Origin: Escherichia coli | GTDB lineage: Bacteria; Pseudomonadota; Gammaproteobacteria; Enterobacterales; Enterobacteriaceae | Reading direction: 5' to 3' (one strand) | Length of the DNA stretch: 64,000 bases | NCBI RefSeq assembly: GCF_003019035.1 | Contig: NZ_CP027447.1 | Part shown: piece by piece, positions 1 to 64,000 of the stretch | Layout of the letters: every line of letters starts with the position of its first letter | Position numbering within the stretch: the first letter of the stretch is position 1 | Notes under the pieces: generated by a model | Database searches by the model: none | What the model was told of the DNA's origin: nothing | What the model saw: only the letters and a program-made list of their open reading frames with translations | Made by a program: the position numbers and the translations under genes

Positions 1-332
1 CGGAGGCGATTACCGAACTCGCCATGTACCGCCAGTTTGCCGATGCGGTGCAGGTGCCAATCCTCGCCAACATTACCGAATTTGGCGCAACACCGCTGTT
101 TACCACCGACGAATTACGCAGCGCCCATGTCGCAATGGCGCTGTACCCACTTTCAGCGTTCCGCGCCATGAACCGCGCCGCTGAGCATGTCTACAACGTC
201 CTGCGCCAGGAAGGCACGCAGAAAAGCGTCATCGACACCATGCAAACCCGCAACGAGCTGTACGAAAGCATCAACTACTACCAGTACGAAGAGAAGCTCG
301 ACGACCTGTTTGCCCGTAACCAGGCGAAATAA
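1..332 (+). CDS. prpB: 2-methylisocitrate lyase, C-terminal part (5' end lies outside window)
   Basis: ORF 24..332 translation matches the PrpB C-terminus; reading frame is open to the window start; followed by prpCDE. Confidence 0.9.
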
Positions 333-376
333 AACACAACGAAAAATATCTCGACCCTACAAATGACGAGGACAAC

Positions 377-1546
377 ATGAGCGACACAACGATCCTGCAA
401 AACAGTACCCATGTCATTAAACCGAAAAAATCGGTGGCGCTTTCTGGCGTTCCGGCGGGCAATACAGCGCTCTGCACCGTGGGTAAAAGCGGCAATGATT
501 TGCATTACCGCGGCTACGACATTCTTGATCTGGCGGAACATTGCGAATTTGAAGAAGTGGCGCATCTGCTGATCCACGGCAAACTGCCGACCCGTGACGA
601 ACTCGCCGCCTACAAAACGAAACTGAAAGCCCTGCGCGGTTTACCGGCTAACGTGCGTACTGTGCTGGAAGCCTTACCAGCGGCGTCGCACCCGATGGAT
701 GTTATGCGCACCGGCGTTTCCGCGCTCGGCTGCACACTGCCGGAAAAAGAGGGGCACACTGTATCTGGTGCGCGGGATATTGCCGACAAACTGCTGGCGT
801 CACTTAGCTCGATTCTTCTCTACTGGTATCACTACAGCCACAACGGCGAACGCATTCAGCCGGAAACCGATGACGACTCCATCGGCGGTCACTTCCTGCA
901 TCTGCTGCATGGCGAAAAGCCGTCGCAAAGCTGGGAAAAGGCGATGCATATTTCGCTGGTGCTGTACGCCGAACACGAGTTTAACGCCTCCACCTTTACC
1001 AGCCGGGTGATTGCGGGCACCGGCTCTGATATGTATTCCGCGATTATTGGCGCGATTGGTGCACTGCGCGGGCCGAAGCACGGCGGGGCGAATGAAGTGT
1101 CGCTGGAGATCCAGCAACGCTACGAAACGCCGGACGAAGCCGAAGCCGATATCCGCAAGCGGGTGGAAAACAAAGAAGTGGTCATTGGTTTTGGTCATCC
1201 GGTTTACACCATCGCCGACCCGCGCCATCAGGTGATCAAACGCGTGGCGAAGCAGCTCTCGCAGGAAGGCGGCTCGCTGAAGATGTACAACATCGCCGAT
1301 CGCCTGGAAACGGTGATGTGGGAGAGCAAAAAGATGTTCCCCAATCTCGACTGGTTCTCCGCTGTTTCCTACAACATGATGGGCGTTCCCACCGAGATGT
1401 TCACACCGCTGTTTGTTATCGCCCGCGTCACCGGCTGGGCGGCGCACATTATCGAACAACGTCAGGACAACAAAATTATCCGTCCTTCCGCCAATTATGT
1501 TGGACCGGAAGACCGCCAGTTTGTCGCGCTGGATAAGCGCCAGTAA
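377..1546 (+). CDS. prpC: 2-methylcitrate synthase
   Basis: 389-aa citrate-synthase-family ORF in prpBCDE context. Confidence 0.95.
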
Positions 1547-1579
1547 ACCTCTACGAATAACAATAAGGAAACGTACCCA

Positions 1580-3031
1580 ATGTCAGCTCAAATCAACAAC
1601 ATCCGCCCGGAATTTGATCGTGAAATCGTTGATATCGTCGATTACGTGATGAACTACGAAATCAGCTCCAGTGTAGCTTACGACACCGCACATTACTGCC
1701 TGCTCGACACGCTCGGCTGCGGTCTGGAAGCTCTCGAATATCCGGCCTGTAAAAAACTGCTGGGGCCAATTGTCCCCGGCACCGTCGTACCCAACGGCGT
1801 GCGCGTCCCCGGAACTCAGTTTCAGCTCGACCCCGTCCAGGCGGCATTTAACATCGGCACGATGATCCGTTGGCTCGATTTCAACGATACCTGGCTGGCG
1901 GCGGAGTGGGGCCATCCTTCCGACAACCTCGGCGGCATTCTGGCAACGGCGGACTGGCTTTCGCGCAACGCGGTCGCCAGCGGCAAAGCGCCGTTGACCA
2001 TGAAACAGGTGCTGACCGCAATGATCAAAGCCCATGAAATTCAGGGCTGCATCGCGCTGGAGAATTCCTTTAACCGCGTCGGCCTCGACCACGTTCTGTT
2101 AGTGAAAGTGGCTTCCACCGCCGTGGTCGCCGAAATGCTCGGCCTGACCCGCGAGGAAATTCTCAACGCTGTTTCGCTGGCGTGGGTGGACGGTCAGTCG
2201 CTGCGCACCTATCGCCATGCGCCGAACACCGGCACGCGTAAATCCTGGGCGGCGGGCGATGCTACATCCCGCGCGGTACGTCTGGCACTGATGGCGAAAA
2301 CGGGCGAAATGGGTTACCCGTCAGCCCTGACTGCGCCTGTGTGGGGCTTCTACGACGTCTCCTTCAAAGGTGAATCGTTCCGCTTCCAGCGCCCGTACGG
2401 TTCTTACGTCATGGAGAATGTGCTGTTCAAAATCTCCTTCCCGGCGGAGTTCCACTCCCAGACGGCAGTTGAAGCGGCGATGACGCTCTATGAACAGATG
2501 CAGGCCGCAGGCAAAACGGCGGCAGATATCGAAAAAGTGACCATTCGCACCCACGAAGCCTGTATTCGCATCATCGACAAAAAAGGGCCGCTCAATAACC
2601 CGGCAGACCGCGATCACTGCATTCAGTACATGGTGGCGATCCCGCTGCTGTTCGGGCGCTTAACGGCGGCAGATTACGAGGACAACGTTGCGCAAGATAA
2701 ACGCATTGACGCCCTGCGCGAGAAGATCAATTGCTTTGAAGATCCGGCATTTACCGCTGACTACCACGACCCGGAAAAACGTGCCATCGCCAATGCCATA
2801 ACCCTTGAGTTCACCGACGGTACGCGATTTGAAGAAGTGGTGGTGGAGTACCCAATTGGTCATGCTCGCCGCCGTCAGGATGGCATTCCGAAGCTGGTGG
2901 ATAAATTCAAAATCAATCTCGCGCGCCAGTTCCCGACTCGCCAACAGCAGCGCATTCTGGAGGTTTCTCTCGACAGAGCTCGCCTGGAACAGATGCCGGT
3001 CAATGAGTATCTCGACCTGTACGTCATTTAA
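1580..3031 (+). CDS. prpD: 2-methylcitrate dehydratase
   Basis: 483-aa ORF, MmgE/PrpD family, operon position. Confidence 0.95.
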
Positions 3032-3070
3032 GCAAACAGCGGTAAGGCGTAAGTTCAACAGGAGAGCATT

Positions 3071-4957
3071 ATGTCTTTTAGCGAATTTTATCAGCGTTCG
3101 ATTAACGAACCGGAGAAGTTCTGGGCCGAGCAGGCCCGGCGTATTGACTGGCAGACGCCCTTTACGCAAACGCTCGATCACAGCAATCCGCCGTTTGCCC
3201 GTTGGTTTTGTGAAGGCCGAACCAACTTGTGTCACAACGCTATCGACCGCTGGCTGGAGAAACAGCCAGAGGCGCTGGCGCTGATTGCCGTCTCTTCGGA
3301 AACAGAAGAAGAGCGCACCTTTACCTTTCGTCAGCTTCATGACGAAGTGAACGCAGTGGCGTCAATGCTGCGCTCACTGGGCGTGCAGCGTGGCGATCGG
3401 GTGCTGGTGTATATGCCGATGATTGCCGAAGCGCATATTACTCTGCTGGCCTGCGCGCGCATTGGCGCTATTCACTCGGTGGTGTTTGGTGGATTTGCCT
3501 CGCACAGCGTGGCGGCGCGAATTGATGATGCTAAACCGGTGCTGATTGTCTCGGCTGATGCCGGAGCGCGCGGTGGCAAAATCATTCCCTATAAAAAATT
3601 ACTCGACGATGCGATAAGTCAGGCGCAGCATCAGCCGCGCCACGTTTTACTGGTGGATCGCGGGCTGGCGAAAATGCCGCGCGTTAGCGGGCGGGATGTC
3701 GATTTCGCGTCGTTGCGCCATCAACACATCGGCGCGCGGGTACCGGTGGCGTGGCTGGAATCCAACGAAACCTCCTGCATTCTCTACACCTCCGGCACGA
3801 CCGGCAAACCTAAAGGCGTGCAGCGTGACGTCGGCGGATATGCGGTGGCGCTGGCGACCTCGATGGACACCATTTTTGGCGGCAAAGCGGGCGGTGTGTT
3901 CTTTTGTGCTTCGGATATCGGCTGGGTGGTGGGGCATTCGTATATCGTCTACGCGCCGCTGCTGGCGGGGATGGCGACTATCGTTTACGAAGGATTACCG
4001 ACCTGGCCGGACTGCGGTGTGTGGTGGAAAATCGTCGAGAAATATCAGGTTAGCCGGATGTTCTCAGCGCCGACCGCCATTCGCGTGCTGAAAAAATTCC
4101 CTACCGCTGAAATTCGCAAACACGATCTCTCGTCGCTGGAAGTGCTCTATCTGGCTGGAGAACCGCTGGACGAGCCGACCGCCAGTTGGGTGAGCAATAC
4201 GCTGGATGTGCCGGTCATCGACAACTACTGGCAGACCGAATCCGGCTGGCCGATTATGGCGATTGCTCGCGGTCTGGACGACAGGCCGACGCGTCTGGGA
4301 AGCCCCGGCGTGCCGATGTATGGCTACAACGTGCAGTTGCTCAATGAAGTCACCGGCGAGCCGTGCGGCGTCAATGAGAAAGGGATGCTGGTGGTGGAAG
4401 GGCCGCTGCCGCCGGGGTGTATTCAGACCATCTGGGGCGACGACGACCGCTTTGTGAAGACGTACTGGTCGCTGTTTTCCCGCCCGGTGTACGCCACTTT
4501 TGACTGGGGCATCCGCGATGCTGACGGTTATCACTTTATTCTCGGGCGCACTGACGATGTGATTAACGTTGCCGGGCATCGGCTGGGGACGCGCGAGATT
4601 GAAGAGAGTATCTCCAGTCATCCGGGCGTTGCCGAAGTGGCGGTGGTTGGGGTGAAAGATGCGCTGAAAGGGCAGGTGGCGGTGGCGTTTGTCATTCCGA
4701 AAGAGAGCGATAGTCTGGAAGATCGTGAGGTGGCGCACTCGCAAGAGAAGGCGATTATGGCGCTGGTGGACAGCCAGATTGGCAACTTTGGCCGCCCGGC
4801 GCACGTCTGGTTTGTCTCGCAATTGCCAAAAACGCGATCCGGAAAAATGCTGCGCCGCACGATCCAGGCGATTTGCGAAGGACGCGATCCTGGAGATCTG
4901 ACGACCATTGATGATCCAGCGTCGTTGGATCAGATCCGCCAGGCGATGGAAGAGTAG
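3071..4957 (+). CDS. prpE: propionate--CoA ligase (propionyl-CoA synthetase)
   Basis: 628-aa acyl-CoA synthetase with AMP-binding motif YTSGTTGKPKG; last gene of prp operon. Confidence 0.95.
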   Translation: MSFSEFYQRSINEPEKFWAEQARRIDWQTPFTQTLDHSNPPFARWFCEGRTNLCHNAIDRWLEKQPEALALIAVSSETEEERTFTFRQLHDEVNAVASMLRSLGVQRGDRVLVYMPMIAEAHITLLACARIGAIHSVVFGGFASHSVAARIDDAKPVLIVSADAGARGGKIIPYKKLLDDAISQAQHQPRHVLLVDRGLAKMPRVSGRDVDFASLRHQHIGARVPVAWLESNETSCILYTSGTTGKPKGVQRDVGGYAVALATSMDTIFGGKAGGVFFCASDIGWVVGHSYIVYAPLLAGMATIVYEGLPTWPDCGVWWKIVEKYQVSRMFSAPTAIRVLKKFPTAEIRKHDLSSLEVLYLAGEPLDEPTASWVSNTLDVPVIDNYWQTESGWPIMAIARGLDDRPTRLGSPGVPMYGYNVQLLNEVTGEPCGVNEKGMLVVEGPLPPGCIQTIWGDDDRFVKTYWSLFSRPVYATFDWGIRDADGYHFILGRTDDVINVAGHRLGTREIEESISSHPGVAEVAVVGVKDALKGQVAVAFVIPKESDSLEDREVAHSQEKAIMALVDSQIGNFGRPAHVWFVSQLPKTRSGKMLRRTIQAICEGRDPGDLTTIDDPASLDQIRQAMEE

Positions 4958-5041
4958 GTTATTGTCGGATGCGTCGCCTGGCGCATCCGACACCATGCGC
5001 CGATGCCTGATGCGACGTTTACCGCGTCTTATTATGCCTAC
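4934..5041. repeat. REP-like palindrome (gtcggatgcg...cgcatccgac) plus canonical REP (gatgcctgatgcgacg...cgtcttat..gcctac), BIME-like
   Basis: Inverted repeats read directly; first unit overlaps the prpE stop codon. Confidence 0.75.
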
Positions 5042-5111
5042 CCACTGTTTTTACACCGATAATTTTTCCCCCACCTTTTTGCACTCATTCATATAAAAAA
5101 TATATTTCCCC

Positions 5112-5127
5112 ACGAAAACGATTGCTT
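5112..5127 (+). promoter_or_regulatory. PurR-box-like 16-mer (acgaaaacgattgctt) upstream of codB
   Basis: About 12/16 match to the PUR box consensus ACGCAAACGTTTGCGT; codBA is purine/nitrogen regulated in E. coli. Confidence 0.45.
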
Positions 5128-5193
5128 TTTATCTTCAGATGAATAGAATGCGGCGGATTTTTTGGGTTTCAAACAGCAAAAAGGGGGAATTTC

Positions 5194-6453
5194 GTGTCGC
5201 AAGATAACAACTTTAGCCAGGGGCCAGTCCCGCAGTCGGCGCGGAAAGGGGTGTTGGCATTGACGTTCGTCATGCTGGGATTAACCTTCTTTTCCGCCAG
5301 TATGTGGACCGGCGGCACTCTCGGAACCGGTCTTAGCTATCATGATTTCTTCCTCGCAGTCCTCATCGGTAATCTTCTCCTCGGTATTTACACTTCATTT
5401 CTTGGTTACATTGGCGCAAAAACCGGCCTGACCACTCATCTTCTTGCTCGCTTCTCTTTTGGTGTTAAAGGCTCATGGCTGCCTTCACTGCTACTGGGCG
5501 GAACTCAGGTTGGCTGGTTTGGCGTTGGCGTGGCGATGTTTGCTATTCCGGTGGGCAAGGCAACCGGGCTGGATATTAATTTGCTGATTGCCGTTTCCGG
5601 TTTACTGATGACCGTCACCGTCTTCTTTGGCATTTCGGCGCTGACGGTTCTTTCGGTGATTGCAGTTCCGGCTATCGCCTGTCTTGGCGGTTATTCCGTG
5701 TGGCTGGCCGTTAACGGCATGGGCGGCCTGGACGCCTTAAAAGCGGTCGTTCCCGCACAACCGTTAGATTTCAATGTTGCACTGGCGCTGGTTGTGGGGT
5801 CATTTATCAGCGCGGGCACGCTCACCGCTGACTTTGTCCGCTTTGGTCGCAATGCCAAACTGGCGGTGCTGGTGGCGATGGTGGCCTTTTTCCTCGGCAA
5901 CTCGTTGATGTTTATTTTCGGTGCAGCGGGCGCTGCGGCACTGGGGATGGCGGATATCTCTGATGTGATGATTGCTCAGGGCCTGCTGCTGCCTGCGATT
6001 GTGGTGCTGGGGCTGAATATCTGGACCACCAACGATAACGCGCTCTATGCGTCGGGTTTAGGTTTCGCCAACATTACCGGGATGTCGAGCAAAACCCTTT
6101 CGGTAATCAACGGTATTATCGGTACGGTCTGCGCATTATGGCTGTATAACAATTTTGTCGGCTGGCTGACCTTCCTTTCGGCAGCTATTCCTCCGGTAGG
6201 GGGCGTGATCATCGCTGACTATCTGATGAACCGTCGCCGCTATGAGCACTTTGCGACCACGCGTATGATGAGTGTCAATTGGGTGGCGATTCTGGCTGTC
6301 GCGCTGGGGATTGCCGCAGGCCACTGGTTACCGGGAATTGTTCCGGTCAACGCGGTATTAGGTGGCGCGCTGAGCTATCTGATCCTTAACCCGATTTTGA
6401 ATCGTAAAACGACAGCAGCAATGACGCATGTGGAGGCTAACAGTGTCGAATAA
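5194..6453 (+). CDS. codB: cytosine permease (NCS1 family), GTG start
   Basis: 419-aa polytopic membrane ORF; overlaps codA start. Confidence 0.93.
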
Positions 6454-7726
6454 CGCTTTACAAACAATTATTAACGCCCGGTTACCCGGCAAAGAGGGGC
6501 TGTGGCAGATTCATCTTCACGACGGAAAAATCAGCGCCATTGATGTGCAATCCGGGGTGATGCCCATAACTGAAAACAGCCTGGATGCCGAACAAGGTTT
6601 AGTTATACCACCGTTTGTGGAGCCGCATATTCACCTGGACACCACGCAAACCGCCGGACAACCGAACTGGAATCAGTCCGGCACGCTGTTTGAAGGCATT
6701 GAACGCTGGGCCGAGCGCAAAGCGTTATTAACCCATGACGATGTGAAACAACGCGCCTGGCAAACGCTGAAATGGCAGATTGCCAACGGCATTCAGCATG
6801 TGCGTACCCATGTCGATGTCTCCGACGCAACGCTGACTGCGTTGAAAGCGATGCTGGAAGTGAAACAGGAAGTTGCGCCGTGGATTGATCTGCAAATCGT
6901 CGCCTTCCCGCAGGAAGGGATTTTGTCGTATCCCAACGGTGAAGCGTTGCTGGAAGAGGCGTTACGCTTAGGGGCAGACGTAGTGGGGGCGATTCCGCAT
7001 TTTGAATTTACCCGTGAATATGGCGTGGAGTCGCTGCATAAAACCTTCGCCCTGGCGCAAAAATACGACCGTCTCATCGATGTTCACTGTGATGAGATTG
7101 ATGACGAACAGTCGCGCTTTGTTGAAACCGTTGCTGCCCTGGCGCACCGTGAAGGCATGGGCGCGCGAGTCACCGCCAGCCACACTACGGCAATGCACTC
7201 CTATAACGGGGCGTATACCTCGCGCCTGTTCCGCTTGCTGAAAATGTCCGGTATTAACTTTGTCGCCAACCCGCTGGTCAATATCCATCTGCAAGGACGT
7301 TTCGATACCTATCCAAAACGTCGCGGCATCACGCGCGTTAAAGAGATGCTGGAGTCCGGCATTAACGTCTGCTTTGGTCACGATGATGTCTTCGATCCGT
7401 GGTATCCACTGGGAACGGCGAATATGCTGCAAGTGCTGCATATGGGGCTGCATGTTTGCCAGCTGATGGGCTACGGGCAGATTAACGATGGCCTGAATTT
7501 AATCACCCACCACAGTGCCAGGACGTTGAATTTGCAGGATTACGGCATTGCCGCCGGAAACAGCGCCAACCTGATTATCCTGCCGGCTGAAAATGGGTTT
7601 GACGCGCTGCGCCGTCAGGTTCCGGTGCGCTATTCGGTACGTGGCGGTAAGGTGATTGCCAGCACCCAACCAGCACAAACCACCGTATATCTGGAGCAGC
7701 CAGAAGCCATCGATTACAAACGGTAA
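6443..7726 (+). CDS. codA: cytosine deaminase
   Basis: Amidohydrolase ORF; start set at GTG 6443 (VSNNALQ...) rather than the track's upstream ATG 6428; HxH metal motif PHIHLD present. Confidence 0.93.
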
Positions 7727-7743
7727 TTTCCTCTGCGTTGAAG

Positions 7744-7767
7744 AGCCACTGACCTGTGTCAGTGGCT
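7744..7767. terminator. Hairpin between convergent codA and cynR (agccactgac/gtcagtggct), likely bidirectional terminator
   Basis: Perfect 10-bp inverted repeat with 4-nt loop read in sequence. Confidence 0.6.
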
Positions 7768-8665
7768 ACCGTGATTCATGCCCGCCAACATCCGCACATT
7801 CTTCCAACGCCATGTGTAAAAATGCCTTCGCGGCGGCTGTCTGCCAGCTATTTTTCCGCCGCAACAAAACCGCCGTTCTCTCCAGTAACGGTGGGGCAAG
7901 GGATATAGCTTTAAGCCCGTCATGTTGTGTGGCAATCGCTGCTGGCAACAATGTGGAAAGGGAAGTGCGGCGAATCAGCTCCAGAACCGCGCTAATTGAG
8001 TTCGCCTCAATGACCACCTGTGGATGTAGCCCCGCTTTCTCGCAGTAGTGGTCAATTTGCTCTCTGGTGGCAAATTCCGCGCTGAGCAGGACCAGTTTTT
8101 CATCATGCAAGCGACTCAACGCCACCTGTTCACAGGCAGCCAGCGGATGATGTTGCGCCACGACTAACGCTAAACTTTCTGTCAGTAAAGGAATTGCCTC
8201 CAGCTCCGGCGAATGCACAGGCGCGAAGGCAATCCCAACGTCCAACTCGTCGCGACAAAGCAGATCTTCGATTTTCTCCTGCGACATTTCCTGTAGCTGG
8301 AGCGTGATGCCGGGGTAGCGCGCATAGAAATCCGCCATTAAAGGGCCGATAAAGTAGCTTGTAAAGGTGGGAGTGACGGCGATACGCAGCGATCCTCGCG
8401 TCAGATCGGCAACATCATGAATCGCCCGTTTACCCGCCCCCAGTTCCTGTAACGCCCGGCTGGCGTACTGTCGCCAGACTTCTCCTGCATCAGTGAGACG
8501 AATCGTTCGCCCGCTACGGTCAAACAGCGGCACGCCTAAACTCTCCTCTAACTGGCGAATCTGCTGGGAAAGCGCAGGCTGGGAGACGTGCAACGCACTG
8601 GCGGCACGGGTGAAGCTGCCATGTTCAGCCACGGCAAGAAAATAATTGATATGTCGAGAGAGCAT
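7766..8665 (-). CDS. cynR: LysR-family transcriptional activator of the cyn operon
   Basis: LysR HTH N-terminus ([22 protein letters not shown]...); start set at internal ATG 8665; divergent from cynT. Confidence 0.92.
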
Positions 8666-8774
8666 TCGCCAACCTATAAGTAAATCCAATAGAACTCATC
8701 ATAAATGAGACTTTTACCTTATGACAATCGGCGAGTAGTCTGCCTCTCATTCCAGAGACAGACAGAGGTTAACG

Positions 8775-9434
8775 GTGAAAGAGATTATTGATGGATTCCT
8801 TAAATTCCAGCGCGAGGCATTTCCGAAGCGGGAAGCCTTGTTTAAACAGCTGGCGACACAGCAAAGCCCGCGCACCCTTTTTATCTCCTGCTCCGACAGC
8901 CGTCTGGTCCCTGAGCTGGTGACGCAACGTGAGCCTGGCGATCTGTTCGTTATTCGCAACGCGGGCAATATCGTTCCTTCCTACGGGCCAGAACCCGGTG
9001 GCGTTTCTGCTTCGGTGGAGTACGCCGTCGCTGCGCTTCGGGTATCTGACATTGTGATTTGCGGTCATTCCAACTGCGGCGCGATGACCTCCATTGCCAG
9101 CTGTCAGTGCATGGACCATATGCCTGCCGTTTCCCACTGGCTGCGTTATGCCGATTCAGCCCGCGTCGTTAATGAGGCGCGCCCGCATCCCGATTTACCG
9201 TCAAAAGCTGCGGCGATGGTACGTGAAAACGTCATTGCTCAGTTGGCTAATTTGCAAACTCATCCATCGGTGCGCCTGGCGCTCGAAGAGGGGCGGATCG
9301 CCCTGCACGGCTGGGTCTACGACATTGCAAGCGGCAGCATCGCAGCTTTTGACGGCGCAACCCGCCAGTTTGTGCCACTGGCCGCTAATCCTCGAGTTTG
9401 TGCCATACCGCTACGCCAACCGACCGCAGCGTAA
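8775..9434 (+). CDS. cynT: beta-class carbonic anhydrase, GTG start
   Basis: 219-aa ORF with beta-CA motifs (CSDSR, HxxCG). Confidence 0.93.
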
Positions 9435-9446
9435 CCTTATTTTTAA

Positions 9447-9935
<489 letters not shown>

Positions 9936-9967
9936 CAGCCATGCGTAACCATCAAAAGACGTTCACG

Positions 9968-11122
9968 ATGCTGCTGGTTCTGGTGCTGATTGGTCTTAAT
10001 ATGCGACCACTGCTCACCTCCGTCGGGCCACTGCTACCGCAATTGCGCCAGGCAAGCGGAATGAGCTTTAGCGTGGCTGCCCTGTTGACCGCTCTGCCGG
10101 TGGTTACCATGGGCGGGCTGGCGCTGGCCGGAAGCTGGCTTCATCAGCATGTCAGCGAACGTCGCAGCGTCGCCATCAGTTTGTTACTGATTGCCGTCGG
10201 TGCATTGATGCGTGAGCTTTACCCCCAAAGTGCGCTGCTGCTTAGCAGCGTACTGCTTGGTGGAGTGGGGATCGGCATCATTCAGGCAGTGATGCCTTCG
10301 GTAATTAAGCGGCGGTTTCAGCACCGTACGCCACTGGTGATGGGGCTGTGGTCCGCGGCTCTGATGGGCGGCGGTGGACTTGGTGCCGCCATTACGCCCT
10401 GGTTAGTTCAACATAGCGAAACCTGGTATCAAACACTCGCCTGGTGGGCGCTGCCTGCCGTTGTTGCGCTCTTTGCCTGGTGGTGGCAAAACGCCCGCGA
10501 GGTCGCCTCTTCTCACAAGACAACAACCACTCCGGTTCGCGTGGTATTTACTCCCCGCGCGTGGACGCTGGGTGTTTACTTCGGTCTGATTAACGGTGGT
10601 TACGCCAGCCTGATTGCCTGGTTACCCGCTTTCTATATTGAGATTGGTGCCAGCGCGCAGTACAGCGGTTCCTTGCTGGCATTGATGACGCTTGGGCAAG
10701 CAGCAGGGGCATTGCTGATGCCTGCTATGGCTCGCCATCAGGATCGGCGGAAACTTTTGATGCTGGCGCTGGCGTTACAACTGGTGGGGTTCTGCGGCTT
10801 TATCTGGCTGCCGCTGCAATTGCCGGTCTTCTGGGCAATGGTGTGTGGGTTAGGTCTGGGCGGCGCATTTCCGCTCTGTTTGCTGCTGGCGCTCGATCAC
10901 TCTGCGCAACCGGCTATTGCTGGCAAACTGGTGGCGTTTATGCAGGGGATCGGTTTTATCATCGCCGGGCTTGCTCCCTGGTTTTCTGGTGTGCTGCGTA
11001 GTATCAGTGGCAATTACTTGATGGACTGGGCGTTTCATGCGCTGTGCGTCGTTGGGCTGATGATCATAACCCTGCGTTTTGCACCAGCACGTTTTCCGCA
11101 GCTGTGGGTCAAAGAGGCATGA
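9968..11122 (+). CDS. cynX: MFS transporter, putative cyanate transporter
   Basis: Polytopic membrane ORF; start chosen at ATG 9968 (384 aa); upstream ATG 9941 is an alternative. Confidence 0.85.
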   Translation: MLLVLVLIGLNMRPLLTSVGPLLPQLRQASGMSFSVAALLTALPVVTMGGLALAGSWLHQHVSERRSVAISLLLIAVGALMRELYPQSALLLSSVLLGGVGIGIIQAVMPSVIKRRFQHRTPLVMGLWSAALMGGGGLGAAITPWLVQHSETWYQTLAWWALPAVVALFAWWWQNAREVASSHKTTTTPVRVVFTPRAWTLGVYFGLINGGYASLIAWLPAFYIEIGASAQYSGSLLALMTLGQAAGALLMPAMARHQDRRKLLMLALALQLVGFCGFIWLPLQLPVFWAMVCGLGLGGAFPLCLLLALDHSAQPAIAGKLVAFMQGIGFIIAGLAPWFSGVLRSISGNYLMDWAFHALCVVGLMIITLRFAPARFPQLWVKEA

Positions 11123-11133
11123 TGCGACGCTTG

Positions 11134-11192
11134 TTTCGCCAGATAATGGAAGAGTGAATTATTGTCGGATGTGCCCAATGGCGCATCCGACA
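11134..11192. repeat. REP-like palindrome (attgtcggatg...gcgcatccgaca); second copy of the element at 4934..4992
   Basis: Aligns in register with 4934..4992 (about 75 percent identity, arms conserved). Confidence 0.7.
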
Positions 11193-11209
11193 TTTATTTC
11201 AGTGCTTAT

Positions 11210-11821
11210 TTAAACTGAAGGTTCAACTTTATAATCTTTGTAATAATAGTGCTTATCCCGGTCGTTTATTTCGCGAATAACCCGACAAGGAACGCCAGCA
11301 GCCACGACGTTTGGTGGAATGTCTTTTGTGACGACACTACCCGCGCCAATAACAGCATTATCCCCGATGGTGACGCCAGGATTAATGACCACATGACTTC
11401 CGATCCAGACGTTATTGCCAATCGTTATCGGAAAAGAGTACATCTCGCCGTTTTTTCTCAATTCATGGTGTACAGGGTGTCCCGTAACGGAAAGAGTAAC
11501 ATTGGGTGCAATCAATACGTTATCACCGATCGTTACCGTGTAGTCGTCTACAATGGTTAAATTGAAATTTGCATAAAAATTGCGGCCTATATGGATGTTG
11601 GAACCGTAAGAGAAATAGACGGGTGGTTCTATCCAGGCGTTTTCCCCTACCGTGGCAAACATTTCTTTAATCAGGCTTTCTCTTTTTTCAACTTCTGATG
11701 GATGCGAGTGATTAAACTCATACATTAACGTTTTCCCACGAAGTCTTTTTTCCGGTAAGCCTTCGCACATATCGGTAAATAGCTTGCCTGCTTTTATTCT
11801 TTCGGTCATTGGCATGTTCAT
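11210..11821 (-). CDS. lacA: galactoside O-acetyltransferase
   Basis: Hexapeptide-repeat acetyltransferase; start set at internal ATG giving MNMPMTERI... Confidence 0.95.
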   Translation of the reverse strand: MNMPMTERIKAGKLFTDMCEGLPEKRLRGKTLMYEFNHSHPSEVEKRESLIKEMFATVGENAWIEPPVYFSYGSNIHIGRNFYANFNLTIVDDYTVTIGDNVLIAPNVTLSVTGHPVHHELRKNGEMYSFPITIGNNVWIGSHVVINPGVTIGDNAVIGAGSVVTKDIPPNVVAAGVPCRVIREINDRDKHYYYKDYKVEPSV

Positions 11822-11845
11822 TGCGATCATTCCGTCCTGATATGT

Positions 11846-11878
11846 TGGTCGGATAAGGCGCTCGCGCCGCATCCGACA
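11846..11878. repeat. REP-like palindromic element between lacY and lacA
   Basis: tcggataaggcg...cgccgcatccga inverted repeat. Confidence 0.6.
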
Positions 11879-11886
11879 TTGATTGC

Positions 11887-13185
<1,299 letters not shown>

Positions 13186-13191
13186 TTATTA

Positions 13192-16304
<3,113 letters not shown>

Positions 16305-16308
16305 TCAC

Positions 16309-16376
16309 ACAACATACGAGCCGGACGCATAAAATGTAAAGCCTGGGGTGCCTAATGAGTGAGCTGACTCACATTA
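16309..16376 (-). promoter_or_regulatory. lac promoter (-10 tatgtt, -35 tttaca) and CRP/CAP site (tgtgagtcagctcact)
   Basis: Motifs read on the reverse complement; CAP half-sites TGTGA/TCACT intact, spacer differs by one base from the canonical K-12 site. Confidence 0.85.
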
Positions 16377-16396
16377 ATTGCGTTGCGCTCACTGCC
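16376..16396 (-). promoter_or_regulatory. lac operator O3 (ggcagtgagcgcaacgcaatt), overlapping the lacI 3' end
   Basis: Exact match to O3, about 90 bp upstream of O1. Confidence 0.85.
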
Positions 16397-17471
16397 CGCT
16401 TTCCAGTCGGGAAATTTGTCGCGCCAGCTGCATTAAAGAATCTGCCAACGCCTGGGGAGAAGCGGTTTGCGTATTGGACGGAAGGGTGGTTTTTCTTTTC
16501 ACCAGTGAGACGGGCAACAGCTGATTGCCCTTCACCGCCTGGCCCTGAGAGAGTTGCAGCAAGCGGTCCACGCTGGTTTGCCCCAGCAGGCGAAAATCCT
16601 GTTTGATGGTGGTTAACGGCGGGATATAACACGAGCTGTCTTCGGTATCGTCGTATCCCACTACCGAGATATCCGCACCAACGCGCAGCCCGGACTCGGT
16701 AATGGCGCGCATTGCGCCCAGCGCCATCTGATCGTTGGCAACCAGCATCGCAGTGGGGACGATGCCCTCATTCAGCATTTGCATGGTTTGTTGAAAACCG
16801 GACATGGCACTCCAGTCGCCTTCCCGTTCCGCTATCGGCTGAATTTGATTGCGTGTGAGATATTTATGCCAGCCCGCCAGACGCAGACGCGCCGAGACAG
16901 AACTTAATGGACCTGCTAACAGCGCGATTTGCTGGTGACCCAATGCGACCAGATGCTCCACGCCCAGTCGCGTACCGTCTTCATGGGAGAAAATAATACT
17001 GTTGATGGGTGTCTGGTCAGAGACATCAAGAAATAAAGCCGGAACATTAGCGCAGGCAGCTTCCACAGCAATGGCATCCTGGTCATCCAGCGGATAGTTA
17101 ATGATCAGCCCACTGACGCGTTGCGCGAGAAGATTGTGCACCGCCGCTTTACAGGCTTCGACGCCGCTTCGTTCTACCATCGACACCACCACGCTGGCAC
17201 CCAGTTGATCAGCGCGAGATTTAATCGCCGCGACAATTTGCGACGGCGCGTGCAGGGCCAGACTGGAAGTGGCAACGCCAATCAGCAACGACTGTTTGCC
17301 CGCCAGTTGTTGTGCCACGCGGTTGGGAATGTAATTCAGCTCCGCCATCGCCGCTTCCACTTTTTCCCGCGTTTTCGCAGAAACGTGGCTGGCCTGGTTC
17401 ACCACGCGGGAAACGGTCTGATAAGAGACACCGGCATATTCTGCGACATCGTATAGCGTTACTGGTTTCAC
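16389..17471 (-). CDS. lacI: lactose repressor, GTG start
   Basis: 360-aa ORF beginning VKPVTLYDVAEYAGVSYQTVSRVVNQ; LacI/GalR HTH. Confidence 0.97.
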   Translation of the reverse strand: MKPVTLYDVAEYAGVSYQTVSRVVNQASHVSAKTREKVEAAMAELNYIPNRVAQQLAGKQSLLIGVATSSLALHAPSQIVAAIKSRADQLGASVVVSMVERSGVEACKAAVHNLLAQRVSGLIINYPLDDQDAIAVEAACANVPALFLDVSDQTPINSIIFSHEDGTRLGVEHLVALGHQQIALLAGPLSSVSARLRLAGWHKYLTRNQIQPIAEREGDWSAMSGFQQTMQMLNEGIVPTAMLVANDQMALGAMRAITESGLRVGADISVVGYDDTEDSSCYIPPLTTIKQDFRLLGQTSVDRLLQLSQGQAVKGNQLLPVSLVKRKTTLPSNTQTASPQALADSLMQLARQISRLESGQ

Positions 17472-17547
17472 ATTCACCACCCTGAATTGACTCTCTTCCG
17501 GGCGCTATCATGCCATACCACGAAAGGTTTTGCGCCATTCGATGGTT

Positions 17548-18381
17548 TCAGCGTAAATGCACGCCGCTTCGCCTTCCCGCTACCAGAATAGCCTGCGATT
17601 CAACCCCTTCTTCGATCTGTTTTGCCACCCGTTGCAGCGCCGGAAGATGCTTTTCCGCTGCCTGTTCGATGGTCATTGCGCTCGCCATATACACCAGATT
17701 CAGACAGCCAATCACCCGTTGTTCACTGCGCAGCGGTACGGCGATAGAGGCGATCTTCTCCTCCTGATCCCAGCCGCGGTAGTTCTGTCCGTACCCCTCT
17801 TTGCGCGCGCGCGCCAGAATGGCTTCCAGCTTTAACGGTTCTCGTGCCAGTTGATAGTCATCACCGGGGCGGGAGGCTAACATCTCGATTAATTCCTTGC
17901 GTTCTTGTTCCGGGCAAAAGGCCAGCCAGGTCAGGCCCGAGGCGGTTTTCAGAAGCGGTAACCGTCGCCCGACCATTGCCCGGTGAAAAGATAAGCGGCT
18001 GAAACGATGGGTGGTTTCGCGTACCACCATTGCATCAACATCCAGCGTGGACACATCTGTCGGCCATACCACTTCGCGCAACAGATCGCCCAGCAGTGGG
18101 GCCGCCAGTGCAGAAATCCACTGTTCGTCACGAAATCCTTCGCTTAATTGCCGCACTTTGATGGTCAGACGAAAACTGTCATCGGAGGTACTGCGCCGGA
18201 CATATCCCTCTTCCAGTAACGTCTCCAGCAGTCGCCGCACAGTGGTGCGATGCAGGCCGCTGAGTTCCGCCAGCAGCCCGACGCTGGCACCGCCGTCAAG
18301 TTTATTTAACATATTTAATAACATTAGACCGCGGGTTAAGCCGCGCACGGTTTTGTATTCCGTCTGCTCATTGTTCTGCAT
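17548..18381 (-). CDS. mhpR: IclR-family transcriptional activator of the mhp operon
   Basis: IclR-family ORF divergent from mhpA; start set at MQNNEQ..., with ATG 18393 as alternative. Confidence 0.9.
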   Translation of the reverse strand: MQNNEQTEYKTVRGLTRGLMLLNMLNKLDGGASVGLLAELSGLHRTTVRRLLETLLEEGYVRRSTSDDSFRLTIKVRQLSEGFRDEQWISALAAPLLGDLLREVVWPTDVSTLDVDAMVVRETTHRFSRLSFHRAMVGRRLPLLKTASGLTWLAFCPEQERKELIEMLASRPGDDYQLAREPLKLEAILARARKEGYGQNYRGWDQEEKIASIAVPLRSEQRVIGCLNLVYMASAMTIEQAAEKHLPALQRVAKQIEEGVESQAILVAGRRSGVHLR

Positions 18382-18413
18382 ATTAATTGACATTTATATA
18401 GTTAAAACAACGT

Positions 18414-18430
18414 TGTGCACCTGGTGCACA
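18414..18430. promoter_or_regulatory. Perfect palindrome tgtgcac-ctg-gtgcaca in the mhpR/mhpA divergent region; candidate MhpR and/or CRP-like operator
   Basis: 7-bp inverted arms with 3-bp spacer, about 140 bp upstream of the mhpA start. Confidence 0.5.
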
Positions 18431-18571
18431 TTCGGGCATGTTTTGATTGTAGCCGAAAACACCCTTCCTATACTGAGCGCACAATAAAAAATCATTTACA
18501 TGCTTTTAACAAAATAAGTTGCGCTGTACTGTGCGCGCAACGGCATTTTGTCCGAGTCGTGAGGTACTGAA

Positions 18572-20236
18572 ATGGCAATACAACACCCTGACATCCAGCC
18601 TGCTGTTAACCATAGCGTTCAGGTGGCGATCGCTGGTGCCGGTCCGGTCGGGCTGATGATGGCGAACTATCTCGGCCAGATGGGCATTGACGTGCTGGTG
18701 GTGGAGAAACTCGATAAGTTGATCGACTACCCGCGTGCGATTGGTATTGATGACGAGGCGCTGCGCACCATGCAGTCGGTTGGCCTGGTCGATAATGTTC
18801 TGCCGCACACTACGCCGTGGCACGCGATGCGTTTTCTCACCCCAAAAGGTCGCTGTTTTGCTGATATTCAGCCAATGACCGATGAATTTGGCTGGCCGCG
18901 CCGTAACGCCTTTATTCAGCCTCAGGTCGATGCGGTAATGCTGGAAGGATTGTCGCGTTTTCCGAATGTGCGCTGCCTGTTTTCCCGCGAGCTGGAGGCC
19001 TTCAGCCAGCAAGATGACGAAGTGACCGTGCACCTGAAAACGGCAGAAGGGCAGCGGGAAACGGTCAAAGCCCAGTGGCTGGTGGCCTGTGATGGTGGGG
19101 CAAGTTTTGTCCGTCGCACCCTGAATGTGCCGTTTGAAGGTAAAACTGCGCCAAATCAGTGGATTGTGGTAGATATCGCCAACGATCCGTTAAGTACGCC
19201 GCATATCTATTTGTGTTGTGATCCGGTGCGCCCGTATGTTTCTGCCGCGCTGCCTCATGCGGTACGTCGCTTTGAATTTATGGTGATGCCGGGAGAAACC
19301 GAAGAACAGCTGCGTGAGCCGCAAAATATGCGCAAGCTGTTAAGCAAAGTGCTGCCTAATCCGGACAATGTTGAATTGATTCGCCAGCGTGTCTACACCC
19401 ACAACGCGCGACTGGCGCAACGTTTTCGTATTGATCGCGTACTGCTGGCGGGCGATGCCGCGCACATCATGCCGGTGTGGCAGGGGCAGGGCTATAACAG
19501 TGGTATGCGCGACGCCTTTAACCTCGCATGGAAACTGGCGTTGGTTATCCAGGGGAAAGCCCGCGATGCGCTGCTCGATACCTATCAACAAGAACGTCGC
19601 GATCACGCCAAAGCGATGATTGACCTGTCCGTGACGGCGGGCAACGTGCTGGCTCCGCCGAAACGCTGGCAGGGTACGTTACGTGACGGCGTTTCCTGGC
19701 TGCTGAATTATCTGCCGCCAGTAAAACGCTACTTCCTCGAAATGCGCTTCAAGCCGATGCCGCAATATTACGGCGGTGCGCTGGTGCGTGAGGGCGAAGC
19801 GAAGCACTCTCCGGTCGGCAAGATGTTTATTCAGCCGAAAGTCACGCTGGAAAACGGCGACGTGACGCTGCTCGATAACGCGATCGGCGCGAACTTCGCG
19901 GTAATTGGCTGGGGATGCAATCCACTGTGGGGGATGAGCGACGAGCAAATCCAGCAGTGGCGCGCGTTGGGCACACGCTTCATTCAGGTGGTGCCGGAAG
20001 TGCAAATTCATACCGCACAGGATAACCACGACGGCGTACTACGCGTGGGGGATACGCAAGGTCGCCTGCGTAGCTGGTTCGCGCAACACAATGCTTCGCT
20101 GGTGGTGATGCGCCCGGATCGCTTTGTTGCCGCCACCGCCATTCCGCAAACCCTGGGCAAGACCCTGAATAAACTGGCGTCGGTGATGACGCTGACCCGC
20201 CCTGATGCCGACGTTTCTGTCGAAAAGGTAGCCTGA
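18572..20236 (+). CDS. mhpA: 3-(3-hydroxyphenyl)propionate hydroxylase (FAD monooxygenase)
   Basis: 554-aa ORF with N-terminal FAD fold GAGPVG. Confidence 0.95.
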
Positions 20237-20237
20237 T

Positions 20238-21182
20238 ATGCACGCTTATCTTCACTGTCTTTCCCACTCGCCGCTGGTGGGGTATGTCGACCCGGCACAA
20301 GAGGTACTCGATGAGGTCAATGGCGTGATTGCCAGCGCCCGCGAGCGTATTGCGGCTTTCTCCCCTGAACTGGTGGTGCTGTTTGCGCCAGATCACTACA
20401 ACGGCTTTTTCTATGACGTGATGCCACCGTTCTGTTTAGGCGTTGGAGCGACGGCAATTGGTGATTTCGGCAGTGCGGCAGGTGAGCTGCCCGTGCCTGT
20501 GGAGCTGGCGGAGGCCTGTGCGCATGCCGTCATGAAGAGCGGGATCGATCTTGCCGTTTCTTACTGTATGCAGGTGGACCACGGGTTCGCCCAGCCGCTG
20601 GAGTTCCTGCTCGGTGGGCTGGATAAGGTGCCAGTTCTGCCTATGTTCATCAACGGTGTCGCCACGCCGCTGCCCGGTTTCCAGCGTACCCGCATGTTGG
20701 GGGAAGCCATTGGACGTTTCACCAGCACTCTCAATAAACGCGTGCTGTTCCTTGGGTCCGGTGGGCTTTCCCATCAGCCGCCGGTGCCAGAACTGGCGAA
20801 AGCCGATGCCCATATGCGCGACCGTCTATTGGGGAGCGGGAAAGATTTACCCGCCAGTGAGCGCGAATTGCGTCAGCAACGGGTGATTAGCGCCGCTGAG
20901 AAGTTTGTTGAGGATCAGAGAACGCTGCATCCGCTCAACCCGATTTGGGATAACCAGTTCATGACTTTGCTGGAGCAGGGACGCATACAGGAACTGGATG
21001 CCTTCAGTAACGAAGAGCTTTCCGCCATTGCCGGAAAGTCGACACATGAAATCAAAACCTGGGTCGCCGCTTTTGCCGCTATTTCTGCGTTTGGCAACTG
21101 GCGTAGCGAAGGGCGTTATTACCGCCCAATCCCGGAGTGGATTGCCGGATTTGGCTCGTTAAGCGCCAGAACAGAGAACTGA
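20238..21182 (+). CDS. mhpB: 2,3-dihydroxyphenylpropionate 1,2-dioxygenase (extradiol)
   Basis: 314-aa ORF, operon position. Confidence 0.95.
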
Positions 21183-21199
21183 ATATGCAGGAGAAGATG

Positions 21200-22066
21200 A
21201 TGAGTTATCAGCCACAAACCGAAGCCGCCACCAGCCGTTTTCTGAATGTAGAAGAAGCGGGTAAAACGCTGCGCATCCATTTTAATGACTGCGGACAAGG
21301 CGACGAAACTGTTGTCCTGCTGCATGGTTCCGGCCCGGGTGCTACTGGCTGGGCGAACTTCAGCCGCAATATCGATCCGCTGGTAGAGGCGGGCTATCGG
21401 GTGATCCTGCTGGATTGTCCGGGTTGGGGCAAGAGCGATTCGATCGTTAATAGTGGTTCGCGATCGGATCTTAATGCACGAATCCTGAAAAGCGTGGTGG
21501 ATCAACTGGATATCGCCAAAATCCACCTGCTGGGCAACTCGATGGGTGGCCATAGTTCTGTGGCGTTCACCCTTAACTGGCCGGAGCGCGTCGGCAAACT
21601 GGTGCTGATGGGCGGCGGTACGGGCGGCATGAGTTTGTTTACGCCGATGCCAACCGAAGGTATTAAGCGACTGAATCAGCTTTATCGTCAGCCGACTATC
21701 GAAAACCTGAAGCTGATGATGGATATCTTCGTTTTTGATACCAGCGATTTGACCGACGCCCTGTTTGAAGCGCGTCTGAATAATATGCTGTCGCGCCGCG
21801 ATCACCTGGAAAACTTCGTTAAGAGCCTGGAAGCCAATCCGAAACAGTTCCCGGATTTTGGCCCACGGCTGGCGGAAATCAAAGCGCAAACCCTGATTGT
21901 CTGGGGGCGCAACGACCGCTTTGTGCCGATGGATGCGGGTCTGCGTCTGCTGTCCGGCATTGCCGGTTCTGAACTGCATATCTTCCGCGACTGTGGTCAC
22001 TGGGCGCAGTGGGAACATGCCGACGCTTTCAATCAACTGGTGCTGAATTTCCTCGCACGCCCTTAA
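21200..22066 (+). CDS. mhpC: 2-hydroxy-6-ketonona-2,4-dienedioate hydrolase (alpha/beta hydrolase)
   Basis: GNSMGG nucleophile elbow; start set at MSYQPQ... (288 aa). Confidence 0.93.
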
Positions 22067-23828
<1,762 letters not shown>

Positions 23829-23832
<4 letters not shown>

Positions 23833-24842
23833 ACGATAAAAAACTTTATATCTCGGACGTCACGTTGCGTGATGGTATGCACGCCATTCGTCATCAGTAT
23901 TCATTGGAAAACGTTCGCCAGGTTGCCAAAGCACTGGACGATGCCCGCGTGGATTCGATTGAAGTGGCCCACGGCGACGGTTTGCAAGGTTCCAGCTTTA
24001 ACTATGGTTTCGGCGCACATAGCGACCTTGAATGGATTGAAGCGGCGGCGGATGTGGTGAAGCACGCCAAAATCGCGACGTTGTTGCTGCCTGGAATCGG
24101 CACTATTCACGATCTGAAAAATGCCTGGCAGGCTGGCGCGCGGGTGGTTCGTGTGGCTACGCACTGTACCGAAGCTGATGTTTCCGCCCAGCATATTCAG
24201 TATGCCCGCGAGCTCGGAATGGACACCGTTGGCTTTCTGATGATGAGCCATATGACCACGCCGGAGAATCTCGCAAAGCAGGCAAAGCTGATGGAAGGCT
24301 ACGGTGCGACCTGTATTTATGTGGTGGATTCTGGCGGTGCGATGAACATGAGCGATATCCGTGACCGTTTCCGCGCCCTGAAAGCAGTGCTGAAACCAGA
24401 AACGCAAACCGGCATACACGCTCACCATAACCTGAGTCTTGGCGTGGCGAACTCTATCGCGGCGGTGGAAGAGGGCTGCGACCGAATCGATGCCAGTCTC
24501 GCGGGAATGGGCGCGGGCGCAGGTAACGCGCCGCTGGAAGTGTTTATTGCCGCCGCGGATAAACTGGGTTGGCAGCATGGGACCGATCTCTATGCGTTAA
24601 TGGATGCCGCTGACGACCTGGTGCGTCCGTTGCAGGATCGTCCGGTACGAGTCGATCGCGAAACGCTGGCGCTGGGATACGCCGGTGTTTACTCCAGCTT
24701 CCTGCGTCACTGTGAAACGGCGGCGGCGCGTTATGGCTTAAGCGCGGTGGATATTCTCGTTGAGTTGGGCAAACGCCGGATGGTTGGCGGTCAGGAGGAT
24801 ATGATCGTCGATGTGGCGCTGGATCTGCGCAACAACAAATAA
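23829..24842 (+). CDS. mhpE: 4-hydroxy-2-oxovalerate aldolase
   Basis: 337-aa ORF, translationally coupled to mhpF. Confidence 0.95.
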
Positions 24843-24890
24843 TGATGACTGCCGAGAACGTGCATTTTGTATGCCCATCCCAGCACGACT

Positions 24891-24924
24891 GCCGGATGCG
24901 GCGTAAACGCCTTGTTCGGCCTAC
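24891..24924. repeat. REP element (gccggatgcggcgtaaacgccttgttcggcctac)
   Basis: Canonical REP sequence read directly. Confidence 0.8.
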
Positions 24925-25021
24925 ATTTTCTTCGCCTGTAGGCAGTCATTAAATGGTTCTGATTACGCGGCTGGCAATGTATCAGCCGCGATTCACCTGC
25001 ACTCGCAACGAGGTTCATCTT

Positions 25022-26233
25022 ATGTCGACTCGTATCCCTTCATCATCTTCATCCCGCCTGATGCTGACCATCGGGCTTTGTTTTTTGGTCGCTCTGATGG
25101 AAGGACTGGATCTTCAGGCGACTGGCATTGCGGCGGGTGGCATCGCCCAGGCTTTCGCACTCGATAAAATGCAAATGGGCTGGATATTCAGCGCCGGAAT
25201 ACTCGGTTTGCTACCCGGCGCGCTGGTTGGCGGAATGCTGGCGGACCGTTATGGTCGTAAGCGTATTTTAATTAGCTCAGTTGCGCTGTTTGGTTTGTTC
25301 TCACTGGCAACGGCGATTGCCTGGGATTTCCCCTCACTGGTCTTTGCGCGGCTGATGACCGGTGTCGGGCTGGGGGCGGCGTTGCCGAATCTTATCGCCC
25401 TGACGTCTGAAGCCGCAGGGCCACGTTTTCGTGGGACGGCAGTGAGCCTGATGTATTGCGGTGTTCCCATTGGCGCGGCGCTGGCGGCGACGCTGGGTTT
25501 CGCGGGGGCAAACTTAGCATGGCAAATGGTGTTTTGGGTCGGTGGTGTGGTGCCGTTGATTCTGGTGCCGCTATTAATGCGCTGGCTGCCGGAGTCGGCG
25601 GTGTTCGCTGGCGAAAAACAGGCTGCGCCACCACTGCGTGCGTTATTTGCGCCAGAAACGGCTACCGCGACGCTGCTGCTGTGGTTGTGTTATTTCTTCA
25701 CTCTGCTGGTGGTCTACATGTTGATCAACTGGCTACCGCTGCTTTTGGTGGAGCAAGGATTGCAGCCATCGCAGGCGGCAGGGGTGATGTTTGCACTGCA
25801 AATGGGTGCGGCAAGCGGGACGTTAATGTTGGGCGCATTGATGGATAAGCTGCGTCCAGTAACCATGTCGCTACTGATTTATAGCGGCATGTTAGCTTCG
25901 CTGCTGGCGCTGGGAACGGTGTCGTCATTTAACGGTATGTTGCTGGCGGGATTCGTCGCGGGGTTGTTTGCGACAGGTGGGCAAAGCGTTTTGTATGCCC
26001 TGGCACCGTTGTTTTACAGTTCGCAGATCCGCGCAACAGGTGTGGGAACAGCCGTGGCGGTAGGGCGTCTGGGGGCTATGAGCGGTCCGTTACTGGCCGG
26101 GAAAATGCTGGCATTAGGCACTGGCACGGTTGGCGTAATGGCCGCTTCTGCGCCGGGTATTCTTGTTGCCGGCCTGGCAGTGTTTATTTTGATGAGCCGG
26201 AGATCACGAATGCAGCCGTGTGCAGATGCCTGA
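25022..26233 (+). CDS. mhpT: MFS transporter for 3-hydroxyphenylpropionate
   Basis: Polytopic MFS ORF; start set at MSTRIPSSSSSRLM... (403 aa). Confidence 0.9.
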   Translation: MSTRIPSSSSSRLMLTIGLCFLVALMEGLDLQATGIAAGGIAQAFALDKMQMGWIFSAGILGLLPGALVGGMLADRYGRKRILISSVALFGLFSLATAIAWDFPSLVFARLMTGVGLGAALPNLIALTSEAAGPRFRGTAVSLMYCGVPIGAALAATLGFAGANLAWQMVFWVGGVVPLILVPLLMRWLPESAVFAGEKQAAPPLRALFAPETATATLLLWLCYFFTLLVVYMLINWLPLLLVEQGLQPSQAAGVMFALQMGAASGTLMLGALMDKLRPVTMSLLIYSGMLASLLALGTVSSFNGMLLAGFVAGLFATGGQSVLYALAPLFYSSQIRATGVGTAVAVGRLGAMSGPLLAGKMLALGTGTVGVMAASAPGILVAGLAVFILMSRRSRMQPCADA

Positions 26234-26334
26234 CGCGCCTTATTAAGCAGGGGCGAAAGGGACTTCCCCCCAATACACCTACGGCGTTTACAGGTATACT
26301 CGCTAAAAATTATTCAGCGGGTTTGGAAACAAAG

Positions 26335-26874
26335 ATGGCAAAACTTACCTTACAAGAGCAGTTGCTCAAAGCAGGATTAGTCACCAGCAAAAAAGCGGCG
26401 AAGGTCGAGAGAACGGCGAAAAAATCGCGCGTTCAGGCGCGTGAAGCTCGGGCGGCGGTAGAAGAAAATAAAAAGGCACAGCTTGAGCGTGATAAACAGC
26501 TTAGTGAGCAGCAAAAACAAGCGGCGTTGGCGAAAGAATATAAAGCTCAGGTGAAGCAGCTTATCGAAATGAACCGGATCACCATTGCCAATGGCGATAT
26601 CGGTTTTAACTTTACCGATGGCAATCTGATTAAGAAGATTTTTGTCGATAAGCTCACACAAACGCAGTTGATTAATGGTCGTCTGGCGATTGCACGTTTG
26701 CAGATCGATAACAATAGCGAAGGTGAATACGCCATTATTCCCGCCAGCGTTGCCGATAAAATTGCTCAGCGTGATGCCAGCAGTATTGTGTTGCACAGCG
26801 CGCTCAGCGCCGAAGAGCAGGATGAAGACGATCCGTATGCTGACTTCAAAGTGCCTGATGATTTGATGTGGTAA
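26335..26874 (+). CDS. yaiL: DUF2058-family protein (YaiL)
   Basis: 179 aa from MAKLTLQEQLLKAG...; Lys/Ala-rich N-terminal half. Confidence 0.85.
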   Translation: MAKLTLQEQLLKAGLVTSKKAAKVERTAKKSRVQAREARAAVEENKKAQLERDKQLSEQQKQAALAKEYKAQVKQLIEMNRITIANGDIGFNFTDGNLIKKIFVDKLTQTQLINGRLAIARLQIDNNSEGEYAIIPASVADKIAQRDASSIVLHSALSAEEQDEDDPYADFKVPDDLMW

Positions 26875-26894
26875 ACATTGATAAATCGTGTGCA

Positions 26895-26985
26895 GATGCC
26901 TGATGCGACGCTTTGCGAGTCTTATCATGCCTACGGTTTCCAGGCGAAATGTAGGCGGATAAGGCGTTCACGCCGCATCCGGCAG
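26895..26985. repeat. BIME: two inverted REP units
   Basis: gatgcctgatgcgacg...cttatcatgcctac and gtaggcggataaggcgttcacgccgcatccggc. Confidence 0.85.
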
Positions 26986-26998
26986 TCGTGCACTATTA

Positions 26999-27832
26999 TC
27001 AACGCATATTCAGTTTATTGGCGTGGTACGCAATATGCTCGCCAATAAAACTGGAGACAAAATAATAGCTGTGATCATAACCCTCGTGATAACGGATTAA
27101 CGTCTTGATATTCATCTCCTGGCAGATCTTTTCAAGATTTGAAGTCCGCAGCTGTTCTGCGTAAAAATCATCACTCAACCCCTGATCAACCATTATTTCC
27201 GCAACGCGTTGACCTTGTGAAATAAGGCTCACCGGATCGTAATCCAACCAGGCTTCTTTATTTTCACCAAGATACGCGGCAAAGGCTTGCTGTCCCCACG
27301 GTACTTGCGATGGGGAGACAATGGGCGAAAACGCCGAGACGCTGGCATATTCATCTGGGTTACGTAACGCCAGCACCAGCGCGCCCAGCCCGCCCATAGA
27401 ATGACCCGATATCGACTTTCTTGCCGTTGCTGGAAAATGTTTCAGCACTAAATCTGGTAGCTCGCTGCGGATGTAGTCATACATTTTGAAATGTTCATTC
27501 CACGGCGCTTGTGTTGCGTTCAGGTAGAACCCGGCACCTTGCCCGAGATCGTAACGGTCGGCATCTGCGACATGACTGCCTCGCGGACTGGTGTCTGGCG
27601 CAACAACAATAATGTTGTGCTCCGCCGCGTAACGTTGCATCCCCGATTTAGTAATGAAATTCTGCTCGTTGCAGGTCAGGCCCGAAAGCCAGTACAGCAC
27701 CGGTAATTTTTCATTCCCGGCTTTTGGTGGGAGATAGACGCCGACATTCATTTCACATTTCAGTGATTGGGAATAATGCCGATACACATTTTGCCAGCCG
27801 CCAAAGCTGGCATGTTTTTCAATGAGTTCCAT
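26999..27832 (-). CDS. frmB: S-formylglutathione hydrolase (esterase D family)
   Basis: 277-aa ORF with GHSMGG serine-hydrolase motif. Confidence 0.95.
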   Translation of the reverse strand: MELIEKHASFGGWQNVYRHYSQSLKCEMNVGVYLPPKAGNEKLPVLYWLSGLTCNEQNFITKSGMQRYAAEHNIIVVAPDTSPRGSHVADADRYDLGQGAGFYLNATQAPWNEHFKMYDYIRSELPDLVLKHFPATARKSISGHSMGGLGALVLALRNPDEYASVSAFSPIVSPSQVPWGQQAFAAYLGENKEAWLDYDPVSLISQGQRVAEIMVDQGLSDDFYAEQLRTSNLEKICQEMNIKTLIRYHEGYDHSYYFVSSFIGEHIAYHANKLNMR

Positions 27833-27923
27833 CAGTCATTATCTCACGGTTAATCCCCCGGACGGCTGCCCGGGGAGAGTATTAAGAACCCCGTCTGAAC
27901 TGGACGGGTAAACCTGCGGGAAA

Positions 27924-29063
<1,140 letters not shown>

Positions 29064-29067
29064 TCAG

Positions 29068-29343
29068 CTATTTAAGATAGGCACGAACCAGTTCAATAGT
29101 GTCGTCAACGGATTGGCTGACTTCGCGGCTGTAGCAGTCATTTCGGTCAAACGTTTCCCGGATATGGCTTTCAAGCACTTCTGCCATCAGCCCGTTAGCC
29201 GCGCCCCGAACGGCAGCGATCTGTTGGAGTATGGCACGGCATTCGGCATCACCCTCCAGCGACCGTTCCAGAGCATCAATTTGCCCCCGAATACGACGAA
29301 CTCGAGTAAGGACCTTTTTCTTCTCTTCCGGAGTACTGGGCAT
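29068..29343 (-). CDS. frmR: formaldehyde-responsive repressor, CsoR/RcnR family
   Basis: 91 aa from [21 protein letters not shown]...; first gene of frmRAB. Confidence 0.93.
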
Positions 29344-29367
29344 TTCGCACCTCATCATCTGCACGCA

Positions 29368-29420
29368 ATATACTATAGGGGGGTATGCTATATGTCAATG
29401 CATACCCCCCTATAGTATAT
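29368..29420 (-). promoter_or_regulatory. Perfect 21-bp inverted repeat (atatactataggggggtatgc / gcatacccccctatagtatat, 11-bp spacer) 25 bp upstream of frmR; candidate FrmR operator with G/C tract
   Basis: Exact inverted repeat read in sequence; CsoR/RcnR-family repressors bind G/C-tract operators. Confidence 0.7.
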
Positions 29421-29497
29421 AACACTGGAGAATAAAATTTATCCGGTGAATGTAGTCGGATAACAAAAAGGAAAGAGGGGCCTAATCGACAGGGAAG

Positions 29498-29519
29498 GCC
29501 GCCCCGGATAGCGGGCGGC
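29498..29519 (-). terminator. GC-rich hairpin (gccgccc..gggcggc) downstream of yaiO
   Basis: 7-bp perfect stem followed on the minus-strand transcript by a T-rich run. Confidence 0.5.
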
Positions 29520-29527
29520 AGAAGCAA

Positions 29528-30301
29528 TCAGAATTTCCAGGTCAGATGGGCTGCAAGTTGCAGACCGTTATAATCATCGGTTGGGGTGTCGTACCACACT
29601 TTACCTGCCGTCAGCCCGAGATTAAGTTGCTCAGTCAGCGGTTGAATACGTTGCAGACTGACGCTCTTCATGCTGCCGTAGCGTGTTTCTGGCGTCCAGT
29701 CATAGGTGTAAGCGCCTGTTCCGCGGCTTAGCCATAGTTGCGTATAACCAGTGCCGCGCGGGTCATTCAGACGCACGGAAATCATATTGCTGTAACTACC
29801 ACCTGCATCGCTGGAGTCATAATGGGTATAGCGGTAGCTGGAGATCACCGGGCCAGTATAGAGGGATACGCCGCCTTGCCAGGCATCGACTTCGACATCA
29901 TCGTAATATTTAGTGTAGCGATAACCGGTCGTGAAAAGCGTTTTTGGCAACAGGGCCAGGTTAATATCCTGACGAAAATCCTGGCGGGCAAAGACCGGCG
30001 TATTATCCGCAAAGGCAATACCCGTTCGGGTTGTCAGCCAGTTATTCCATTTATACCAGACCGCACCCTGACCGCGAGTGGCATTGAAATGTTCAGTTTC
30101 ATAATCACGACGCCCCTGGGAAAGATTAAAAAGCAGCGTTGCGTTTTCAACTTTCGCCACCAGTTCAGCATACGCTAAATTACGATTGCCATGATCGCCA
30201 GAATAATCGGTAAAATCGTAGCCCGCGGTAATGGAAGTTAACCCGGCATAAGCGGGCAATGTGCTAAAAATGGCCGCCGCTAATAACGTCCGTTTTATCA
30301 T
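29528..30301 (-). CDS. yaiO: outer-membrane beta-barrel protein YaiO
   Basis: 257-aa ORF with signal peptide and C-terminal aromatic residue (…HLTWKF). Confidence 0.9.
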   Translation of the reverse strand: MIKRTLLAAAIFSTLPAYAGLTSITAGYDFTDYSGDHGNRNLAYAELVAKVENATLLFNLSQGRRDYETEHFNATRGQGAVWYKWNNWLTTRTGIAFADNTPVFARQDFRQDINLALLPKTLFTTGYRYTKYYDDVEVDAWQGGVSLYTGPVISSYRYTHYDSSDAGGSYSNMISVRLNDPRGTGYTQLWLSRGTGAYTYDWTPETRYGSMKSVSLQRIQPLTEQLNLGLTAGKVWYDTPTDDYNGLQLAAHLTWKF

Positions 30302-30302
30302 T

Positions 30303-31013
30303 TTAATCTCCTGTACGGATAAGTTCTTGTCGGAGTGAATAAGTTCCGGTAGGTAAATTACGTTCTACAATCACGCGCGGGCCAAGTTGCGTGTTCGGGG
30401 AAATAATTCGCCCAGGCAAAATAATAACTTGTACGCCAAGGCGTGAACGCTGTCCGATATAACAACCTAATTTATCGCATCCGGTAGCGATAATTCCCTC
30501 TGGAGTTCGAACAGACACGGGCTGTTCATCCAGACGATGATTACTGGTACGTACTTGTGCGCCCAAATATGCCTGGTTTGCGACTACCGAGTCGGCAATA
30601 AAACATTGCGGACCAATCGTTGCTTCCGCTTCAATAACCGCATTTTTAATTTCGGTGGCGAAACCAATTTTTACGCCATTGCTGATTATTGTGCCAGGAC
30701 GAATAAACGCATAATTACCTATCAGGCAGTTTGCGCCAATCACTACCGGACCCTGAATAACGGCACCGTGACAAATACGGGTATTCGCGCCGATAACAAC
30801 TTCACCTGCAGTTTCATCAATAATTACCTGGTCTGCAATCTGAATATTTTTCTCTTTAACATTAAGCTTCAGAAAGTTTTTCAGTTCCTGTGACAGAAGG
30901 TTGGGAATAAGCGGTTGACGCTTCCACCAGTGCGGAATAGCGGGTGGGTTTGTCGCGCTGAGGTTCGCGTCCAGTAAAAAAGGCAATAAGTCCATAAATA
31001 ATCCAGATGGCAT
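30303..31013 (-). CDS. yaiX: hexapeptide-repeat (left-handed beta-helix) acyl/acetyltransferase, uninterrupted
   Basis: Repeated [LIV]-G-x-x-x-x hexapeptides across the ORF; N-terminal 50 codons overlap the yaiP 3' end in another frame, so the true start is uncertain. Confidence 0.75.
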   Translation of the reverse strand: MPSGLFMDLLPFLLDANLSATNPPAIPHWWKRQPLIPNLLSQELKNFLKLNVKEKNIQIADQVIIDETAGEVVIGANTRICHGAVIQGPVVIGANCLIGNYAFIRPGTIISNGVKIGFATEIKNAVIEAEATIGPQCFIADSVVANQAYLGAQVRTSNHRLDEQPVSVRTPEGIIATGCDKLGCYIGQRSRLGVQVIILPGRIISPNTQLGPRVIVERNLPTGTYSLRQELIRTGD

Positions 31014-32058
31014 AAGCTAATAATACATACACAACGGAAAGCGGCGCTAAAGGCACCAACAACCAGCAACGATGAAACCAGGCGCTAAAAGCACCAATAA
31101 CACAAACTACGCCGACCCAGATAAGCGGAAACATTGCCAACACCACACCATGCGGCCCGGTGGTGATGAATTCATTAAACCAGGTAGTGAGATAAATCCC
31201 AACGCCATAAAGCACAACCAACAGCATAGGAAATATACTGAAGATACCGAAGCGGCTAAATAAAAGTCTTTTATGCAGGCGCATACAGACCGCGTAGCCC
31301 ACAATCCAACGCCGCCAGCGACGCCATTCCTCACGCGGGCTGTTGCATTCCTGTGGGTATACGATGCAGCGATTCGCCTGCCGAATACGATAGCCGTTTG
31401 CCACCAATGTCCAGGTGAGATCAAGGTCTTCGACTTTAGTACGATCAGAGAAACCGAACTTACGCAATACATCAGTACGGAACATCCCGCAGGCACCGCT
31501 GATAATAAACGGTGCGCCGCCCAGGAGCTGCTGTAGCGTGCGCTTCATAACAATCATCGGCAACTTTACGGTCGCGCGGATGTGCGGTAACAGCCCCGCG
31601 CCTTTCAACGCAGTAGAGGGAATGCCGCCTACGGCATCAGCACCGCGCTCAATTTCTGCCAGCATATAGCCCATTCCGTCTTGATCGGGCGGAACATAGG
31701 TGTCGGCATCACTTAAAAAAACCTGGTCGCAGGTGGCGTAATTGAGGCCATTCATCAGCGCACCACCTTTACCGGTATTTTTTTGCGTGACGGCAACAAA
31801 GCGGTCGCCCCATTTGCGTTTGACTTCCGCCATGACCGCTTCGGTATTGTCCGTGGAGCCGTCGTTAACGCAAATTACCCGGCAAAAATAAGGGTTACGC
31901 AGCAGATTATCCAGTGACTGCGCCAGACACGGGCCTTCGTTATAAGCAGGTATAATGGCGTCAATACAGCCTTTTTTTTGGCTGGGCTTACGCCTTAACG
32001 TACTCAGGAACCATAGCAATATTGCTACGGCCATACAGATAAATATCCAGGTTTTCAT
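30862..32058 (-). CDS. yaiP: family-2 glycosyltransferase with membrane-embedded C-terminal domain
   Basis: 398-aa ORF with N-terminal TM helix, DxD (LSDAD), an EWRRW motif resembling Q-x-x-R-W of processive GT2 synthases, and three C-terminal TM segments. Confidence 0.88.
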   Translation of the reverse strand: MKTWIFICMAVAILLWFLSTLRRKPSQKKGCIDAIIPAYNEGPCLAQSLDNLLRNPYFCRVICVNDGSTDNTEAVMAEVKRKWGDRFVAVTQKNTGKGGALMNGLNYATCDQVFLSDADTYVPPDQDGMGYMLAEIERGADAVGGIPSTALKGAGLLPHIRATVKLPMIVMKRTLQQLLGGAPFIISGACGMFRTDVLRKFGFSDRTKVEDLDLTWTLVANGYRIRQANRCIVYPQECNSPREEWRRWRRWIVGYAVCMRLHKRLLFSRFGIFSIFPMLLVVLYGVGIYLTTWFNEFITTGPHGVVLAMFPLIWVGVVCVIGAFSAWFHRCWLLVPLAPLSVVYVLLAYAIWIIYGLIAFFTGREPQRDKPTRYSALVEASTAYSQPSVTGTEKLSEA

Positions 32059-32067
32059 GCAATTTGC

Positions 32068-32739
32068 TCAAAGAATCATTTTATGAATTACAAAGCCTTC
32101 ACCCAGATCGCTATTGACCTGTTGCCCGCGAAATTGTGCAACTGCACGCAGGCGATCATGACGCATATAATCGCGTCGTTCCTGGCTTTTATGTTTTTTT
32201 AATGCAGCAAGTTTGGCTGTGAAATATTCTTCTTTAACGGATTCAAAAACCTGAGGCATAAATGAAAGCCAGGTACTCGGGGTTTCGTAGCCGAGAATTT
32301 GTGGAATAGTTCGGCAGGCAACCATTGAGGCTTGATAGACTGCAAGATGATCCTGATGGCGGTCAGCATCATGCATGGTGTATACACGAATGATTTCTAC
32401 ATCAGACGGAATTTGATTTTTAATGATGTCTTCCAGGGCGGAAATCATATCATTGAGCTGTAAATGAGCGCGGGTGTCAGCAAAATTAAGATGAATAGTT
32501 TGGTGGCACCCTAATATCTTTAGGGCGTTGCGCGATTCTTCATGGCGATCGATTATTCCATCTGTGCCAGAGTTGCCGGTAGTCATCACCACGGCTGCGA
32601 TATAAATTCCTTTTTGCGCAAGACGAGCAAGCGATGCGCCACAGCCTAATTCTATATCGTCAGGATGTGCGCCAATAGCAAGGATACCCTTTCTTTTATT
32701 TGCCGAAGAAAGGAGGGCTGAATCTAAAACCTTATCCAC
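32068..32739 (-). CDS. yaiS: PIG-L/LmbE-family N-acetylglucosaminyl deacetylase-like protein
   Basis: 223-aa ORF with LmbE-type motif ILAIGAHPDDIELGCG; 10 bp upstream of yaiP. Confidence 0.85.
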   Translation of the reverse strand: MDKVLDSALLSSANKRKGILAIGAHPDDIELGCGASLARLAQKGIYIAAVVMTTGNSGTDGIIDRHEESRNALKILGCHQTIHLNFADTRAHLQLNDMISALEDIIKNQIPSDVEIIRVYTMHDADRHQDHLAVYQASMVACRTIPQILGYETPSTWLSFMPQVFESVKEEYFTAKLAALKKHKSQERRDYMRHDRLRAVAQFRGQQVNSDLGEGFVIHKMIL

Positions 32740-33354
32740 TTAATGACACTCCATTTTATTTATTATACTACAAGCACAACGATGCACTCAGAGACGTAAT
32801 CTCTGGCGCAGCCAGATGCTAATTTATAAGTGTTAAATGTTGCTAATAATTGAAAAGCCAGGGCTTTCAGATCCGGGGGGGCGACTGGTTAATGTTTTTA
32901 TGCAATTCATATGTTAAGTGTTTGTATGTTTGGTATGTATAGTTATTTTGTTTTATACATTGTATTTAGATGTGATTTAGTTTGTCAATTAATTGCATTT
33001 AAAAAATATGTTCTGTGAACAAGTATTGTTTATATACATTATGTGAATGTAATATGCGAGTGATTGAGAATGATACAGTGATATATATAATGCGAATATA
33101 ATAGTTTTATTATATGTATTGATATTGATAGAAATAATGAAGTAATAAATCTCGTAATGTGGTTGTTTATGCATCACTAAAATGAAGTGTAGTAATTTTC
33201 CCAATTGTTAGAACGGAGTAATTGCATATTTAATCTTTCCTTTGCCGTTTTTTTGCTAAGAATAAAATCATCTGTGCGATAACGACTAATTCTTTTAATG
33301 AATGTTTTTATTCCTGAATACTGCTCCCATAACAAGACAGGGGAGCAGACAATC

Positions 33355-34317
33355 ATGGCAATTTCATCGCGTAACACACTTCTTGCCGCACTGGCATTCA
33401 TCGCTTTTCAGGCACAGGCGGTGAACGTCACCGTGGCGTATCAAACCTCAGCCGAACCGGCGAAAGTGGCTCAGGCCGACAACACCTTTGCTAAAGAAAG
33501 CGGAGCAACCGTGGACTGGCGTAAGTTTGACAGCGGAGCCAGCATCGTGCGGGCGCTGGCTTCAGGCGACGTGCAAATCGGCAACCTCGGTTCCAGCCCG
33601 TTAGCGGTTGCAACCAGCCAACAGGTGCCGATTGAAGTCTTCTTGCTGGCGTCAAAACTGGGTAACTCCGAAGCGCTGGTGGTAAAGAAAACTATCAGTA
33701 AACCGGAAGACTTGATTGGTAAACGCATCGCCGTACCGTTTATCTCCACCACCCACTACAGCCTGCTGGCGGCGCTGAAACACTGGGGTATTAAACCCGG
33801 GCAAGTGGAGATTGTGAACCTGCAGCCGCCCGCGATTATCGCCGCATGGCAGCGGGGAGACATTGATGGTGCTTATGTCTGGGCACCGGCGGTTAACGCC
33901 ATGGAAAAAGATGGCAAGGTGCTGACCGATTCTGAACAGGTCGGGCAGTGGGGCGCGCCGACACTGGACGTCTGGGTCGTGCGGAAAGATTTTGCCGAGA
34001 AACATCCAGAGGTCGTGAAAGCGTTCGCCAAAAGCGCCATCGATGCTCAGCAACCGTACATTGCTAACCCAGACGTGTGGCTGAAACAGCCGGAAAACAT
34101 CAGCAAACTGGCGCGTTTAAGCGGCGTGCCTGAAGGTGACGTTCCGGGGCTGGTGAAGGGGAATACCTATCTGACGCAGCAGCAACAAACGGCAGAACTG
34201 ACCGGACCGGTGAATAAAGCGATCATCGATACCGCGCAGTTTTTGAAAGATCAGGGCAAAGTCCCTGCCGTGGCGAATGATTACAGCCAGTACGTGACCT
34301 CGCGCTTCGTGCAATAA
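33355..34317 (+). CDS. tauA: taurine ABC transporter, periplasmic binding protein
   Basis: 320 aa from MAISSRNTLLAALAFIAFQAQA (signal peptide). Confidence 0.95.
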   Translation: MAISSRNTLLAALAFIAFQAQAVNVTVAYQTSAEPAKVAQADNTFAKESGATVDWRKFDSGASIVRALASGDVQIGNLGSSPLAVATSQQVPIEVFLLASKLGNSEALVVKKTISKPEDLIGKRIAVPFISTTHYSLLAALKHWGIKPGQVEIVNLQPPAIIAAWQRGDIDGAYVWAPAVNAMEKDGKVLTDSEQVGQWGAPTLDVWVVRKDFAEKHPEVVKAFAKSAIDAQQPYIANPDVWLKQPENISKLARLSGVPEGDVPGLVKGNTYLTQQQQTAELTGPVNKAIIDTAQFLKDQGKVPAVANDYSQYVTSRFVQ

Positions 34318-34329
34318 AAGGAGGCGCAG

Positions 34330-35097
34330 ATGCTGCAAATCTCTCATCTTTACGCCGATTATGGCGGCAAACCGGCACTGGAAGATATCAACCTGACGCT
34401 GGAAAGCGGCGAGCTTCTGGTAGTTCTGGGGCCGTCTGGCTGCGGCAAAACTACGTTGCTGAATTTGATTGCCGGTTTTGTGCCTTATCAGCATGGCAGC
34501 ATTCAACTGGCGGGTAAGGGTATTCAGGGACCGGGGGCAGAGCGTGGCGTAGTTTTTCAGAATGAAGGGCTACTACCGTGGCGCAATGTACAGGACAACG
34601 TGGCATTCGGCCTGCAACTGGCAGGCGTAGAGAAAATGCAGCGACTGGAAATCGCGCACCAGATGCTGAAAAAAGTCGGCCTGGAAGGGGCGGAAAAACG
34701 CTATATCTGGCAGCTTTCCGGCGGTCAACGTCAGCGGGTAGGGATTGCCCGCGCGCTGGCGGCGAATCCCCAGCTGTTATTACTCGACGAACCGTTTGGC
34801 GCGCTGGACGCCTTCACCCGCGATCAGATGCAAACCCTGCTGCTGAAACTCTGGCAGGAGACGGGCAAGCAGGTGCTGTTGATTACCCACGATATAGAAG
34901 AAGCGGTGTTTATGGCGACTGAACTGGTTCTGCTTTCATCCGGCCCTGGCCGCGTGCTGGAGCGGCTGCCGCTCAACTTTGCTCGCCGCTTTGTTGCCGG
35001 GGAACCGAGCCGCAGCATCAAGTCCGATCCACAATTCATCGCCATGCGCGAATATGTTTTAAGCCGCGTATTTGAGCAACGGGAGGCATTCTCATGA
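34330..35097 (+). CDS. tauB: taurine ABC transporter, ATP-binding protein
   Basis: Walker [10 protein letters not shown], signature LSGGQRQR. Confidence 0.96.
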
Positions 35098-35921
35098 GTG
35101 TGCTCATTAATGAAAAACTGCATTCGCATCGGCTGAAATGGCGCTGGCCGCTCTCGCGTCAGGTGACCTTAAGCATTGGCACGTTAGCGGTTTTACTCAC
35201 TGTATGGTGGGCGGTGGCGGCGCTGCAACTGATTAGCCCGCTGTTTTTGCCGCCACCGCAACAGGTCCTGGCAAAACTGCTCACCATTGCCGGACCGCAG
35301 GGATTTATGGACGCCACGCTGTGGCAGCATCTGGCAGCCAGCCTGACGCGCATTTTGCTGGCGCTACTCGCGGCGGTGTTGATCGGTATTCCGGTCGGGA
35401 TCGCCATGGGGCTAAGCCCGACGGTGCGCGGCATTCTGGATCCGATAATCGAGCTTTATCGTCCGGTGCCGCCGCTGGCTTATTTGCCGCTGATGGTGAT
35501 CTGGTTTGGTATTGGCGAAACCTCGAAGATCTTACTGATCTATTTAGCGATTTTTGCACCGGTGGCGATGTCGGCGCTGGCGGGGGTGAAAAGCGCGCAG
35601 CAGGTTCGCATTCGTGCCGCCCAGTCGCTGGGTGCCAGTCGTGCGCAGGTGCTGTGGTTTGTCATTTTGCCCGGCGCGCTGCCGGAAATCCTCACCGGAT
35701 TACGCATTGGTCTGGGTGTGGGCTGGTCTACGCTGGTAGCGGCGGAGCTGATTGCCGCGACGCGCGGTTTAGGATTTATGGTTCAGTCAGCGGGTGAATT
35801 TCTCGCGACTGACGTGGTGCTGGCGGGGATCGCGGTGATTGCGATTATCGCTTTTCTTTTAGAACTGGGTTTGCGCGCGTTACAGCGCCGCCTGACGCCC
35901 TGGCATGGAGAAGTACAATGA
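35094..35921 (+). CDS. tauC: taurine ABC transporter, permease
   Basis: 275-aa polytopic permease overlapping tauB and tauD by 4 bp. Confidence 0.95.
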
Positions 35922-36769
35922 GTGAACGTCTGAGCATTACCCCGCTGGGGCCGTATATTGGCGCACAAATTTCGGGTGCCGACCTGACGCGCCCGTTAAG
36001 CGATAATCAGTTTGAACAGCTTTACCATGCGGTGCTGCGCCATCAGGTGGTGTTTCTGCGCGATCAAGCTATTACGCCGCAGCAGCAACGCGCGCTGGCC
36101 CAACGTTTTGGCGAACTGCATATTCATCCTGTTTACCCTCATGCCGAAGGGGTTGACGAGATCATCGTCCTGGATACTCATAACGATAATCCGCCGGATA
36201 ACGACAACTGGCATACCGATGTGACATTTATTGAAACGCCACCCGCAGGGGCGATTCTGGCGGCAAAAGAGTTACCCTCGACCGGCGGCGATACGCTCTG
36301 GACCAGCTGTATTGCGGCCTATGAGGCGCTCTCTGTTCCCTTCCGCCAGCTGCTGAGCGGGTTGCGTGCGGAGCATGATTTCCGTAAATCGTTCCCGGAA
36401 TACAAATACCGCAAAACCGAGGAGGAGCATCAACGCTGGCGCGAGGCGGTCGCGAAAAATCCGCCGTTGCTACATCCGGTGGTGCGAACGCATCCGGTGA
36501 GCGGTAAACAGGCGCTGTTTGTGAATGAAGGCTTTACCACGCGAATTGTTGATGTCAGCGAGAAAGAGAGCGAAGCCTTGTTAGGTTTTTTGTTTGCCCA
36601 TATCACCAAACCGGAGTTTCAGGTGCGCTGGAGCTGGCAGCCAAATGATATCGCGATTTGGGATAACCGCGTGACCCAGCACTATGCCAATGCGGATTAC
36701 CTGCCACAGCGGCGGATTATGCATCGGGCGACGATCCTTGGGGATAAACCGTTTTATCGGGCGGGGTAA
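35918..36769 (+). CDS. tauD: taurine dioxygenase (Fe/alpha-ketoglutarate dependent)
   Basis: 283-aa ORF, TauD/TfdA family. Confidence 0.96.
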
Positions 36770-36778
36770 GGGGGAAAT

Positions 36779-36798
36779 GCCGGGTTGGATAACCCGGC
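36779..36798. terminator. Hairpin (gccgggtt-ggat-aacccggc) between convergent tauD and hemB
   Basis: Perfect 8-bp stem read in sequence. Confidence 0.6.
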
Positions 36799-36808
36799 AT
36801 AATGATCA

Positions 36809-37783
36809 TTAACGCAGAATCTTCTTCTCAGCCAAATCCAGCGCAAAGTAGCTGAAAATCAGATCCGCACCCGCACGCTTAATTGAACCTAAGCTTTCGA
36901 GCACGACTTTCTCTTCATCTATAGCACCCGCCAGCGCGGCGAACTTAATCATCGCGTACTCACCGCTCACCTGATACGCGCCAATCGGCAATTCAGTACG
37001 TTCACGCAGCTCACGCACGATGTCGAGGTACGCTCCAGCTGGTTTAACCATCAGACAGTCCGCGCCCTGGGCTTCATCCAGCAGTGACTCACGAATCGCC
37101 TCGCGACGGTTCATTGGGTTCATCTGATAACTTTTGCGGTCGCCTTTTAATGCGCTTCCGGCAGCTTCACGGAACGGACCATAAAAGGAAGAGGCGAACT
37201 TGGTCGAATACGACATGATCGCCGTATCTTTAAAGCCCGCAGCGTCCAGCGCCTGGCGAATCGCTTGTACCTGGCCATCCATTGCGGCGGAAGGGGCGAT
37301 GAAGTCTGCGCCTGCAGCAGCTGCAACCACGGCTTGCTTGCCTAAATTTTCCAGAGTCGCGTCGTTGTCGACGCCATGCTCGCACAGCACACCGCAGTGA
37401 CCGTGAGAAGTGTATTCACAGAAACAAGTGTCTGACATGACGATCATTTCTGGCACAGTCTGCTTGCAGATGCGCGACATACGCGCCACCAGTCCATCTT
37501 CCCGCCAGGCGTCGCTGCCGGTTTCATCGGTATGGTGAGAGATGCCGAAAGTCATCACGGAACGAATACCGGCGTTGGCGATGCGTTCAATTTCGCGTGC
37601 CAGATGTTTCTCTGGAATGCGCATCACGCCTGGCATGGCTTCAACGGCTTTGTAGTCGTCAATTTCTTCTTCAACAAAGATCGGCAACACCAGGTCGTTA
37701 AGGCTAAGTGTTGTCTCTTCAAACATAGCGCGCAGCGCAGGAGATTTGCGCAGGCGACGAGGGCGTTGGATTAAATCTGTCAT
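36809..37783 (-). CDS. hemB: porphobilinogen synthase (delta-aminolevulinate dehydratase)
   Basis: 324 aa from [18 protein letters not shown]... Confidence 0.96.
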
Positions 37784-38308
37784 GGTCTGCCTGATGTTTG
37801 TGGAATCGAGGGGCATAGTATACCTGAAGCAGGGTAGGGATGTTTTACGAAAGTTGTCGCGATGTTGACAAGAAGAGAATGGAAGAGAGGCCAGGACATC
37901 TTTGTAATAGAAATAGCAATAATTTCATATTCACTGAAAATATTTTTAATTTTTATTTATAGTCATGAATTATTGTTTTTGGGGATTTGGTTGCGTTATC
38001 AAAAACGGAATGATTTAAAGTTCATTGGTTATTGATAGATTATTTGTCTGGTTTGTGTGTTTGATATTTTAAATGCATATGCTTTAAAAATGGAAATCCT
38101 GTTAACTTGTTGAAACATTAAGCCTTTATCAATTTTTTCTTTGTGTGTTACTCCGTGCTTTATATATGTCCGTAACCGGACTTCGGGGAAAGAATAATTG
38201 AACCATTCCTCAATAACGCCGCATAATCGTTAGCGCGAAACATAATATGTTTTCTATGCATTGATAATTGATGGATCAACTTATTACGTCCCTGAGGAGG
38301 GATGACAA

Positions 38309-41338
<3,030 letters not shown>

Positions 41339-41352
41339 TGAAGAAATAGGTT

Positions 41353-42035
<683 letters not shown>

Positions 42036-43193
42036 TCAGGACGCGGGGATGACCAACGGTTTATTCCCGCTCAGTTCGGTCACCAGGTCATTGATGCCAT
42101 CGCTCATATTTTTAAAGCGCGTCAATGGCGAACGAGTGACCACCACAAATGCGCCAATATTCTTCTGCGGGATCATCGCCATATAGGTAATGAAACCGCC
42201 ACCACCGCCTGTCTTCTGAATAATCCCTGGACGACCCTCTTTCGGGGCCATATATACCCAGCCTAAACCAAGCGCATCCGCTTTGCCGGGGACATCCATG
42301 CCAATCACTTTCGTAAACTGCGCTCGCTGATAAATCAACGTCTGCATGCGATCAGCCTGGTTACTGCGCTGATAAAAATCAGATGACAAATACTGCTGCA
42401 TCCAGCGCATCATATCGCCAGGCGTGGAATAGACGCCGCCGCTGCCAATTGCCGCCAGCGTGTTATTGCATGGACTGGCACCGCGCTCTGCCACCATTAA
42501 ACGGCGGCACTGGTCCGGCGAGGGGGTGTAGGTGGTGTCTTTCATCCCCAATGGACGGGTAATCTGCTCTTCAAACAACTGGGTATAAGGCTTGCCGGAA
42601 GCATTCGCCAGTGCATCTGCCAGCAGGTCGAACGCAAGGTTAGAGTATGCCGCCTGACTGCCTGGCGCGGCTTTCAGCTTCGCCGTAGAAAGGTATTTCC
42701 AGCGTTGCTCGCGCGTTGGCCAGACAAACACTGGACGATGTGCCGCACCTCCCGGCTGTTCACGGGGCAGGGCACTGGTATGGGTTGCTAGATTCACCAG
42801 GGTAATAGGCGTGCCATTGTAAGTCGGCACACGTGCGCCTGGTGGAGCATATTTACTTAGCGGATCGTTTAACTTCACGGTCCCCTGGTCGAGCAATTTC
42901 ACCAGCATCTCACTGGTCATTAGCTTGGTGAGGGAAGCAATACGCACTACCGAATCCAGCTGCGGGCGAACGTTATTACCAGGTCGCGTTTCGCCATAAC
43001 TGCGAAAGACGCGCTGGTTACCGTCGATAACAACCAGCGCCATCCCCGTGGCACCGCTGCCGTAAAAAATATGATCGGCATAACGATCGACAATATCAGA
43101 GGCAAACTCCGGTTCAGTGATCGGCTGCGCCGCATGGACGGAGGTCAATGACGCCGCACACAGCACGGCAGAAAAAAGCAGACTACGTTTCAA
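42036..43193 (-). CDS. ampH: penicillin-binding protein AmpH (class C beta-lactamase fold)
   Basis: 385-aa ORF with signal peptide and active-site SLTK. Confidence 0.93.
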   Translation of the reverse strand: MKRSLLFSAVLCAASLTSVHAAQPITEPEFASDIVDRYADHIFYGSGATGMALVVIDGNQRVFRSYGETRPGNNVRPQLDSVVRIASLTKLMTSEMLVKLLDQGTVKLNDPLSKYAPPGARVPTYNGTPITLVNLATHTSALPREQPGGAAHRPVFVWPTREQRWKYLSTAKLKAAPGSQAAYSNLAFDLLADALANASGKPYTQLFEEQITRPLGMKDTTYTPSPDQCRRLMVAERGASPCNNTLAAIGSGGVYSTPGDMMRWMQQYLSSDFYQRSNQADRMQTLIYQRAQFTKVIGMDVPGKADALGLGWVYMAPKEGRPGIIQKTGGGGGFITYMAMIPQKNIGAFVVVTRSPLTRFKNMSDGINDLVTELSGNKPLVIPAS

Positions 43194-43544
43194 CGGTGGT
43201 GTCCATAAATTGAATGAAGGTAACTGAGCGTATTTATACTACTCATTGATGGATTGCAAAGGGCGAATTAGTGCAATAATAGTGTTAAAAACGTAACGGC
43301 GCGTAAACACGATCTTTTTCCTGCTCACCAATGCCTGCATTTGTGATCCTGCGCGTGTTAATCCGCTTATGTAAACAATCTTTGGTTTGTGAAATCCGTC
43401 GAAACAATTCTTATGGTCAGGCTGGCGAACTAAGCGCCTTGCTATGGGTCACAATGGGCGGTTTCATTTGGCTGACGCTTTGTAGCGGTCATGCGGTTAA
43501 TACACAGCAGTTGTTAAAACGATAAGAAGTTAGCAGGAGTGCAT

Positions 43545-44765
43545 ATGTTTAAGTCTTTTTTCCCAAAGCCGGGAACGTTTTTTCTCTCGGCCTTTGTTTG
43601 GGCATTGATTGCCGTTATCTTCTGGCAAGCCGGTGGGGGTGACTGGGTGGCGCGTATCACCGGCGCTTCCGGGCAGATCCCGATTAGCGCCGCGCGTTTC
43701 TGGTCGTTGGATTTCCTGATTTTTTACGCTTACTACATTGTTTGCGTAGGACTTTTTGCATTGTTCTGGTTTATCTACAGCCCGCATCGTTGGCAATACT
43801 GGTCAATACTCGGTACTGCACTGATCATCTTCGTCACCTGGTTTTTGGTGGAAGTCGGGGTCGCCGTCAACGCCTGGTATGCGCCGTTCTATGATCTGAT
43901 TCAAACCGCGCTAAGTTCGCCGCATAAAGTCACCATCGAACAATTTTACCGCGAAGTGGGCGTCTTTCTGGGGATTGCGCTGATCGCGGTAGTGATCAGT
44001 GTGCTGAACAACTTCTTTGTCAGTCACTACGTGTTCCGCTGGCGTACAGCGATGAACGAATATTACATGGCGAACTGGCAACAACTGCGTCATATCGAAG
44101 GTGCCGCCCAACGTGTGCAGGAAGACACCATGCGTTTTGCTTCAACGCTGGAGAATATGGGCGTCAGCTTTATCAACGCTATCATGACGTTGATCGCCTT
44201 CCTGCCGGTGCTGGTAACGCTCTCCGCACATGTGCCGGAGCTGCCGATTGTCGGGCACATTCCGTATGGTCTGGTGATTGCCGCTATCGTCTGGTCGCTG
44301 ATGGGGACCGGATTACTGGCAGTGGTAGGGATCAAACTGCCGGGGCTGGAGTTTAAAAACCAGCGTGTAGAGGCTGCCTACCGTAAAGAGCTGGTTTATG
44401 GTGAAGACGATGCCACGCGCGCGACGCCGCCTACGGTACGCGAGCTTTTTAGCGCCGTACGGAAAAACTATTTCCGCCTCTATTTTCACTATATGTATTT
44501 CAATATCGCCCGCATTCTCTATTTGCAGGTCGATAACGTTTTCGGTTTGTTCTTGCTGTTTCCGTCAATTGTTGCCGGTACGATTACGCTCGGCCTGATG
44601 ACGCAGATTACCAACGTTTTTGGTCAGGTTCGCGGAGCTTTCCAGTACCTGATTAACTCATGGACCACACTGGTTGAGTTGATGTCTATCTACAAACGTC
44701 TGCGCAGCTTTGAACATGAGCTGGATGGTGACAAAATTCAGGAAGTAACCCATACCTTGAGCTAA
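43545..44765 (+). CDS. sbmA: peptide antibiotic / microcin transporter SbmA
   Basis: 406 aa from [19 protein letters not shown]...; polytopic. Confidence 0.95.
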
Positions 44766-44777
44766 AAAGGAGAAGTA

Positions 44778-45872
44778 ATGTCGCGCGTCAATCATCTATC
44801 TTCGCTGTCATTGTTGGCGGTTCTGGTTTTAGCGGGGTGTAGTAGTCAGGCTCCGCAACCGTTGAAAAAGGGCGAAAAAGCGATAGATGTGGCGAGCGTC
44901 GTGCGGCAGAAGATGCCTGCGAGCGTGAAAGACCGCGATGCCTGGGCGAAAGATCTCGCCACCACGTTTGAAAGTCAGGGGCTGGCACCGACGCTGGAAA
45001 ACGTCTGCTCGGTGCTGGCGGTGGCGCAGCAGGAGTCAAATTATCAGGCAGATCCGGCCGTTCCGGGCTTAAGCAAGATCGCCTGGCAAGAGATTGACCG
45101 TCGTGCTGAACGGATGCACATTCCTGCTTTTCTGGTGCATACCGCGCTAAAAATCAAATCGCCAAACGGCAAAAGCTATAGCGAACGGTTAGATTCGGTG
45201 CGTACTGAAAAGCAATTGAGCGCGATTTTTGACGATCTGATCAGCATGGTGCCAATGGGGCAGACGTTGTTTGGTTCGCTTAATCCGGTGCGCACCGGTG
45301 GGCCGATGCAGGTCAGCATTGCCTTTGCCGAACAGCATACCAAAGGGTATCCGTGGAAAATGGACGGTACAGTCCGTCAGGAAGTCTTCAGTCGTCGCGG
45401 CGGGTTGTGGTTTGGTACTTACCATTTACTGAATTATCCCGCCAGCTATAGCGCGCCGATATACCGTTTTGCTGATTTTAACGCTGGCTGGTACGCCAGC
45501 CGTAATGCCGCGTTTCAGAACGCGGTCAGTAAGGTCAGCGGCGTGAAGCTGGCACTGGACGGTGATTTAATTCGTTACGACAGTAAAGAGCCCGGGAAAA
45601 CCGAACTGGCAACGCGCAAACTGGCGGGAAAACTGGGGATGAGCGACAGTGAAATTCGCCGCCAGTTAGAGAAAGGGGACAGCTTCTCTTTTGAGGAGAC
45701 GGCGCTGTACAAGAAAGTTTATCAACTTGCCGAAGCGAAAACGGGTAAATCACTACCCCGCGAAATGTTGCCTGGCATTCAACTGGAAAGCCCGAAAATC
45801 ACCCGCAACCTGACTACGGCCTGGTTTGCGAAGCGCGTAGACGAACGGCGGGCGCGTTGTATGAAACAGTGA
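44778..45872 (+). CDS. yaiW: lipoprotein YaiW (DUF1615)
   Basis: Lipobox LAGC; 13 bp downstream of sbmA, likely co-transcribed. Confidence 0.9.
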   Translation: MSRVNHLSSLSLLAVLVLAGCSSQAPQPLKKGEKAIDVASVVRQKMPASVKDRDAWAKDLATTFESQGLAPTLENVCSVLAVAQQESNYQADPAVPGLSKIAWQEIDRRAERMHIPAFLVHTALKIKSPNGKSYSERLDSVRTEKQLSAIFDDLISMVPMGQTLFGSLNPVRTGGPMQVSIAFAEQHTKGYPWKMDGTVRQEVFSRRGGLWFGTYHLLNYPASYSAPIYRFADFNAGWYASRNAAFQNAVSKVSGVKLALDGDLIRYDSKEPGKTELATRKLAGKLGMSDSEIRRQLEKGDSFSFEETALYKKVYQLAEAKTGKSLPREMLPGIQLESPKITRNLTTAWFAKRVDERRARCMKQ

Positions 45873-45929
45873 TCAAACAGGAATGTCATGCCAGATAAAG
45901 CGTTTTAGGTCCTATCTGGCAAGTAAATC

Positions 45930-46238
45930 TTACTGGCGGCGATGTCGCCAGTGCAGCCATAGCGCCACTACTGCAAAAATGAGGCAGCCAACTAAAAACG
46001 GGATCAGCCCGAAAATGGTGCCGACACCTAAACCAATTTCCACCCGTGGGCGACCTGTTTCCTGGACCTGCATTAAGCGCTCATAGACGCCGGGCGCATG
46101 CACTAGCAGGTTCAGCAATTGCGCCCCAGCCCAAAAGCAAAACAGCACAAACAACGCATAGGCAATATTGCCAGGCGTTGAAGAGGCATTGCGATATTTT
46201 CCGCTAAACAGCGATTTTGACAGGGTGAAATCAGCCAT
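45930..46238 (-). CDS. yaiY: inner-membrane protein YaiY (DUF2755)
   Basis: 102-aa ORF with hydrophobic segments. Confidence 0.8.
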
Positions 46239-46497
46239 AAAAACCTCCGGAAGTCATCTGCTTCTCTTCTGGTGTGATACCAGCGGCTTATGGCAAGTCT
46301 GACAGGTCATTTAGATTGTCAATATCAGAATCATGGTAAATTGATGTTGGGAATATTCCCGAAGCGTGAATCTTCGTTGTGAGTCACAAAATGGCAACCT
46401 TAAGTTAAATTTATTAACAAATGCGAAAGTGTTGTCTACCCCACAGACAGTTGTTACAGAATATGCAAAGATGTTGTTTTTCGTTAACGGAGCTGCC

Positions 46498-46710
46498 ATG
46501 AACTTGCCTGTAAAAATCCGCCGTGACTGGCACTACTATGCGTTCGCCATTGGCCTTATATTCATTCTTAATGGCGTGGTGGGGTTACTGGGATTTGAAG
46601 CAAAAGGTTGGCAGACCTATGCCGTCGGTCTGGTGACGTGGGTGATTAGTTTCTGGCTGGCGGGGTTGATTATTCGTCGTCGCGATGAAGAAACTGAAAA
46701 CGCCCAATAA
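46498..46710 (+). CDS. yaiZ: small membrane protein YaiZ (DUF2754)
   Basis: 70 aa from MNLPVKIRRDWHYYAFAIG...; start set at internal ATG. Confidence 0.8.
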   Translation: MNLPVKIRRDWHYYAFAIGLIFILNGVVGLLGFEAKGWQTYAVGLVTWVISFWLAGLIIRRRDEETENAQ

Positions 46711-46733
46711 GAATATTACTGGGCGTTTGAATA

Positions 46734-47828
46734 TTACATTGTGGTTTTCAGTGCGTTATCTGCAGCGTGACGCTCCAGCGCCAGCTCAATCAAACGCGTG
46801 ATCAGGTCGGTGTAACCCAGACCGCTGGCTTGCCACAACTTCGGATACATACTGATGTTGGTGAAGCCAGGCAGGGTGTTGATCTCGTTGATCACCACTT
46901 CGTTCTCTGGGGTTAAAAACACGTCTACACGCGCCATGCCTGCGCATCCCAACGTTTGATAGGCCTGAACGGCAATCGCCCGGATCTTATCGTTGATTTC
47001 TGGCGCAATGGCTGCCGGAACAACCACTTTCGCGCCATCTTCGTCAATGTACTTGGTGTCGTAGGCATAAAAATCGCTGGTTAGTACGATCTCGCCACAG
47101 GTGCTGGCTTGCGGATTGTCGTTGCCCAGAACTGCGCATTCGATCTCACGACCTTTGATCCCTTGCTCAACGATCACTTTATGGTCGAACTCGAACGCCA
47201 GATCGACGGCAATTGCGTACTGTTCTTCACTGGTTACTTTGCTGACACCAACAGAAGAGCCCTGATTAGCCGGTTTTACAAACAGCGGTAACCCCAGTTT
47301 AGACTCCACTTCGGCAAAACTGATGTTGTGACGATTAGCGCGCGTCAGGGTAATAAATGGCGCAATGTTCAGCCCGGCATCGCGCAGCAGACGTTTGGTG
47401 ACATCTTTATCCATACAGGCCGCTGAAGCCAGAACATCAGAACCTACAAACGGTAAATTGGCGACCCGCAGCATTCCCTGCAAGGAACCATCTTCGCCCA
47501 GCGTACCGTGGACAATCGGGAAAATGACATCCACCGTCGGCAACGGCTGACCGTTTTGCGCGTCGATAAGCTGATGTTCATGTTTACCAGGCACCTGCGC
47601 AAGGCTGGTCGCCGAAGGGCGCAACGCAATATGGGCAGGATCGTCTGCATTTAGCAGATAATTGCTGGCATCGCTGACGTGCCATTGCCCTTGTTTATCA
47701 ATGCCCAGCAGCACAACGTCGAAGCGACTTTTATCAATGGCATCGACAATGTTTTTTGCCGATTGCAGAGACACTTCATGTTCCGCTGATTTACCACCAA
47801 AAACGATTCCTACCCGCAGTTTTTCCAT
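46734..47828 (-). CDS. ddlA: D-alanine--D-alanine ligase A
   Basis: 364-aa ATP-grasp ORF beginning [26 protein letters not shown]. Confidence 0.96.
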
Positions 47829-48290
47829 CTTAAAAACCTATCCCGTCTAACACAAAGTGCATACATTACCACGACAAAACGGGGGATTCGCGGCCTTCTG
47901 ACAGAATGTTGCAATCTTCTGCTGACAAAGCGTGCAACGTACTGGTGAAGAAAGTGCGTTATCTCAATGATGTGCGCAAGATCACAAAAATGATGAACGG
48001 GAAGCTAATTTATTCCTGGCTTGTATGGCCATGCAGTGAGTTTTTTTCTCTTAATTATAAGTTAACGAAGAGAATATATTTCATAACTTTTATTTATAAT
48101 AAAGGTTGATAATTAAAAGCCTATATTTTGTGTGGGTAATTATTAAAATAAGAGAAACGTTTCGCTGGTAATCAAACAAAAAATATTTGCGCAAAGTATT
48201 TCCTTTGTCATAAAAATAATACTTCCAGACACTATGAAGTTGTGAAACATAATGTTAACTTCTCCATACTTTGGATAAGGAAATACAGAC

Positions 48291-48551
48291 ATGAAAAATC
48301 TCATTGCTGAGTTGTTATTTAAGCTTGCCCAAAAAGAAGAAGAGTCGAAAGAACTGTGTGCGCAGGTAGAAGCTTTGGAGATTATCGTCACGGCAATGCT
48401 TCGCAATATGGCGCAAAATGATCAACAGCGGTTGATTGATCAGGTAGAGGGGGCGCTGTACGAGGTAAAGCCCGATGCCAGCATTCCTGACGACGATACG
48501 GAGCTGCTGCGCGATTACGTAAAGAAGTTATTGAGGCATCCTCGTCAGTAA
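48291..48551 (+). CDS. iraP: anti-adaptor protein IraP (stabilises RpoS)
   Basis: 86-aa ORF beginning [30 protein letters not shown]; upstream of phoA. Confidence 0.92.
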
Positions 48552-48571
48552 AAAGTTAATCTTTTCAACAG

Positions 48572-48589
48572 CTGTCATAAAGTTGTCAC
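48572..48589 (+). promoter_or_regulatory. Pho box (ctgtcataaagttgtcac) of the phoA promoter
   Basis: Two direct CTGTCAT-type 7-bp repeats separated by 4 bp, about 60 bp upstream of the phoA GTG. Confidence 0.9.
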
Positions 48590-48651
48590 GGCCAAGACTT
48601 ATAGTCGCTTTGTTTTTATTTTTTAATGTATTTGTACATGGAGAAAATAAA

Positions 48652-50067
48652 GTGAAACAAAGCACTATTGCACTGGCACTCTTACCGTTACTGTTTACCC
48701 CTGTGACAAAAGCCCGGACACCAGAAATGCCTGTTCTGGAAAACCGGGCTGCTCAGGGCGATATTACTGCACCCGGCGGTGCTCGCCGCTTAACGGGTGA
48801 TCAGACCGCCGCTCTGCGTGATTCTCTTAGCGATAAACCTGCAAAAAATATTATTTTGCTGATTGGCGATGGGATGGGGGACTCGGAAATTACTGCCGCA
48901 CGCAATTATGCCGAAGGTGCGGGCGGCTTTTTTAAAGGTATCGATGCCTTACCGCTTACCGGACAATACACACACTATGCGCTGAATAAAAAAACCGGCA
49001 AACCGGACTACGTCACCGACTCGGCTGCATCAGCAACCGCCTGGTCAACTGGTGTCAAAACCTATAACGGCGCGCTGGGCGTCGATATTCACGAAAAAGA
49101 TCACCCAACGATTCTGGAAATGGCAAAAGCCGCAGGTCTGGCGACCGGTAACGTTTCTACCGCAGAGTTGCAGGATGCCACGCCCGCTGCGCTGGTGGCG
49201 CATGTGACCTCGCGCAAATGCTACGGTCCGAGCGCGACCAGTGAAAAATGTCCGGGTAACGCTCTGGAAAAAGGCGGAAAAGGATCGATTACCGAACAGC
49301 TGCTTAACGCCCGTGCCGATGTTACGCTTGGCGGCGGCGCAAAAACCTTTGCTGAAACGGCAACCGTCGGCGAATGGCAGGGAAAAACGCTGCGTGAACA
49401 GGCACAGGCGCGTGGTTATCAGTTGGTGAGTGATGCTGCCTCGCTAAATGCGGTGACGGAAGCGAACCAGCAAAAACCCCTGCTAGGACTATTTGCTGAC
49501 GGCAATATGCCAGTGCGCTGGCTAGGACCGAAAGCAACGTACCACGGCAATATCGACAAGCCCGCAGTTACCTGTACGCCTAATCCGCAACGTAATGACA
49601 GCGTACCGACCCTGGCGCAGATGACCGACAAAGCCATTGAATTGTTGAGTAAAAATGAGAAAGGCTTTTTCCTGCAAGTTGAAGGTGCATCAATCGATAA
49701 ACAGGATCACGCTGCGAATCCTTGTGGGCAAATTGGCGAGACGGTCGATCTCGATGAAGCCGTACAACGTGCGCTGGAATTCGCTAAAAAGGATGGCAAC
49801 ACGCTGGTCATAGTCACCGCTGATCACGCCCACGCCAGCCAGATTGTCGCGCCGGACACCAAAGCGCCGGGCCTCACCCAGGCGCTAAATACCAAAGATG
49901 GCGCAGTGATGGTGATGAGTTACGGGAACTCCGAAGAGGATTCACAAGAACATACCGGCAGTCAGTTGCGTATTGCAGCGTATGGCCCACATGCCGCCAA
50001 TGTCGTTGGACTGACCGACCAGACCGATCTCTTCTACACCATGAAAGCCGCCCTGGGGCTGAAATAA
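48652..50067 (+). CDS. phoA: alkaline phosphatase, GTG start
   Basis: 471 aa from [21 protein letters not shown]; active-site region DSAASATAW. Confidence 0.97.
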
Positions 50068-50185
50068 AACCGCGCCCGGCGGTGAATTTTTGCTGTCGGG
50101 TGGTTTTTTTGCTGTTAGCAACCAGACTTAATGGCAGATCACGGGCGCAAACGCTCATGGTTAAAACATGAAGAGGGATGGTGCT

Positions 50186-50506
50186 ATGAAAATAACATTA
50201 CTGGTTACCTTGCTTTTCGGACTGGTTTTTTTAACCACCGTCGGCGCTGCCGAGAGAACCTTAACCCCGCAACAACAGCGTATGACCTCCTGTAATCAGC
50301 AGGCGACGGCGCAGGCGTTGAAAGGGGATGCTCGTAAGACCTACATGAGTGATTGCCTGAAGAACAGCAAGTCTGCGCCTGGTGAAAAAAGTTTGACGCC
50401 ACAGCAGCAAAAGATGCGCGAATGTAATAATCAAGCAACGCAACAATCTCTGAAAGGTGATGATCGTAATAAGTTTATGAGCGCCTGCCTCAAGAAAGCC
50501 GCCTGA
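50186..50506 (+). CDS. psiF: phosphate-starvation-inducible protein PsiF
   Basis: 106 aa with signal peptide and two internal repeats (LTPQQQ...C..QAT.Q.LKGD.R..(Y/F)MS.CLK). Confidence 0.93.
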   Translation: MKITLLVTLLFGLVFLTTVGAAERTLTPQQQRMTSCNQQATAQALKGDARKTYMSDCLKNSKSAPGEKSLTPQQQKMRECNNQATQQSLKGDDRNKFMSACLKKAA

Positions 50507-50523
50507 TACCTGATAGTGCTAAC

Positions 50524-50549
50524 GGGTGAGCTACGAAAATGGCTCACCC
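50524..50549 (+). terminator. Hairpin (gggtgagc...gctcaccc) downstream of psiF
   Basis: Perfect 8-bp stem; weak T-tract. Confidence 0.5.
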
Positions 50550-50607
50550 GAAATTTCATACTTCTGCCTTTAGCCCCGTCTCTATAATTTGGGAAAATTG
50601 TTTCTGA

Positions 50608-51723
50608 ATGTTCCCAAAAATAATGAATGATGAAAACTTTTTCAAAAAAGCGGCGGCGCATGGGGAGGAACCTCCTTTAACTCCTCAAAACGAACATCAG
50701 CGATCCGGGCTGCGCTTCGCCCGTCGCGTCAGACTACCCCGCGCGGTTGGCCTGGCTGGCATGTTCTTACCGATTGCTTCAACGCTGGTTTCGCACCCGC
50801 CGCCGGGCTGGTGGTGGCTGGTGTTGGTCGGCTGGGCGTTCGTCTGGCCGCATTTAGCCTGGCAGATAGCGAGCAGGGCCGTCGATCCGCTTAGCCGGGA
50901 AATTTACAACTTAAAAACCGATGCAGTATTAGCGGGAATGTGGGTAGGCGTAATGGGCGTAAACGTGCTGCCTTCCACCGCGATGTTGATGATTATGTGT
51001 CTGAATTTGATGGGGGCAGGCGGCCCCCGTCTGTTTGTCGCGGGTCTGGTGTTGATGGTGGTTTCCTGCCTTGTCACCCTCGAACTGACGGGCATCACCG
51101 TGTCGTTCAATAGTGCGCCGCTGGAATGGTGGCTCTCCCTTCCCATTATCGTCATTTATCCTCTGCTGTTTGGCTGGGTCAGCTACCAGACGGCGACTAA
51201 ACTGGCGGAACATAAACGCAGGTTGCAGGTCATGAGTACCCGCGACGGTATGACGGGCGTGTATAACCGACGTCATTGGGAAACTATGTTACGCAATGAA
51301 TTTGATAACTGTCGGCGGCATAACCGCGATGCGACATTACTGATTATCGATATCGACCATTTCAAGAGCATCAACGATACCTGGGGCCATGATGTGGGCG
51401 ATGAAGCGATTGTGGCGCTTACCCGACAGTTACAAATAACCCTGCGCGGTAGCGATGTGATTGGTCGGTTTGGCGGCGATGAGTTTGCGGTAATCATGTC
51501 CGGTACGCCAGCTGAGAGCGCCATTACCGCCATGTTACGAGTGCATGAAGGGCTAAATACATTACGTCTGCCGAATACGCCACAGGTAACTTTACGGATT
51601 AGTGTGGGGGTTGCGCCGCTGAACCCACAAATGAGTCACTATCGTGAGTGGTTGAAATCGGCAGATTTGGCGCTTTACAAAGCAAAGAAAGCCGGACGTA
51701 ACCGCACCGAAGTGGCGGCCTGA
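50608..51723 (+). CDS. dgcC: diguanylate cyclase (MASE2 membrane domain plus GGDEF)
   Basis: 371-aa ORF with GGDEF motif RFGGDEF; also known as adrA/yaiC. Confidence 0.95.
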   Translation: MFPKIMNDENFFKKAAAHGEEPPLTPQNEHQRSGLRFARRVRLPRAVGLAGMFLPIASTLVSHPPPGWWWLVLVGWAFVWPHLAWQIASRAVDPLSREIYNLKTDAVLAGMWVGVMGVNVLPSTAMLMIMCLNLMGAGGPRLFVAGLVLMVVSCLVTLELTGITVSFNSAPLEWWLSLPIIVIYPLLFGWVSYQTATKLAEHKRRLQVMSTRDGMTGVYNRRHWETMLRNEFDNCRRHNRDATLLIIDIDHFKSINDTWGHDVGDEAIVALTRQLQITLRGSDVIGRFGGDEFAVIMSGTPAESAITAMLRVHEGLNTLRLPNTPQVTLRISVGVAPLNPQMSHYREWLKSADLALYKAKKAGRNRTEVAA

Positions 51724-51739
51724 CGTCCGGCAAAAGTCA

Positions 51740-52549
51740 TCAGGATTTACTGAGTTTTTCTGATTTTTCCATACACTTCGTCATCGCTTCGATCACTGCG
51801 GCACGGAAGCCTTTCTCTTCCAGTACGCGTACCGCCTCAATGGTGGTGCCTCCCGGTGAGCAGACCATATCTTTCAGTGCCCCTGGATGTTCTCCCGTTT
51901 CCAGCACCATTTTTGCGGAACCCATTACCGCCTGAGCGGCAAATTTATACGCCTGGGCGCGTGGCATCCCGCCCAGCACGGCGGCGTCGGCCATCGCTTC
52001 GATAAACATAAAGACGTAGGCTGGCGAAGAACCGCTCACACCGACCACCGGGTGGATCATCGGCTCGGCAATTACTTCCGCTTCGCCAAAGCAGCGGAAA
52101 ATATTCAGCACATCAGCGGTATCTTCTGGGGTTACCAGCGCGTTTGGCGTTACGGAGGTCATCCCGGCATTAACCAGCGCGGGAGTGTTCGGCATGGCGC
52201 GGATAATTTTCCGGTCATGGCCCAGCGCGCGGGCAAGCTGGTCGAGTGTGATACCTGCAGCAATAGAAACGACCAGAGAGTCTTTATTCAGGCTGGAGGT
52301 GATTTCGCTAAGCACTTTAATCATGATGCCAGGTTTAACGGCGGCAAAAATGATGTCGGCGATTTGCGCCACTTCTTGCGCCGAATCTGCGGCGTTGATG
52401 CCGAACTGGTCATGCAGGGCGGCGACTTTATCCGGGGAGGGGGTATATACCCAGATTTGCCCTGGAAGCACCTGACCGCTGGCAATCAGACCGCCGAGAA
52501 TGGCTTTTCCCATATTGCCGCAGCCAATAAAACCGATTTTCTTTTCCAT
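51740..52549 (-). CDS. proC: pyrroline-5-carboxylate reductase
   Basis: 269 aa from [20 protein letters not shown]; start set at internal ATG. Confidence 0.96.
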
Positions 52550-52668
52550 TGCCTCACTCCTGCCGTGAAATTCATTGTTTTGATAATCGCTGGCAGAAGC
52601 ATAAACAGAACTATGCCGGAAGGCAAAAGCGCGACACAATAGAGGATTACCCAACAAAGGATGACTTT

Positions 52669-53127
52669 ATGACAATTTGGGTGGATGCCGACGCGTGTCC
52701 CAATGTAATTAAAGAGATTTTGTATCGCGCGGCGGAACGTATGCAGATGCCGCTGGTACTGGTAGCAAACCAGAGTTTACGCGTGCCGCCATCGCGATTT
52801 ATTCGTACGCTGCGCGTCGCGGCAGGTTTCGACGTTGCCGATAACGAAATTGTCCGGCAGTGTGAAGCGGGCGATTTGGTGATCACCGCAGATATACCTT
52901 TGGCTGCTGAAGCCATCGAGAAAGGCGCGGCGGCGCTTAATCCTCGCGGCGAACGTTATACGCCAGCGACCATTCGTGAGCGCCTGACGATGCGCGATTT
53001 TATGGATACCTTACGTGCCAGTGGGATCCAGACCGGGGGACCAGATAGCCTTTCACAACGTGACCGCCAGGCCTTTGCCGCGGAGCTGGAGAAGTGGTGG
53101 CTGGAAGTGCAACGTAGTCGTGGCTAA
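52669..53127 (+). CDS. yaiI: UPF0178/DUF188 protein YaiI
   Basis: 152 aa from [18 protein letters not shown]; divergent from proC. Confidence 0.88.
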
Positions 53128-53128
53128 A

Positions 53129-53245
53129 TGTAATTTATTATTTACACTTCATTCTTGAAAATTTATTGGTATAGTAAGGGATGTATTAAAATTTTCACTT
53201 TAAGTGGAATTTTTTCTTTACAATCGAAATTGTACTAGTTTGATG
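53129..53245 (+). promoter_or_regulatory. aroL control region: TyrR-box-like sites (tgtaatttattatttaca at 53129..53146; tggaattttttctttaca near 53205) and a TrpR-operator-like ACTAGT core (gtactagtt near 53232)
   Basis: Matches to TGTAAA-N6-TTTACA read in sequence; aroL is known to be TyrR- and TrpR-regulated. Confidence 0.65.
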
Positions 53246-53309
53246 GTATGATCGCTATTCTCATGACACCGGCTTTCGCCGCATTGCGACCTATTGGGGA
53301 AAACCCACG

Positions 53310-53834
53310 ATGACACAACCTCTTTTTCTGATCGGGCCTCGGGGCTGTGGTAAAACAACGGTCGGAATGGCCCTTGCCGATTCGCTTAACCGTCGGTTTG
53401 TTGATACCGACCAGTGGTTGCAATCACAGCTCAATATGACGGTCGCGGAGATCGTCGAAAGGGAAGAGTGGACGGGATTTCGCGCCAGAGAAACGGCGGC
53501 GCTGGAAGCGGTAACTGCGCCATCCACCGTTATCGCCACGGGCGGCGGCATTATTCTGACGGAATTTAATCGTCACTTTATGCAAAATAACGGGATCGTG
53601 GTTTATTTGTGTGCGCCAGTATCAGTCCTGGTTAACCGACTGCAAGCTGCACCGGAAGAAGATTTACGGCCAACCTTAACGGGGAAACCGCTGAGCGAAG
53701 AAGTTCAGGAAGTGCTGGAAGAACGCGATGCGCTTTATCGCGAAGTTGCGCATATTATCATCGACGCAACAAACGAACCCAGCCAGGTGATTTCTGAAAT
53801 TCGCAGTGCCCTGGCACAGACGATCAATTGTTGA
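53310..53834 (+). CDS. aroL: shikimate kinase II
   Basis: 174-aa ORF with P-loop GPRGCGKTT. Confidence 0.96.
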
Positions 53835-53874
53835 TTTTCGAGCGCCTATACTTAACGTTCATCCCGTGAAATAA

Positions 53875-54075
<201 letters not shown>

Positions 54076-54332
54076 CCGCATCAGACTGCTCGGAAGGGAT
54101 TCTGAGTGCCACCACAAGGGATCTGCGTCACATTTTTCACAATTCATGTTTTTCAAATAATTAGAATATTAAACAATAACAATCCATTACTGGAATCATT
54201 TGGAATCTTTACATTATGCCGTGCAGGTCTGCTGCTACGCTTTTTGTCATTTGTAGCACAGGTAAGTGTCAGCAGTGGTGCTTAGCGCTTGCCCGGTAAT
54301 TAACGACGAAATAAAAGTAAGGTGGAAGAACA

Positions 54333-55010
54333 ATGAGTGCGTCGTTGGCGATCCTGACCATCGGCATTGTACCTATGCAGGAAGTTTTGCCGCTCCTGAC
54401 AGAATACATTGACGAAGATAATATTTCCCATCATAGCCTGCTGGGGAAGTTAAGCCGCGAAGAAGTGATGGCGGAGTACGCGCCAGAAGCAGGCGAAGAC
54501 ACAATTCTCACATTATTAAATGACAACCAGCTGGCCCATGTTTCGCGTCGTAAAGTGGAACGAGACCTGCAAGGTGTGGTTGAAGTGCTCGATAATCAGG
54601 GTTACGACGTCATTATATTAATGAGTACAGCAAACATTAGTAGTATGACCGCGCGTAATACGATCTTTCTTGAGCCGTCGCGGATATTGCCACCGCTGGT
54701 TTCCTCTATTGTTGAAGATCATCAGGTGGGGGTTATCGTTCCGGTTGAGGAGTTGCTGACCGTTCAGGCACAAAAATGGCAAATTTTGCAGAAACCGCCA
54801 GTATTTTCATTGGGTAACCCCATTCATGATTCGGAACAAAAAATCATTGATGCCGGGAAAGAATTACTGGCAAAAGGTGCAGATGTCATCATGCTGGATT
54901 GTTTGGGATTTAACCAGCGTCATCGCGATTTACTGCAAAAACAGCTCGATGTTCCTGTCTTGCTCTCTAACGTATTGATTGCACGGCTGGCTGCGGAATT
55001 ACTGATGTAA
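54333..55010 (+). CDS. aroM: AroM protein (unknown function)
   Basis: 225-aa ORF downstream of aroL-yaiA. Confidence 0.9.
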
Positions 55011-55081
55011 TTTTGCGTGACAGCCAGCGCCTCTGGCCCCTATAGTGAAGTAGATGTTCAACTACCAGACAGGGCCAGTTT

Positions 55082-55366
55082 ATGCTTCAAAGTAATGAGT
55101 ACTTTTCCGGCAAAGTGAAATCGATCGGCTTTTCCAGCAGCAGCACTGGTCGCGCCAGCGTGGGTGTTATGGTTGAAGGTGAATACACCTTCAGCACCGC
55201 TGAGCCTGAAGAGATGACGATAATCAGTGGCGCGCTGAATGTGTTACTGCCTGACGCGACCGACTGGCAAGTGTATGAAGCCGGTTCGGTGTTTAATGTT
55301 CCCGGTCACAGCGAGTTTCATCTGCAAGTTGCCGAACCCACCTCTTATCTGTGCCGCTATCTGTAA
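55082..55366 (+). CDS. ppnP: pyrimidine/purine nucleoside phosphorylase (cupin)
   Basis: 94-aa ORF beginning [17 protein letters not shown]; also known as yaiE. Confidence 0.9.
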
Positions 55367-55573
55367 TTCCTCGCCTTCCCCTTGAACGGGAGGGCATTTT
55401 TCTGAAATGTCCTCTCTTTAACCCATAATAATATTTCCTTTGCTGGGATTTTTTCGATTTCCGATATATTCATAATTCATCAAGGTTGATATAAATATCA
55501 GCGAAGATCTCCAGATATTGTTGCGGAACTGGCGACGATAAAAGATAAATCAGATGATGAATGGTGGCGTGCA

Positions 55574-55852
55574 TTGCTGCAAAGTCGCAATGATCATTTG
55601 CGCCAAACGGCATTGCGCAACGCACATACCCCGGTGTTGTTAACGACATTGACTGAGTCTCAGGATCGGTCGCTGGCTATTAATAATCCACAGCTGGCTG
55701 CCGATGTGAAAACGGTGTGGCTAAAAGAGGAGCCATCATTACTCTTATTTGTCGATCAACCCGCTCTTTCGCAGTTACGGGATTTAGTGAAAATCGGGGC
55801 AACGCGGAAAATTCGCAGTGAAGCGCGTCACCGGCTTGAGGAAAAACAATGA
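55574..55852 (+). CDS. ykiA-like hypothetical ORF with no ATG start; possible gene remnant
   Basis: 92-codon ORF from TTG; frame is open for about 25 further codons upstream without any ATG. Confidence 0.35.
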   Translation: MLQSRNDHLRQTALRNAHTPVLLTTLTESQDRSLAINNPQLAADVKTVWLKEEPSLLLFVDQPALSQLRDLVKIGATRKIRSEARHRLEEKQ

Positions 55853-56009
55853 CACAACGCCCCTGGAGCAAGTTACAGCGTAAAACGCATAATATTGCTG
55901 CGCAAAATATTATTGCCCGCCGTAGCGAATAATTATATGCCTGGTGTGGCTTCGTACGCCGGATAAGACGCGGCAGGCGTCGCATCCGGCATTAAAGGTA
56001 AATCAGCAA

Positions 56010-56921
56010 TTAACGTTGTGCTTCGCCACCTAATCCTTCAATCAGGTTTTGAATTAACGCTGCCAGTTCACCAGTCATCAGGATGAAATCGGCATCAAAA
56101 CGCTGGGCGAAATCTTCACGGTCGATATCTTCGTTTTGATCGCGCAGCTCGTCGCAGAACTTCAGACGCTTGAGCGAACCATCGTCGCACATCACAAACT
56201 GAATGCGTTGCTGCCAGTCGAGCGCCAGTTTAGTCACCACTTTTCCGGCTTCGATGTGGTTGGTGATCTCTTCGCTGGTCAGATCTTGTTTCTTCGCGCG
56301 GATCACGCCACCATCTTCCAGCAGCGATTTCAGCTCGGCTTCATCAAGCAACTGGAAGCCCTGTGCCGCACTACCGGAGCGAACCCATTCGGTCAGCGTC
56401 AGTTCAATCGGGTTTTCCATGCTCAATGGTACAACCGGTAACGACCCCAGGCTTTTACGCAGTAATGCCAGCGTATCTTCCGCTTTTTTGGCACTGGCGC
56501 AGTCCACCATAATCAAACCGTTAACCGTGTCGATCCACATCATTGTCTGGCTAAAACGGCTGAAAGCACGCGGCAGCAGAGAGTGCAGCACTTCGTCTTT
56601 CAGCGAATCTTTTTCGGTTTTCTTCAGCTTACGCGCCTGTTCCGCTTCCAGTTTGGCGATTTTCGCTTCCAGCGCCTGTTTAATCACCGGAGACGGGAGG
56701 ATTTTTTCTTCTTTGCGCGCGCAGATAACAATTTGACCATTGGCAACGTGCGTTAACGCATCGCTGTGCGATCCCATCGGAGGAACCCAGCCCATCTTCG
56801 CCATGTCCTGGCTGCCGCATGGGGTAAATGCCATCGAGGCTAGCTGTTTTTCCATCTCTTCTGCACGCAGCGAAATCTCGCGGCTAAGACGGTAAACCAT
56901 TAAATTTTTGAACCACAGCAT
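56010..56921 (-). CDS. rdgC: recombination-associated nucleoid protein RdgC
   Basis: 303 aa from [16 protein letters not shown]...; start set at internal ATG. Confidence 0.95.
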
Positions 56922-57045
56922 GATAATTTCCACGGCCTTGTCGTTAAATTTAGCGGGCATGATAACGAATTGTCGGCGGGCTTGCATTGCCAATCCGGTT
57001 GTCCGTCTCTACGCTATTGATATTGAAAAAAATAAGGAGAGTACC

Positions 57046-57954
57046 GTGCGTATAGGTATCGATTTAGGCGGCACCAAAACTGAAGTGATTGCACTGGGCG
57101 ATGCAGGGGAGCAGTTGTACCGCCATCGTCTGCCCACGCCGCGTGATGATTACCGGCAGACTATTGAAACGATCGCCACGTTGGTTGATATGGCGGAGCA
57201 GGCGACAGGGCAGCGCGGAACGGTAGGTATGGGCATTCCTGGCTCAATTTCGCCTTACACCGGCGTGGTGAAGAATGCCAATTCAACCTGGCTCAACGGT
57301 CAGCCATTCGATAAAGACTTAAGCGCGAGGTTGCAGCGGGAAGTGCGGCTGGCAAATGACGCCAACTGTCTGGCGGTTTCAGAAGCAGTAGATGGCGCGG
57401 CAGCGGGAGCGCAGACGGTATTTGCCGTGATTATCGGCACGGGATGCGGCGCGGGCGTGGCATTCAATGGGCGGGCGCATATCGGCGGCAATGGCACGGC
57501 AGGCGAGTGGGGGCACAATCCGCTACCGTGGATGGACGAAGACGAACTGCGTTATCGCGAGGAAGTCCCTTGTTATTGCGGTAAACAAGGTTGTATTGAA
57601 ACCTTTATTTCGGGCACGGGATTCGCGACGGATTATCGTCGTTTGAGCGGACATGCGCTGAAAGGCAGTGAAATTATCCGCCTGGTTGAAGAAAGCGATC
57701 CGGTAGCGGAACTGGCATTGCGTCGCTACGAGCTGCGGCTGGCAAAATCGCTGGCACATGTCGTGAATATTCTCGATCCGGATGTGATTGTCCTGGGGGG
57801 CGGGATGAGCAATGTCGACCGTTTATATCAAACGGTTCCGCAGTTGATTAAACAATTTGTCTTCGGCGGCGAATGTGAAACGCCTGTGCGTAAGGCGAAG
57901 CACGGTGATTCCAGCGGCGTACGCGGCGCTGCGTGGTTATGGCCACAAGAGTAA
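57046..57954 (+). CDS. mak: fructokinase/manno(fructo)kinase (ROK family), GTG start
   Basis: 302 aa from [14 protein letters not shown]; SD ggaga upstream of GTG. Confidence 0.93.
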
Positions 57955-57977
57955 AAAACGTAGGCAATTGGCGCATC

Positions 57978-58065
57978 ATGCCTGATGCGACGCTTGCCGC
58001 GTCTTATCAGGCCTGCAAAATGTGCCGGAACCGCAGGCCGATAACGCGTTCATGTCGCATCCGGC
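57978..58065. repeat. BIME: two REP units between mak and araJ
   Basis: atgcctgatgcgacgcttgccgcgtcttatcaggcctgc and gccgataacgcgttcatgtcgcatccggc. Confidence 0.8.
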
Positions 58066-58093
58066 AATAAGCAACGCGCAACGTGACTGCAAT

Positions 58094-59278
58094 CTACCCC
58101 AGTGGTTTCGCCAGCACCGGACTATCCGCCGCTTGCTGGCGCTTATAGCGACCATACAGCAGCAACGACGACATCGCAGCAAACGAAAGCAGGGCGGCAG
58201 GCAGCGCCACGTAATTATATGCCAGCCCCAGCGTCAGCATCATACCACCGCAATATGCGCCGACGGCGCTACCGAGGTTAAACGCTATTTGCCCACCTGC
58301 GGCACCTAATAACTCTCCGCCTTTGGCGTTTTGCAGTAACAATATTTGCAGAGGTGCTGAAAGGGCAAATAATCCCGCGCAACAAATAAAAGCAAAAATA
58401 AGCGACGTTATTTTCATGCCGCCGAAGAAAAAGAGCATCAACAGTGCCAGTACAATGATAAAGTCAGTCACTGCTGCAATGCGCAGTGGTGAATAACGTC
58501 CTGAAATCCGGCCACTTAGCACATTCCCCAGCACCATCCCTAGCCCCACTAACATCATAATAAAGGTCATCGCCGTTTCCGAAAAACCGGAAATAAACAT
58601 CATGTATGGCTTTACGTAGCTGAACCAGGCAAACACACCTGCGTTGCCAAACATCGTAGCGGCGAAAATTAACCACGGGGCAGGGCTGCGTAAAAAGTGA
58701 AATTGTTCGCGTAGTTTTCCTTTCGCCTCGTCGCGAATATCCGGCACCCAAAAATAGACCGATGCCATCACCGCAATATTAAAAACAGCGATCAACAAAA
58801 AGGTGTAGCGCCAGCTAAATTCCTGACTTAAATACGTTCCCAGTGGAATGCCCAGCAAATTGGCGACTGTCATCCCGGAAACCATCCCTGCCACGGCGGC
58901 GGTGACTTTGCCGGGTTTGATAATTTTTGATAACACGATCGCTCCGACGCCAAAAAATGCGCCATGCGGAAAGCCGGATACCAGCCGACCAATGGCGAGC
59001 ATCAGGTAAGACGAAGAGAGCGTGAACATGGCGTTGCCAATGACGCACAACGCCACCAGAAACAATAAGATATGTTTGAGTGAGTAGCGACTGGAAAAAA
59101 GCGCGATGATTGGCGCACCGACCACCACCCCCAGCGCATAATACGAGATCATATGCCCGGCGGCAGGAATCGAAATTCCTACGTTATGCGCCAGCTCCGT
59201 GAGCACGCCCATAATGCCAAATTCGGCCATCCCCAAACCAAACGTACCCAGAGCCAAAGATAAAATGACTTTTTTCAT
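58094..59278 (-). CDS. araJ: MFS transporter AraJ
   Basis: 394 aa from MKKVILSLALGTFGLGMAEFG; start set at internal ATG. Confidence 0.93.
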   Translation of the reverse strand: MKKVILSLALGTFGLGMAEFGIMGVLTELAHNVGISIPAAGHMISYYALGVVVGAPIIALFSSRYSLKHILLFLVALCVIGNAMFTLSSSYLMLAIGRLVSGFPHGAFFGVGAIVLSKIIKPGKVTAAVAGMVSGMTVANLLGIPLGTYLSQEFSWRYTFLLIAVFNIAVMASVYFWVPDIRDEAKGKLREQFHFLRSPAPWLIFAATMFGNAGVFAWFSYVKPYMMFISGFSETAMTFIMMLVGLGMVLGNVLSGRISGRYSPLRIAAVTDFIIVLALLMLFFFGGMKITSLIFAFICCAGLFALSAPLQILLLQNAKGGELLGAAGGQIAFNLGSAVGAYCGGMMLTLGLAYNYVALPAALLSFAAMSSLLLYGRYKRQQAADSPVLAKPLG

Positions 59279-59403
59279 ACCACCATCACAACCACCAGAA
59301 CGGCTACTAATCACCGTAGCCAATAAAGTGATAGCTTGCAGGATAACGACCAGCGAGGCCAAGAGATAATTCGCCCCTCTGTATTCATTATCCTGCTGAA
59401 TAG

Positions 59404-62400
59404 TTATTTCACTGCAAACGCACTTTCCAGTTTGCTGTAGCCCAGTCCATTGATCTTTTTCACTTTGATCTGCACCGGAATACGCTCTTTCATCGCTTCA
59501 ACGTGGCTAATCACACCGATGGTTTTGCCACTGGCATTCAGGGCATCCAGCGCATCAAGGGCGGTATCCAGCGTTTCGCTATCCAGCGTGCCAAAACCTT
59601 CATCAAGGAACAGCGAGTCAATACGCGTTTTATGGCTGACCAGATCCGAAAGCGCCAGCGCCAGCGCCAGACTGACGAGGAAACTTTCGCCGCCGGAAAG
59701 GGTACGGGTATCGCGTACCGCATCTGCCTGCCAGGTATCAACAACCTCGACTTCCAGCGCCTCGCTGGCTTTGCGCTGTAACAGATAGCGCCCGTGCAGC
59801 CGGGTAAGTTGCTGATTAGCGAGATGGACTAAATTATCCAGCGTCAGCCCCTGGGCAAACTTGCGGAATTTATCGCCCTCTTTGGAACCTATTAGCGAAT
59901 TCAGATATCCCCAGTCCTCAACCTGCTGCGTCATTTGAGCAATTTGCTGCATTAAGGTTTGTTGTTGCTGACGGTTGTCTGCATCCTGCTTCAGCTGCTG
60001 GCGAATCTCGCCCTGACTGGTGGTATTTTCACGCAACTTTTGCTGAGTTTGCGCTAACTCTTGCTGAATCTGCTCCACCGTCACACTGAGATCCAGGCCG
60101 TCAGGTCGGTGTTGCTGATGCTGTGCCAGCGCTTCTGCTGTCTGAGTGACCAGCGTTTGCGCCTGACGGCGCTGGTTTTCCAGATTCTGCTTGAGCTGTT
60201 CCAGTTGCGTTAGTGTTTGTTCATCCATTAGCGCCGCAAGGAACGCCTGCTGATCGTCAAAGACGCTGGCCTGTAGCGCGGTGTCAAACTGCGCCTGGGC
60301 TTTTTGCAGACTTTGCGCCGCCAGAATGTCCTGTTGCTGTAACGTCTGCTGCTGGCTGTGTAATGCGAGACATTGTTCATGAACCTGCCGCCAGTTTTCC
60401 AGCACCACAGTTTCTTCGCTGTGCGGGAGTTCATCACTTTGCGGCAACGTTTCCAGAATCGGCGTCAGTTGCTGAATACGGTTTTGCAGCGCGGTTAATT
60501 CGTTCTGGCGTTGCTGCCAGCGCTGCGCTTCTTGCTGACGCGCCGCCAGCCAGCTCTCTTCTTCATCTTCCTGTGGCAATGTCAGTGCATAACCCGCCAA
60601 TGCCGTTAAGAGCTGCTGCTGGCGTTGTTCAATTTGCTGTTGATACTGGATAATTTGCTGATTATGCGCGGCAATCTGCCCTTGTAATTCATGCCGTTGG
60701 CTGAGTAACCGCAGCTGGCGTTCGTGCTCATCTTGTGCATCCAGCCACGGTTGAATATCGTCCTGTGGCTGCAAGGTGATATTGAGGCTGGCCATGACGG
60801 CTTGCCATTGTTGAGTAAGTGCTTGCTCATCTTGTCGGAGGCTTTGCGCTTCGTTTTCATCACGCTGAAGTTGCTTTGTTAAGGCGTCCAGTTGCCCACG
60901 TAGCGTCGCACCTTCTTCACCGAGCTTTTTAACTTCGTTTTCCAGCGCCAGTAATCGAGACTGATTAACGCCAGGCTCCAGCGCCTGATACGCCTCGACC
61001 GCCGGGTGGCTGGTGGAACCACAAAGTGGACAAGGCTGACCCGCCTGTAACTGCGCGCGCTGGGCTTCCAGCGTTTTGATGCGTGCTTCCTGCTCGCAAA
61101 TGGTTTTGACATCGGCAAGTTGCTGCATCTTTTCTTTATAACGCTGGCGCATTTCGTTAAGTGCGGCGTTACGTTGCGTCTGTTCCAGAGTGACATTCTG
61201 GATAGCGACCTGTAACTGCGCCAGACGTTTTTGTTGGGGAACAATCTGTCCATGCAGCGCGACCAGGCGCTGACGCAGTGGGCGTTGCTCGGCATGTTGC
61301 GCCAGGGCGCTAGCAACTTCATCGGCGGTTAACGTCAACGTAATCGCCGCAAGCGCATTAAGTTTTTGCTCTGCATGGGTTAACTGTTGCTGCCATTGCC
61401 GCAGATGCTCGCGATCGCTGGTTTGTTGGGAGAACTGCGCACGCCAACCCGCCAGTTCGTTGTTCCACTGACGGAAGCGGTCGTGTTCCTGTAGCCAGGC
61501 ATTCAGACTTTGTTGCTGCTGCTGTAATTCTGCTGACTGCTTCGCCGCGTGGTGGCGAATGCTCGCGCGAAGCGCCATTGTGCTCTGTAAGCGAGTATTT
61601 ACTTCTTCAATCTGCTGGCGAGTATGCGCCAGCGCCGCGCTGTGTTCTGCGATGCGTTCCCAGTGCGGACGAAGATTTCGTGCCGGTTGTGCCAGACTGA
61701 GCGCCGCAAGTTGAGGTTGCGCTTTTTCTTCTTCGGCTAACGCCTGTTGCAATGCCTGTTGACGGCGGCTGGCTTCTTGCTGCAATTCGTCCAGACGCGT
61801 TAACCAGTTTAGTGATTGTTGTTCTTGCTGCTGCGCGGTAAGTAACTGTTTTTCTTCGTCAGTAAGTGCCTGCAAACTCGCTGTCAGCGATTGCACTTGT
61901 TCTGGCGTGAGCAACGCGACGCCGCTGGCCTGCGCTTGCAGCTTCTCCAGCTCTGTGCGGGCCGATTTGTGCTGCTCAAAAACCATCGACGAGATTTGCC
62001 CGTAGATTTCAGTGCCAGTTAACTCCTCGAGCAATTCCGCGCGTTCTTTGGGTTTGGCATTCAGGAAGGCAGCAAATTGCCCCTGCGAAAGCAGCATCGA
62101 ACGGGTGAAGCGCCCGTAATCCAGTCCGGTTAACGTCGCCGTCAGTTCCAGCTTATCTTTCACTTTGTCGGCGAGAATTTTGCCGTCTGCGCAGCGCGCC
62201 AGCTCTACGCGTGGCACCTGCAAATTACCGTCCGGCTGGTTACGCGCCCGATTCTGGCTCCAGAACGCGCGATACGCTTCACCTTTGACTTCAAACTCCA
62301 CTTCCGCCAGACATTCGGCGGTATCGCGAGTCATGAGATCATTTTGCGATTGTGAAACGTTAGAGAGGCGCGGGGTTTCGTGATACAGCGCCAGACAAAT

Positions 62401-62547
62401 GGCGTCCAGCAGGGTGGTTTTCCCCGCACCGGTTGGGCCGGTAATAGCAAACAGCCCGTTGCTGGCGAACGGCTCGCGGGTGAAATCAATCTTCCATTCG
62501 CCTTTTAATGAGTTCAGGTTTTTCAGGCGCAGGCTGAGAATTTTCAT
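59404..62547 (-). CDS. sbcC: SbcCD nuclease ATPase subunit (SMC-like)
   Basis: 1047-aa ORF with Walker [10 protein letters not shown], long Gln-rich coiled coil, zinc-hook CPLCG, C-terminal signature/Walker B. Confidence 0.97.
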
Positions 62548-63746
62548 GCTTCGTGTTCTCCGGCGAGGCTATGCAATGTCGTGGCGAAAAGATGCTGCAG
62601 ACGTTGCTGCTGCGATTCATCCAGTTCTTCCAGTGCCAGACGGCGATTGAACACCTCTTCGACGCTGAGTTCGCTGAGGGTTTCACGCTGTTGACTGGCT
62701 AACACACGCTCGCGCTGTTCACGACTCCGGCGTACCAGCAATACTTCGACAGGCAATGATTCGGTTAATGCCTGGATTTTGCGCTGAATATCATGCAGAT
62801 ACTCATCAGTAGTGATTTCGATATCCAGCCAGACAGGCGGCTCCAGTGATACATCGCGCCACTGTTCCAGCTGTGCGGTAATCGACGCCAGATCGCCTTT
62901 CAGCACCTCCATGGGTTGCGTTACCGGTACGTTCAGGTTTTCCACGCTCTCTAATTTGCCGTTTGAAAATGTCACCAGATGGACATATTTACTCTTACCG
63001 CATTCATCAAAACTCAGTGGTATGGGGGAACCGCAATAGCGAACATGTTCCATGCCGCCAATAATCTGCGCGCGGTGAATATGCCCGAGCGCGATGTAGT
63101 CGGCTGGTGGAAAGTTTTGTGCCGGAAACGCGTCCAGCGTGCCAATATAAATGTCACGCACGGCGTCACTTTTACTGGCACCCACGGTCGTTAAATGTCC
63201 CGTGGCGATGATGGGCAGAGGCTGATCGCCGCGCAGTTTGCAGGCATCGGCATAATGTTGTTGATAATAATCAGTAATAGCCGCCAGCAAATGCTGCTGT
63301 TTTTCAATACCGTTAAGCCCCGCCTGGCTGGTAATAATGTCACGCGGGCGTAAAAAAGGTATGGGACACAGCACTGCGCCTGGCGTCCCGTCGCGACGAG
63401 GCAAGATTTGCGGCGCATGTCCGGCGCTGGCGACCACGGTAGTATTGAGGAACGCCATGATATCGCGCGATTCATTCAGCGTGGCGACCGAGTCATGGTT
63501 TCCTGCCAGTACCACCAGATGACAGCCAGTTTGCTGTAAATTGACAACAAAACGGTTGTATAACGTGCGGGCGTAACTGGGCGGCGAGCCGGTATCGAAA
63601 ACATCACCGGCAACAATAATCGCATCCACCTGATGGGCTTGTGCTGTCTCCAGCAGCCAGTCAAGAAAAGCCTGATGTTCGGCTTCGCGGCTCTTACTGT
63701 AGAAGTTCTGGCCGAGATGCCAGTCTGAGGTGTGAAGGATGCGCAT
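62544..63746 (-). CDS. sbcD: SbcCD nuclease subunit (Mre11-like phosphoesterase)
   Basis: 400 aa from [12 protein letters not shown]; 4-bp overlap with sbcC. Confidence 0.96.
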
Positions 63747-63854
63747 AACGGTTCCCTGGCGAAAAAGCATGGGCGCGATTATACCCAAACAGATGTGCCA
63801 TTTGCTTTTTTCTGCGCCACGGAAATCAATAACCTGAAGATATGTGCGACGAGC

Positions 63855-63896
63855 TTTTCATAAATCTGTCATAAATCTGACGCATAATGACGTCGC
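63855..63896 (+). promoter_or_regulatory. Pho boxes of the phoB promoter (ttttcataaatctgtcataaatctgacgcataatgacgtcgc)
   Basis: Tandem CTGTCAT/TTTTCAT-type 7-bp repeats at 11-bp spacing upstream of phoB. Confidence 0.85.
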
Positions 63897-63935
63897 ATTA
63901 ATGATCGCAACCTATTTATTACAACAGGGCAAATC

Positions 63936-64000
63936 ATGGCGAGACGTATTCTGGTCGTAGAAGATGAAGCACCAATTCGCGAAATGGTCTGCTTCGTGCT
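63936..64000 (+). CDS. phoB: phosphate regulon response regulator, N-terminal part (3' end outside window)
   Basis: ORF begins MARRILVVEDEAPIREMVCFV and runs off the window end. Confidence 0.9.
   Translation, partial: MARRILVVEDEAPIREMVCFV

Follow-up and report, generated by a model that had tools for sequence, protein, structure and literature searches.

A perfect palindrome between mhpR and mhpA of Escherichia coli is very probably the operator of the IclR-family activator MhpR

The closest described system is the operator of the mhpA promoter (Pa) of Escherichia coli K-12. A comparison of IclR-family motifs gives the E. coli MhpR motif as GGTGCACCTGGTGCACA and credits it to Torres et al. 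2003 (PMC8222616, Table 1). The compounds 3HPP, PP and DHPP bind MhpR and stimulate its contact with the operator in the mhpABCDFE promoter (PMC11237407), the allele for which this effector-enhanced binding was described being that of K-12 (Torres 2003 and Manso 2009, summarised in PMC11237407). In published work, phenylpropionate acts synergistically with 3-hydroxyphenylpropionate in strengthening the binding of MhpR. Furthermore, MhpR activates Pa in a 3HPP-dependent manner, and CRP requires it for binding (PMC8753852, citing Torres 2003). RegulonDB lists a CRP site upstream of mhpR/mhpA. The mhpR promoter (Pr) is constitutive toward 3HPP, PP and DHPP (PMC11237407). The operators of PcaU, PobR, PcaR and HmgR, which make up the GTNCG-N5-6-CGNAC group (PMC8222616), resemble that of MhpR in being palindromes of about 15-17 bp with a GT-C...G-AC symmetry and in lying beside the regulator gene, in a divergent promoter region.

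The window, i.e., the whole stretch of 64,000 nucleotides of E. coli DNA that was analysed (contig NZ_CP027447.1), contains a palindrome, read out as TGTGCACCTGGTGCACA, within the 190-bp region between mhpR (minus strand) and mhpA (plus strand) of the chromosome (Table 1). According to the RefSeq annotation of an identical strain, lacZ, lacI and mhpR are located on the minus strand and mhpA, mhpB and mhpC on the plus strand, and positions 17500-18700 of the window are 100% identical to several complete E. coli genomes. A repeat search resolved the palindrome into TGTGCACC-T-GGTGCACA, with arms of 8 nt that are 100% complementary and 1 nt between them. The perfect palindrome reported here by the initial annotation, as 7-bp arms around three bases, is indeed present, and 8-bp arms with a central T describe it better. 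The distance to mhpA, given there as about 140 bp, was accurate too, as 141 bp separate the right end of the palindrome from the mhpA start codon (ATG at 18572). The 21 bp given for mhpR apply to the longest open reading frame (ATG at 18393, 281 amino acids) and not to the RefSeq start codon (ATG at 18381), which is 33 bp away. In an alignment of 16 enterobacterial sequences, the ATG at 18379-18381 was invariant and the ATG at 18393 varied; this conservation across genera of the former and not of the latter indicates that the real offset between palindrome and mhpR is 33 bp. The MhpR protein carries both an N-terminal HTH_IclR domain (PF09339) and a C-terminal effector domain (IclR_C; PF01614), each above its cut-off, and scores 345.8 bits against the NCBIfam equivalog NF007341 (cut-off 269). 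A search for a solved structure of MhpR yielded none, the nearest DNA-bound relative being the distant TtgV (entry 2xro).

Table 1. Coordinates of the features in and around the mhpR-mhpA divergent promoter region of the window.
Feature	Position	Strand	Basis
MhpR operator, T-GTGCAC-CTG-GTGCAC-A	18414..18430		Perfect 8+1+8 palindrome, centre 18422; published K-12 operator; conservation
mhpR, IclR-family activator, 277 aa	17548..18381	-	RefSeq annotation; Pfam HTH_IclR and IclR_C; NCBIfam NF007341
mhpA, first gene of the regulated catabolic operon	18572..20236	+	Annotation; NCBIfam NF004827 at 1287 bits
Block TGTTTTGATTGTAGC, T-tract and putative Pa -35 TTGTAG (18447-18452)	18439..18453		15/15 columns invariant in 16 enterobacteria
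TACAAT, likely -10 of Pr	18451..18446	-	Inside the invariant block
TATACT, putative -10 of Pa	18469..18474	+	Invariant in 16 enterobacterial sequences
Best intergenic CRP-like site, TACTGAGCGCACAATAAAAAAT	18471..18492		Centre 18481.5; 6.1 bits; rank 68 in the window
Weak CRP-like site, TGCAT-N6-TGACA	18374..18395		Centre 18384.5; 6/10 core bases; 2.3 bits; overlaps the mhpR start codon

As to the identity of the palindrome, the alignment with K-12 MG1655 had exactly GGTGCACCTGGTGCACA at the homologous position. The palindrome and the K-12 operator of Pa share the locus, the flanking genes and the position relative to the promoter elements, and are identical at 16 of their 17 bases. The sole mismatch is the outermost, mhpR-proximal base, which is T in the window and G in K-12, the T extending the symmetry from 7+1+7 to 8+1+8. 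Together with the co-occurrence of the motif with MhpR orthologues, described below, the match to the K-12 operator bears out the resemblance to an IclR-family operator that had been pointed out from the sequence. It is concluded, with a probability of roughly 0.93, that MhpR, the product of the adjacent gene and an activator of the IclR family, has the palindrome as its operator, the binding itself being known from the literature. This operator is already known as such, and the T allele and the breadth of its conservation are minor additions. Unlike in the group of PcaU, PobR, PcaR and HmgR, the MhpR half-site, GTGCAC, is itself palindromic. An external third half-site, as in PcaU, PobR and HmgR, was not seen beside the MhpR operator, the adjoining block TTAAAACAAC being unlike a half-site.

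The outermost base is polymorphic within the species. Position 18414, which is T in the window, corresponds to the G at position 368453 of the K-12 genome (NC_000913.3). Among about 5031 complete E. coli genomes carrying the region, 3256 had the T allele and 1506 the G allele, as counted with two 45-bp megablast queries in which each 28-mer seed covered base 18414. The perfect palindrome is thus the common form in E. coli (about two thirds of the genomes), and K-12 carries a less symmetric minority allele. T is the consensus outer base among orthologous sites as well (58 of 77), its partner base being A in 52 of the 77.

Conservation was assessed at 80 loci of MhpR orthologues, retrieved from species-representative genomes with an alignment of 16 diverse MhpR proteins. 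The genera covered include Escherichia, Citrobacter, Klebsiella, Raoultella, Kluyvera, Pluralibacter, Vibrio, Pseudomonas and Stutzerimonas, as well as Azotobacter, Azomonas, Marinobacter, Marinobacterium, Zobellella, Lampropedia and Xanthobacter. At 77 of the 80 loci, GTGCAC-N3-GTGCAC occurs within 400 bp upstream of the regulator gene, in taxa ranging from Enterobacterales to Xanthobacter. This count overstates the independent support, as the loci are phylogenetically related. The 12 hexamer positions are each kept in 74 to 77 of the 77 sites (at least 96%), and the inner three bases vary, with a flanking pair of the form Y..R and a centre that is mostly T. The window site equals the 77-site consensus at 17/17 positions, and 23 of the 77 orthologous sites are perfect 8+1+8 palindromes. 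The pair at the positions ±1 is complementary in 51 of the 77 sites, compared with 33 expected from the base frequencies, which is only indicative since the sites are related. In RNA, this pair would enclose a loop of 1 nt and could not form, so that its covariation points to symmetric recognition of DNA.

The 447 kb of DNA that had been fetched contained only 80 matches to the 12 core bases (at most one mismatch), namely the 77 sites and three extra ones, the latter being second operators in Marinobacterium, located just downstream of mhpR and before an mhpB-like gene (L053, 2671-2685; L063, 3301-3315; L075, 3323-3337). In this genus, two MhpR-type operators flank mhpR, one toward mhpD-F-E and the other toward the mhpB-like gene, and both show the same operator, T-tract and TTG spacing. 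At three loci, L035 and L043 (Vibrio) and L062 (Lampropedia), GTGCAC-N3-GTGCAC was absent from the 2.5-kb flanks, the best matches having 3-4 mismatches; the operators of these loci may have diverged in sequence or be located elsewhere. The MhpR orthologues of these three loci show 62-74% identity. Overall, the motif tracks the mhp catabolic genes rather than one particular neighbour. In most loci, the gene driven from the operator is mhpA. An mhpB-like dioxygenase gene takes this place in Stutzerimonas, related Pseudomonas and Xanthobacter, and in Azotobacter, Azomonas and Marinobacterium it is taken by mhpD-mhpF-mhpE.

A fixed order of elements follows the operator. Downstream of its centre come a T-tract, a TTGnnG at +25 to +30 and, 16-18 bp further on, a -10-like hexamer. 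The block of T-tract and -35 occupies +24 to +30 from the operator centre in enterobacteria, Pseudomonas and others, and TATACT or CATACT is found at +47 to +54 in most loci. The -10-like hexamer itself is TATACT in most loci and CAGAAT, CAAAAT or TAGAAT in a few. In the window, TTGTAG follows the operator centre at a distance of 25 bp and TATACT at one of 47 bp, the palindrome being located between the divergent mhpR and mhp operon and before the -35 of the catabolic promoter. A scan with a strict consensus found no sigma-70 promoter in 18300-18620, an outcome to be expected of activator-dependent promoters whose -35 is poor; the assignment of the promoter elements is based on cross-genus conservation, not on the consensus scan. 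From this geometry, transcription from Pa would start near 18480, which would place the operator centre at -58. Torres and co-workers reportedly located the operator at this same position of Pa, with which the sequence geometry agrees, and are said to have placed the CRP site of Pa at -95.5. A further position, -40.5, is likewise reported and agrees with the sequence.

The promoters of mhpA and mhpR apparently overlap in a back-to-back arrangement (18446-18474). The -35 of Pa shares bases with the TACAAT on the minus strand, the -10 of Pa sits where the -35 of mhpR would be, and the best intergenic CRP-like site covers the -10 and the presumed start of Pa. The two promoters may thus compete for polymerase. 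Two further conserved elements are present in this region. Directly adjoining the operator toward mhpR is the block TTAAAACAAC (18402-18411), with an AAACA core that does not vary among 16 enterobacteria. It is found in most Pseudomonas loci, including those in which the mhpR start is more than 200 bp away (L036-L040), and is absent in Marinobacter and Marinobacterium. It could represent an extended MhpR contact or a docking region for the alpha-CTD of the polymerase, at about -70 to -77 of Pa. A larger symmetric element, composed of AAAACA and TGTTTT on either side of the operator, was considered and rejected, as it would be centred 2 bp away from the middle of the operator and Marinobacter lacks the left block. 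In the mhpA leader, 18495-18511 (minus strand TGTTAAAAGCATGTAAA) shows the pattern TTYACAT...TTAACAA, conserved in 16 enterobacteria. On the minus strand, it consists of two TGTTA-like direct repeats 11 bp apart, which we take to be the pattern of an ArcA box. ArcA has been reported as a direct repressor of mhpR (Park et al. 2013, PMC3798270).

Of the other functions that the palindrome might have, binding of cAMP-CRP deserves attention, as the initial annotation had likened the palindrome to a CRP site. Under this explanation the palindrome itself, alone or shared with MhpR, would read catabolite repression directly. Dependence on CRP is a known property of the mhp promoters, and both the palindrome and the cAMP-CRP sites (e.g., that of lac at 16355-16376 of the window) are inverted repeats of the type TGTG...CACA in a CRP-dependent promoter region. 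When a 7-bp spacer is allowed, TGTGC-N7-GCACA agrees with TGTGA/TCACA at 8 of 10 bases. However, the half-sites of the palindrome are separated by 7 bp instead of 6 bp and end on the inside in C/G in place of A/T. With the canonical 6-bp spacer of TGTGA-N6-TCACA, only 5 of 10 core bases agree in either register, so that the proposed likeness does not hold. The palindrome scored -1.4 to -2.0 bits, below 1600 other positions of the window, and the lac CRP site scored 16.0 bits and ranked first, with an approximate, symmetrised weight matrix of 16 classical sites, which includes the K-12 lac site and makes this control partly circular. Furthermore, the motif is equally invariant in Pseudomonas, Azotobacter and Xanthobacter, half-site position 5 is C, not A, in 76 or 77 of the 77 sites for each half-site, and the spacing is invariant in all 77 loci. 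Lastly, the better CRP-like sequences at 18471-18492 and 18374-18395 agree with where CRP has been annotated or reported at Pr and Pa, respectively. A role of the palindrome itself as a CRP site is therefore very improbable. At the RNA level, the palindrome, besides being an operator, would be transcribed in the mhpR leader and fold into a 7-bp hairpin, with consequences for the stability of the mhpR mRNA, its translation or its early termination; this role is improbable as well, albeit to a lesser degree. In its favour, the TACAAT on the minus strand is conserved, and mhpR transcription probably starts near 18439-18441, which would put the palindrome downstream of the start, where it would cover roughly +10 to +26 of the leader. 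A simple scan found it terminator-like on the minus strand, with a stem followed by ACGTTGTTTT, and the hairpin has a predicted energy of about -9 kcal/mol. In addition, the mhpR mRNA rises 15-fold at pH 4.4 although the promoter is constitutive (PMC11237407), a post-transcriptional rise without a change in promoter activity. Against it, the whole mhpR leader folds no better than shuffled sequences (z = 0.36), and the run of U starts 3 nt from the stem and counts just four consecutive U. The 12 stem positions show no compensatory change among the 77 sites, which argues for a sequence-specific rather than a structural constraint. Moreover, conservation is just as strong where the motif cannot belong to the mhpR leader, namely in L036-L040 and L082, in which it lies over 180 bp upstream, and in Marinobacterium, where a copy lies downstream of mhpR. 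On account of the detached U-run, the folding of the leader and the invariant stem, membership in the terminator or leader-hairpin class was rejected.

The palindrome could also be a functionless chance feature. Perfect 8+1+8 palindromes are not rare, as dinucleotide-shuffled 64-kb windows contained 1.25 on average and 75% of the shuffles had at least one. The real window has a single one, namely the site between mhpR and mhpA, so that the count alone gives it no significance. Its functional weight comes instead from its position in the divergent promoter region and from its conservation. The chance that such a palindrome would land inside this 190-bp region was estimated at roughly 0.4%, and its presence at 77 of 80 loci, in several orders and at a fixed distance from the promoter, together with the match to a published operator, refutes an origin by chance, the probability of which is practically nil. 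A second copy of the palindrome was not found within the window with up to three mismatches allowed. Besides this site, the window has just one perfect palindrome with arms of 8 bp, CCACCATT-CC-AATGGTGG at 23285-23302, which lies inside the mhpF coding region and is probably due to chance, as 4.7 such palindromes (spacers of 0-3 bp) are expected per shuffled window.

Two further possibilities may be mentioned. Part of the rise in mhpR mRNA at pH 4.4 could be due to the hairpin or to MhpR occupying it, and the G/T polymorphism could set differing MhpR affinities and induction thresholds by lineage. Taken jointly, these two ideas are speculative and have a slim chance of being correct.

Catabolite control and control by MhpR, which the initial annotation had proposed to be integrated by the palindrome, do meet at this promoter, yet by way of separate CRP sites and not within the palindrome. 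As MhpR is needed for the binding of CRP at Pa, the integration takes place between proteins at the promoter and not through a shared sequence. The CRP-like sequence at 18471-18492 is a probable CRP site of the mhpR promoter. In the Reg-Seq preprint, CRP is annotated at -38 to -59 of mhpRp2, with a -10 signal near -20 in the same coordinates (PMC12132413), and these positions fit 18471-18492 and the minus-strand TACAAT if the annotated start is 18433. Neither this annotation nor the site listed in RegulonDB, which likewise fits 18471-18492, coincides with the palindrome. The Reg-Seq supplement has no mhpR entry. Similarly, the sequence at 18374-18395 is a candidate CRP site of Pa, its centre lying at -95.5 from a start at 18480; this sequence is not conserved in Klebsiella. 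Elsewhere in the window, the lac CRP site reads TAATGTGAGTCAGCTCACTCAT on the minus strand and differs from K-12 TAATGTGAGTTAGCTCACTCAT (L002, 395-416) by one T to C change in the spacer. The second-best CRP-like sequence of the window, TGATGTGCGCAAGATCACAAAA (47968-47989), is located between ddlA and iraP, with 9/10 core bases and 13.9 bits by the approximate matrix.

Activation of the mhpA promoter may be pictured as follows, with the binding of MhpR, its dependence on effectors and the recruitment of CRP taken from the literature (PMC11237407, PMC8753852). A two-fold symmetric MhpR oligomer would place one winged helix-turn-helix on each TGTGCAC half-site, and 3-hydroxyphenylpropionate, with phenylpropionate acting in synergy, would strengthen the binding to the operator. 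Positioned near -58, about 25 bp upstream of the weak -35 TTGTAG, MhpR would then activate the sigma-70 RNA polymerase at the mhpA promoter, presumably by direct contact, and would let cAMP-CRP occupy a separate weak site further upstream. Activation by MhpR combined with a CRP action that depends on MhpR would make induction require both the aromatic substrate and the absence of glucose.

The site is a textbook operator of a well-studied promoter of aromatic acid catabolism and has little significance beyond its correct annotation. In this respect, the finding that its likeness to a CRP site is superficial is a guard against mis-annotation. Both the operator and its distance to the -35 have been kept over a range of taxa that reaches from Enterobacterales to Pseudomonas, Marinobacter and Xanthobacter, and the clean consensus T-GTGCAC-YWR-GTGCAC-A can be used for the annotation of MhpR regulons and for the design of 3HPP biosensors.

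Follow-up and report, generated by a model that had tools for sequence, protein, structure and literature searches.

What is the function of the long perfect inverted repeat that lies immediately upstream of frmR in Escherichia coli, and which of its features matter for that function? The repeat falls within the 64,000-nucleotide stretch of contig NZ_CP027447.1 (assembly GCF_003019035.1) that was analysed here as a whole, hereafter the window, and RefSeq has no annotated feature beneath it. A repeat search placed one arm, ATATACTATAGGGGGGTATGC, at 29368–29388 and the other, GCATACCCCCCTATAGTATAT, at 29400–29420, the two being 100% complementary and 11 nt apart, exactly the perfect 21-bp palindrome with an N11 spacer that had been noticed from the letters alone. 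On the sense strand the order towards frmR is ATATACTATAGGGGGGTATGC, ATTGACATATA, GCATACCCCCCTATAGTATAT, TGCGTGCAGATGATGAGGTGCGAA and then the ATG, with frmR beginning 25 nt downstream of the repeat. Allowing up to three mismatches, the arm sequence had no match in the 64-kb window other than these two and none in 100 dinucleotide-preserving shuffles, and the repeat is the longest, the top-ranked and the sole perfect close inverted repeat of the window.

Each arm contains one 17-bp unit of the form ATAC-N9-GTAT with a G/C tract (Table 1). This pattern has exactly two matches in the window, one in each arm, and the pattern search of the 64 kb found no further FrmR unit site. The units are oriented as mirror images with their centres 32 bp apart (31 bp according to Denby et al., 2016; PMC5146963), a distance of about three helical turns that sets them on roughly the same side of the double helix. 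The repeat is a type I operator of the CsoR/RcnR family, belonging to the E. coli frmRAB promoter: each unit consists of a G6/C6 run between ATA...TAT flanks, the promoter holding the repeat drives an operon with a gene for a PF02583 (DUF156) repressor, and the motif is conserved upstream of orthologous regulators (69 of 80 loci, see below). The sequence-only reading had proposed it as the candidate operator of FrmR, an assignment that we confirm and that is already in print (Denby et al., 2016, PMC5146963; Osman et al., 2016, Fig. 2D, PMC5016687). Its further remark that the G/C tracts are typical of CsoR/RcnR-family sites stands as far as a type I operator with a G/C tract goes, but does not extend to the G6/C6 runs, which are not conserved; likewise, the single long palindrome that it took for the operator is present, but the functional unit is a pair of mirrored 17-bp sites, and many relatives have one unit.

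A promoter scan of positions 29250–29600 returned a single sigma-70-like promoter, TTGACA-17-TAGTAT, on the minus strand. In genomic SELEX the RpoD holoenzyme bound between frmR and yaiO, with TTGACA-15-TATAGT listed for frmRAB (Shimada et al., 2014); the −35 hexamers of the two assignments are identical, and the SELEX −10 lies two bases further upstream. A literature search for an experimentally mapped frmRAB start found just this SELEX promoter assignment. The repeat had been described as lying between the promoter and the frmR start codon, a placement that does not hold, since the −35 hexamer occupies the spacer between the arms and the −10 lies inside the proximal arm. Because the repeat both overlaps and embeds the core promoter, repression would proceed by promoter occlusion and not by a roadblock. 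The predicted transcription start is just downstream of the proximal arm, and the repeat would therefore be absent from the frmRAB mRNA. A divergent plus-strand promoter built on the distal arm's mirrored TATAGT was also considered and rejected, as the scan of 29250–29600 found none and the plus strand reads ATATGT where its −35 would be.

Table 1. Positions of the inverted repeat, the FrmR units, the promoter elements and the neighbouring genes, numbered from the first nucleotide of the window.
Feature	Position	Strand	Description
Whole inverted repeat	29368..29420		21-nt arms and 11-nt spacer, centre 29394
Distal FrmR unit	29402..29418	-	Sense strand ATAC-TATAGGGGG-GTAT; 3 nt upstream of the −35; from pattern match and the type I definition of Denby et al. 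(2016)
Proximal FrmR unit	29370..29386	-	Sense strand ATAC-CCCCCTATA-GTAT; covers promoter spacer and −10 hexamer; a unit is conserved here at 69 of 80 frmR loci
−35 hexamer TTGACA	29393..29398	-	Perfect consensus, within the 11-nt spacer between the arms; from promoter scan
−10 region	29370..29377	-	TAGTAT 29375–29370 (17-nt spacing) or TATAGT 29377–29372 (15-nt spacing); both inside the proximal arm
Predicted transcription start	29363..29365	-	Predicted from the repeat centre at −29 (Denby et al., 2016), which gives 29365, and from the distance to the −10
Shine-Dalgarno-like GAGGTG	29348..29353	-	4 nt before the frmR ATG; invariant in Escherichia
frmR	29068..29343	-	91 aa, CsoR/RcnR-family repressor; Pfam PF02583, E = 3e-23; RefSeq annotation frmR
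frmA	27924..29033	-	S-(hydroxymethyl)glutathione dehydrogenase, alcohol dehydrogenase domains; second gene of the operon
frmB	26999..27832	-	S-formylglutathione hydrolase with an esterase fold; third operon gene; name follows the described frmRAB operon
yaiO	29528..30301	-	Upstream of the repeat, same strand as frmR

The binding and release of FrmR at this promoter are documented. Denby et al. (2016; Sci Rep 6:38879, Fig. 6a; PMC5146963) described a large inverted repeat centred at −29 as tandem FrmR sites, with two 9-bp G/C-rich tracts flanked by ATAC and GTAT in the frmRAB promoter, and reported a Kd of ~220 nM for FrmR on a PCR fragment of Pfrm (the fragment and not the isolated repeat) versus ~3600 nM on control promoter DNA. 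In the same study formaldehyde abolished the binding of FrmR to Pfrm and dissociated complexes that had already formed, whilst in vitro transcription of frmRAB was repressed by FrmR and this repression was reversed by formaldehyde. The E. coli and Salmonella frm promoters have been aligned with their G/C tracts and T/A-rich repeats marked, and mutation of one T/A-rich flank of the Salmonella operator abolished FrmR binding (Osman et al., 2016; PMC5016687). The 33-bp operator of Salmonella accommodates two FrmR tetramers (Osman et al., 2015, 2016), and the FrmR-controlled promoter of this organism is reported to respond in cells to formaldehyde and not to metals.

The frm promoter is already in use as a formaldehyde biosensor and in synthetic methylotrophy. 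Rohlhill and colleagues reportedly located two 19-bp repressor sites in it, the first lying upstream of the −35 and the second over the −10, positions that would match the two arms. As described by the papers that cite it, the sort-seq saturation mutagenesis of E. coli Pfrm placed the repressor-binding sites in palindromic regions (Rohlhill et al., 2017). The checks that had been proposed for the repeat are in this way largely in the literature already, binding with and without formaldehyde in Denby et al. (2016) and promoter mutagenesis, as relayed by those citing papers, in Rohlhill et al. (2017).

With high confidence we explain the repeat as a whole by two mirrored type I sites laid over the frmRAB promoter, at which occupancy by FrmR represses transcription and formaldehyde releases it. 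When formaldehyde is absent, FrmR tetramers would occupy both sites in E. coli, most likely one per site, a stoichiometry transferred by analogy from Salmonella, whose FrmR is 52% identical to that of E. coli, falls in a polyphyletic subgroup (Osman et al., 2016; PMC5016687) and acts on a different operator. FrmR on the DNA would block RNA polymerase from the core promoter, and this occlusion would repress frmR itself, by autoregulation, together with frmA and frmB. Formaldehyde cross-links Pro2 of FrmR to Cys35 and so reshapes the DNA-binding face, whereupon FrmR leaves the DNA and the strong TTGACA promoter fires. The exact bases that FrmR contacts within the units we infer.

The variation of the repeat among Escherichia strains indicates which parts of it are constrained. 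A 261-bp stretch around the repeat, flanked by the annotated genes frmR and yaiO, has matches in 5415 of the 5426 complete E. coli genomes, and the 57-bp stretch that holds the repeat is found in 5363 of them, at a median of one and a maximum of two places per genome. The 57-bp stretch is unchanged in 3554 of these 5363 genomes and differs at one or two positions in 1806. About 60 E. coli genomes have the frmR region and lack a megablast match to the 57-bp stretch; a few carry two copies, and two of the matching places are on plasmids. Escherichia shows no variation in the −35, in the TATAGTAT segments or in the flanks ATAC and GTAT. Variation does occur at the inner GC of the arm, which reads GA in K-12 C600 and TC in strain FORC_044; relative to K-12 the window strain has a single base change, located at the proximal arm's inner edge, and the Pfrm of Denby et al. 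(2016; PMC5146963), the same locus and repeat, accordingly has GA for GC in K-12 where the palindrome is perfect over 21 nt here. FORC_044 further has G5 in place of G6, and E. albertii has TCCCC for CCCCC. As the ATAC/GTAT flanks are kept whilst the G6/C6 runs and the outer and inner bases of the arms vary, the conserved entity is the 17-bp unit; judged from these sequences, the 'perfect 21-bp' length and the G6/C6 runs characterise this lineage and are not requirements.

Beyond the distal arm the strains diverge. Their homology breaks at ~29435–29447, 15–27 bp past the arm, and the upstream neighbour is yaiO in the window strain and K-12, fbpC in FORC_044 (L002) and a divergent tauA in E2348/69 (L003); the frmRAB promoter therefore lies at the edge of a junction of variable gene content. 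On the far side, a G+C-rich hairpin without a T-run, GCCGCCC...GGGCGGC, occupies 29497–29520 directly after the yaiO stop codon, and a poly-C tract at ~29472–29482 varies by strain, being CCCC here and longer in K-12 and ETEC1717.

To follow the operator beyond Escherichia, a scan of 100,044 species genomes for FrmR yielded 80 loci from gamma-, beta- and alpha-proteobacteria, and the 130 nt upstream of each were analysed for ATAC-N9-GTAT with at most one mismatch. The unit was present within these 130 nt at 69 of the 80 frmR loci, with a density of 9.4 per kb upstream versus 0.155 per kb across the other 245 kb of locus sequence, a ~61-fold difference. The consensus of 33 distinct proximal units is ATACTCCCCTATAGTAT, in which positions 5–9 are C-rich and the 3' half resembles TATAGTAT, whilst the ATAC/GTAT flanks are invariant in the position counts as a consequence of how the search was built. 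Other genera have a tract of GTGGAG, GTGGGG and similar, and not G6. Two architectures recur. In Escherichia, Pantoea, Edwardsiella, Enterobacter, Providencia, Aeromonas, Erwinia, Serratia, Morganella and Deefgea two units flank TTGAC and the proximal one carries the −10, the distal unit being present in 18 two-site loci; in Brucella/Ochrobactrum-type and many other alpha- and beta-proteobacterial loci a single unit directly follows TTGAC and fills the promoter spacer. TTGAC does not vary in Escherichia, and other Enterobacterales keep it between their two units. Whatever the architecture, the unit overlaps core promoter elements (TTGAC and −10-like), which argues for repression by occlusion.

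Several details of the loci stand beside this pattern. Among the two-site loci (L005–L027) the distance from one unit to the other is 32 bp for Escherichia and Deefgea, increases to 33 bp in Erwinia and reaches 34–35 bp in the other Enterobacterales and Aeromonas. In Erwinia endophytica (L020) the units, ~79 and 46 nt upstream of frmR, align as direct repeats (15/17 identical) as against 10/17 when inverted, so a large palindrome is not universal in two-site frm promoters. The frmR upstream regions of an Edwardsiella plasmid, Enterobacter and Morganella (L012, L014, L022) are near-identical despite the genera being unrelated, as are those of a second group, Citrobacter, Klebsiella and Maribrevibacterium (L010, L013, L015), in which the distal site has a centre of 10 bp, not 9 bp (GTATACTACATGGGAGGTATAC); this near-identity points to frm cassettes that move horizontally. 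In Thermomonas, Lysobacter and other Lysobacteraceae/Xanthomonadaceae (L034, L038–L040, L057, L060, L082) TATACTCCCCCCCACTATG adjoins the matched ATG, so that the unit (with CTAT for GTAT) overlaps the start codon; these loci either produce transcripts with almost no leader or have their true start codon at another position.

Of the other ways to read the repeat, the one that survives best has both arms gripped by a single FrmR tetramer, or a higher-order complex, through two opposite faces, which would make the repeat one composite operator with the intervening 15 bp, including the −35, looped or wrapped. Denby et al. (2016; PMC5146963) raise this arrangement on the grounds that the centres are ~31 bp apart, compared with 19 bp for RcnR; the 32 bp measured here leaves both units on roughly the same helical face, and the arms remain mirror images in several lineages despite differing central bases. 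We nevertheless regard it as improbable. The range of 32–35 bp among the two-site genera corresponds to ~100 degrees of rotation, the Erwinia units are direct, just one unit is present at most loci of alpha- and beta-proteobacteria, and Salmonella FrmR and E. coli RcnR both place two tetramers on each operator; moreover, a 15-bp loop between two faces of a small tetramer would be sterically demanding.

Related to this is the question of whether the mirror pairing of the units is in itself functional and actively maintained. The arms have a mirror identity of 17/17 in Escherichia and in the Edwardsiella/Enterobacter/Morganella type and of 16/17 in Aeromonas, and both arms change together, with G6 in Escherichia, GTGGAG in the Edwardsiella type and GTGGGG in Aeromonas. 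Such co-variation could come from one FrmR assembly that clamps both units and hides the −35, or from hairpin-templated correction that keeps the arms identical. We give a maintained pairing roughly the same small chance as the single gripping complex; the alternative is two independent sites.

Two mirrored FrmR sites over the promoter, the reading that we prefer, can be set against the operators of related repressors. The sites of RcnR between rcnR and rcnA of E. coli, TACT-G6-N-AGTA (Iwig and Chivers, 2009, as cited in Denby et al., 2016), are likewise type I, with a G tract beside an AT-rich inverted repeat; as given in that citation they share the 17-bp frame, as ATACT-N7-AGTAT, the presence of a pair of sites in each promoter and a repressor that is a PF02583 paralogue, and they differ in lying 19 bp apart, as against 32 bp, and in responding to Ni/Co and not to formaldehyde. 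In the frm operator, unlike the RcnR sites, the −35 hexamer lies between the sites. The Salmonella Typhimurium frmRA operator resembles that of E. coli in its C6 tract, in its need for T/A-rich inverted-repeat flanks, in being bound by FrmR and in release by formaldehyde; it differs in that its sequence is distinct and forms one 33-bp site for the two tetramers, with no large mirrored pair. The single-unit frmR operators that the present scan brought to light in Brucella/Ochrobactrum and in further alpha- and beta-proteobacteria have the same 17-bp unit, ATACTCCCC(C/T)ATAGTAT, over the core promoter as in E. coli; unlike E. coli they have one unit, which fills the spacer after TTGAC and does not carry the −10 at its 3' end.

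The likeness to RcnR sites raises the reading that the repeat is bound mainly by another regulator, such as this paralogue: (A)TACT-N7-AGTA(T) is similar to ATAC-N9-GTAT and has the same 17-bp geometry, and the commonest bases of the proximal units are ATACTCCCCTATAGTAT. This is very unlikely, given that Pfrm is specifically bound by FrmR and repressed by it in vitro with relief by formaldehyde (Denby et al., 2016), that the Salmonella FrmR promoter is reported to respond in cells to formaldehyde and not to metals, and that the motif co-occurs with frmR homologues.

The repeat could also be seen as a nucleic acid structure, either a DNA cruciform or, in RNA, a hairpin that stops read-through from yaiO or insulates against it. 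Folded as single-stranded DNA it forms a perfect 21-bp stem at −21.5 kcal/mol (z = −7.4 against shuffles), and yaiO lies upstream on the same strand, so that read-through would transcribe the repeat. Neither arm is followed by a T-run, however, what comes next being TGCGTGC (minus strand) and AACACTG (plus strand), and a scan of 29250–29600 for intrinsic terminators found none. No Rfam 15 family reached its gathering score, the best match scoring 26.8 bits against a threshold of 90 and all matches being to generic miRNA hairpin models. Furthermore, the repeat stays with frmR where fbpC or the divergent tauA takes the place of yaiO, single-unit relatives lack the hairpin, and the predicted frmRAB start is downstream of the repeat. 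A structural role is accordingly as doubtful as binding mainly by another regulator. Least likely of all is that the repeat serves as a recombination site or represents the end or a relic of a mobile element, for although strain homology breaks 15–27 bp beyond the distal arm next to three different neighbours, the break is outside the repeat, and the unit motif follows frmR across proteobacterial classes, which ties it to the regulator. A dispersed repeat (REP, MITE or IS end) was excluded separately, the repeat being the sole copy in the window and having a median of one copy per E. coli genome.

The operator, the repressor, the effector chemistry and the promoter have all been published and are already known. 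What the present analysis contributes is a corrected geometry, in which the operator embeds both the −35 and the −10, a narrowing of the constraint to the 17-bp ATAC-N9-GTAT unit as opposed to the G6 run or the full 21-nt arm, and a cross-phylum footprint of one- and two-unit architectures that could help in transferring FrmR sensors into new hosts.

The second-ranked inverted repeat of the window belongs to the lac promoter/operator O1 region at 16240–16360 on the minus strand, which reads tttaca...tatgtt, then AATTGTGAGCGGATAACAATT and then the lacZ start ATGACTATGATTACGG. This lac region appears to differ from that of K-12 at a few bases.

Follow-up and report, generated by a model that had tools for sequence, protein, structure and literature searches.

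What is the function of yaiS, yaiP, yaiX, and yaiO, four adjacent genes of Escherichia coli that have never been assigned a role? An intact copy of this cassette is present in the 64,000-nucleotide stretch of E. coli DNA analyzed here (the window), where it had been interpreted as a cryptic synthase-dependent surface glycan module with the logic of pgaABCD. The original prediction described the four y-genes as having no established function, and this agrees with the literature, which contains no functional study of the cassette and reports neither a product nor a transcript or phenotype for any of its members. An antisense RNA inside yaiP has served as a negative control, and yaiP is also mentioned in a study of RNAP omega. 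yaiO appears in knockout lists, OMP lists, and a type 1 fimbriae transposon screen, and serves as an E. coli-specific PCR marker.

Organization and Conservation of the Cassette

All four genes are intact ORFs on the minus strand of the window, and their tight packing was confirmed by reading the sequence. yaiS (32068..32739) begins with GTG and codes for 223 aa, and yaiP (30862..32058) follows after 9 nt and codes for 398 aa. yaiX (30303..30995) overlaps yaiP by at least 23 nt, or by 134 nt if it starts at its ATG; this start is uncertain, since the ORF is open from 31013, with the start placed at 30995 (an ATG) in the K-12 annotation and at 30884 by PGAP. yaiO (29528..30301), coding for 257 aa, lies 1 nt beyond yaiX, with an AGGAG 8 nt ahead of its ATG. 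As had been predicted, yaiX is uninterrupted in the window, and so is yaiS, which is truncated by an amber codon in K-12.

The same gene order and strand were found in all 19 loci examined outside the standard E. coli locus, with yaiO adjacent in each of them. These loci belong to Enterobacterales, Xanthomonadales, Pseudomonas, Acinetobacter, Ignatzschineria, and Alphaproteobacteria. Similarly, in a YaiP scan with one genome per species, every YaiP-type GT2 gene retrieved (17/17) was accompanied by all three partners, so the co-occurrence that had been proposed as a check was observed. No fifth gene was conserved across the 19 loci. Pairwise dN/dS values were 0.04–0.23 for all four genes, indicating purifying selection. 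Taken together, these results support the view that the four genes form a real functional unit. A PADLOC search of the cassette gave no anti-phage defense matches, and the PHROGs matches were generic: YaiP matched GtrB-like proteins, whereas the families matched by YaiS and YaiX have no known function.

The AT-rich stretch noted ahead of the cassette is the 615-bp yaiS-tauA intergenic region (32740..33354), with a GC content of 0.30 versus 0.52 for the window. In K-12, this spacer contains an H-NS site and RpoD promoters in both directions (PMC3946193), and it has been classed as a ‘promoter island’ (PMC3661553). It is likely an H-NS-bound regulatory region for the cassette, common to the divergent tauABCD operon. 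A sigma-70 promoter-like sequence directed toward yaiS, TTGACA-18-TACAAT (32959..32988, minus strand), lies roughly 220 nt ahead of the yaiS start and matches 11 of 12 consensus positions, and its hexamers and spacer are identical to those of the yaiS promoter obtained by genomic SELEX in K-12 (PMC3946193). Because the promoter scan overall found no more sites than in shuffled sequence, the support for this promoter is the literature match. In the long 5' leader, Rfam revealed no relevant regulatory RNA; its sole matches were chance microRNA matches on a palindrome upstream of frmR. At the other end, a GC-rich hairpin, GCCGCCC...GGGCGGC (29498..29519, minus strand), lies 9 nt past the yaiO stop codon. 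It has a folding energy of -21.7 kcal/mol (z -2.25) but no U-tract, and it was not picked up by the terminator scan; it is a possible end of the operon. The operon is probably silent in E. coli under laboratory conditions.

YaiP Has a Predicted Synthase-Like Architecture

Family searches assigned all four proteins, namely to the PIG-L, GT2, hexapeptide/LbH, and YaiO barrel families. YaiP was identified as a membrane-embedded GT2 protein (PF00535, E 7e-28) with its D-x-D motif at D117-A-D119, in agreement with the original prediction. It is composed of an N-terminal transmembrane helix (residues 2–21), a GT-A domain (32–233), an interface helix (241–261), three C-terminal helices (269–300, 312–329, and 334–362), and an invariant tail, G363-x-E-P-x-R-D-K-P-T-R-Y374. 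A processive-synthase motif is present as claimed, but it is not E244-W-R-R-W248: in the alignment with PgaC, the counterpart of Q-x-x-R-W is R247-W248-R249-R250-W251 in the interface helix, three residues downstream. Among 30 orthologues, R247, W248, R250, and W251 are invariant, as are the aromatic or polar residues W314, H329, Y344, Y349, and W352 of the C-terminal helices.

YaiP shares 29% identity with K-12 PgaC over 241 aa across the GT domain, and its D-x-D, V-E-D, and RWRRW motifs align with those of PgaC. By far its best curated family is PgaC_IcaA (TIGR03937; E 9e-29), although its 100.6 bits fall below the equivalog cutoff of 422.3 in NCBIfam; the NodC family (TIGR04242) gave 29.3 bits against a cutoff of 550. 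A sequence search of solved structures with YaiP matched only GT-A N-terminal regions, and the kinship with synthases was seen only by fold comparison. In that comparison, the predicted model of YaiP had the membrane-integrated synthase fold of hyaluronan synthase (HAS) and BcsA, and not the polyprenyl-phosphate GT2 fold, so the structure prediction that had been suggested as a check did point to a synthase-like architecture. YaiP carries the D, DxD, ED, and (Q/R)xxRW motifs within a predicted BcsA/HAS-type architecture, as expected of the inner-membrane GT2 of a synthase-dependent exopolysaccharide system. With the class I hyaluronan synthases and BcsA it shares the predicted fold at 13–16% identity, and it differs from them in having no PilZ domain, its own invariant C-terminal GxEPxRDKPTRY, and only 1 + 3 long membrane helices. 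BcsA and hyaluronan synthase have more membrane helices, whereas the published topology of NodC resembles this count.

YaiS and YaiX Are Predicted Cytoplasmic Enzymes

The assignment of YaiS to the PIG-L/LmbE deacetylases was borne out by Pfam (PF02585, E 6e-25), with the AHPDD motif at A24-H-P-D-D28. Across 20 orthologues there is no variation at H25, D27, D28, or H128-Q-D-H131, which make up the metal-binding and catalytic AHPDD and HxDH motifs. Among proteins of solved structure, YaiS is closest to the archaeal diacetylchitobiose deacetylases (E 8e-12, full length) and next to BshB1; these enzymes deacetylate chitobiose or GlcNAc-malate. Inspection of the N-terminus revealed no signal peptide and no hydrophobic segment. 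As judged from its sequence, YaiS is a cytoplasmic zinc-type PIG-L enzyme and not a periplasmic CE4 enzyme. MshB, BshB, PIG-L, HpnK, and Dac are family members that de-N-acetylate single GlcNAc glycosides, and the known substrates of characterized PIG-L enzymes are small glycosides rather than polymers. Diacetylchitobiose deacetylase acts at the non-reducing end, as does NodB.

YaiX is a left-handed beta-helix (hexapeptide) transferase, predicted to be cytoplasmic, and its description as a hexapeptide-repeat acyltransferase is consistent with its LbH/Hexapep matches in Pfam. Its top NCBIfam match is the archaeal GlmU acetyltransferase domain (Arch_glmU, E 9e-38), and its closest solved structure is Sulfolobus ST0452 (E 1e-22). 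These nearest relatives N-acetylate GlcN-1-P or GalN-1-P. The invariant residues N158, R160, and D162 of YaiX align with N331, R333, and D335 in the substrate site of ST0452. In the ungapped HMMER alignment, an invariant Pro135 occupies the position of ST0452 His308, which, like His363 of E. coli GlmU, is the catalytic histidine. The LbH N-acetyltransferases QdtC and WlbB work without a base, and YaiX may therefore be active despite Pro135.

YaiO Is an Outer-Membrane Barrel Without a TPR Scaffold

YaiO belongs to family TIGR04390/PF19413 (183.9 bits versus a cutoff of 32) and carries a Sec signal peptide with cleavage at ...PAYA/GL. It had been described as an outer-membrane beta-barrel, and its predicted model is a confident, open 14-strand barrel that in fold comparison gave its best matches with the porins CymA and OmpG. 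These matches are generic 14-strand barrels; CymA has a cyclodextrin role. An exhaustive representative search yielded 117 matches, almost all of 250–293 aa, and no TPR-YaiO fusion; three proteins of >1,000 aa matched only through short repeated stretches. A profile search, limited by its word index, likewise found no such fusion, and no TPR scaffold was conserved in the flanks of the cassette in searches of limited reach for very distant relatives. Contigs carrying very distant YaiO homologues were short or broke off at the gene, yet one of these homologues, with only 26% identity, still has an LbH gene directly upstream, in further support of the unit. Many YaiO entries in sequence clusters are truncated.

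A Putative Pathway for an N-Remodelled Glycan

We estimate at about 0.55 the probability that yaiS-yaiP-yaiX-yaiO is a self-contained, horizontally mobile operon whose products follow a minimal synthase-type route to a glycan that derives from GlcNAc and is remodelled at its N-acyl group; this glycan could be polymeric, oligomeric, or part of a glycolipid. YaiP would be anchored in the inner membrane, its GT-A domain facing the cytoplasm, and show the hyaluronan-synthase/BcsA architecture at the level of the predicted fold. It would most likely use UDP-GlcNAc, since the curated families closest to it (PgaC/IcaA) consist of GlcNAc transferases, and the poly- or oligosaccharide that it makes would exit via its own membrane domain or next to it. 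Before export, the N-acyl group would be remodelled by two cytoplasmic enzymes: the zinc PIG-L de-N-acetylase YaiS may free the amine on a GlcNAc residue, and the GlmU/ST0452-like YaiX may re-acylate the amino sugar, presumably with a group other than acetyl. The open barrel of YaiO may then pass the product across the outer membrane. In known synthase-dependent systems, the modifying enzymes are not cytoplasmic, unlike YaiS and YaiX. The small number of YaiP helices, the small-glycoside substrates of known PIG-L enzymes, the missing catalytic histidine of YaiX, and the generic fold matches of YaiO also speak against this pathway, as do the negative searches for a TPR scaffold and a c-di-GMP module.

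The low helix count also fits a pathway for a glycolipid or small glycoconjugate, which is possible but doubtful. Here, YaiP would be non-processive and, on the cytoplasmic side, transfer one GlcNAc to an acceptor such as a membrane lipid or another small molecule. YaiS would then remove the acetyl group, YaiX would N-acylate the amine, and YaiO would either conduct the product across the outer membrane or be its site there. HpnI/HpnK in hopanoid glycosylation, PIG-A/PIG-L/PIG-W in GPI anchor synthesis, and LpxC/LpxD in lipid A synthesis follow such a logic, and a deacetylase followed by an N-acyltransferase recurs in small-molecule and lipid pathways. In the hopanoid and GPI pathways, a glycosyltransferase is paired with a PIG-L de-N-acetylase at the cytoplasmic face, and in GPI synthesis an acyltransferase comes next. 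The top matches of YaiS, BshB1 and chitobiose deacetylase, in a family acting on single GlcNAc glycosides, also favor this explanation. However, HpnI/HpnK and the GPI enzymes have lipid acceptors, add a single sugar, and, like the other lipid pathways named, lack a dedicated, always-linked outer-membrane barrel. Moreover, YaiP is far closer to PgaC/IcaA than to HpnB (E 7e-7 in NCBIfam) or to the polyprenyl-phosphate GT2 families, the membrane part of its predicted model superposes on HAS and BcsA but not on ArnC, GtrB, or DPMS, and no flippase or GT-C transferase is conserved near the 19 loci.

A more specific proposal, which we consider unlikely, is that the four proteins make up an unrecognized, minimal pathway across the envelope, separate from those of cellulose, PNAG, Pel, alginate, and Nfr, for a short chitooligosaccharide-like chain. 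Its GlcNAc would be de-N-acetylated by the PIG-L enzyme and re-N-acylated in the cytoplasm by the beta-helix transferase, and the chain would be released via the CymA/OmpG-like barrel. In its reaction logic, the NodC-NodB-NodA(/NodL) pathway similarly combines, in the same compartment, a membrane GT2 for GlcNAc chains with a cytoplasmic de-N-acetylase and then an acyltransferase. However, the homology is limited to the GT2: NodB is a CE4 enzyme and NodA a family of its own, whereas YaiS is PIG-L and YaiX is LbH. Nod factors exit via the NodIJ ABC transporter, whereas the cassette has a dedicated outer-membrane barrel. NfrA/NfrB, the N4 glycan receptor pathway of E. coli, likewise pairs an inner-membrane GT2 with an outer-membrane protein; it too is little known, and a surface glycan has been proposed as its product. 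NfrB has a c-di-GMP-binding domain, NfrA is a large TPR-plus-barrel protein, and the pair has no known PIG-L or LbH partners.

It is quite improbable that the cassette is a decaying, horizontally acquired remnant with no joint function in E. coli, its packing being only historical. Such decay is suggested by the K-12 copy, which, from its sequence, is doubly defective: yaiX contains an IS2 (IS2A) insertion according to the K-12 annotation, and yaiS has a CAG to TAG amber mutation at the invariant Q186. In addition, IS1 has removed most of the cassette from BL21-type strains, and a wider query showed insertions in 7 of the 23 near-full-length matches listed, the one examined being an IS1 at the yaiS/yaiP junction (the yaiS 3' end) of strain ampC_0069. 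The truncated YaiO entries, the H-NS-bound promoter region, and the absence of phenotype reports from the literature also agree with decay. Against this, at least 80% of the coding region is kept in 4809 of 5426 complete E. coli genomes (~89%), and the amber allele occurs in 355 records versus 2205 with the exact intact 54-mer. Among 60 evenly spaced records, the five interrupted copies all came from laboratory-construct strains or strains without a natural-source entry, and the IS insertions were accordingly rejected as a sign of widespread decay. The dN/dS values and the invariant catalytic motifs are likewise at odds with a remnant. The lack of a found function may be explained by the K-12 copy being broken twice.

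Membership in the PNAG systems, as a divergent pgaABCD/icaADBC making partially deacetylated poly-beta-1,6-GlcNAc, is hardly credible. The cassette does resemble these systems in its compact single-strand operon, its membrane GT2 nearest to PgaC/IcaA, its de-N-acetylase, and its outer-membrane beta-barrel. However, four tested features fail: the synthase score, a PgaD/IcaD partner, a CE4 PgaB, and a TPR-plus-barrel PgaA. No PgaD/IcaD-type small membrane partner was found at the locus, which has only four ORFs, or at the 19 loci. PgaB is a periplasmic CE4 enzyme acting on the polymer, whereas YaiS lacks a signal peptide and the substrates of its characterized relatives are small GlcNAc glycosides, deacetylated in the cytoplasm. 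PgaA combines TPRs with a barrel, whereas YaiO has 14 strands and no TPR domain. YaiX, an extra LbH transferase that needs cytoplasmic acyl-CoA, has no pga counterpart, and pgaABCD is already present elsewhere in E. coli. No c-di-GMP receptor (PilZ, PgaCD interface, PelD, or Alg44) was detected by Pfam in three of the proteins, by NCBIfam in all four, or as a conserved neighbor. Of the synthase-dependent logic originally proposed, the GT2 architecture and the linked barrel are supported, whereas the equivalence to pgaABCD is not; the TPR scaffold and the c-di-GMP receptor of synthase-dependent systems were looked for in these searches and not found. Finally, an uptake or catabolic role, with import by YaiO and a Dac-like deacetylase, was rejected because conservation within the unit is highest for a biosynthetic enzyme, the GT2.

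Significance

The cassette is a near-core locus of E. coli, and K-12, the strain of nearly all systematic screens, carries two inactivating lesions in it in addition to the H-NS-bound promoter region, a possible reason for the lack of findings. If the proposed glycan pathway is true, it would be a further envelope glycan pathway for E. coli and several opportunistic pathogens. Cytoplasmic de-N-acetylation and re-acylation beside a synthase-type enzyme is unlike polymer modification in known synthase-dependent systems, and the chemistry may be new. If the product is the short oligosaccharide considered above, the cassette would be a non-homologous analogue of NodC-NodB-NodA in E. coli, Citrobacter, Salmonella, Stenotrophomonas, Acinetobacter, and Pseudomonas, and its product, instead of being a matrix polymer of biofilms, may be an acylated oligosaccharide that is secreted as a signal or decorates the surface.

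Organization and Regulation of the Locus

The window covers frmRAB, the cassette yaiO-yaiX-yaiP-yaiS and tauABCD, and 3.9 kb of it recurs in most complete E. coli genomes with 95-100% identity. Four minus-strand ORFs occupy all of 29528-32739: yaiS (32739..32068, GTG start, 223 aa), yaiP (32058..30862, 398 aa), yaiX (open from 31013, with its stop at 30303) and yaiO (30301..29528, 257 aa). Direct sequence reading placed 9 nt between yaiS and yaiP and 1 nt between the yaiX stop and the yaiO start, which is preceded by AGGAG. The 3' end of yaiP is overlapped by yaiX for 23 to 152 nt, depending on which yaiX start is chosen. A terminator scan found no terminator-like site with convincing context within the four-gene block, and a GC-rich hairpin without a U-tract lies downstream of yaiO. 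The spacer between yaiS and the divergent tauA (32740-33354) has a GC content of 30% vs 52% for the window, so the packed block and AT-rich upstream region of the original prediction were described accurately. In addition, a palindrome upstream of frmR (29352-29435) gave chance matches to Rfam microRNAs, with E-values of 0.02-0.16 and scores well under the gathering thresholds; it lies outside the cassette and is probably the FrmR operator/promoter region.

The yaiS/tauA spacer was identified as an H-NS site by genomic SELEX, which also yielded an RpoD promoter, TTGACA-18-TACAAT, directed at yaiS (PMC3946193), and another study described the spacer as an H-NS-associated promoter island (PMC3661553). 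The same promoter is present in the window at 32988..32959. In light of these reports, it was fair to call the cassette cryptic, with silencing itself putative. The regulators beside the cassette differ among other hosts. For example, a metagenomic copy is flanked by an MvaT/H-NS-like gene (4454-4810 of that locus) and a response regulator, and a gene for a PapB-family regulator is located directly upstream of the Salmonella copy (5208-5498 of that locus).

State of the Cassette in E. coli

Of 5426 complete E. coli genomes, 4809 retain 80% or more of the cassette coding region. In the laboratory strain K-12, yaiX is interrupted by IS2A, and codon 186 of yaiS (window 32184-32186) is changed from CAG to TAG (amber), by which 38 residues are lost and the annotated product is 185 aa long. 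Q186 is invariant in 20 orthologues, and its CAG codon is intact in the window and in most E. coli. By 54-mer matching, the exact amber allele was found in 355 records vs 2205 for the exact intact allele, and all 12 strains among the amber matches listed were K-12-type or laboratory strains. Therefore, K-12-based screens, such as one knockout panel, examined a dead cassette.

E. coli ampC_0069, otherwise 100% identical to the window, carries an IS1 at the 3' end of yaiS, just upstream of yaiP (locus positions 3214-3911), which may cut yaiS or drive yaiP-yaiX-yaiO via an outward promoter. The gene ykiC, which was reported in K-12 and encodes a small protein of 39 aa, is fully antisense to this end of yaiS (window 32083-32202, plus strand); its product in the window reads MNYKAFTQIAIDLLPAKL... 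and has one residue unlike K-12. In other strains, PGAP annotates yaiS as 'partial' beside a hypothetical protein at the ykiC position, despite an intact yaiS ORF.

Conservation and Mobility of the Four Genes

Two YaiO relatives, 35% and 43% identical, are encoded on contigs that carry the identical four genes in identical order. A scan for YaiP motifs, with one genome per species, retrieved 17 loci, which is an undercount because exact motif matches were required. Their hosts were Escherichia whittamii, Citrobacter, Superficieibacter, Ignatzschineria, Lysobacter, Stenotrophomonas, Acinetobacter, Pseudomonas viridiflava, and alphaproteobacterial and other proteobacterial metagenome-assembled genomes. 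The order yaiS-yaiP-yaiX-yaiO on one strand was found in 17 of 17 scan loci and in both independent loci on the contigs above, and hence in all 19 loci outside the standard E. coli locus. All-against-all comparison of flanking ORFs revealed no fifth gene common beyond close relatives. Comparison of the loci shows the four genes to be an obligate unit.

The flanks of the cassette are wholly different between lineages. The Salmonella copy adjoins a PapB-like regulator, CcdAB and an integrase. A second allele, roughly 90% identical, occurs in about 560 E. coli records; in the one record examined, E. coli 3385 (NZ_CP029420.1, cassette at 2999-6205), it occupies another chromosomal position and is bordered by an IS66 remnant and PAPS-reductase-like/IbrB-like genes, neighbours that are shared by the Salmonella copy. 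This second cassette is a mosaic, in which identity to the window proteins is 94-97% for YaiP, YaiX and YaiO vs only 63% for YaiS. In addition, 31 of the matching places are plasmid-borne, and two cassette copies are present in Citrobacter braakii ATCC 51113. The cassette has a GC content 4-10 points under that of its flanks in enteric hosts, and its composition is largely adapted to the host in high-GC hosts. Pairwise dN/dS was 0.04-0.23 for all four genes. Taken together, the cassette is a self-contained, mobile and selectively maintained four-gene unit. That it is a functionless remnant is improbable given this selective maintenance.

Properties of the Four Proteins

Profile searches confirmed the family assignments of the original prediction for all four proteins. 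YaiP is a member of the GT2 family, and among curated families PgaC/IcaA matched it best by far (E 9e-29; 100.6 bits vs a cutoff of 422.3). Its orthologues are unusually conserved, with 52-85% identity across classes, and the motifs N-D-G-S-T-D, D117-A-D119, G-A/S-C-G, V-E210-D211-L-D, P-Q-E-C and E-W-K/R-R-W-R-R-W are invariant, as is the C-terminal G-x-E-P-x-R-D-K-P-T-R-Y. In the alignment to K-12 PgaC, Q-R-L-R-W corresponds to R247-W-R-R-W251 of YaiP. EWRRW had been likened to Q-x-x-R-W; the true counterpart lies three residues further downstream, with Arg in place of Q. The AlphaFold model of YaiP (pLDDT 77.7, pTM 0.78) has a helix at the N-terminus (2-21), followed by a GT-A domain, the RWRRW helix (241-261) and three long C-terminal helices. 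Accordingly, the architecture on which the original prediction depended is present in the predicted model, where YaiP appears synthase-like. PcManGT, a mannosyltransferase per its depositors, belongs to the same fold class, and BcsA and hyaluronan synthase have more long membrane helices than the four of YaiP. The invariant C-terminal motif (residues 363-374, window 30937-30972) follows the last helix on a segment of cytoplasmic type, and could be a gating-loop-like element. Its coding region is overlapped by yaiX in another frame, and for this reason Trp29, which is invariant in YaiX, may have arisen as a by-product of the yaiP V-V-E codons.

YaiS has a PIG-L domain (E 6e-25), with BshB1 as its best curated match and archaeal diacetylchitobiose deacetylases as its nearest solved relatives (full-length alignment, E 8e-12). 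H25, D27, D28 and H128-Q-D-H131 are invariant in 20 orthologues, which also share a conserved C-terminal block including H183, S185, Q186, R189 and Y191. YaiX is a hexapeptide beta-helix protein, closest to a curated archaeal GlmU-type acetyltransferase domain (E 9e-38) and, among solved structures, to the Sulfolobus GlmU-type sugar enzyme ST0452 (E 1e-22). N158, R160 and D162 are kept (N331, R333 and D335 in ST0452), and an invariant Pro135 (window 30609-30611) is found where ST0452 has its catalytic base, His308, and GlmU its catalytic His. Hence, the hexapeptide fold originally proposed for YaiX holds, and its acyltransferase assignment is weaker than claimed. By analogy, YaiX may still be active, because some beta-helix N-acetyltransferases function without a base. 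The missing His might be replaced functionally by His159 of the S-N-H-R-L-D motif, a residue retained in at least 80% of orthologues. Sequence inspection found no N-terminal hydrophobic segment in YaiS or YaiX, and therefore both are cytoplasmic.

YaiO scored above the cutoff of the curated YaiO-family model (183.9 bits vs 32) and has a classical signal peptide in its sequence. An exhaustive search returned 117 relatives, nearly all of them proteins of about 260 aa that stand alone; neither this set nor a profile search revealed a TPR-YaiO fusion. Truncation is common among the E. coli YaiO entries (clusters of 147-210 aa, each with 170-440 members, of which some come from complete genomes), which could reflect frequent yaiO inactivation or fragmented assemblies.

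Proposed Function

By comparison, YaiP is an inner-membrane GT2 that has a synthase fold and is most similar to GlcNAc polymerases, YaiS and YaiX are cytoplasmic proteins whose nearest characterised relatives remove or add N-acyl groups on glucosamine, and YaiO is an open outer-membrane barrel. YaiP would thus build a GlcNAc-based chain from UDP-GlcNAc and carry it over the inner membrane. Before export, the N-acyl group of the donor, the primer or the chain end would be remodelled by YaiS and YaiX, and YaiO would provide the exit route. We assign a probability of 0.55 to such a synthase-type glycan pathway. As a product of the cassette, a polymer, an oligomer or a glycolipid would each be compatible with the sequence.

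The modifications take place in the cytoplasm, and the substrates of PIG-L enzymes are small glycosides; the logic of the cassette therefore resembles NodC-NodB-NodA, or HpnI/HpnK and PIG-A/PIG-L, more than polymer editing of the PgaB type. A non-processive pathway to a glycolipid or small conjugate is accordingly a serious, if clearly less probable, alternative to the synthase-type pathway, to which the predicted fold of YaiP points. The pgaABCD-like logic of the original prediction was not borne out, and a true PNAG system is very unlikely despite PgaC/IcaA being the best family of YaiP, since its score falls far short of the cutoff and cytoplasmic modification sets the cassette apart from PgaB-type editing.

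Our literature search found no paper on yaiS-yaiP-yaiX-yaiO as a unit, nor one assigning its product. The component families are known, and so is the general kind, a membrane GT2 with an outer-membrane barrel. The composition of the cassette, in which a cytoplasmic PIG-L enzyme and a beta-helix transferase are combined with a TPR-less 14-strand barrel and a second-messenger module is absent, is undescribed for any characterised system.

Follow-up and report, generated by a model that had tools for sequence, protein, structure and literature searches.

Escherichia coli yaiX probably starts inside yaiP: a long same-strand overlap apparently formed by loss of a start and a stop codon

Introduction

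The question of where the gene yaiX begins in Escherichia coli is currently answered in four ways, as models of 236, 230, 193, and 174 amino acids coexist in public databases. The gene is found in the frmRAB–yaiO–yaiX–yaiP–yaiS–tauA neighborhood of E. coli, which was analyzed here within a stretch of 64,000 nucleotides (the window). The yai genes, and thus all features described below, are on the minus strand, and the gene names are the same as in RefSeq for an E. coli genome of 100% identity. Adjacent to yaiX is yaiP (30862..32058), identified from the listing of open reading frames (ORFs) and from Pfam, which encodes a 398-amino-acid membrane glycosyltransferase of family 2 (GT2) and terminates with TAA at 30864-30862. 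The longest yaiX ORF (30303..31013) encodes a hexapeptide, left-handed beta-helix (LbH) protein of 236 amino acids.

The original prediction for this DNA had described an out-of-frame overlap of about 150 bp between the two genes, and yaiP and the longest yaiX ORF do indeed share 152 nt (30862..31013). As (32058-31013) mod 3 = 1, the yaiX frame lies one base downstream of that of yaiP, and is therefore referred to as the +1 frame. A codon listing from the upstream stop to residue 91 also bore out that the ATGs at 31013 and 30995, both inside yaiP, are the only ATGs of the yaiX frame there, the sole further ATG, GTG, or TTG being a TTG at 30986. Codons 11 to 90 of the E. coli yaiX frame contain none of these three codons and, as had been stated for ATG and GTG, there is no in-frame ATG, GTG, or even TTG from the yaiP stop to the first hexapeptide repeats. 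Three options had accordingly been offered, namely that yaiX genuinely overlaps yaiP, that it starts at a non-canonical codon, or that its N-terminus is a relic.

In the 100%-identical RefSeq genome, yaiX is annotated from the CTG at 30882..30884, which gives a protein of 193 amino acids and an overlap of 23 nt. At 30825..30827 the window has GTA, which is GTG in B2-phylogroup strains, and in the RefSeq annotation of a B2-phylogroup genome the gene starts from this GTG (30827), giving 174 amino acids without any overlap. The 230-amino-acid model, which starts at ATG 30995, is present in many GenBank, ENA, and JGI gene calls, and its exact sequence occurs on 530 contigs. A few database gene calls use the ATG at 31011..31013, and a "236-aa variant" is mentioned in a 2026 paper (PMC13058169). 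The yaiX literature that was searched covers the 71-amino-acid fragment of K-12 and the repaired pseudogene, not the start, and a 2026 N-terminomics data set holds no entry for yaiX, yaiP, yaiS, or yaiO.

The yai operon and its products

The first gene of the operon is yaiS (32068..32739), which encodes a deacetylase of the PIG-L family. It is followed by yaiP, the product of which matches PF00535 (Glycos_transf_2) with 98.6 bits against a gathering cut-off of 23.3. The yaiX coding sequence as proposed here (30303..30995; 230 amino acids from the ATG at 30995-30993) encodes a predicted hexapeptide acetyltransferase, which matches Pfam PF00132 (Hexapep) with 64.3 bits (cut-off 27) as well as LbH_EIF2B with 57.3 bits (cut-off 54). 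The next operon gene after yaiX is yaiO (29528..30301), encoding an outer-membrane beta-barrel, and its strong Shine-Dalgarno site is located within the 3' end of yaiX.

The pgaABCD and icaADBC operons are synthase-dependent exopolysaccharide operons. The yaiS-yaiP-yaiX-yaiO operon resembles such systems in that it also groups a synthase-like membrane GT2 protein with a deacetylase and an outer-membrane beta-barrel, although its deacetylase belongs to the PIG-L type and it has an LbH acetyltransferase in addition. As with pgaABCD/icaADBC-type systems, an aggregation phenotype has been reported: yaiX is interrupted by IS2 in K-12, and its repair is said to lead to vegetative clumping that requires YaiP, in an EcoGene 3.0 passage that itself cites a meeting abstract (PMC3531124). 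The gene is missing from around 10% of E. coli genomes.

A search of a protein collection returned 526 relatives of YaiX. Those with around 50% identity are proteins of about 206 amino acids with an N-terminus of M-W-W-(R/N/S)-E-L, and in the alignment this MWW falls on H28-W29-W30 of the E. coli sequence. The N-terminus of the family therefore lies inside yaiP, 71 nt ahead of the stop that this gene has in E. coli, so that the alignment of orthologs that had been proposed as a check speaks for an N-terminus within the overlap.

An AlphaFold2 model of the 230-amino-acid form of YaiX, built on an alignment of 71 sequences, has a mean pLDDT of 90.6 and contains a left-handed parallel beta-helix. 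Residues 21-50 of this form, from the WW region onward, have a pLDDT of 88-91, and the first 20 residues reach only 62-72. Solved structures match the beta-helix alone (residues 62-219), the best being the acetyltransferase domain of Sulfolobus tokodaii ST0452 (phmmer E = 8e-23; Foldseek E = 8e-12, query-normalized TM-score 0.71, 34% identity). YaiX thus shares a hexapeptide-repeat beta-helix with the C-terminal LbH domain of ST0452 (PDB 5z09, 2ggo) and with GlmU. Unlike these proteins, it is without a nucleotidyltransferase domain, and solved structures offer no counterpart to its N-terminal segment of around 60 residues, which the overlap encodes. The part of YaiX encoded under the yaiP tail is conserved and, judged from the model, apparently structured. 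Both RefSeq starts, at codons 44 and 63, would consequently remove part or all of it, and the RefSeq models of 193 and 174 amino acids look truncated.

The junction in related loci

Loci for comparison came from a scan of species-representative genomes (15), from homolog-encoding contigs (8), and from a B2 E. coli locus. The junction was compared across 22 related loci, 6 of a non-enteric type with a complete read-out and 16 of an enterobacterial type. At every locus where a GT2 gene precedes the acetyltransferase gene, the latter is in the +1 frame of the former.

The non-enteric type is found in Pseudomonas, Acinetobacter, Sphingomonas, and proteobacterial metagenome-assembled genomes. Here, GT2 ends in ...TGxEPxRDKPTRYxxVV[AEGD]*, and in all six loci the acetyltransferase begins with an ATG or GTG directly before TGG TGG, 14 nt before the GT2 stop, which itself comes 11 nt past the first Trp codon. 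The two signals are thus interleaved, as in the example CAT GTG GTG GGA TGA, which doubles as ATG TGG TGG. A start this close to the upstream stop, as is typical of termination-reinitiation, occurs in the non-enteric relatives only; in E. coli, the distance from the proposed yaiX start to the yaiP stop is 134 nt.

The enterobacterial type comprises loci from Escherichia, Citrobacter, Salmonella, Enterobacter, Superficieibacter, and an Ignatzschineria assembly. The start before the Trp-Trp pair (WW) is missing in 16/16 of these loci; in E. coli, the TGG TGG at 30924..30929, which directly follows the start codon in the non-enteric homologs, is preceded by CAC (His28, 30932-30930) in place of the ancestral ATG or GTG. 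The relic option of the original prediction holds to this extent, in that the ancestral MWW start has been lost, and is otherwise not upheld. All 16 loci also have a GT2 frame that extends beyond WW, and in the 15 for which the extension was measured it amounts to 32-83 nt. At the ancestral stop position, TGA in non-enteric loci, E. coli has GCG (YaiP A380, 30919..30921), and a lineage-specific tail of 19 codons together with a new stop spans 30862..30921. In all 16 loci WW is preceded by an ATG at a distance of 21-23 codons (22 in E. coli), and in all of them both frames are intact across the overlap, the length of which is 77-149 nt in the relatives compared with 134 nt for E. coli yaiP-yaiX.

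The enterobacterial-type loci therefore combine the absence of a canonical yaiX start past the yaiP stop with a conserved start inside yaiP. In E. coli this start, ATG 30995, is formed by the yaiP codons TAT GGA (Tyr355-Gly356). The ATG at 31013 is confined to Escherichia and is missing in Citrobacter and all other genera, and the TTG at 30986 is kept in most enterobacterial-type loci. Several relatives also have extra ATGs near WW (at -4, -3, -2, or +2), which may be their real starts; E. coli has none of these.

The ATG of the TAATG sequence at the yaiP stop was also considered as a coupled start, and was rejected because its frame is not that of yaiX and its ORF has just 12 codons. A sequencing frameshift or indel at the A5 run (30852-30848), which would join this ATG to yaiX, was rejected in turn, since the relatives all keep the same frame relation and conservation of the yaiX frame reaches well upstream.

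Constraint within the overlap

Codon alignments were made from the 16 enterobacterial-type loci, which have shared ancestry, and the window statistics given here are hence descriptive rather than phylogenetically corrected probabilities. Outside the overlap, both genes have a normal coding pattern, with mean pairwise diversities at codon positions 1, 2, and 3 of 0.24, 0.13, and 0.57 for the yaiP-only part and 0.30, 0.20, and 0.61 for the yaiX-only part. Within the overlap the pattern changes twice.

The first nine yaiX codons (30969..30995; M-D-L-L-P-F-L-L-D, over yaiP Y355-G363) form an island of dual constraint, in which diversity is low at every yaiX position (0.10, 0.17, and 0.21; 0.05, 0.03, and 0.17 without the divergent loci L022-L024) and the third positions of yaiP are frozen. 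The island includes the TTG (30986-30984) and a T6 run (30981-30976), and the encoded nonapeptide is unconserved in L022-L024. Over yaiX codons 10-22 (30930..30968; A16..H28 in the numbering of the 236-amino-acid form) the values are 0.13, 0.52, and 0.23, which is the phase of yaiP, as the variable yaiX position 2 is position 3 of yaiP. The constraint here is in the yaiP frame (TGREPQRDKPTRYSAL) only, and none in the yaiX frame was detected in diversity by codon position across the 16 loci. From W29 to the yaiP stop the values are 0.40, 0.39, and 0.55, in yaiX phase; the fraction of synonymous differences in the yaiX frame (0.560) is close to that of the yaiX-only part (0.563), and the YaiP tail has a pairwise identity of 0.33 (33%). 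In this last part it is the yaiX frame that is selected.

The freezing of the island is best seen from synonymous differences, expressed as a fraction of the yaiP codons with identical residues, in windows of nine codons. This fraction is 0.136 in the nine codons from the ATG-bearing TAT, compared with 0.595 in the nine before it and 0.572 in the non-overlapping part of yaiP, where 0/348 windows are that low and the minimum is 0.389. In the Escherichia/Citrobacter subset it is 0.000. The TAT is found in 16/16 loci, as are both GGA glycine codons, and the third positions between them are almost fixed; over the 20 codons preceding the TAT, including the stretch from 31013 to 30995, yaiP third positions vary freely. 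The corresponding YaiP columns of the non-enteric clade contain CAC, CAT, TAT, and TAC, and GGA, GGC, and GGT, and the +1 frame upstream of MWW has stops in the lower-GC members. The freeze is thus confined to the lineage in which the start at MWW was lost. Selection in the yaiX frame inside the overlap thus goes beyond what yaiP imposes, and the control clade is negative for it. In a crude comparison, in which the genomes are not phylogenetically independent, 90.7% of E. coli genomes have no more than one mismatch in the 134-nt overlap, against 76.3% and 81.4% for two adjacent 134-nt segments of yaiP and 74.6% for an adjacent one of yaiX.

Some features of the overlap are uninformative. A +1 open frame of such length is unremarkable by chance, and it is the pattern of conservation among relatives that exceeds chance. 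The openness of the yaiX frame over codons 10-22 was discarded as evidence, because none of the codons for the conserved YaiP residues there has T in second place, which makes +1-frame stops impossible in any case. The conservation of the yaiX peptide over the same codons was also set aside, as a by-product of the YaiP motif.

Taken with the sole canonical start common to the enterobacterial-type relatives, yaiX-frame selection upstream of the yaiP stop favors a genuine overlap among the three options. Its functional extent is most likely not the predicted 150 or so nucleotides but 134 nt (30862..30995), as the ATG at 31013 is restricted to Escherichia and the yaiX frame is unconstrained from there down to 30995.

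Signals for initiation

If yaiX is translated from ATG 30995, the signals that direct ribosomes to it are not the usual ones. The only Shine-Dalgarno-like sequence is the GGA of an invariant YaiP Trp codon (31004-31002), and the pairing with the anti-Shine-Dalgarno sequence, at -3.1 kcal/mol, is at background level, being equaled by 39% of in-gene positions. For comparison, the pairing is -1.9 kcal/mol for yaiP and -7.4 kcal/mol for yaiO. A search within yaiP found no internal promoter-like site.

The mRNA around ATG 30995 is unusually open. A 63-nt window centered on the codon has a minimum free energy of -3.9 kcal/mol, where windows across both genes fold at -13.9 +/- 4.4 kcal/mol, and so is among the least structured 1.3%; an 81-nt fold gives z = +1.8 against shuffles. 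Among the 16 loci, the ATG-centered window is within the least structured 10% in 10. Initiation at 30995 would thus rest on accessibility rather than on pairing with rRNA, which is compatible with published genome-wide data (PMC7043885).

Origin of the overlap

The reading that best accounts for these observations, to which we would give a probability of roughly three in four on comparative sequence evidence, is that yaiX is translated from ATG 30995 inside yaiP as a protein of 230 amino acids, and that the overlap arose by loss of a start and of a stop. The first 45 codons of yaiX would then overlie, in the +1 frame, the last 44 codons of yaiP and its stop. The ancestor would have had an overlap of 14 nt, in which CAT GTG GTG Gnn TGA doubled as ATG TGG TGG. 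Destruction of this yaiX start in the enterobacterial-type lineage would have moved initiation 21-23 codons upstream (in E. coli 22 codons ahead of WW, and 63 nt from the lost start), to an ATG supplied by the Tyr/His-Gly codons of yaiP (TAT GGA). The yaiP stop would also have been destroyed, which in E. coli added 19 codons and shifted termination by 57 nt.

Three zones would have resulted. In the first, the nine new N-terminal codons, M-(D/E)-L-L-P-F-L-L-(D/E), appear to have gained a constraint of their own and so to be held in both frames. The second, yaiX codons 10-22, would be a variable linker, the sequence of which is set by the conserved YaiP motif TGREPxRDKPTRY. In the third, from Trp29, the old N-terminal segment of YaiX would remain under selection, with the YaiP tail as an unconstrained passenger. 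We infer that initiation occurs without a real Shine-Dalgarno site, on an A/U-rich and unusually unstructured mRNA.

A number of observations count against ATG 30995. The unconstrained codons 10-22 fit a linker, but would equally fit an absence of translation, and the nine-codon island could serve a function at the level of the nucleotide sequence rather than of the peptide. The background-level Shine-Dalgarno pairing, the lack of an internal promoter, the divergent nonapeptide of L022-L024, the ATGs near WW in relatives, the low pLDDT of the first 20 residues, and the shorter curated models of RefSeq were weighed in the same direction.

A more far-reaching proposal, which we advance only tentatively and again from sequence comparison, is that the whole 134 nt is a genuine translated same-strand overlap conserved across the Enterobacteriaceae, in which the nonapeptide has been overprinted from the membrane-to-cytoplasm junction of YaiP and is under selection in its own right. 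If so, the nonapeptide might, for example, serve as a docking tag that attaches the acetyltransferase to the membrane or the synthase.

Alternative explanations

The RefSeq annotation represents the first alternative, that yaiX starts at CTG 30884 (193 amino acids) or, in B2 strains, at GTG 30827 (174 amino acids), with the frame upstream an untranslated relic and the overlap reduced to 23 nt or to nothing. Thousands of genomes are annotated from this CTG, codon 44 is GTG in Citrobacter, and the surrounding mRNA is also weakly structured (-4.9 kcal/mol). However, CTG initiates translation very poorly in E. coli, and the AGGA that precedes this one is just 1 nt upstream, with an anti-Shine-Dalgarno pairing of only -1.9 kcal/mol. 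A start here would delete W29-E43, a segment that has yaiX-frame periodicity, is conserved to the distant MWW start, and is modeled with a pLDDT of about 90, and it would leave unexplained why synonymous sites of yaiP are frozen from exactly ATG 30995. The B2 strains owe their GTG to one synonymous-type change, and upstream of it the region is otherwise identical. The non-canonical start of the original prediction does therefore exist as an annotation, but as the true start of the gene it is unlikely.

The overlap may, alternatively, be real with initiation at ATG 31013 (236 amino acids, 152 nt) or at TTG 30986, with or without additional use of 30995. Both codons precede WW in the yaiX frame, the TTG is widely conserved among the enterobacterial-type loci, and the 236-amino-acid model has its place in some databases (PMC13058169). 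Use of the first of these is contradicted by its absence outside Escherichia, by its complete lack of anti-Shine-Dalgarno pairing, and by the freedom of yaiP third positions between it and 30995; the TTG does lie inside the frozen island, yet the freeze begins three codons earlier, at the ATG. Initiation at either codon is accordingly judged quite unlikely.

It is highly improbable that yaiX is simply decaying in E. coli, with its start lost and little or no translation, such that the conservation seen would stem from yaiP constraint and recent ancestry. The IS2 disruption in K-12, the absence of the gene from some E. coli genomes, and the poor ribosome-binding site would all be expected of a gene in decay. 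The ORF is nevertheless intact across genera, at 51-94% identity, its yaiX-only variation is dominated by third positions, and constraint on YaiP is unable to freeze yaiP's own synonymous sites. The YaiP-dependent clumping reported upon repair in K-12, in the EcoGene passage and through its meeting abstract (PMC3531124), points in the same direction.

Finally, a +1 ribosomal shift on the U6 run (30981-30976), giving a fusion of YaiP with YaiX in place of free YaiX or in addition to it, would suit the +1 relation of the frames, the retention of this run in most enterobacterial-type loci, and the weak canonical initiation signals, but it is extremely improbable, because constraint begins four codons ahead of the run at the conserved ATG, which a frameshift would not predict, and because the run is broken in four loci (L021-L024), the ancestral homologs are clearly separate proteins each with its own start, and no stimulatory element was identified.

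Relation to known overlaps

Translation from ATG 30995 would place yaiP-yaiX well outside the range of accepted overlaps. In a survey that covered 338 genomes, none of the co-directional overlaps of more than 60 bp proved to be real, the longest accepted being that of holD-rimI, at up to 56 bp (PMC2478687). The two cases are alike in being same-strand, out-of-frame overlaps of a 3' with a 5' end that are conserved across Enterobacteria with a genus-specific length, although the holD-rimI overlap is 32-56 nt and that of yaiP-yaiX is 134 nt (77-149 nt in relatives). If real, the latter would be more than twice the longest co-directional overlap accepted in that 2008 survey. The ortholog-length rule of the same survey would class yaiP-yaiX as a "5' and 3' extension" error. 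The comparison of loci supports the view that both extensions are instead real evolutionary events, conserved across genera and accompanied by signatures of selection.

The origin of overlaps by loss and replacement of start and stop codons is a described mechanism (Fonseca, Harris & Posada 2013, PMC3887535), in which the upstream gene is elongated at its 3' end after stop loss and the downstream gene at its 5' end after start loss, as would have happened here. Since both extensions are conserved and this mechanism of origin is known, yaiP-yaiX would be an unusually long overlap rather than a new mechanism. It would go beyond the described model in that both losses took place at one junction that already had a 14-nt overlap, and in that nine new codons became constrained. 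As in overprinting generally, conservation distinguishes the old frame from the new. In the non-enteric overlap the two genes are the same, as are their order and relative frame, and this short overlap is compatible with coupling by termination-reinitiation, whereas the E. coli junction has lost both the start and the stop.

Implications

Long same-strand overlaps in bacteria are usually taken to be annotation errors and are automatically trimmed, and the yaiP-yaiX junction appears to be a well-supported exception, in which the loss of a start and the loss of a stop can both be read from living relatives, and this in the best-studied bacterium. With respect to annotation, the evidence argues that two RefSeq models drop a conserved N-terminal segment. 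The junction would also provide a test case for Shine-Dalgarno-independent initiation inside a translated gene. The correct start will be needed by anyone expressing YaiX for work on the yaiS-yaiP-yaiX-yaiO operon and on its part in aggregation or exopolysaccharide production.

The yaiS gene and its upstream region

The first gene of the operon, yaiS, is found on the minus strand at 32068-32739, where the window carries an intact open reading frame of 223 codons. The encoded deacetylase is only 62% identical to the product of the allele found in the B2-phylogroup strain used for comparison, whereas the adjoining yaiP/yaiX DNA is 96% identical between the window and the same strain. This disparity between neighboring segments of one operon suggests that either a recombination boundary or a replacement of the yaiS allele may lie just upstream of yaiP. 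In RefSeq, the window-type yaiS allele is annotated as a pseudogene, "missing C-terminus", and an additional hypothetical protein of 39 amino acids is placed on the strand opposite to it. Upstream of yaiS, also on the minus strand, a promoter-like site composed of TTGACA, an 18-nt spacer, and TACAAT (32959-32988; 11/12 matches) represents a candidate promoter for the operon. Promoter-like sites in the region are, in total, fewer than the shuffle expectation.

Signals within and beside the gene overlaps

Two minus-strand elements around the yaiP-yaiX overlap were considered. The yaiP stop codon forms part of a TAATG sequence (30860-30864), which resembles a coupled start but is out of the yaiX frame and opens a reading frame of only 12 codons. 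Within the overlap, a slippery-looking run of six T residues (30976-30981), read as CCT TTT TTA in the yaiX frame and as GCC TTT TTT ACT in the yaiP frame, is kept in most of the enterobacterial-type loci; a role as a frameshift site was considered and is disfavored.

In the K-12-derived strains DH5alpha and TUM1509, the match to a query spanning 30250-31250 covers the first 538 bases only. This limit, at about window position 30713, is consistent with the known insertion of IS2 in yaiX near there, and K-12 keeps the yaiP-yaiX junction itself.

In Enterobacter sp. PGRG2 (locus L021), the usual yaiX stop is lost, giving a protein of 241 amino acids with an unrelated C-terminal tail, and yaiX overlaps yaiO by 86 nt (L021:3141-3226). 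This is a second long overlap within the operon, a product of stop loss.

Copy number and spread of the cluster

Among the complete genomes of E. coli, about 10% have no copy of the locus. Elsewhere in this species it occurs at up to 7 places per genome, and 24-30 matches are found on plasmids. Citrobacter braakii ATCC 51113 harbors two diverged copies of the whole yaiS-P-X-O cluster (L005 and L007). Acetyltransferase relatives with the same MWW start as the non-enteric homologs, or with VWW, are found in genomes of the candidate phyla radiation, namely a Kaiserbacteria MAG (L014) and a Paceibacterota MAG (L015). In the latter, the acetyltransferase gene lies directly 3' of a PIG-L deacetylase gene, with no intervening glycosyltransferase.

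Follow-up and report, generated by a model that had tools for sequence, protein, structure and literature searches.

The window analysed here is a stretch of 64,000 nucleotides of Escherichia coli DNA in which the divergent genes yaiS (- strand) and tauA (+ strand) are separated by a gap at 32740-33354, as placed by the open reading frame list and by the RefSeq annotation of a near-identical strain. The gap runs from start codon to start codon: yaiS begins at 32739 (- strand) and tauA, with an ATG, at 33355. To its left lies the yaiS operon, a sugar-polymer operon that encodes a PIG-L deacetylase (yaiS), a GT2 glycosyltransferase (yaiP), a hexapeptide acyltransferase (yaiX) and an outer-membrane beta-barrel (yaiO); to its right, tauA opens tauABCD. 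The gap of K-12 MG1655 (NC_000913.3) is collinear and also 615 bp long, and the two differ by 13 substitutions and 0 indels. An 821-bp query spanning the gap found matches in 5,419 of 5,426 complete genomes, with 100% identity to strain FDAARGOS_497, from which the whole window differs at 290 of its 64,000 positions.

Of the annotated gaps in the window, 52 in all, this one is the longest, the runner-up being hemB/ehaB at 525 bp, and it is also exceptionally AT-rich: its GC content is 30.4%, where the window has 52.1% and the remaining gaps, pooled, have 43.1%. The lowest-GC 300-bp stretch in the whole 64 kb begins at 32889, within the gap, and reaches 23.0% (window mean 52.1%, sd 5.7%). The original prediction, which had picked out the region as the largest non-coding gap and as strongly AT-rich, was right on both counts, and the AT run that it quoted is present at ~33081-33131. 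Base composition in the AT-rich core is also skewed, G outnumbering C by 55 to 17 on the + strand. The features discussed below are collected in Table 1.

Table 1. Features in and beside the yaiS/tauA gap (window positions).
Feature	Position	Strand	Description
yaiS operon, left-side target	29528..32739	-	yaiS, yaiP, yaiX, yaiO
yaiS/tauA intergenic region	32740..33354		615 bp, 30.4% GC; MG1655 384617-385231
Predicted yaiS 5' leader	32740..32951	-	~212 nt, from the inferred start
AT-rich core	32889..33203		23-24% GC; promoter island 383994_309
Phylogenetic footprint over yaiS promoter	~32940..33017	-	~75 bp, ~87% identity E. coli/E. fergusonii
yaiS-operon core promoter	32959..32988	-	-35 TTGACA 32988-32983, 18-bp spacer, -10 TACAAT 32964-32959
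Promoter-like site TTGAGA-16-TATAAT	33064..33091	+	own scan; TACAAT in K-12, TGCAAT in B2-type alleles
Upstream activator zone, tauA	33217..33262	+	-112 to -68 from start; holds conserved TTTGCCGnTTTTTTnCTAAnAA 33241-33262
tauA core promoter	33287..33329	+	-35 zone TAATTCTTTTAAT 33287-33299; -10 AATACT 33317-33322; start A 33329
Inverted repeat CTGCTCCC-N12-GGGAGCAG	33321..33348	+	8-bp arms straddling the tauA start; dG -14.5 kcal/mol, z -5.6

On the yaiS side, our promoter scan returned TTGACA-18-TACAAT, a match to 11 of the 12 consensus positions. Predicted promoters in Shimada 2014 (PMC3946193) carry identical hexamers for yaiS, together with TTGAGA-16-TACAAT on the tauA side. Both yaiS hexamers are kept in all E. 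coli alleles, in E. whittamii and in E. fergusonii. Upstream of them, the stretch 32989-33012 is A/T-rich and resembles an UP element. When the gap was aligned across E. coli K-12-type and B2-type alleles, E. whittamii and E. fergusonii, the promoter proved to sit in a phylogenetic footprint that spans about -65 to +12, while the gap sequence on either side is barely alignable with E. fergusonii. Among E. coli alleles, too, 50-bp bins of the footprint have an identity of 0.90-1.0 against 0.64-0.86 in the adjoining bins. We take this element as the real yaiS-operon promoter; the scan, the published listing and the footprint all agree with the original prediction that the gap holds a promoter of the yaiS cluster.

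Transcription from these hexamers is predicted to start near 32952 (MG1655 ~384829). The leader that would result includes a hypervariable patch, 32819-32898, where 10 of the 13 substitutions relative to MG1655 are concentrated; no other part of the gap varies as much. A GC-rich hairpin at ~32853-32868 in this predicted leader is not conserved, and the fold of the leader is not significant against shuffled sequences (z -0.62).

The tauA promoter can be anchored to a mapped start. In published cappable-seq data, TSS_385206_+ (U00096.3) is present in wild type, delta-hns and delta-hns pRok (Forrest 2022, PMC8894471), and it corresponds to window position 33329, 26 nt upstream of the tauA ATG. 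It is the only + strand start in the gap in wild type and delta-hns; TSS_384653 appears as an extra start in delta-hns with Rok (PMC8894471). To follow the promoter across relatives, 200 bp upstream of tauA were aligned from 11 sequences of 9 species: E. coli locus states A, B and C (described below), E. whittamii, E. fergusonii, Enterobacter, Citrobacter sedlakii, Klebsiella, Kluyvera, Pseudocitrobacter and Scandinavium. The -10 AATACT, which ends 7 nt upstream of the start, is invariant in all 11 sequences, as is AATACTGC (-10, 33317-33322), and the -35-zone TAATTCyTTTA is nearly invariant around an invariant TAATT core. Farther upstream, TTTTTTnCTAAnAA is nearly invariant within -112 to -68, and TTTGCCGnTTTTTTnCTAAnAA is invariant or nearly so across the alignment. 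Work by van der Ploeg in 1997 reportedly dissected the tauA promoter, and is said to have found there a single Cbl footprint, at -112 to -68. Placed by these distances, 33217-33262 is what we take to be that footprint interval. The expectation of a sulfate-starvation tauA promoter of the Cbl/CysB type is upheld by the start 26 nt from the ATG and by a -10, a -35 zone and a putative Cbl zone conserved in 9 species.

Between the two promoters lies a segment with a published record of its own. The entry "383994_309 yaiS(-)/tauA(+)" is one of the 78 E. coli promoter islands in Table 1 of Panyukov and Ozoline 2013 (PMC3661553), and its H-NS class, "A", stands for binding in the Grainger, Oshima and Kahramanoglou data alike (PMC3661553). 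U00096.2 and U00096.3 differ by an offset of 776 bp, which puts the island, given in U00096.2 coordinates, at window ~32893-33201, i.e. on the AT-rich core. In genomic SELEX, sigma70 holoenzyme binds the spacer in vitro, with an HNS flag (Shimada 2014, PMC3946193), and a sigma38 holoenzyme peak lies at 383868 (Shimada 2017).

Expression data bear on the genes at both ends. In Forrest 2022 (PMC8894471), yaiO, yaiP and yaiS are classed as H-NS bound, and delta-hns RNA-seq gives a logFC of 3.85 for yaiS (~14-fold, P 6e-20), 2.84 for yaiP and 1.06 for yaiO. The logFC of tauA in the same data is 1.46, and no significant change is seen for tauB-D, ssuE or cbl (PMC8894471), which weakened the idea of Cbl as a counter-silencer of H-NS. 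The tauABCD transcription unit is itself flagged as H-NS bound (Higashi 2016, PMC4720273). Supplementary Data 3 of Forrest 2022 (PMC8894471), derived from Kahramanoglou ChIP-seq, further lists an H-NS-bound interval at 383841-384686 in an unstated coordinate system. We think that U00096.2 applies, in which case the interval begins at the first base of the gap and extends 230 bp into tauA; under U00096.3 it would cover the yaiS coding region and extend over no more than 70 bp of the gap. The placement of H-NS on the island by the Panyukov table (PMC3661553) is independent of this question. The occupancy data come from K-12, SE11 or SE15, and for K-12 the original prediction of H-NS-bound DNA is confirmed by three independent ChIP data sets and by the rise of yaiS and yaiP in delta-hns. 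In composition, too, the DNA is of the kind expected for an H-NS locus, with an AT content far above average (23% GC in the core and 30.4% in the gap vs 52.1% in the window).

Promoter-like sites are dense in the gap. By our consensus scan, which is not PlatProm, they number 26/kb compared with 5.2/kb in the window, a five-fold difference, and the gap ties with the top 300-bp window. Dinucleotide shuffles of the gap give 21 +/- 5 sites where 16 are observed. Since the site density is no higher than in the shuffles, the "island" is best read as a by-product of composition and not as a selected promoter array. The + strand candidate in the core, TTGAGA-16-TATAAT, is not conserved in E. fergusonii and is probably non-productive; from MG1655 384654 to 385205 the published lists of + strand cappable-seq starts have no entry in wild type or delta-hns. 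The core combines published holoenzyme binding in vitro with no + strand start site in either strain, as judged from the + strand lists. Smaller elements were also considered. The octamer AATTGCAT (32900 inverted, 32991, 33220) was rejected as a factor site, being not conserved in E. fergusonii, and a CRP-like reading of TGTGATTTAGTTTGTCA was rejected by eye on a mismatched right half-site. A search of the gap for repeats, direct or inverted, that a mobile element might have left behind yielded just two short imperfect inverted repeats.

Neither a high-affinity motif nor curvature is obligatory for H-NS binding, and the gap stands out in neither respect. The H-NS motif of Lang 2007, TCGATAAATT, has a single match with 2 mismatches in the gap (32985), which is the background rate, so motif prediction, proposed as a check, returned one weak site only. 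The original prediction had also described the DNA as curved, which would allow curvature, and not AT content, to recruit H-NS. A/T tracts of at least 4 bases are indeed about twice as frequent in the gap as in the window (21/kb vs 9.4/kb), and special structural properties are ascribed to promoter islands by Panyukov and Ozoline (PMC3661553). However, a simple wedge-model profile, which is a weak test, is not elevated: the gap mean is 7.6 degrees per helical turn vs 8.2 for the window, its maximum is 17.1 against a window 99th percentile of 19.6, and the window's ten highest peaks all fall outside the gap. The AT richness is moreover of the TpA/TGTA type rather than one of phased A-tracts. 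We consider recruitment by intrinsic curvature improbable.

A long gap with one strong promoter-like site per strand might also hide a gene, as the original prediction suggested for both a small RNA and a small protein. For an independent small RNA, for example one expressed under sulfur limitation, a suggestive element is on the - strand, where a 5-bp hairpin is followed by UUUUCAAUUAUU ~85-100 nt past the predicted yaiS start, so that a short leader RNA is conceivable. Yet this hairpin lies in the most variable part of the gap and its stem is lost in B2-type alleles. A permissive Rfam scan of 32000-34000 came back empty at E<=10, a search of both strands for terminator-like sites gave none in the gap, and the putative + strand transcript from TTGAGA-16-TATAAT folds no differently from its shuffles (z -0.04), as does the yaiS leader. 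Cappable-seq of the + strand, in wild type and delta-hns, records the tauA start only, and the MG1655 RefSeq annotation has no feature in the gap. On this evidence a small RNA gene is very improbable indeed, the least credible of the readings that we weighed.

Hardly better placed is a small protein, whether free-standing or a yaiS leader peptide (uORF). All open reading frames of at least 20 aa in the gap were compared across six Escherichia alleles and E. fergusonii. The one oddity is a 25-codon ATG frame on the - strand (32910-32833) within the predicted yaiS leader, open at equal length in 5 of the 6 Escherichia alleles; E. fergusonii has an ATG at equal promoter distance, in a shared TTAACAyATG context, that opens a 19-codon frame. 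None of the candidates is preceded by a Shine-Dalgarno sequence, however, and the peptides are only ~40-50% identical where the DNA is 70-80% identical, meaning that nearly all changes are non-synonymous. With neither a Shine-Dalgarno sequence nor a conserved peptide, the 25-codon frame was given little weight. Frames of 71, 35, 28 and 25 aa are interrupted or lack a start in other alleles or in E. fergusonii. The 71-aa frame on the - strand was rejected as broken in every other allele, and the 35-aa and 20-aa + strand frames that overlap the conserved block run into a stop after a few codons in E. fergusonii, their changes being mostly non-synonymous. PGAP calls nothing in the gap in any sampled genome, there is no MG1655 small-protein entry in it, and the nearest validated small protein, ykiC, lies outside at 32083-32202. 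Neither half of the hidden-gene proposal is supported: the gap contains two genuine promoters, with no RNA or protein gene detected besides them.

Comparison across genomes places the gap in a variable locus. Together with yaiOXPS it forms one of three alternative alleles. State A, with the order frmR-yaiO-yaiX-yaiP-yaiS-gap-tauA, accounts for 78% of the genomes (4,243/5,426). In state B (595 genomes), frmR is joined to tauA via 305 bp. State C, which is that of 451 genomes, O157:H7 and O55:H7 among them, has genes for a response regulator, a MASE1 histidine kinase and an MFS transporter upstream of tauA, an arrangement also found in Enterobacter and C. sedlakii. The neighbour has the appearance of a horizontally acquired one, yaiOXPS being absent from 19% of E. 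coli genomes; these lack the whole segment and have tauABCD intact with a consensus-type promoter. Previous work likewise describes yaiO-yaiS as a strain-specific insertion beside tauA, present in K-12 and SE11 and absent from SE15 (Higashi 2016, PMC4720273).

Homology among the states is perfect from GAATACTGC on and motif-level just upstream, which sets the allele break just upstream of the tauA -10 hexamer. Over -150 to -1 of tauA, GC content is 31% in state A, 40-44% in states B and C, and 39-49% in other genera. The AT-enriched upstream variant is that of state A (78% of E. coli), and E. fergusonii and E. whittamii have it too; in states B and C the tauA promoter is of the family-consensus type. 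The yaiS-P-X-O module is intact in Citrobacter, Superficieibacter, Ignatzschineria and Lysobacter, and at four loci in Citrobacter and Superficieibacter the DNA upstream of yaiS is 200-400 bp long with 16-33% GC. Across genera these upstream regions are unalignable, with composition alone in common. What recurs with the yaiSPXO operon is composition, not sequence.

The right edge of the gap contains one further element, the inverted repeat of Table 1. Its left arm, CTGCTCCC (33321-33328), ends just 5' of the +1 at 33329, and its right arm, GGGAGCAG (33341-33348), contains the tauA Shine-Dalgarno GGAG (33342-33345); in RNA, the pairing partner of the latter is the anti-SD arm upstream of the start. 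The mapped tauA transcript, which begins at 33329, does not include the left arm and is unstructured. In a comparison of 10 sequences, pairing is possible in 86% of cells, vs 33-65% in slid controls, with no compensatory changes among them. Outside E. coli the fifth pair is a mismatch, and the inner stem is largely lost in E. fergusonii.

One tentative interpretation, which we hold to be rather unlikely, is that the repeat acts as a start-site-dependent translational insulator. Transcripts entering from upstream, be they spurious starts in the H-NS-bound island or read-through from neighbour genes in other locus states, would carry the anti-SD arm and might fold the ribosome-binding site into the -14.5 kcal/mol hairpin. 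Only transcripts from the Cbl-dependent +1, free of that arm, would then be translatable. The repeat data point towards insulation against upstream read-through, without proving it. If true, TauABCD synthesis would be tied to sulfate starvation whatever DNA adjoins the recombination-prone junction.

Taken together, the gap is most probably a composite divergent control region, known in K-12 as an H-NS-bound promoter island, and we give this reading a probability of about 85%. In its left third, the strong near-consensus sigma70 promoter would drive yaiS-yaiP-yaiX-yaiO on the - strand through the ~212-nt leader. The middle, ~300 bp at 23-24% GC, is bound by H-NS in the cell and by RNA polymerase in vitro; we infer that this AT core is the nucleation site for silencing, from which H-NS may spread and turn the yaiS promoter nearly off. 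The core itself appears to be under little sequence constraint, its composition presumably being what is retained. In the right third, the tauA promoter, with its weak -35 and its AATACT, would be activated by Cbl with CysB under sulfate starvation, with Cbl putatively at 33217-33262. The anatomy and the pattern of conservation were shown here, and the tauA start site, the H-NS occupancy and the delta-hns derepression are established in the literature. To our knowledge, yaiSPXO has no known counter-silencer and no condition known to induce it.

The closest competitor keeps most of this picture and denies the AT core a function of its own: it would be a neutral spacer carried along with the mobile yaiSPXO, binding H-NS and RNA polymerase through composition only. 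Several observations suit such a spacer. The core is the fastest-evolving segment within its 12-kb neighbourhood (75-85% identity vs 94-100% in flanking genes), and K-12-type and B2-type alleles differ there by a 9-bp indel as well as by sequence (64-88% identity, flanking genes again at 94-100%). Promoter-like density equals the expectation from composition, the upstream regions of yaiS in other genera are alike in composition and not in sequence, and the 19% of E. coli without the segment keep tauABCD intact. Yet the recurrence of low GC upstream of yaiS in unrelated Citrobacter and Superficieibacter sequences suggests that composition is maintained, and the operon is strongly derepressed without H-NS. 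We regard a functionless core as possible and clearly the less probable of the two. The sole difference between it and the composite control region is whether silencing is selected, a point that sequence data cannot settle.

The region is ordinary and already known, having been catalogued in 2009-2013 as a promoter island and H-NS target. Its value is as a clean example of one spacer serving two operons, one silenced and horizontally mobile, the other conserved and devoted to nutrient starvation. The comparative results obtained here are the three alleles that break just upstream of the tauA -10, the conserved yaiS promoter in fast-evolving AT-rich DNA, and the SD-occluding repeat. Alleles, promoter and repeat offer concrete constructs for asking how H-NS silencing is kept off a neighbouring operon.

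Three known systems meet at this locus. To promoter islands (e.g. appY, ssuE/elfA, leuL/leuO; Shavkunov 2009, PMC3661553) the gap is alike in AT richness and dense promoter-like sites, in RNA polymerase binding in vitro and H-NS binding in vivo, and in acquired neighbour genes. Promoter islands are also characterised by little productive transcription, and in the core of this gap no + strand start maps in wild type or delta-hns. There is no essential difference, although here the site density is wholly accounted for by composition and the yaiS promoter is a conserved near-consensus element, not one among many equivalent sites. As a sulfate-starvation promoter of the Cbl/CysB type (tauABCD, ssuEADCB), the right 140 bp of the gap are the tauA promoter itself, with a weak -35, a start 26 nt from the ATG and a conserved upstream zone at the position reported for the single Cbl site. 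State A is AT-enriched upstream of the -10, whereas states B and C are near the Enterobacteriaceae consensus. The ssuE promoter, of the same type, likewise abuts a catalogued promoter island (PMC3661553). With H-NS xenogeneic silencing (bgl, pga, LEE; PMC8894471) the locus shares a GC content below that of the host genome, occupancy that spreads from the regulatory region into the genes, a first gene up 14-fold in delta-hns, and IS1 insertions within the silenced region. It differs in that the silenced region here shares its spacer with the housekeeping-type, activator-dependent tauABCD, which is little changed by hns deletion.

The interval between frmR and tauA (window about 29446-33316) exists in three alternative states among 5,426 E. 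coli genomes. State A, which carries yaiOXPS and the divergent yaiS/tauA gap, accounts for 78%; state B, in which frmR is joined to tauA, for 11%; and state C, which encodes a response regulator, a MASE1 kinase and an MFS protein, for 8%. The gene arrangement of state C is common to Enterobacter and Citrobacter sedlakii. The state A genes encode a PIG-L deacetylase (yaiS), a GT2 synthase-like glycosyltransferase (yaiP), a hexapeptide acyltransferase (yaiX) and a YaiO outer-membrane barrel (yaiO), a gene content that looks like a self-contained module for the synthesis, modification and export of an exopolysaccharide. Complete clusters with the same gene order occur in Citrobacter, Superficieibacter, Ignatzschineria and Lysobacter (loci L013-L018), so yaiSPXO is horizontally mobile. 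C. braakii has two copies, one of which adjoins hemB with no tau operon in between.

The yaiS frame in the window (32068-32739, minus strand) is unbroken at 223 aa, and its product aligns over its full length with homologues from other genera; K-12 YaiS is shorter, at 185 aa. On the opposite strand, ykiC, a validated small gene, overlaps the 3' end of the full-length frame. In a near-identical strain and several others, PGAP calls yaiS a C-terminally incomplete pseudogene, despite the intact 223-aa frame present here.

Insertion sequences recur in this region. Several unrelated strains carry IS1 in or beside the AT-rich gap (NZ_CP086338.1; locus L005, 4288-4985; locus L006, 2273-2970 and 4288-4985), once as a simple insertion inside the gap and twice accompanied by a deletion that removes yaiS and part of the gap or of the 5' end of tauA. 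In K-12, yaiX is interrupted by IS2. The silenced AT-rich segment looks like an insertion hot spot. Separately, the hemB/ehaB gap and the stretch at 48041 are two further markedly AT-rich parts of the window.

Coordinates of genes, reading frames and AT-rich stretches in the window
Feature	Position	Strand	Description
yaiS-yaiP-yaiX-yaiO	29528-32739	-	
ykiC	32083-32202	+	validated small gene; antisense, overlaps 3' end of full-length yaiS ORF
25-codon ATG ORF	32833-32910	-	inside predicted yaiS leader
hemB/ehaB gap	37784-38308		525 bp, 34.7% GC; 27.7% over 300 bp
Stretch upstream of iraP	about 48041-48340		AT-rich 300 bp, 26.7% GC

Sequence differences within the gap are concentrated in the yaiS leader, where an 80-bp patch (32819-32898) holds 10 of the 13 that separate this strain from MG1655, the K-12 reference. 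The patch includes a G7 run (32875-32881) whose K-12 counterpart reads GTGGGTT. For the small ORF in the leader, no Shine-Dalgarno sequence was found. In E. fergusonii (locus L019, about 2435-2494) an ATG shares both the TTAACAyATG context and the distance from the promoter, and starts a 19-codon ORF; the two peptides, when compared, were unrelated. The octamer AATTGCAT occurs in the gap at 32900 (inverted), 32991 and 33220 (both direct), the copies at 32900 and 32991 flanking the yaiS core promoter as parts of a 21-nt imperfect inverted repeat. This octamer is not conserved in E. fergusonii.

On the opposite side of the gap, an inverted repeat, CTGCTCCC/GGGAGCAG (33321-33348), spans the tauA transcription start. 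Its anti-Shine-Dalgarno arm lies immediately upstream of +1, so occlusion of the ribosome-binding site would be possible only in transcripts arriving from upstream. Pairing potential is retained in most Enterobacteriaceae, and covariation was absent across those compared. Further upstream, window position 33243 (MG1655 385120) is A in K-12, whereas T stands there in this strain, in every other E. coli allele and in the remaining species examined. The base belongs to the conserved motif CCTTTGCCG, inside the stretch of the tauA promoter to which we assign the putative Cbl site.

Next to ssuEADCB, the other operon that depends on Cbl, there is likewise an H-NS-bound promoter island, 996773_328 at ssuE/elfA (PMC3661553, Table 1). 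Deletion of hns raises elfA expression (logFC 2.46), with no significant change in ssuE (PMC8894471). A further promoter island, 1332795_340 (cysB/ymiA), lies downstream of cysB (PMC3661553, Table 1).

Follow-up and report, generated by a model that had tools for sequence, protein, structure and literature searches.

The sbmA-yaiW locus of Escherichia coli: a known sigma-E operon whose lipoprotein is predicted to resemble a cell-wall-cutting enzyme in its fold and active-site motifs

The sbmA-yaiW operon of Escherichia coli K-12 (b0377-b0378) is a member of the sigma-E regulon, and the same locus is present in the window analysed here, a whole stretch of 64,000 nucleotides from a non-K-12 strain of E. 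coli whose best matches are clinical and animal isolates. The neighbours ampH, yaiY, yaiZ and ddlA are common to both, and there is no difference of substance between them. Because the locus is the same, the published sigma-E listing and co-transcription of the operon apply directly to the window. More widely, SbmA shares its transporter family (PF05992) with BacA of Sinorhizobium and Brucella and with Rv1819c of Mycobacterium. These homologues are not known to be paired with a DUF1615 lipoprotein, and the DUF1615 pairing of SbmA was specific to the Enterobacteriaceae in our survey. The operon, its sigma-E control and the connection between YaiW and SbmA are already known from the literature and from genome annotation; an earlier sequence-only reading of the window was correct in its overall interpretation, each element of which has been published. 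The sole fresh point is that, from structural modelling and profile alignment, YaiW is predicted to have both the fold of an enzyme that cuts the cell wall and the active-site motifs of such an enzyme.

The core of the locus, as taken from the open reading frame list, the sequence and, for yaiW, Pfam, is as follows:

43194..43544, unstranded: divergent intergenic region between ampH and sbmA, 351 bp
43545..44765, plus strand: sbmA, 406 amino acids, ATG at 43545
44778..45872, plus strand: yaiW, 364 amino acids, DUF1615 lipoprotein

Both genes are intact. The stretch 43000..46300 was found in 5418 of 5426 complete genomes and has 100% identity with many annotated E. coli chromosomes, in which the gene order is ampH / sbmA / yaiW / yaiY. 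These are real, conserved genes, and chance open reading frames are excluded. The locus is flanked by ampH, which encodes a peptidoglycan DD-peptidase, and by ddlA.

SbmA is an inner-membrane peptide-antibiotic transporter with an ABC-type transmembrane fold and no ATPase domain. It matches Pfam SbmA_BacA (PF05992) with an E-value of 9.8e-168 and the NCBIfam equivalog NF008306 with 776.9 bits against a cut-off of 492; an ABC_membrane_2 match extends over residues 93-283, and there was no match to an ATPase domain. The protein is essentially identical to the solved SbmA chains PDB 7P34 and 9G3D, and SbmA, noted earlier as an uptake route for antimicrobial peptides, is the peptide-antibiotic transporter whose structure these and other PDB entries give. 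A distant PDB match to SbmA, 6TQE, is labelled 'ABC transporter ATP-binding protein/permease'; we take this entry to be Rv1819c.

The region upstream of sbmA had been described as lacking a sigma-70 box. A consensus scan agrees, with no sigma-70-type site in 43194..43544; across 42900..46400 it gave a single such site, at 43048..43075 within ampH. No Rfam family matched within 43194..43544. Four features of this region bear on expression of the operon:

43401..43411, plus strand: block GAAACAATTCT, about -59 to -49 from the putative transcription start (alignment)
43426..43432, plus strand: putative sigma-E -35 element cGAACTa, consensus GGAACTT (pattern match, consensus from PMC1312014)
43447..43453, plus strand: putative sigma-E -10 element GGTCACA, consensus GGTCAAA (pattern match, conservation)
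43459..43544, plus strand: putative 5' UTR of about 85 nt, its start placed by a 5-6 nt discriminator rule

The sigma-E-type promoter at 43426..43453 comprises cGAACTa, a 16-nt spacer and TCACA, at a suitable distance upstream of sbmA, and the -10 element is preceded by GG, as in the extended consensus. By sequence alone the site is not above chance: it ties with two others for the best consensus score across the whole window (3 observed versus 3.9 in shuffles), a loose sigma-E pattern gives 2 matches versus 3.3 expected, and a stricter pattern with GAACTT gives zero. Alignment of Escherichia, Salmonella, Klebsiella and Enterobacter reveals that the -35 block CGAACTAAGC and the GGTC of the -10 element are invariant, while the spacer between them has diverged. 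This conservation in four genera, together with the sigma-E regulon papers, supports the alternative-sigma control that had been suggested from the sequence. According to PMC2731931, three earlier studies assign both sbmA and yaiW to the sigma-E regulon, and induction is 2.2-fold for sbmA and 1.8-fold for yaiW; sbmA is also among the sigma-E promoters analysed and assayed in vitro (PMC3326320).

Upstream of the promoter, GAAACAATTCT is invariant in an alignment of E. coli, Salmonella, K. oxytoca and E. kobei and is a candidate UP-element or regulator site, its position agreeing with the A/T-rich UP positions reported for sigma-E promoters (PMC1312014). The block doubles as a relic of 'ETIL' codons from a lost upstream gene. 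A 64-amino-acid open reading frame within the intergenic region, at 43331..43525, was rejected as a gene; the region is a decayed remnant of an isochorismatase-family gene, which reads in another frame. Judging by promoter spacing, transcription of sbmA probably starts at about 43459. The corresponding 5' UTR is ordinary in structure relative to shuffles (z = +1.05), and at its end would lie AAGAAGTTAGCAGGAG, a conserved sequence containing the ribosome-binding site (43535..43539).

Two further features concern the transcript as a whole:

44766..44777, plus strand: 12-nt intercistronic spacer with an AAGGAG ribosome-binding site at 44767..44772 and no terminator
45889..45921, unstranded: perfect 9-bp inverted repeat, TGCCAGATA / TATCTGGCA, with a 15-nt loop, located where yaiW and yaiY converge

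The gap between the genes is 12 nt rather than the 13 bp originally given, and at this length sbmA and yaiW share one reading frame. The consensus scan found sigma-70-type sites neither within sbmA nor in the gap, and there is no terminator-like site within the 12 nt. Four weak terminator-like matches, in sbmA (43560, 44460 and 44525) and at the start of yaiW (44802), were treated as chance. Folding at the junction is ordinary (z = +0.69), and an attenuator or internal terminator was rejected, the 5' UTR and junction being no more stable than shuffles. Across four Enterobacteriaceae genera the aligned gap measures 12-18 nt and keeps A(A/G)GGA, with the core GGA invariant. The pair has the character of a bicistronic unit, with both genes on one strand, a short gap bearing a Shine-Dalgarno sequence, no terminator or promoter between them and conserved adjacency. 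Co-transcription, which had been proposed from the sequence, is also reported by Arnold 2014, as PMC6284057, PMC12147183 and bioRxiv 2024.10.29.620885 cite it. Beyond yaiW, the inverted repeat forms a hairpin (folding z = -2.56) that lacks a T-run, and is a possible end for the operon transcript. An Rfam scan of 42900..46500 at permissive E-values gave just one chance miRNA match, on this same hairpin; with no real match in the scan, a riboswitch or sRNA at the locus was rejected.

YaiW itself matches Pfam DUF1615 (PF07759) over residues 50-363 with an E-value of 4.3e-155. The protein had been called poorly defined in role, a description that is still fair at the molecular level. Its predicted anatomy is as follows:

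44778..44840, plus strand: signal peptide and lipobox L-A-G-C (residues 18-21), with the Cys21 codon at 44838..44840
44940..45497, plus strand: predicted lysozyme-like / SLT-like (GH23) domain, residues about 55-240
45030..45038, plus strand: putative SLT motif I, Q85-E86-S87
45063..45281, plus strand: helical insertion, residues 96-168 (about 73 in all), separating motif I from motif II
45300..45314, plus strand: putative SLT motif II, G175-P-M-Q-V179
45477..45488, plus strand: putative SLT motif III, F234-N-A-G237
45498..45743, plus strand: helical module, residues about 241-322, PG_binding_1-like, with an invariant D261-G262-D263
45744..45869, plus strand: C-terminal strand/helix segment with a conserved Cys361

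The +2 residue is Ser, which predicts sorting of the lipoprotein to the outer membrane. A near-invariant T143-E144 lies within the insertion, and Cys361 is a possible disulfide partner of the conserved Cys77. The mature protein is basic (pI 9.5, net charge +13), which suits it to binding an anionic polymer and makes it unsuited to the capture of polycationic peptides.

The AF2 model of YaiW (pLDDT 94.1, pTM 0.89) displays a lysozyme-like, alpha-helical catalytic fold. When aligned by hhalign, E86 pairs with the Glu residue in the conserved Glu-Ser motif that MltE carries, E64, which is catalytic in that enzyme. The hhalign probability rises from 40% to 92% once the 73-residue insertion is removed; over six splice choices the three SLT motifs are then colinear, with probabilities of 77-92% and E-values of 6e-7 to 2e-5, whereas shuffled and reversed controls gave E-values no lower than 0.026. 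The motif residues themselves are retained in 78-85 of 86 divergent representatives (E86 in 80, S87 in 83, G175 in 85, M177 in 84 and G237 in 83), which is the pattern expected of an active site. The C-terminal module is a putative peptidoglycan-binding domain, with resemblance to those found in SleC, SleB, phage endolysins and L,D-transpeptidases. Other comparisons gave little: a Foldseek search of YaiW against the PDB returned nothing significant (top hit MltC, E 1.2), neither YaiW alone nor a profile of 55 sequences found a meaningful match among PDB sequences, and Pfam SLT (PF01464) failed to match E. coli YaiW with the E-value limit relaxed to 10 and matched just 2 of 55 relatives, weakly (best E 0.0071). 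PG_binding_1 (PF01471) likewise had no match to E. coli YaiW at E up to 10, and was absent among the 25 listed of 40 families matched at E up to 10 in a scan of 50 sub-sequences.

Combining these observations, we propose a model for the operon as a whole, to which we assign a probability of roughly 0.6. A sigma-E promoter about 90-120 nt upstream of sbmA would drive a single transcript, from which both genes would be translated, each with its own ribosome-binding site, across a terminator-free gap of 12 nt. SbmA is the proton-driven inner-membrane importer that is exploited by microcins, bleomycin, Bac7-type proline-rich peptides and peptide-PNA conjugates. YaiW would be sorted to the outer membrane as a lipoprotein, its body formed by a lysozyme-like domain of divergent SLT/GH23 type, in which the Glu-Ser catalytic motif is intact and the 73-residue insertion is present, followed by a probable peptidoglycan-binding module. 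From this location it may bind, and would probably cleave, peptidoglycan or a related glycan in the manner of the Mlt lipoproteins, and its effect on SbmA-dependent uptake would arise through envelope remodelling and not through a peptide channel. The present analysis establishes which genes these are, how the operon is laid out, that the promoter elements are conserved, that linkage is confined to one lineage, and what fold and motifs YaiW is predicted to have. Sigma-E dependence, co-transcription and the Bac7 phenotype of the operon are reported in the literature; the transcription start point, the enzymatic activity of YaiW, its periplasmic orientation and its means of helping SbmA are what we infer. 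The mechanistic link between YaiW and SbmA is weak in this model, because the pores of peptidoglycan should not hinder peptides of the size of Bac7.

It is possible, but on balance unlikely, that YaiW captures cationic peptides outside the cell, aids their passage across the outer membrane and hands them to SbmA, with the lysozyme-like fold serving as a scaffold. This explanation draws on published phenotypes. Arnold 2014, cited in PMC6284057 and bioRxiv 2024.10.29.620885, describes YaiW as a surface-exposed lipoprotein, a wording shared by its RefSeq product name, and is cited in both of these and in PMC12147183 for the lower Bac7 sensitivity and uptake that follow loss of yaiW. PMC12147183 also describes retention of a Pseudomonas YaiW on a lacritin N-104 affinity column and partial resistance of a yaiW mutant, and bioRxiv 2024.10.29.620885 the co-selection of yaiW variants with sbmA variants under KFF-PNA; streptomycin selection is likewise recorded in the literature as co-selecting variants of both genes. 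The cited literature contradicts the combination of an absent yaiW phenotype and separate transcription, which the sequence-only reading had named as the outcome that would overturn it. A surface-exposed topology would also keep YaiW away from peptidoglycan. Against capture at the surface, the modelled YaiW is a soluble helical domain without a beta-barrel and would be unable to form a channel alone, and the +13 charge of the mature protein disfavours electrostatic capture of polycations. The active-site-like retention of the SLT-type residues and the peptidoglycan-binding-like module also speak against it, as does the finding that YaiW homologues are equally conserved in lineages where sbmA is not linked.

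The distribution of the two genes bears on a further explanation, which we consider improbable: that only regulation couples them, yaiW having been recruited behind sbmA in an ancestor of the Enterobacteriaceae since both are envelope-stress genes, so that YaiW performs a cell-wall task of its own and affects susceptibility to peptides and aminoglycosides indirectly through an altered envelope. Linkage of sbmA and yaiW was restricted to the Enterobacteriaceae among the loci surveyed. Elsewhere, 39 loci in Serratia, Rahnella, Hafnia, Pantoea, Erwinia, Lonsdalea, Rouxiella and Pseudomonas have yaiW without sbmA within 6 kb, and no conserved partner was found outside the Enterobacteriaceae, the neighbours being heterogeneous (TonB-dependent receptor, GNAT, GST, moaE, MCP, enoyl-CoA hydratase). 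Divergently oriented genes separate sbmA from yaiW in five genera, an ECF-type motif of its own, GAAC-N17/18-GTCnnTA, lies upstream of yaiW in 16 of 25 Pseudomonas loci, and the strain tables of PMC6284057 list A. baumannii with sbmA and without yaiW. Set against regulatory coupling alone are the selections with SbmA-dependent compounds, which repeatedly strike both genes, the close spacing of 12-18 nt kept at the junction in the four Enterobacteriaceae genera compared at the nucleotide level, and the roughly 39 loci of this family in which sbmA directly precedes yaiW.

Very improbable is a dead pseudo-enzyme that acts as an anchor or sensor solely by binding glycans (peptidoglycan, LPS or ECA sugars), given that dead enzymes typically lose the catalytic acid and that the Glu-Ser, G-x-M-Q and N-A-G residues of YaiW are retained in 91-99% of the divergent representatives.

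The envelope-remodelling model has implications beyond this operon. We tentatively suggest, in the knowledge that the odds lean somewhat against so broad a claim, that DUF1615/YaiW constitutes a hitherto unrecognised, widespread and divergent SLT-type family of peptidoglycan or glycan lyases or hydrolases, equipped with a peptidoglycan-binding module and controlled by envelope-stress (ECF) sigma factors in Pseudomonas as well as in enterics. If this is correct, YaiW would be a further lytic-transglycosylase-like lipoprotein of E. coli and a candidate addition, by virtue of its predicted active site, to the cell-wall-cleaving enzymes of this organism. In that case the published uptake effects (Bac7, PNA conjugates, lacritin peptide, streptomycin) would stem from wall remodelling on the inner side of the outer membrane and not from a surface receptor, and the predicted active site prompts a fresh look at the "surface-exposed" topology. 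A bolder extension would make a cell-wall-derived peptide the physiological cargo of SbmA. These considerations matter since proline-rich antimicrobial peptides and the antisense PNA conjugates in development enter the cell mainly through SbmA, and yaiW is repeatedly struck in resistance selections. The conserved predicted active site makes a single-residue test of YaiW possible, by means of E86Q.

Finally, a comparison of YaiW with characterised enzymes places it near, and yet apart from, the family-1 lytic transglycosylases (Slt70, MltC, MltD, MltE and MltF). It differs from these in having 73 residues inserted between motif I and motif II and a C-terminal extension of about 125 residues, it is missed by the Pfam SLT model, and its activity is predicted; it is also reportedly surface-exposed, whereas the Mlt proteins face the periplasm. 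With the GH23 chitinase of Ralstonia sp. A-471 (PDB 3W6B) and the goose-type lysozymes its identity is only 11%. Those enzymes are hydrolases with another substrate and another acid/base arrangement, whereas the motifs of YaiW follow the SLT pattern.

The sequence-only reading placed two same-strand genes, sbmA and yaiW, at 43545-45872, and the ORF list and the sequence both confirm this. With their neighbours, they are arranged as follows:

42036..43193, minus strand: ampH, a peptidoglycan DD-carboxypeptidase/endopeptidase
43194..43544: ampH-sbmA intergenic region, 351 bp
43545..44765, plus strand: sbmA, 406 aa (ORF list and sequence)
44778..45872, plus strand: yaiW, 364 aa, with a signal peptide and the lipobox L-A-G-C (Cys21)
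46734..47828, minus strand: ddlA, a D-Ala-D-Ala ligase

The ATG at 43545 yields the canonical MFKSFF... protein; the mechanical ORF call opens at the upstream GTG 43539. Pfam assigns SbmA to SbmA_BacA (E 1e-167) and YaiW to DUF1615 (E 4e-155). SbmA scores well over the cut-off of the NCBIfam SbmA equivalog, and the solved chains 7P34, 9G3D and 9RQJ are essentially identical to it. A megablast query of the full set of complete E. coli genomes with 43000..46300 returned chromosomes that are 100% identical and annotated ampH / sbmA / yaiW / yaiY, and the sbmA-yaiW region was found in 5418 of 5426 such genomes. Plasmid-classed records hold 28 of the 5450 matching places in this search. The wider neighbourhood (42036..47828) shows a cell-wall theme in ampH, the lytic-transglycosylase-like yaiW and ddlA. 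The ampH / yaiW / ddlA order is kept in Salmonella, Klebsiella and Enterobacter.

Inspection of the sequence had revealed no classical sigma-70 box upstream of sbmA, and alternative-sigma control was proposed. A consensus scan of 43194..43544 likewise finds zero sigma-70 sites. The sigma-E consensus is GGAACTT, ~16 nt, TCAAA, with GG ahead of the -10 (PMC1312014). When the search pattern is relaxed, cGAACTa-16 nt-TCACA with GG in front of the -10 part turns up at 43426..43453, an intergenic site that precedes the sbmA ATG by 92-119 nt. By itself this site is not significant on a simple consensus score: two more sites in the window score just as high, and shuffles yield equal numbers; it is convincing because of its position, its conservation and the literature. 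Aligned across E. coli, Salmonella, Klebsiella oxytoca and Enterobacter kobei, the DNA upstream of sbmA keeps CGAACTAAGC and GGTC invariant, and the 11 bases separating them differ in each of the four genera. Alternative-sigma control is further borne out by a sigma-E regulon list that includes sbmA and yaiW, notes their confirmation in three earlier studies and gives induction of 2.2-fold and 1.8-fold respectively (PMC2731931), and by the inclusion of the sbmA promoter in an in vitro assay of sigma-E promoters (PMC3326320). Judged from the usual 5-6 nt discriminator, transcription would start at ~43459. In tolC mutants, Corbalan and colleagues reportedly found a link between sigma-E activity and the expression of sbmA.

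Two further upstream elements stand out:

43401..43411: GAAACAATTCT, an invariant block of 11 nt, ~15 nt upstream of the -35 and unchanged in four genera
43524..43539: AAGAAGTTAGCAGGAG, the end of the sbmA leader, in its last ~20 nt

The first could correspond to the UP-element A/T tract of sigma-E promoters, whose position it shares, or could instead be a regulator site or residual coding sequence. Conservation of the second far exceeds Shine-Dalgarno needs, and it could be targeted by a translational regulator such as an sRNA; neither an Rfam match nor unusual structure was found in this leader region. The intergenic region of E. coli and Salmonella also holds, at 43365..43433, the decayed 3' end of an isochorismatase-family gene. 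An intact gene of this family lies between ampH and sbmA in K. oxytoca (locus L002, 2132..2644) and E. kobei (locus L003, 2148..2681), where its stop codon overlaps the sigma-E -35 GAACTA (…GCG AAC TAA). The remnant match is weak at the protein level (E 0.12-0.18) and reaches 79-81% over 47-48 nt at the nucleotide level (E ~1e-6).

The gap between the two genes, first given as 13 bp, is an untranslated spacer of 12 nt (44766..44777) holding AAGGAG five bases ahead of the yaiW ATG. Across four genera the junction measures 12-18 nt, with A(A/G)GGA conserved and GGA invariant. Pattern and consensus scans of this gap find zero terminator-like and zero sigma-70-type sites, and the junction RNA shows no unusual structure. 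Owing to the 12-nt spacer, sbmA and yaiW share a reading frame, so one changed stop codon would fuse both (44763..44780). P0005, a database protein of 627 aa (single member) carrying SbmA_BacA and DUF1615 domains, is probably such a stop-codon fusion, or an assembly artefact. The terminator-pattern scan of 42900..46400 gave 12 sites versus 4.1 ± 1.9 in shuffles; they are weak stems in coding sequence, some within sbmA, and we put them down to chance or codon composition. One such weak stem (44802..44821) overlaps the yaiW signal-peptide codons. The yaiW and yaiY genes converge, and the space between their stop codons holds a perfect inverted repeat of 9 bp around a 15-nt loop (45889..45921; fold z = -2.56); with a T-run on neither strand, it does not qualify as a canonical intrinsic terminator, and its sole Rfam hit, to a miRNA, is a chance match.

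PMC6284057, PMC12147183 and bioRxiv 2024.10.29.620885 credit Arnold et al. 2014 with reporting that the two genes are co-transcribed and that YaiW favours Bac7 uptake. In a KFF-PNA evolution experiment yaiW variants arose alongside sbmA variants (bioRxiv 2024.10.29.620885), and they again accompany sbmA variants in an independent streptomycin evolution experiment. These accounts speak against a separately transcribed yaiW that has no effect on SbmA-dependent phenotypes. The co-transcribed pair proposed by the sequence-only reading is therefore supported, yet it is established knowledge, and the finding as first written was already known.

To see how general the pairing is, we surveyed DUF1615 loci in one genome per species, kept the best 80 of at least 594, and searched those loci for SbmA by tblastn. 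Among these 80, sbmA lies directly upstream of yaiW in ~39 Enterobacteriaceae and 3.5-5 kb upstream in Buttiauxella, Cedecea, Shimwellia, Enterobacter sp. Ag1 and Dryocola (loci L032 2587..5841, L041 1851..5732, L038, L043 and L044), where three or four oppositely oriented genes separate the two, breaking the operon and leaving both genes in place. Also within the 80, none of 39 loci in Serratia, Rahnella, Hafnia, Pantoea, Erwinia, Lonsdalea, Rouxiella and Pseudomonas has sbmA within 6 kb of yaiW. The YaiW proteins of these loci are 61-70% identical to E. coli YaiW, and their neighbours are mutually unrelated. YaiW therefore has its own function, and its joining with sbmA in an operon is specific to a lineage. 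An ECF-sigma-type motif, GAAC-N17/18-GTCnnTA, precedes stand-alone yaiW by 60-95 nt in 16 of 25 Pseudomonas loci, with diverged spacers (at 5893 in L055, L056, L062 and L078, 5890 in L067 and 5272 in L072; ~88 nt before the match in L071, L073, L075, L076 and L080). This suggests that envelope-stress sigma control belongs to yaiW itself, independently of sbmA.

YaiW is predicted to have an SLT/GH23-like fold with an apparently intact active site. Its sequence contains QES, GGPMQV and DFNAGWY, similar to the trio of motifs that marks family-1 lytic transglycosylases. HMMER found 1003 relatives; in a 55-sequence alignment covering 30-84% identity, Q85, E86, S87, T173, G175, M177, Q178, V179, F231, A232, D233, N235, G237, Y239, S241, R242 and N243 are invariant or near-invariant, and E86 and S87 are retained in 80 and 83, respectively, of 86 near-full-length cluster representatives. 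When the family profile is compared by hhalign with the SLT domains of five E. coli enzymes, E86 pairs with the Glu of the conserved MltE Glu-Ser motif (E 3e-4), the catalytic residue E64 of that enzyme. With the family-specific insertion (residues 96-168) removed, the three motifs are colinear (probability up to 92%, E 6e-7), stably across six splice choices; no column-shuffled or reversed control falls below E 0.026. Foldseek returned no significant match, the Pfam SLT model fails to reach E. coli YaiW, and PDB sequence searches gave zero matches. From the alignment, the conservation and these negative searches, we therefore claim the fold and not curated SLT-family membership. Inside the insertion, T143-E144 (45204..45209) equals the putative catalytic Glu in conservation (E144, 84/86) and could provide a second active-site residue. 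Cys77 (45006..45008) and Cys361 (45858..45860) are both conserved, which is compatible with an extracytoplasmic disulfide and suggests a bond linking the C-terminal and catalytic helices.

In the model we favour, the best-supported part is that a sigma-E promoter drives a bicistronic sbmA-yaiW mRNA and that SbmA carries peptides across the inner membrane, the latter established by solved structures and the literature. YaiW would be an outer-membrane lipoprotein that binds and probably cleaves peptidoglycan or a related glycan, affecting SbmA-dependent susceptibility via envelope remodelling. This model has weak points: the published surface exposure of YaiW would keep it away from peptidoglycan, and peptidoglycan ought not to block small peptides. 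YaiW could instead be a true surface receptor, the model of the literature. Mature YaiW is strongly basic (pI 9.5, net charge +13), which fits poorly with a receptor for polycationic peptides and is typical of binders of anionic polymers such as peptidoglycan. The coupling with sbmA could also be regulatory only, the phenotypes being indirect, or YaiW could be a dead scaffold that binds glycan.

A link between YaiW/DUF1615 and a lytic-transglycosylase or lysozyme fold was not found in the literature searched; InterPro, CATH or Pfam clans may record one. The structural reading of YaiW as lytic-transglycosylase-like is offered as the novel part of this analysis.

Follow-up and report, generated by a model that had tools for sequence, protein, structure and literature searches.

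The region described here lies between ddlA and iraP on contig NZ_CP027447.1 of Escherichia coli (assembly GCF_003019035.1), within a stretch of 64,000 nucleotides that was analysed as a whole and is referred to below as the window. The gene order in the window is yaiY, yaiZ, ddlA (minus strand, 46734-47828), iraP (plus strand, 48291-48551) and phoA. The coordinates leave a gap of 462 bp between ddlA and iraP (47829-48290), in agreement with the approximately 460 bp given in the original prediction, and the AT-richness claimed there is confirmed by a GC content of 34.4% in the gap compared to 52.1% in the whole 64-kb window. The right half of the gap (48040-48289) has a GC content of 25.6%, which places it in the lowest 0.26% of all 250-bp windows, and the 64 kb contain just two further stretches of equal AT-richness. 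The source strain is a non-K-12 strain, and the sequence from 47700 to 48400 is 100% identical to the top complete E. coli genomes among the matches listed.

The organization of this gap was compared across 80 enterobacterial loci, found by scanning one genome per species with an IraP alignment. The distance from ddlA to iraP is 1.6-2.4 kb in Salmonella, Enterobacter, Lelliottia and many other genera, where (as also in Leclercia) the two genes are separated by an extensin-like gene (PF06904) and a gene for an MFS transporter. The transporter is a paralogue of mdtG, scoring 543 bits against NF007372, slightly below the 571-bit cut-off. Yokenella has only the transporter gene and C. amalonaticus only the extensin-like gene, C. 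koseri and Klebsiella oxytoca carry genes for an idnR-like regulator and a galactonate-type transporter instead, and Escherichia and three Citrobacter strains have neither the extensin-like nor the transporter gene. When the gap was searched with sensitive blastn against all loci, its positions 1-82 went with ddlA and its positions from about 230 to 460 with iraP, while a core of 27-38 nt in the middle (approximately 47967-48008) matched the spacer between the extensin-like and transporter genes in more than 35 loci, with a 27-nt block at 81-89% identity. The placement of this block upstream of the MFS gene in other genera held in a check of 14 genomes. Coding remnants of the lost extensin-like and MFS genes were not found in the gap by blastx against eight neighbour proteins (best E-value 0.35). 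The three-part homology and the lack of a coding trace by blastx together indicate that E. coli retains the promoter of a gene that is now absent. Escherichia has lost both coding sequences and kept three non-coding modules joined by fast-evolving junction DNA, namely the ddlA promoter and 5' UTR (about 100 bp), an orphaned CRP site with its core promoter, and about 230 bp upstream of iraP. What the original prediction had missed is that the gap is a deletion scar, that its ORF is a chimera running across this scar, and that an orphaned promoter occupies the middle of the gap. The features of these modules are:

47829-47928, minus strand: ddlA promoter and 5' UTR module, from blastn against the 80 loci and conservation in Escherichia
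47863-47871, minus strand: candidate extended -10 element of the ddlA promoter, TGgTAATGT, read from the sequence and lying within the cross-genus block
47906-48109, plus strand: 67-codon ORF, a PGAP 'hypothetical protein', judged to be accidental and not a gene
47971-47986, no strand assigned: CRP site TGTGCGCAAGATCACA (consensus TGTGA-N6-TCACA), from Footprint-seq and conservation
47987-48018, plus strand: conserved block AAAAATGATGAACGGGAAGCTAATTTATTCCTG with the -10-like element TAATTT (48006-48011), the orphaned core promoter of the lost mdtG-like gene
48019-48057, no strand assigned: fast-evolving junction with a T7 run (48041-48047), 27 of 30 columns varying in Escherichia
48058-48290, plus strand: AT-rich iraP upstream module, corresponding by blastn to gap positions 230-460, which lie directly upstream of iraP elsewhere (alignment A3)

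On the ddlA side, 47829-47910 is conserved beside ddlA in Citrobacter, Salmonella, Enterobacter, Lelliottia, Kosakonia and others, and within Escherichia the conservation reaches to about 47928. Among 14 Escherichia sequences, 17 of the 100 columns of this module vary, compared to 49.6% of the third codon positions of ddlA (P=1e-11).

The CRP site of the middle module, TGTGCgcaagaTCACA, fits the consensus at nine of ten half-site bases. It is listed as ttTGTGAtcttgcGCACAtct in Table 1 of a Footprint-seq preprint (2026, PMC12871828), with its K-12 centre at 401077 and an estimated Kd of 1.2 nM in vitro, and is assigned there to 'ddlA / iraP' as one of 37 high-affinity sites new to that work. 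The right half-site is invariant in Escherichia and the left one changes at its fifth base only (TGTGC, TGTGT in three strains), the spacer being more variable than the half-sites. Upstream of the mdtG-like gene in other genera the homologous site is a perfect TGTGA-N6-TCACA, and both half-sites are likewise perfect in the consensus of site and block, TGTGACTTGTTTCACAAATATGATGAACGGGAAGATAAAAT (alignment A4). The -10 element of the block reads TAAAAT in other genera, the weaker TAATTT in the window and GAATTT in two Escherichia lineages. Judging from the sequence, the TAAAAT of the other genera would put the predicted start at about 40-41 bp from the CRP centre, as in class II promoters. Toward iraP, the start of the orphan promoter is predicted at approximately 48018-48020. 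Published Cappable-seq data show no plus-strand start near these positions, but the cells had been grown on glucose, and CRP is inactive in glucose-grown cells.

Within 47969-48018, 12 of 50 columns (24%) vary in Escherichia, compared to 65% and 90% in the flanking junctions, and this is also below the variation at third positions of ddlA (49.6%, P=2e-4). As the CRP block varies below the neutral rate in a genus without the original target gene, a present function can be argued, and we infer that selection in Escherichia continues to act on both this module and the iraP upstream module. The orphaned CRP site, which lies 150 bp upstream of the ddlA start codon and about 245 bp upstream of the proximal iraP promoter P1 described below, therefore probably now acts on iraP or ddlA. 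In the case of iraP, it would probably do so as a distal cAMP-dependent promoter or as an upstream activator site.

The junction DNA that follows this module evolves fast. The T run is T7 in some Escherichia sequences and T6 in others, and this change in length shifts the frame of the 67-codon ORF. Further to the right, two independent natural IS1 insertions, in strains Ec-U7 and RS571, separate the CRP module from the iraP module. In addition, a large number of partial ORF proteins are cut off at contig ends around codons 52-58, which suggests further IS1 insertions in draft genomes. A NagC site, aataattacccacacaaaatata, had been predicted in silico for 'iraP ddlA' (FITBAR, PMC3098098, Table 2, site 5); 22 of 31 columns vary between 48119 and 48148 in Escherichia, and this fast-evolving candidate was given no weight.

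48061-48092, no strand assigned: targets of the two IS1 insertions, with duplications of 48061-48070 and 48084-48092
48122-48144, minus strand: published NagC prediction, not supported by conservation

The 67-codon ORF was found on the plus strand with an ATG start, at the position originally given for it. In all complete E. coli genomes checked other than K-12, and in every match listed, PGAP annotates it (WP_001317654.1 and variants), while the curated record of K-12 MG1655 has no feature at this position. A search of 5.8 billion proteins gave 56 relatives, all belonging to E. coli, Shigella or one Escherichia sp. apart from a single weak match (E=4.5e-5). None of the 56 relatives has a Pfam domain at the ORF, and the ORF itself matches no Pfam or NCBIfam family. 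Its start codon is ATG in the window but TTG in K-12, O55:H7 and other strains. The frame is disrupted in three of eight E. coli strains sampled, which are the three of low identity, and PGAP itself flags the ORF as a pseudogene with 'internal stop' in an O25:H4 strain and as 'frameshifted; internal stop' in strains 25DN and PA45B. Outside E. coli, stops or an altered length of the T7 run break the frame in all six Escherichia lineages compared (MOD1-EC7003, SCPM-O-B-8794, E1V33, E. whittamii, E69 and E. albertii).

The pattern of substitution points in the same direction. Variable columns in the ORF number 30, 32 and 28 of 68 at the first, second and third codon position, respectively (14 Escherichia sequences), with no excess at third positions, in contrast to ddlA, where the same number of sequences gives variation at 49.6% of third positions and 19.9% of columns overall. 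Intact E. coli alleles differ from that of the window by four to five non-synonymous and zero synonymous codons. There is no Shine-Dalgarno sequence ahead of 47906, and no plus-strand Cappable-seq start upstream of the ORF between U00096.2 positions 398889 and 400543. Nor is the ORF listed in the supplement of an E. coli ribosome-profiling study of small ORFs. These last two results, from one growth condition and one study, are weak negatives. The poor coding character that had been ascribed to this ORF is thereby borne out, the ORF having failed all tests for coding potential. The ORF begins in the ddlA module, spans a junction, the CRP module and the second junction, and ends in the iraP module, and each of these modules is non-coding in other genera. 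It is an accidental open frame over the pieces of the scar, and its designation as a 'hypothetical protein' is very probably an over-annotation, which identifies a probable annotation error in RefSeq.

The third module is linked to iraP in Citrobacter and Salmonella, and its last 160 bp or so are also found in the Enterobacter group. It contains the following elements:

48150-48167, no strand assigned: RbsR-operator-like palindromic box AAGAGAAACGTTTCGCTG, from its match to the rbsD operator and conservation
48212-48224, plus strand: iraP promoter P1, with -10 element AAAAAT (48212-48217), discriminator AATACT, start at 48224 and a 67-nt 5' UTR, from Cappable-seq
48253-48268, plus strand: iraP promoter P2, with extended -10 element TGtTAACTT (48253-48261), start at 48268 and a 23-nt 5' UTR, from Cappable-seq
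48277-48293, plus strand: iraP ribosome-binding site AAGGAA (48277-48282) and start codon ATG (48291-48293), invariant columns in alignment A3

The start sites rest on plus-strand Cappable-seq positions 400543, 400561 and 400587 of U00096.2 (scores 297.7, 3.3 and 167.6), which correspond to 48224, 48242 and 48268 in the window. Coordinates were converted by taking U00096.2 as U00096.3 minus 776, an offset that is consistent with the phoA coordinates and agrees with the position of the FITBAR site. The -10 regions of both promoters, which are correctly spaced from the mapped starts for sigma-70 promoters, are among the few invariant columns of the 16-genus alignment A3. The P1 motif ATAAAAATAnTAC shows little or no change across genera and is fixed 73 bp before the ATG in most of them, and the TG-TAAC motif of P2 is conserved across genera, its region being invariant in 14 of 14 Escherichia sequences. 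The only plus-strand promoter returned by a promoter scan (CAGACA-16-CATAAT, -10 at 48248-48253, start at about 48260) was set aside, as Cappable-seq has no start there. AT-rich discriminators are typical of ppGpp-activated promoters, and ppGpp and DksA reportedly activate iraP through such a discriminator. The sequence of P1, with its AT-rich AATACT, fits a promoter of the ppGpp/DksA type, and the published activation presumably acts at P1 or P2.

A separate observation concerns the ribosome-binding site of iraP, which is covered by a 10-nt perfect complement between GTATTTCCTT (48196-48205) and AAGGAAATAC (48277-48286). In the centroid structure predicted for a hypothetical long leader, the two segments are paired. 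With the ribosome-binding site paired in this way, transcripts starting upstream of P1 might be poorly translated, although this is speculative.

Taken with the failure of the ORF in coding tests, the two mapped iraP start sites, the CRP site bound in vitro and the blocks that vary below the neutral rate support the original view of the gap as an extended regulatory region rather than a gene. There is a high probability that the gap is non-coding DNA which serves two divergent genes and was put together by gene loss.

The most conserved element upstream of the core iraP promoters is the palindromic box, whose centre is 65.5 bp upstream of the P1 start (48224). It matches the rbsD operator of K-12 (CAGCGAAACGTTTCGCTG, read from the genome) at 16 of 18 positions, 14 of them contiguous, and its right half, GTTTCGCTG, is invariant and identical to the rbsD operator half-site (9/9). 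The exact sequence GAAACGTTTCGC occurs once in the 64-kb window. In 61 of 82 loci (about 60 species), a match of at least 13/18 is present 115-133 bp ahead of the iraP ATG, against a background of 7 windows with at least 14/18 among 779 control windows taken from these loci. The core of the box is invariant or nearly so in the 16-genus alignment, where the surrounding AT-rich DNA is barely alignable. The spacing between the box centre and the -10 of P1, in loci where the latter could be located, is 51-54 bp in 36 cases and a looser 35-44 bp in 14; examples of the shorter spacing, by approximately one helical turn, are E. albertii (42) and Yokenella (40). We infer from these matches that the box is a binding site for the ribose repressor RbsR. 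A position of -65.5 is unusual for a LacI-family protein, and an activating or architectural role seems more likely.

Two readings would assign the gap a product of its own. A real, young small-protein gene specific to E. coli could be argued from the fact that the ORF is open in most E. coli and annotated by PGAP, and from a peptide stretch, KITKMMNGKLIYS, that appears conserved. However, the DNA behind this stretch is that of the CRP site and promoter block, a sequence also conserved in genera in which it is intergenic, and the stretch is interrupted by an in-frame TAG in E. albertii and strain E69. Together with the change of ATG to TTG in K-12, the internal stops in three of eight E. coli (two of which are also frameshifted) and the lack of a third-position excess, a family, a ribosome-binding site, an upstream start site and a profiling entry, this makes a gene at this position scarcely conceivable. 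An independent small RNA, which the original prediction had named along with a translated small protein as evidence that would speak against it, is very improbable as well. The long conserved intergenic blocks would be compatible with one, as would the folding of a hypothetical 302-nt leader, which is better than that of shuffled controls (z = -2.4). On the other hand, the best E-value of an Rfam scan covering the gap and flanking DNA was 0.92, which is at chance level, a terminator scan found no intrinsic terminator on either strand, and plus-strand starts in the gap are limited to the two strong iraP sites and a weak signal at 48242 (score 3.3). The local hairpin at 47999-48050 is formed by the DNA that varies most within the gap; it had also been considered as a terminator (z = -2.4) and was rejected for this reason and because it does not adjoin the T run.

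The remaining alternatives concern what the two conserved elements do at present. Perhaps the orphaned CRP module has ceased to function in E. coli and is a relic in decay, as its own gene is lost, its -10 element has drifted from TAAAAT to TAATTT or GAATTT, no start site is seen in glucose-grown cells, and the natural IS1 insertions have split it from iraP with no obvious harm. This is a possibility to be taken seriously, even if it is the less probable reading, given that, in lineages that all lack the gene, variation is limited to 24% of columns but reaches 50% at synonymous sites (P=2e-4) and 65-90% in the flanks, that the half-sites are nearly unchanged although the spacer varies, and that CRP still binds at about 1 nM. 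With respect to the box GAAACGTTTCGCT, another LacI-family factor such as PurR, Cra or MalI could bind it, or it could be a structural element, in either case unrelated to RbsR. LacI-family operators have the core AAACGTTT in common, the box is degenerate in its left half when genera are compared, a Cra-like CTGAATCGTTTTA occupies this position in Cedecea davisae, and genomic SELEX of RbsR is reported to have yielded only five sites. Against this stand the complete match of the right half to the rbsD half-site and the agreement over the central 16 bp, which is 15/16 for RbsR and 10/16 each for PurR and Cra when judged by their operator consensus sequences. The upstream regions of purH, add and udk, reported as secondary RbsR targets, contain nothing better than 10-11/18, which is within background, so that no usable RbsR motif model can be derived from them. 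A factor other than RbsR, or a purely structural role, is accordingly considered the less probable reading, and RbsR is kept as the candidate in what follows.

The stability of RpoS, the stress sigma factor, is under the control of IraP. Deletions of rbsR and of iraP in Salmonella each lower RpoS protein; activity of the rpoS promoter was unchanged in the rbsR deletion, and no mechanism was settled on by the authors (PMC10965054). In E. coli, RpoS is lowered by ribose, for which a published alternative explanation is that rbsD mRNA acts on RpoS translation, the ribose effect being lost in an rbsD mutant (bioRxiv 10.1101/2023.08.28.555190). None of the papers searched for a link between RbsR and iraP reports one. 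Activation of iraP by RbsR would be in the same direction as the published RpoS phenotypes, and RbsR acting through iraP would affect degradation of RpoS and not its translation. The box may explain the published effect of RbsR on RpoS. The full proposal, in which ribose-free RbsR activates iraP via the box and Escherichia has in addition rewired iraP to cAMP-CRP via the promoter of the deleted transporter, is put forward as a tentative one that may well prove wrong. If it were true, it would constitute a direct pathway from ribose to RpoS stability in Enterobacteriaceae and would account for the resemblance of the rbsR deletion to the iraP deletion in Salmonella. An RbsR-type operator upstream of iraP would thus be a simple candidate mechanism that complements the rbsD-mRNA model. 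Apart from regulation, the gap is a clear case of promoter orphaning, in which two genes were deleted and the CRP-dependent promoter of one of them survives, apparently under selection, beside another gene.

Several of these features have counterparts in known systems. With spurious ORFs that automatic annotation produces in AT-rich intergenic DNA, the 67-codon ORF shares the lack of a family and of conservation, the poor codon pattern and the restriction to a single species, but unlike typical examples it persists as a named RefSeq protein cluster. The orphaned module shares with class II CRP promoters the spacing of about 40-41 bp between the CRP centre and the predicted start, next to a -10-like element, and its site is one of the novel intergenic ones found by Footprint-seq. 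While that work gives the site without a target (PMC12871828), here it is identified as the promoter of a gene lost from Escherichia, by which a high-affinity site without a target gains an evolutionary explanation.

The operator of rbsD is generally described as repressing the promoter that it overlaps. It has 16/18 identity and the same CG-centred palindrome in common with the iraP box, but is no more than about 30 bp away from the start codon of rbsD, whereas the iraP box is centred at -65.5 of P1. The ppGpp/DksA-activated iraP promoter concerns the same gene and the same proximal region, and P1 has the AT-rich discriminator. Beyond that work, the starts are now placed at 48224 and 48268, and the approximately 390 bp further upstream appear as a composite of other modules.

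A further comparison is with Salmonella, where iraP has a PhoP-dependent distal promoter with a 218-nt leader and a PhoP-independent proximal promoter (Tu et al. 2006; Zwir et al. 2012, PMC3335776). Both organisms have a long regulatory region upstream of iraP, in which the RbsR-like box, P1 and P2 are conserved. The PhoP boxes of Salmonella are absent from E. coli, in which the candidate for a distal promoter is instead the orphaned CRP module. In Salmonella this same module still stands upstream of the mdtG-like gene, 1.4 kb away.

The DNA between ddlA and iraP is a place of repeated gene turnover, since C. koseri and Klebsiella oxytoca hold a different gene pair there: upstream of iraP, the extensin-like and mdtG-like genes give way to a LacI-family regulator gene resembling idnR and to a gene for a galactonate-type MFS transporter.

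Comparison loci with the idnR-like and galactonate-type pair
L018, 106-2270
L074, 124-2271

Directly 3' of the CRP site in the orphaned promoter block of the lost mdtG-like gene, 22-25 nt (AAAAATGATGAACGGGAAGCTAA; window 47987-48008, columns ~55-80 of the cross-genus alignment A4) are conserved across genera to the same degree as the CRP half-sites, which exceeds what is expected of a promoter spacer. This block could be the site of a second factor or, alternatively, the first codons of a very short upstream ORF (MMNGK...), a candidate that is not conserved in length.

In natural E. coli isolates, IS1 has inserted twice, independently, into the AT-rich centre of the gap (window 48061-48092). 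The protein of the 67-codon ORF also occurs in many 'partial' copies that stop at contig ends near these targets, which suggests that the region is an insertion hot spot.

IS1 insertions (from comparison loci) and their target duplications
L089, 3243-4009: IS1
L090, 1394-2161: IS1
Window 48061-48070: target duplication
Window 48084-48092: target duplication

Within the 64-kb window only two other stretches match the iraP upstream region in AT-richness, namely 32785-33370 and 37813-38263 (minimum GC over 250 bp of 21.6% and 24.4%, respectively). A perfect TATAAT hexamer in the AT-rich DNA of the gap (48095-48100) lacks a matching -35 element, shows no downstream start site in Cappable-seq and is probably a silent chance match.

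Closer to iraP, a perfect 10-nt complement (GTATTTCCTT / AAGGAAATAC) has its arms 71 nt apart, at 48196-48205 and 48277-48286, the second spanning the iraP Shine-Dalgarno sequence. As the first arm lies upstream of the start site of promoter P1, the ribosome-binding site could be masked only in longer transcripts that start further upstream.

The RbsR-like box, which resembles the rbsD operator, is absent altogether from some 20 loci, among them Leclercia, Silvania, Pseudescherichia and Cedecea. At the place it occupies in most genera, Cedecea davisae (L069) carries, ~109 bp before the iraP ATG, GACTGAATCGTTTTAATA, which bears a closer resemblance to a Cra (FruR) site.
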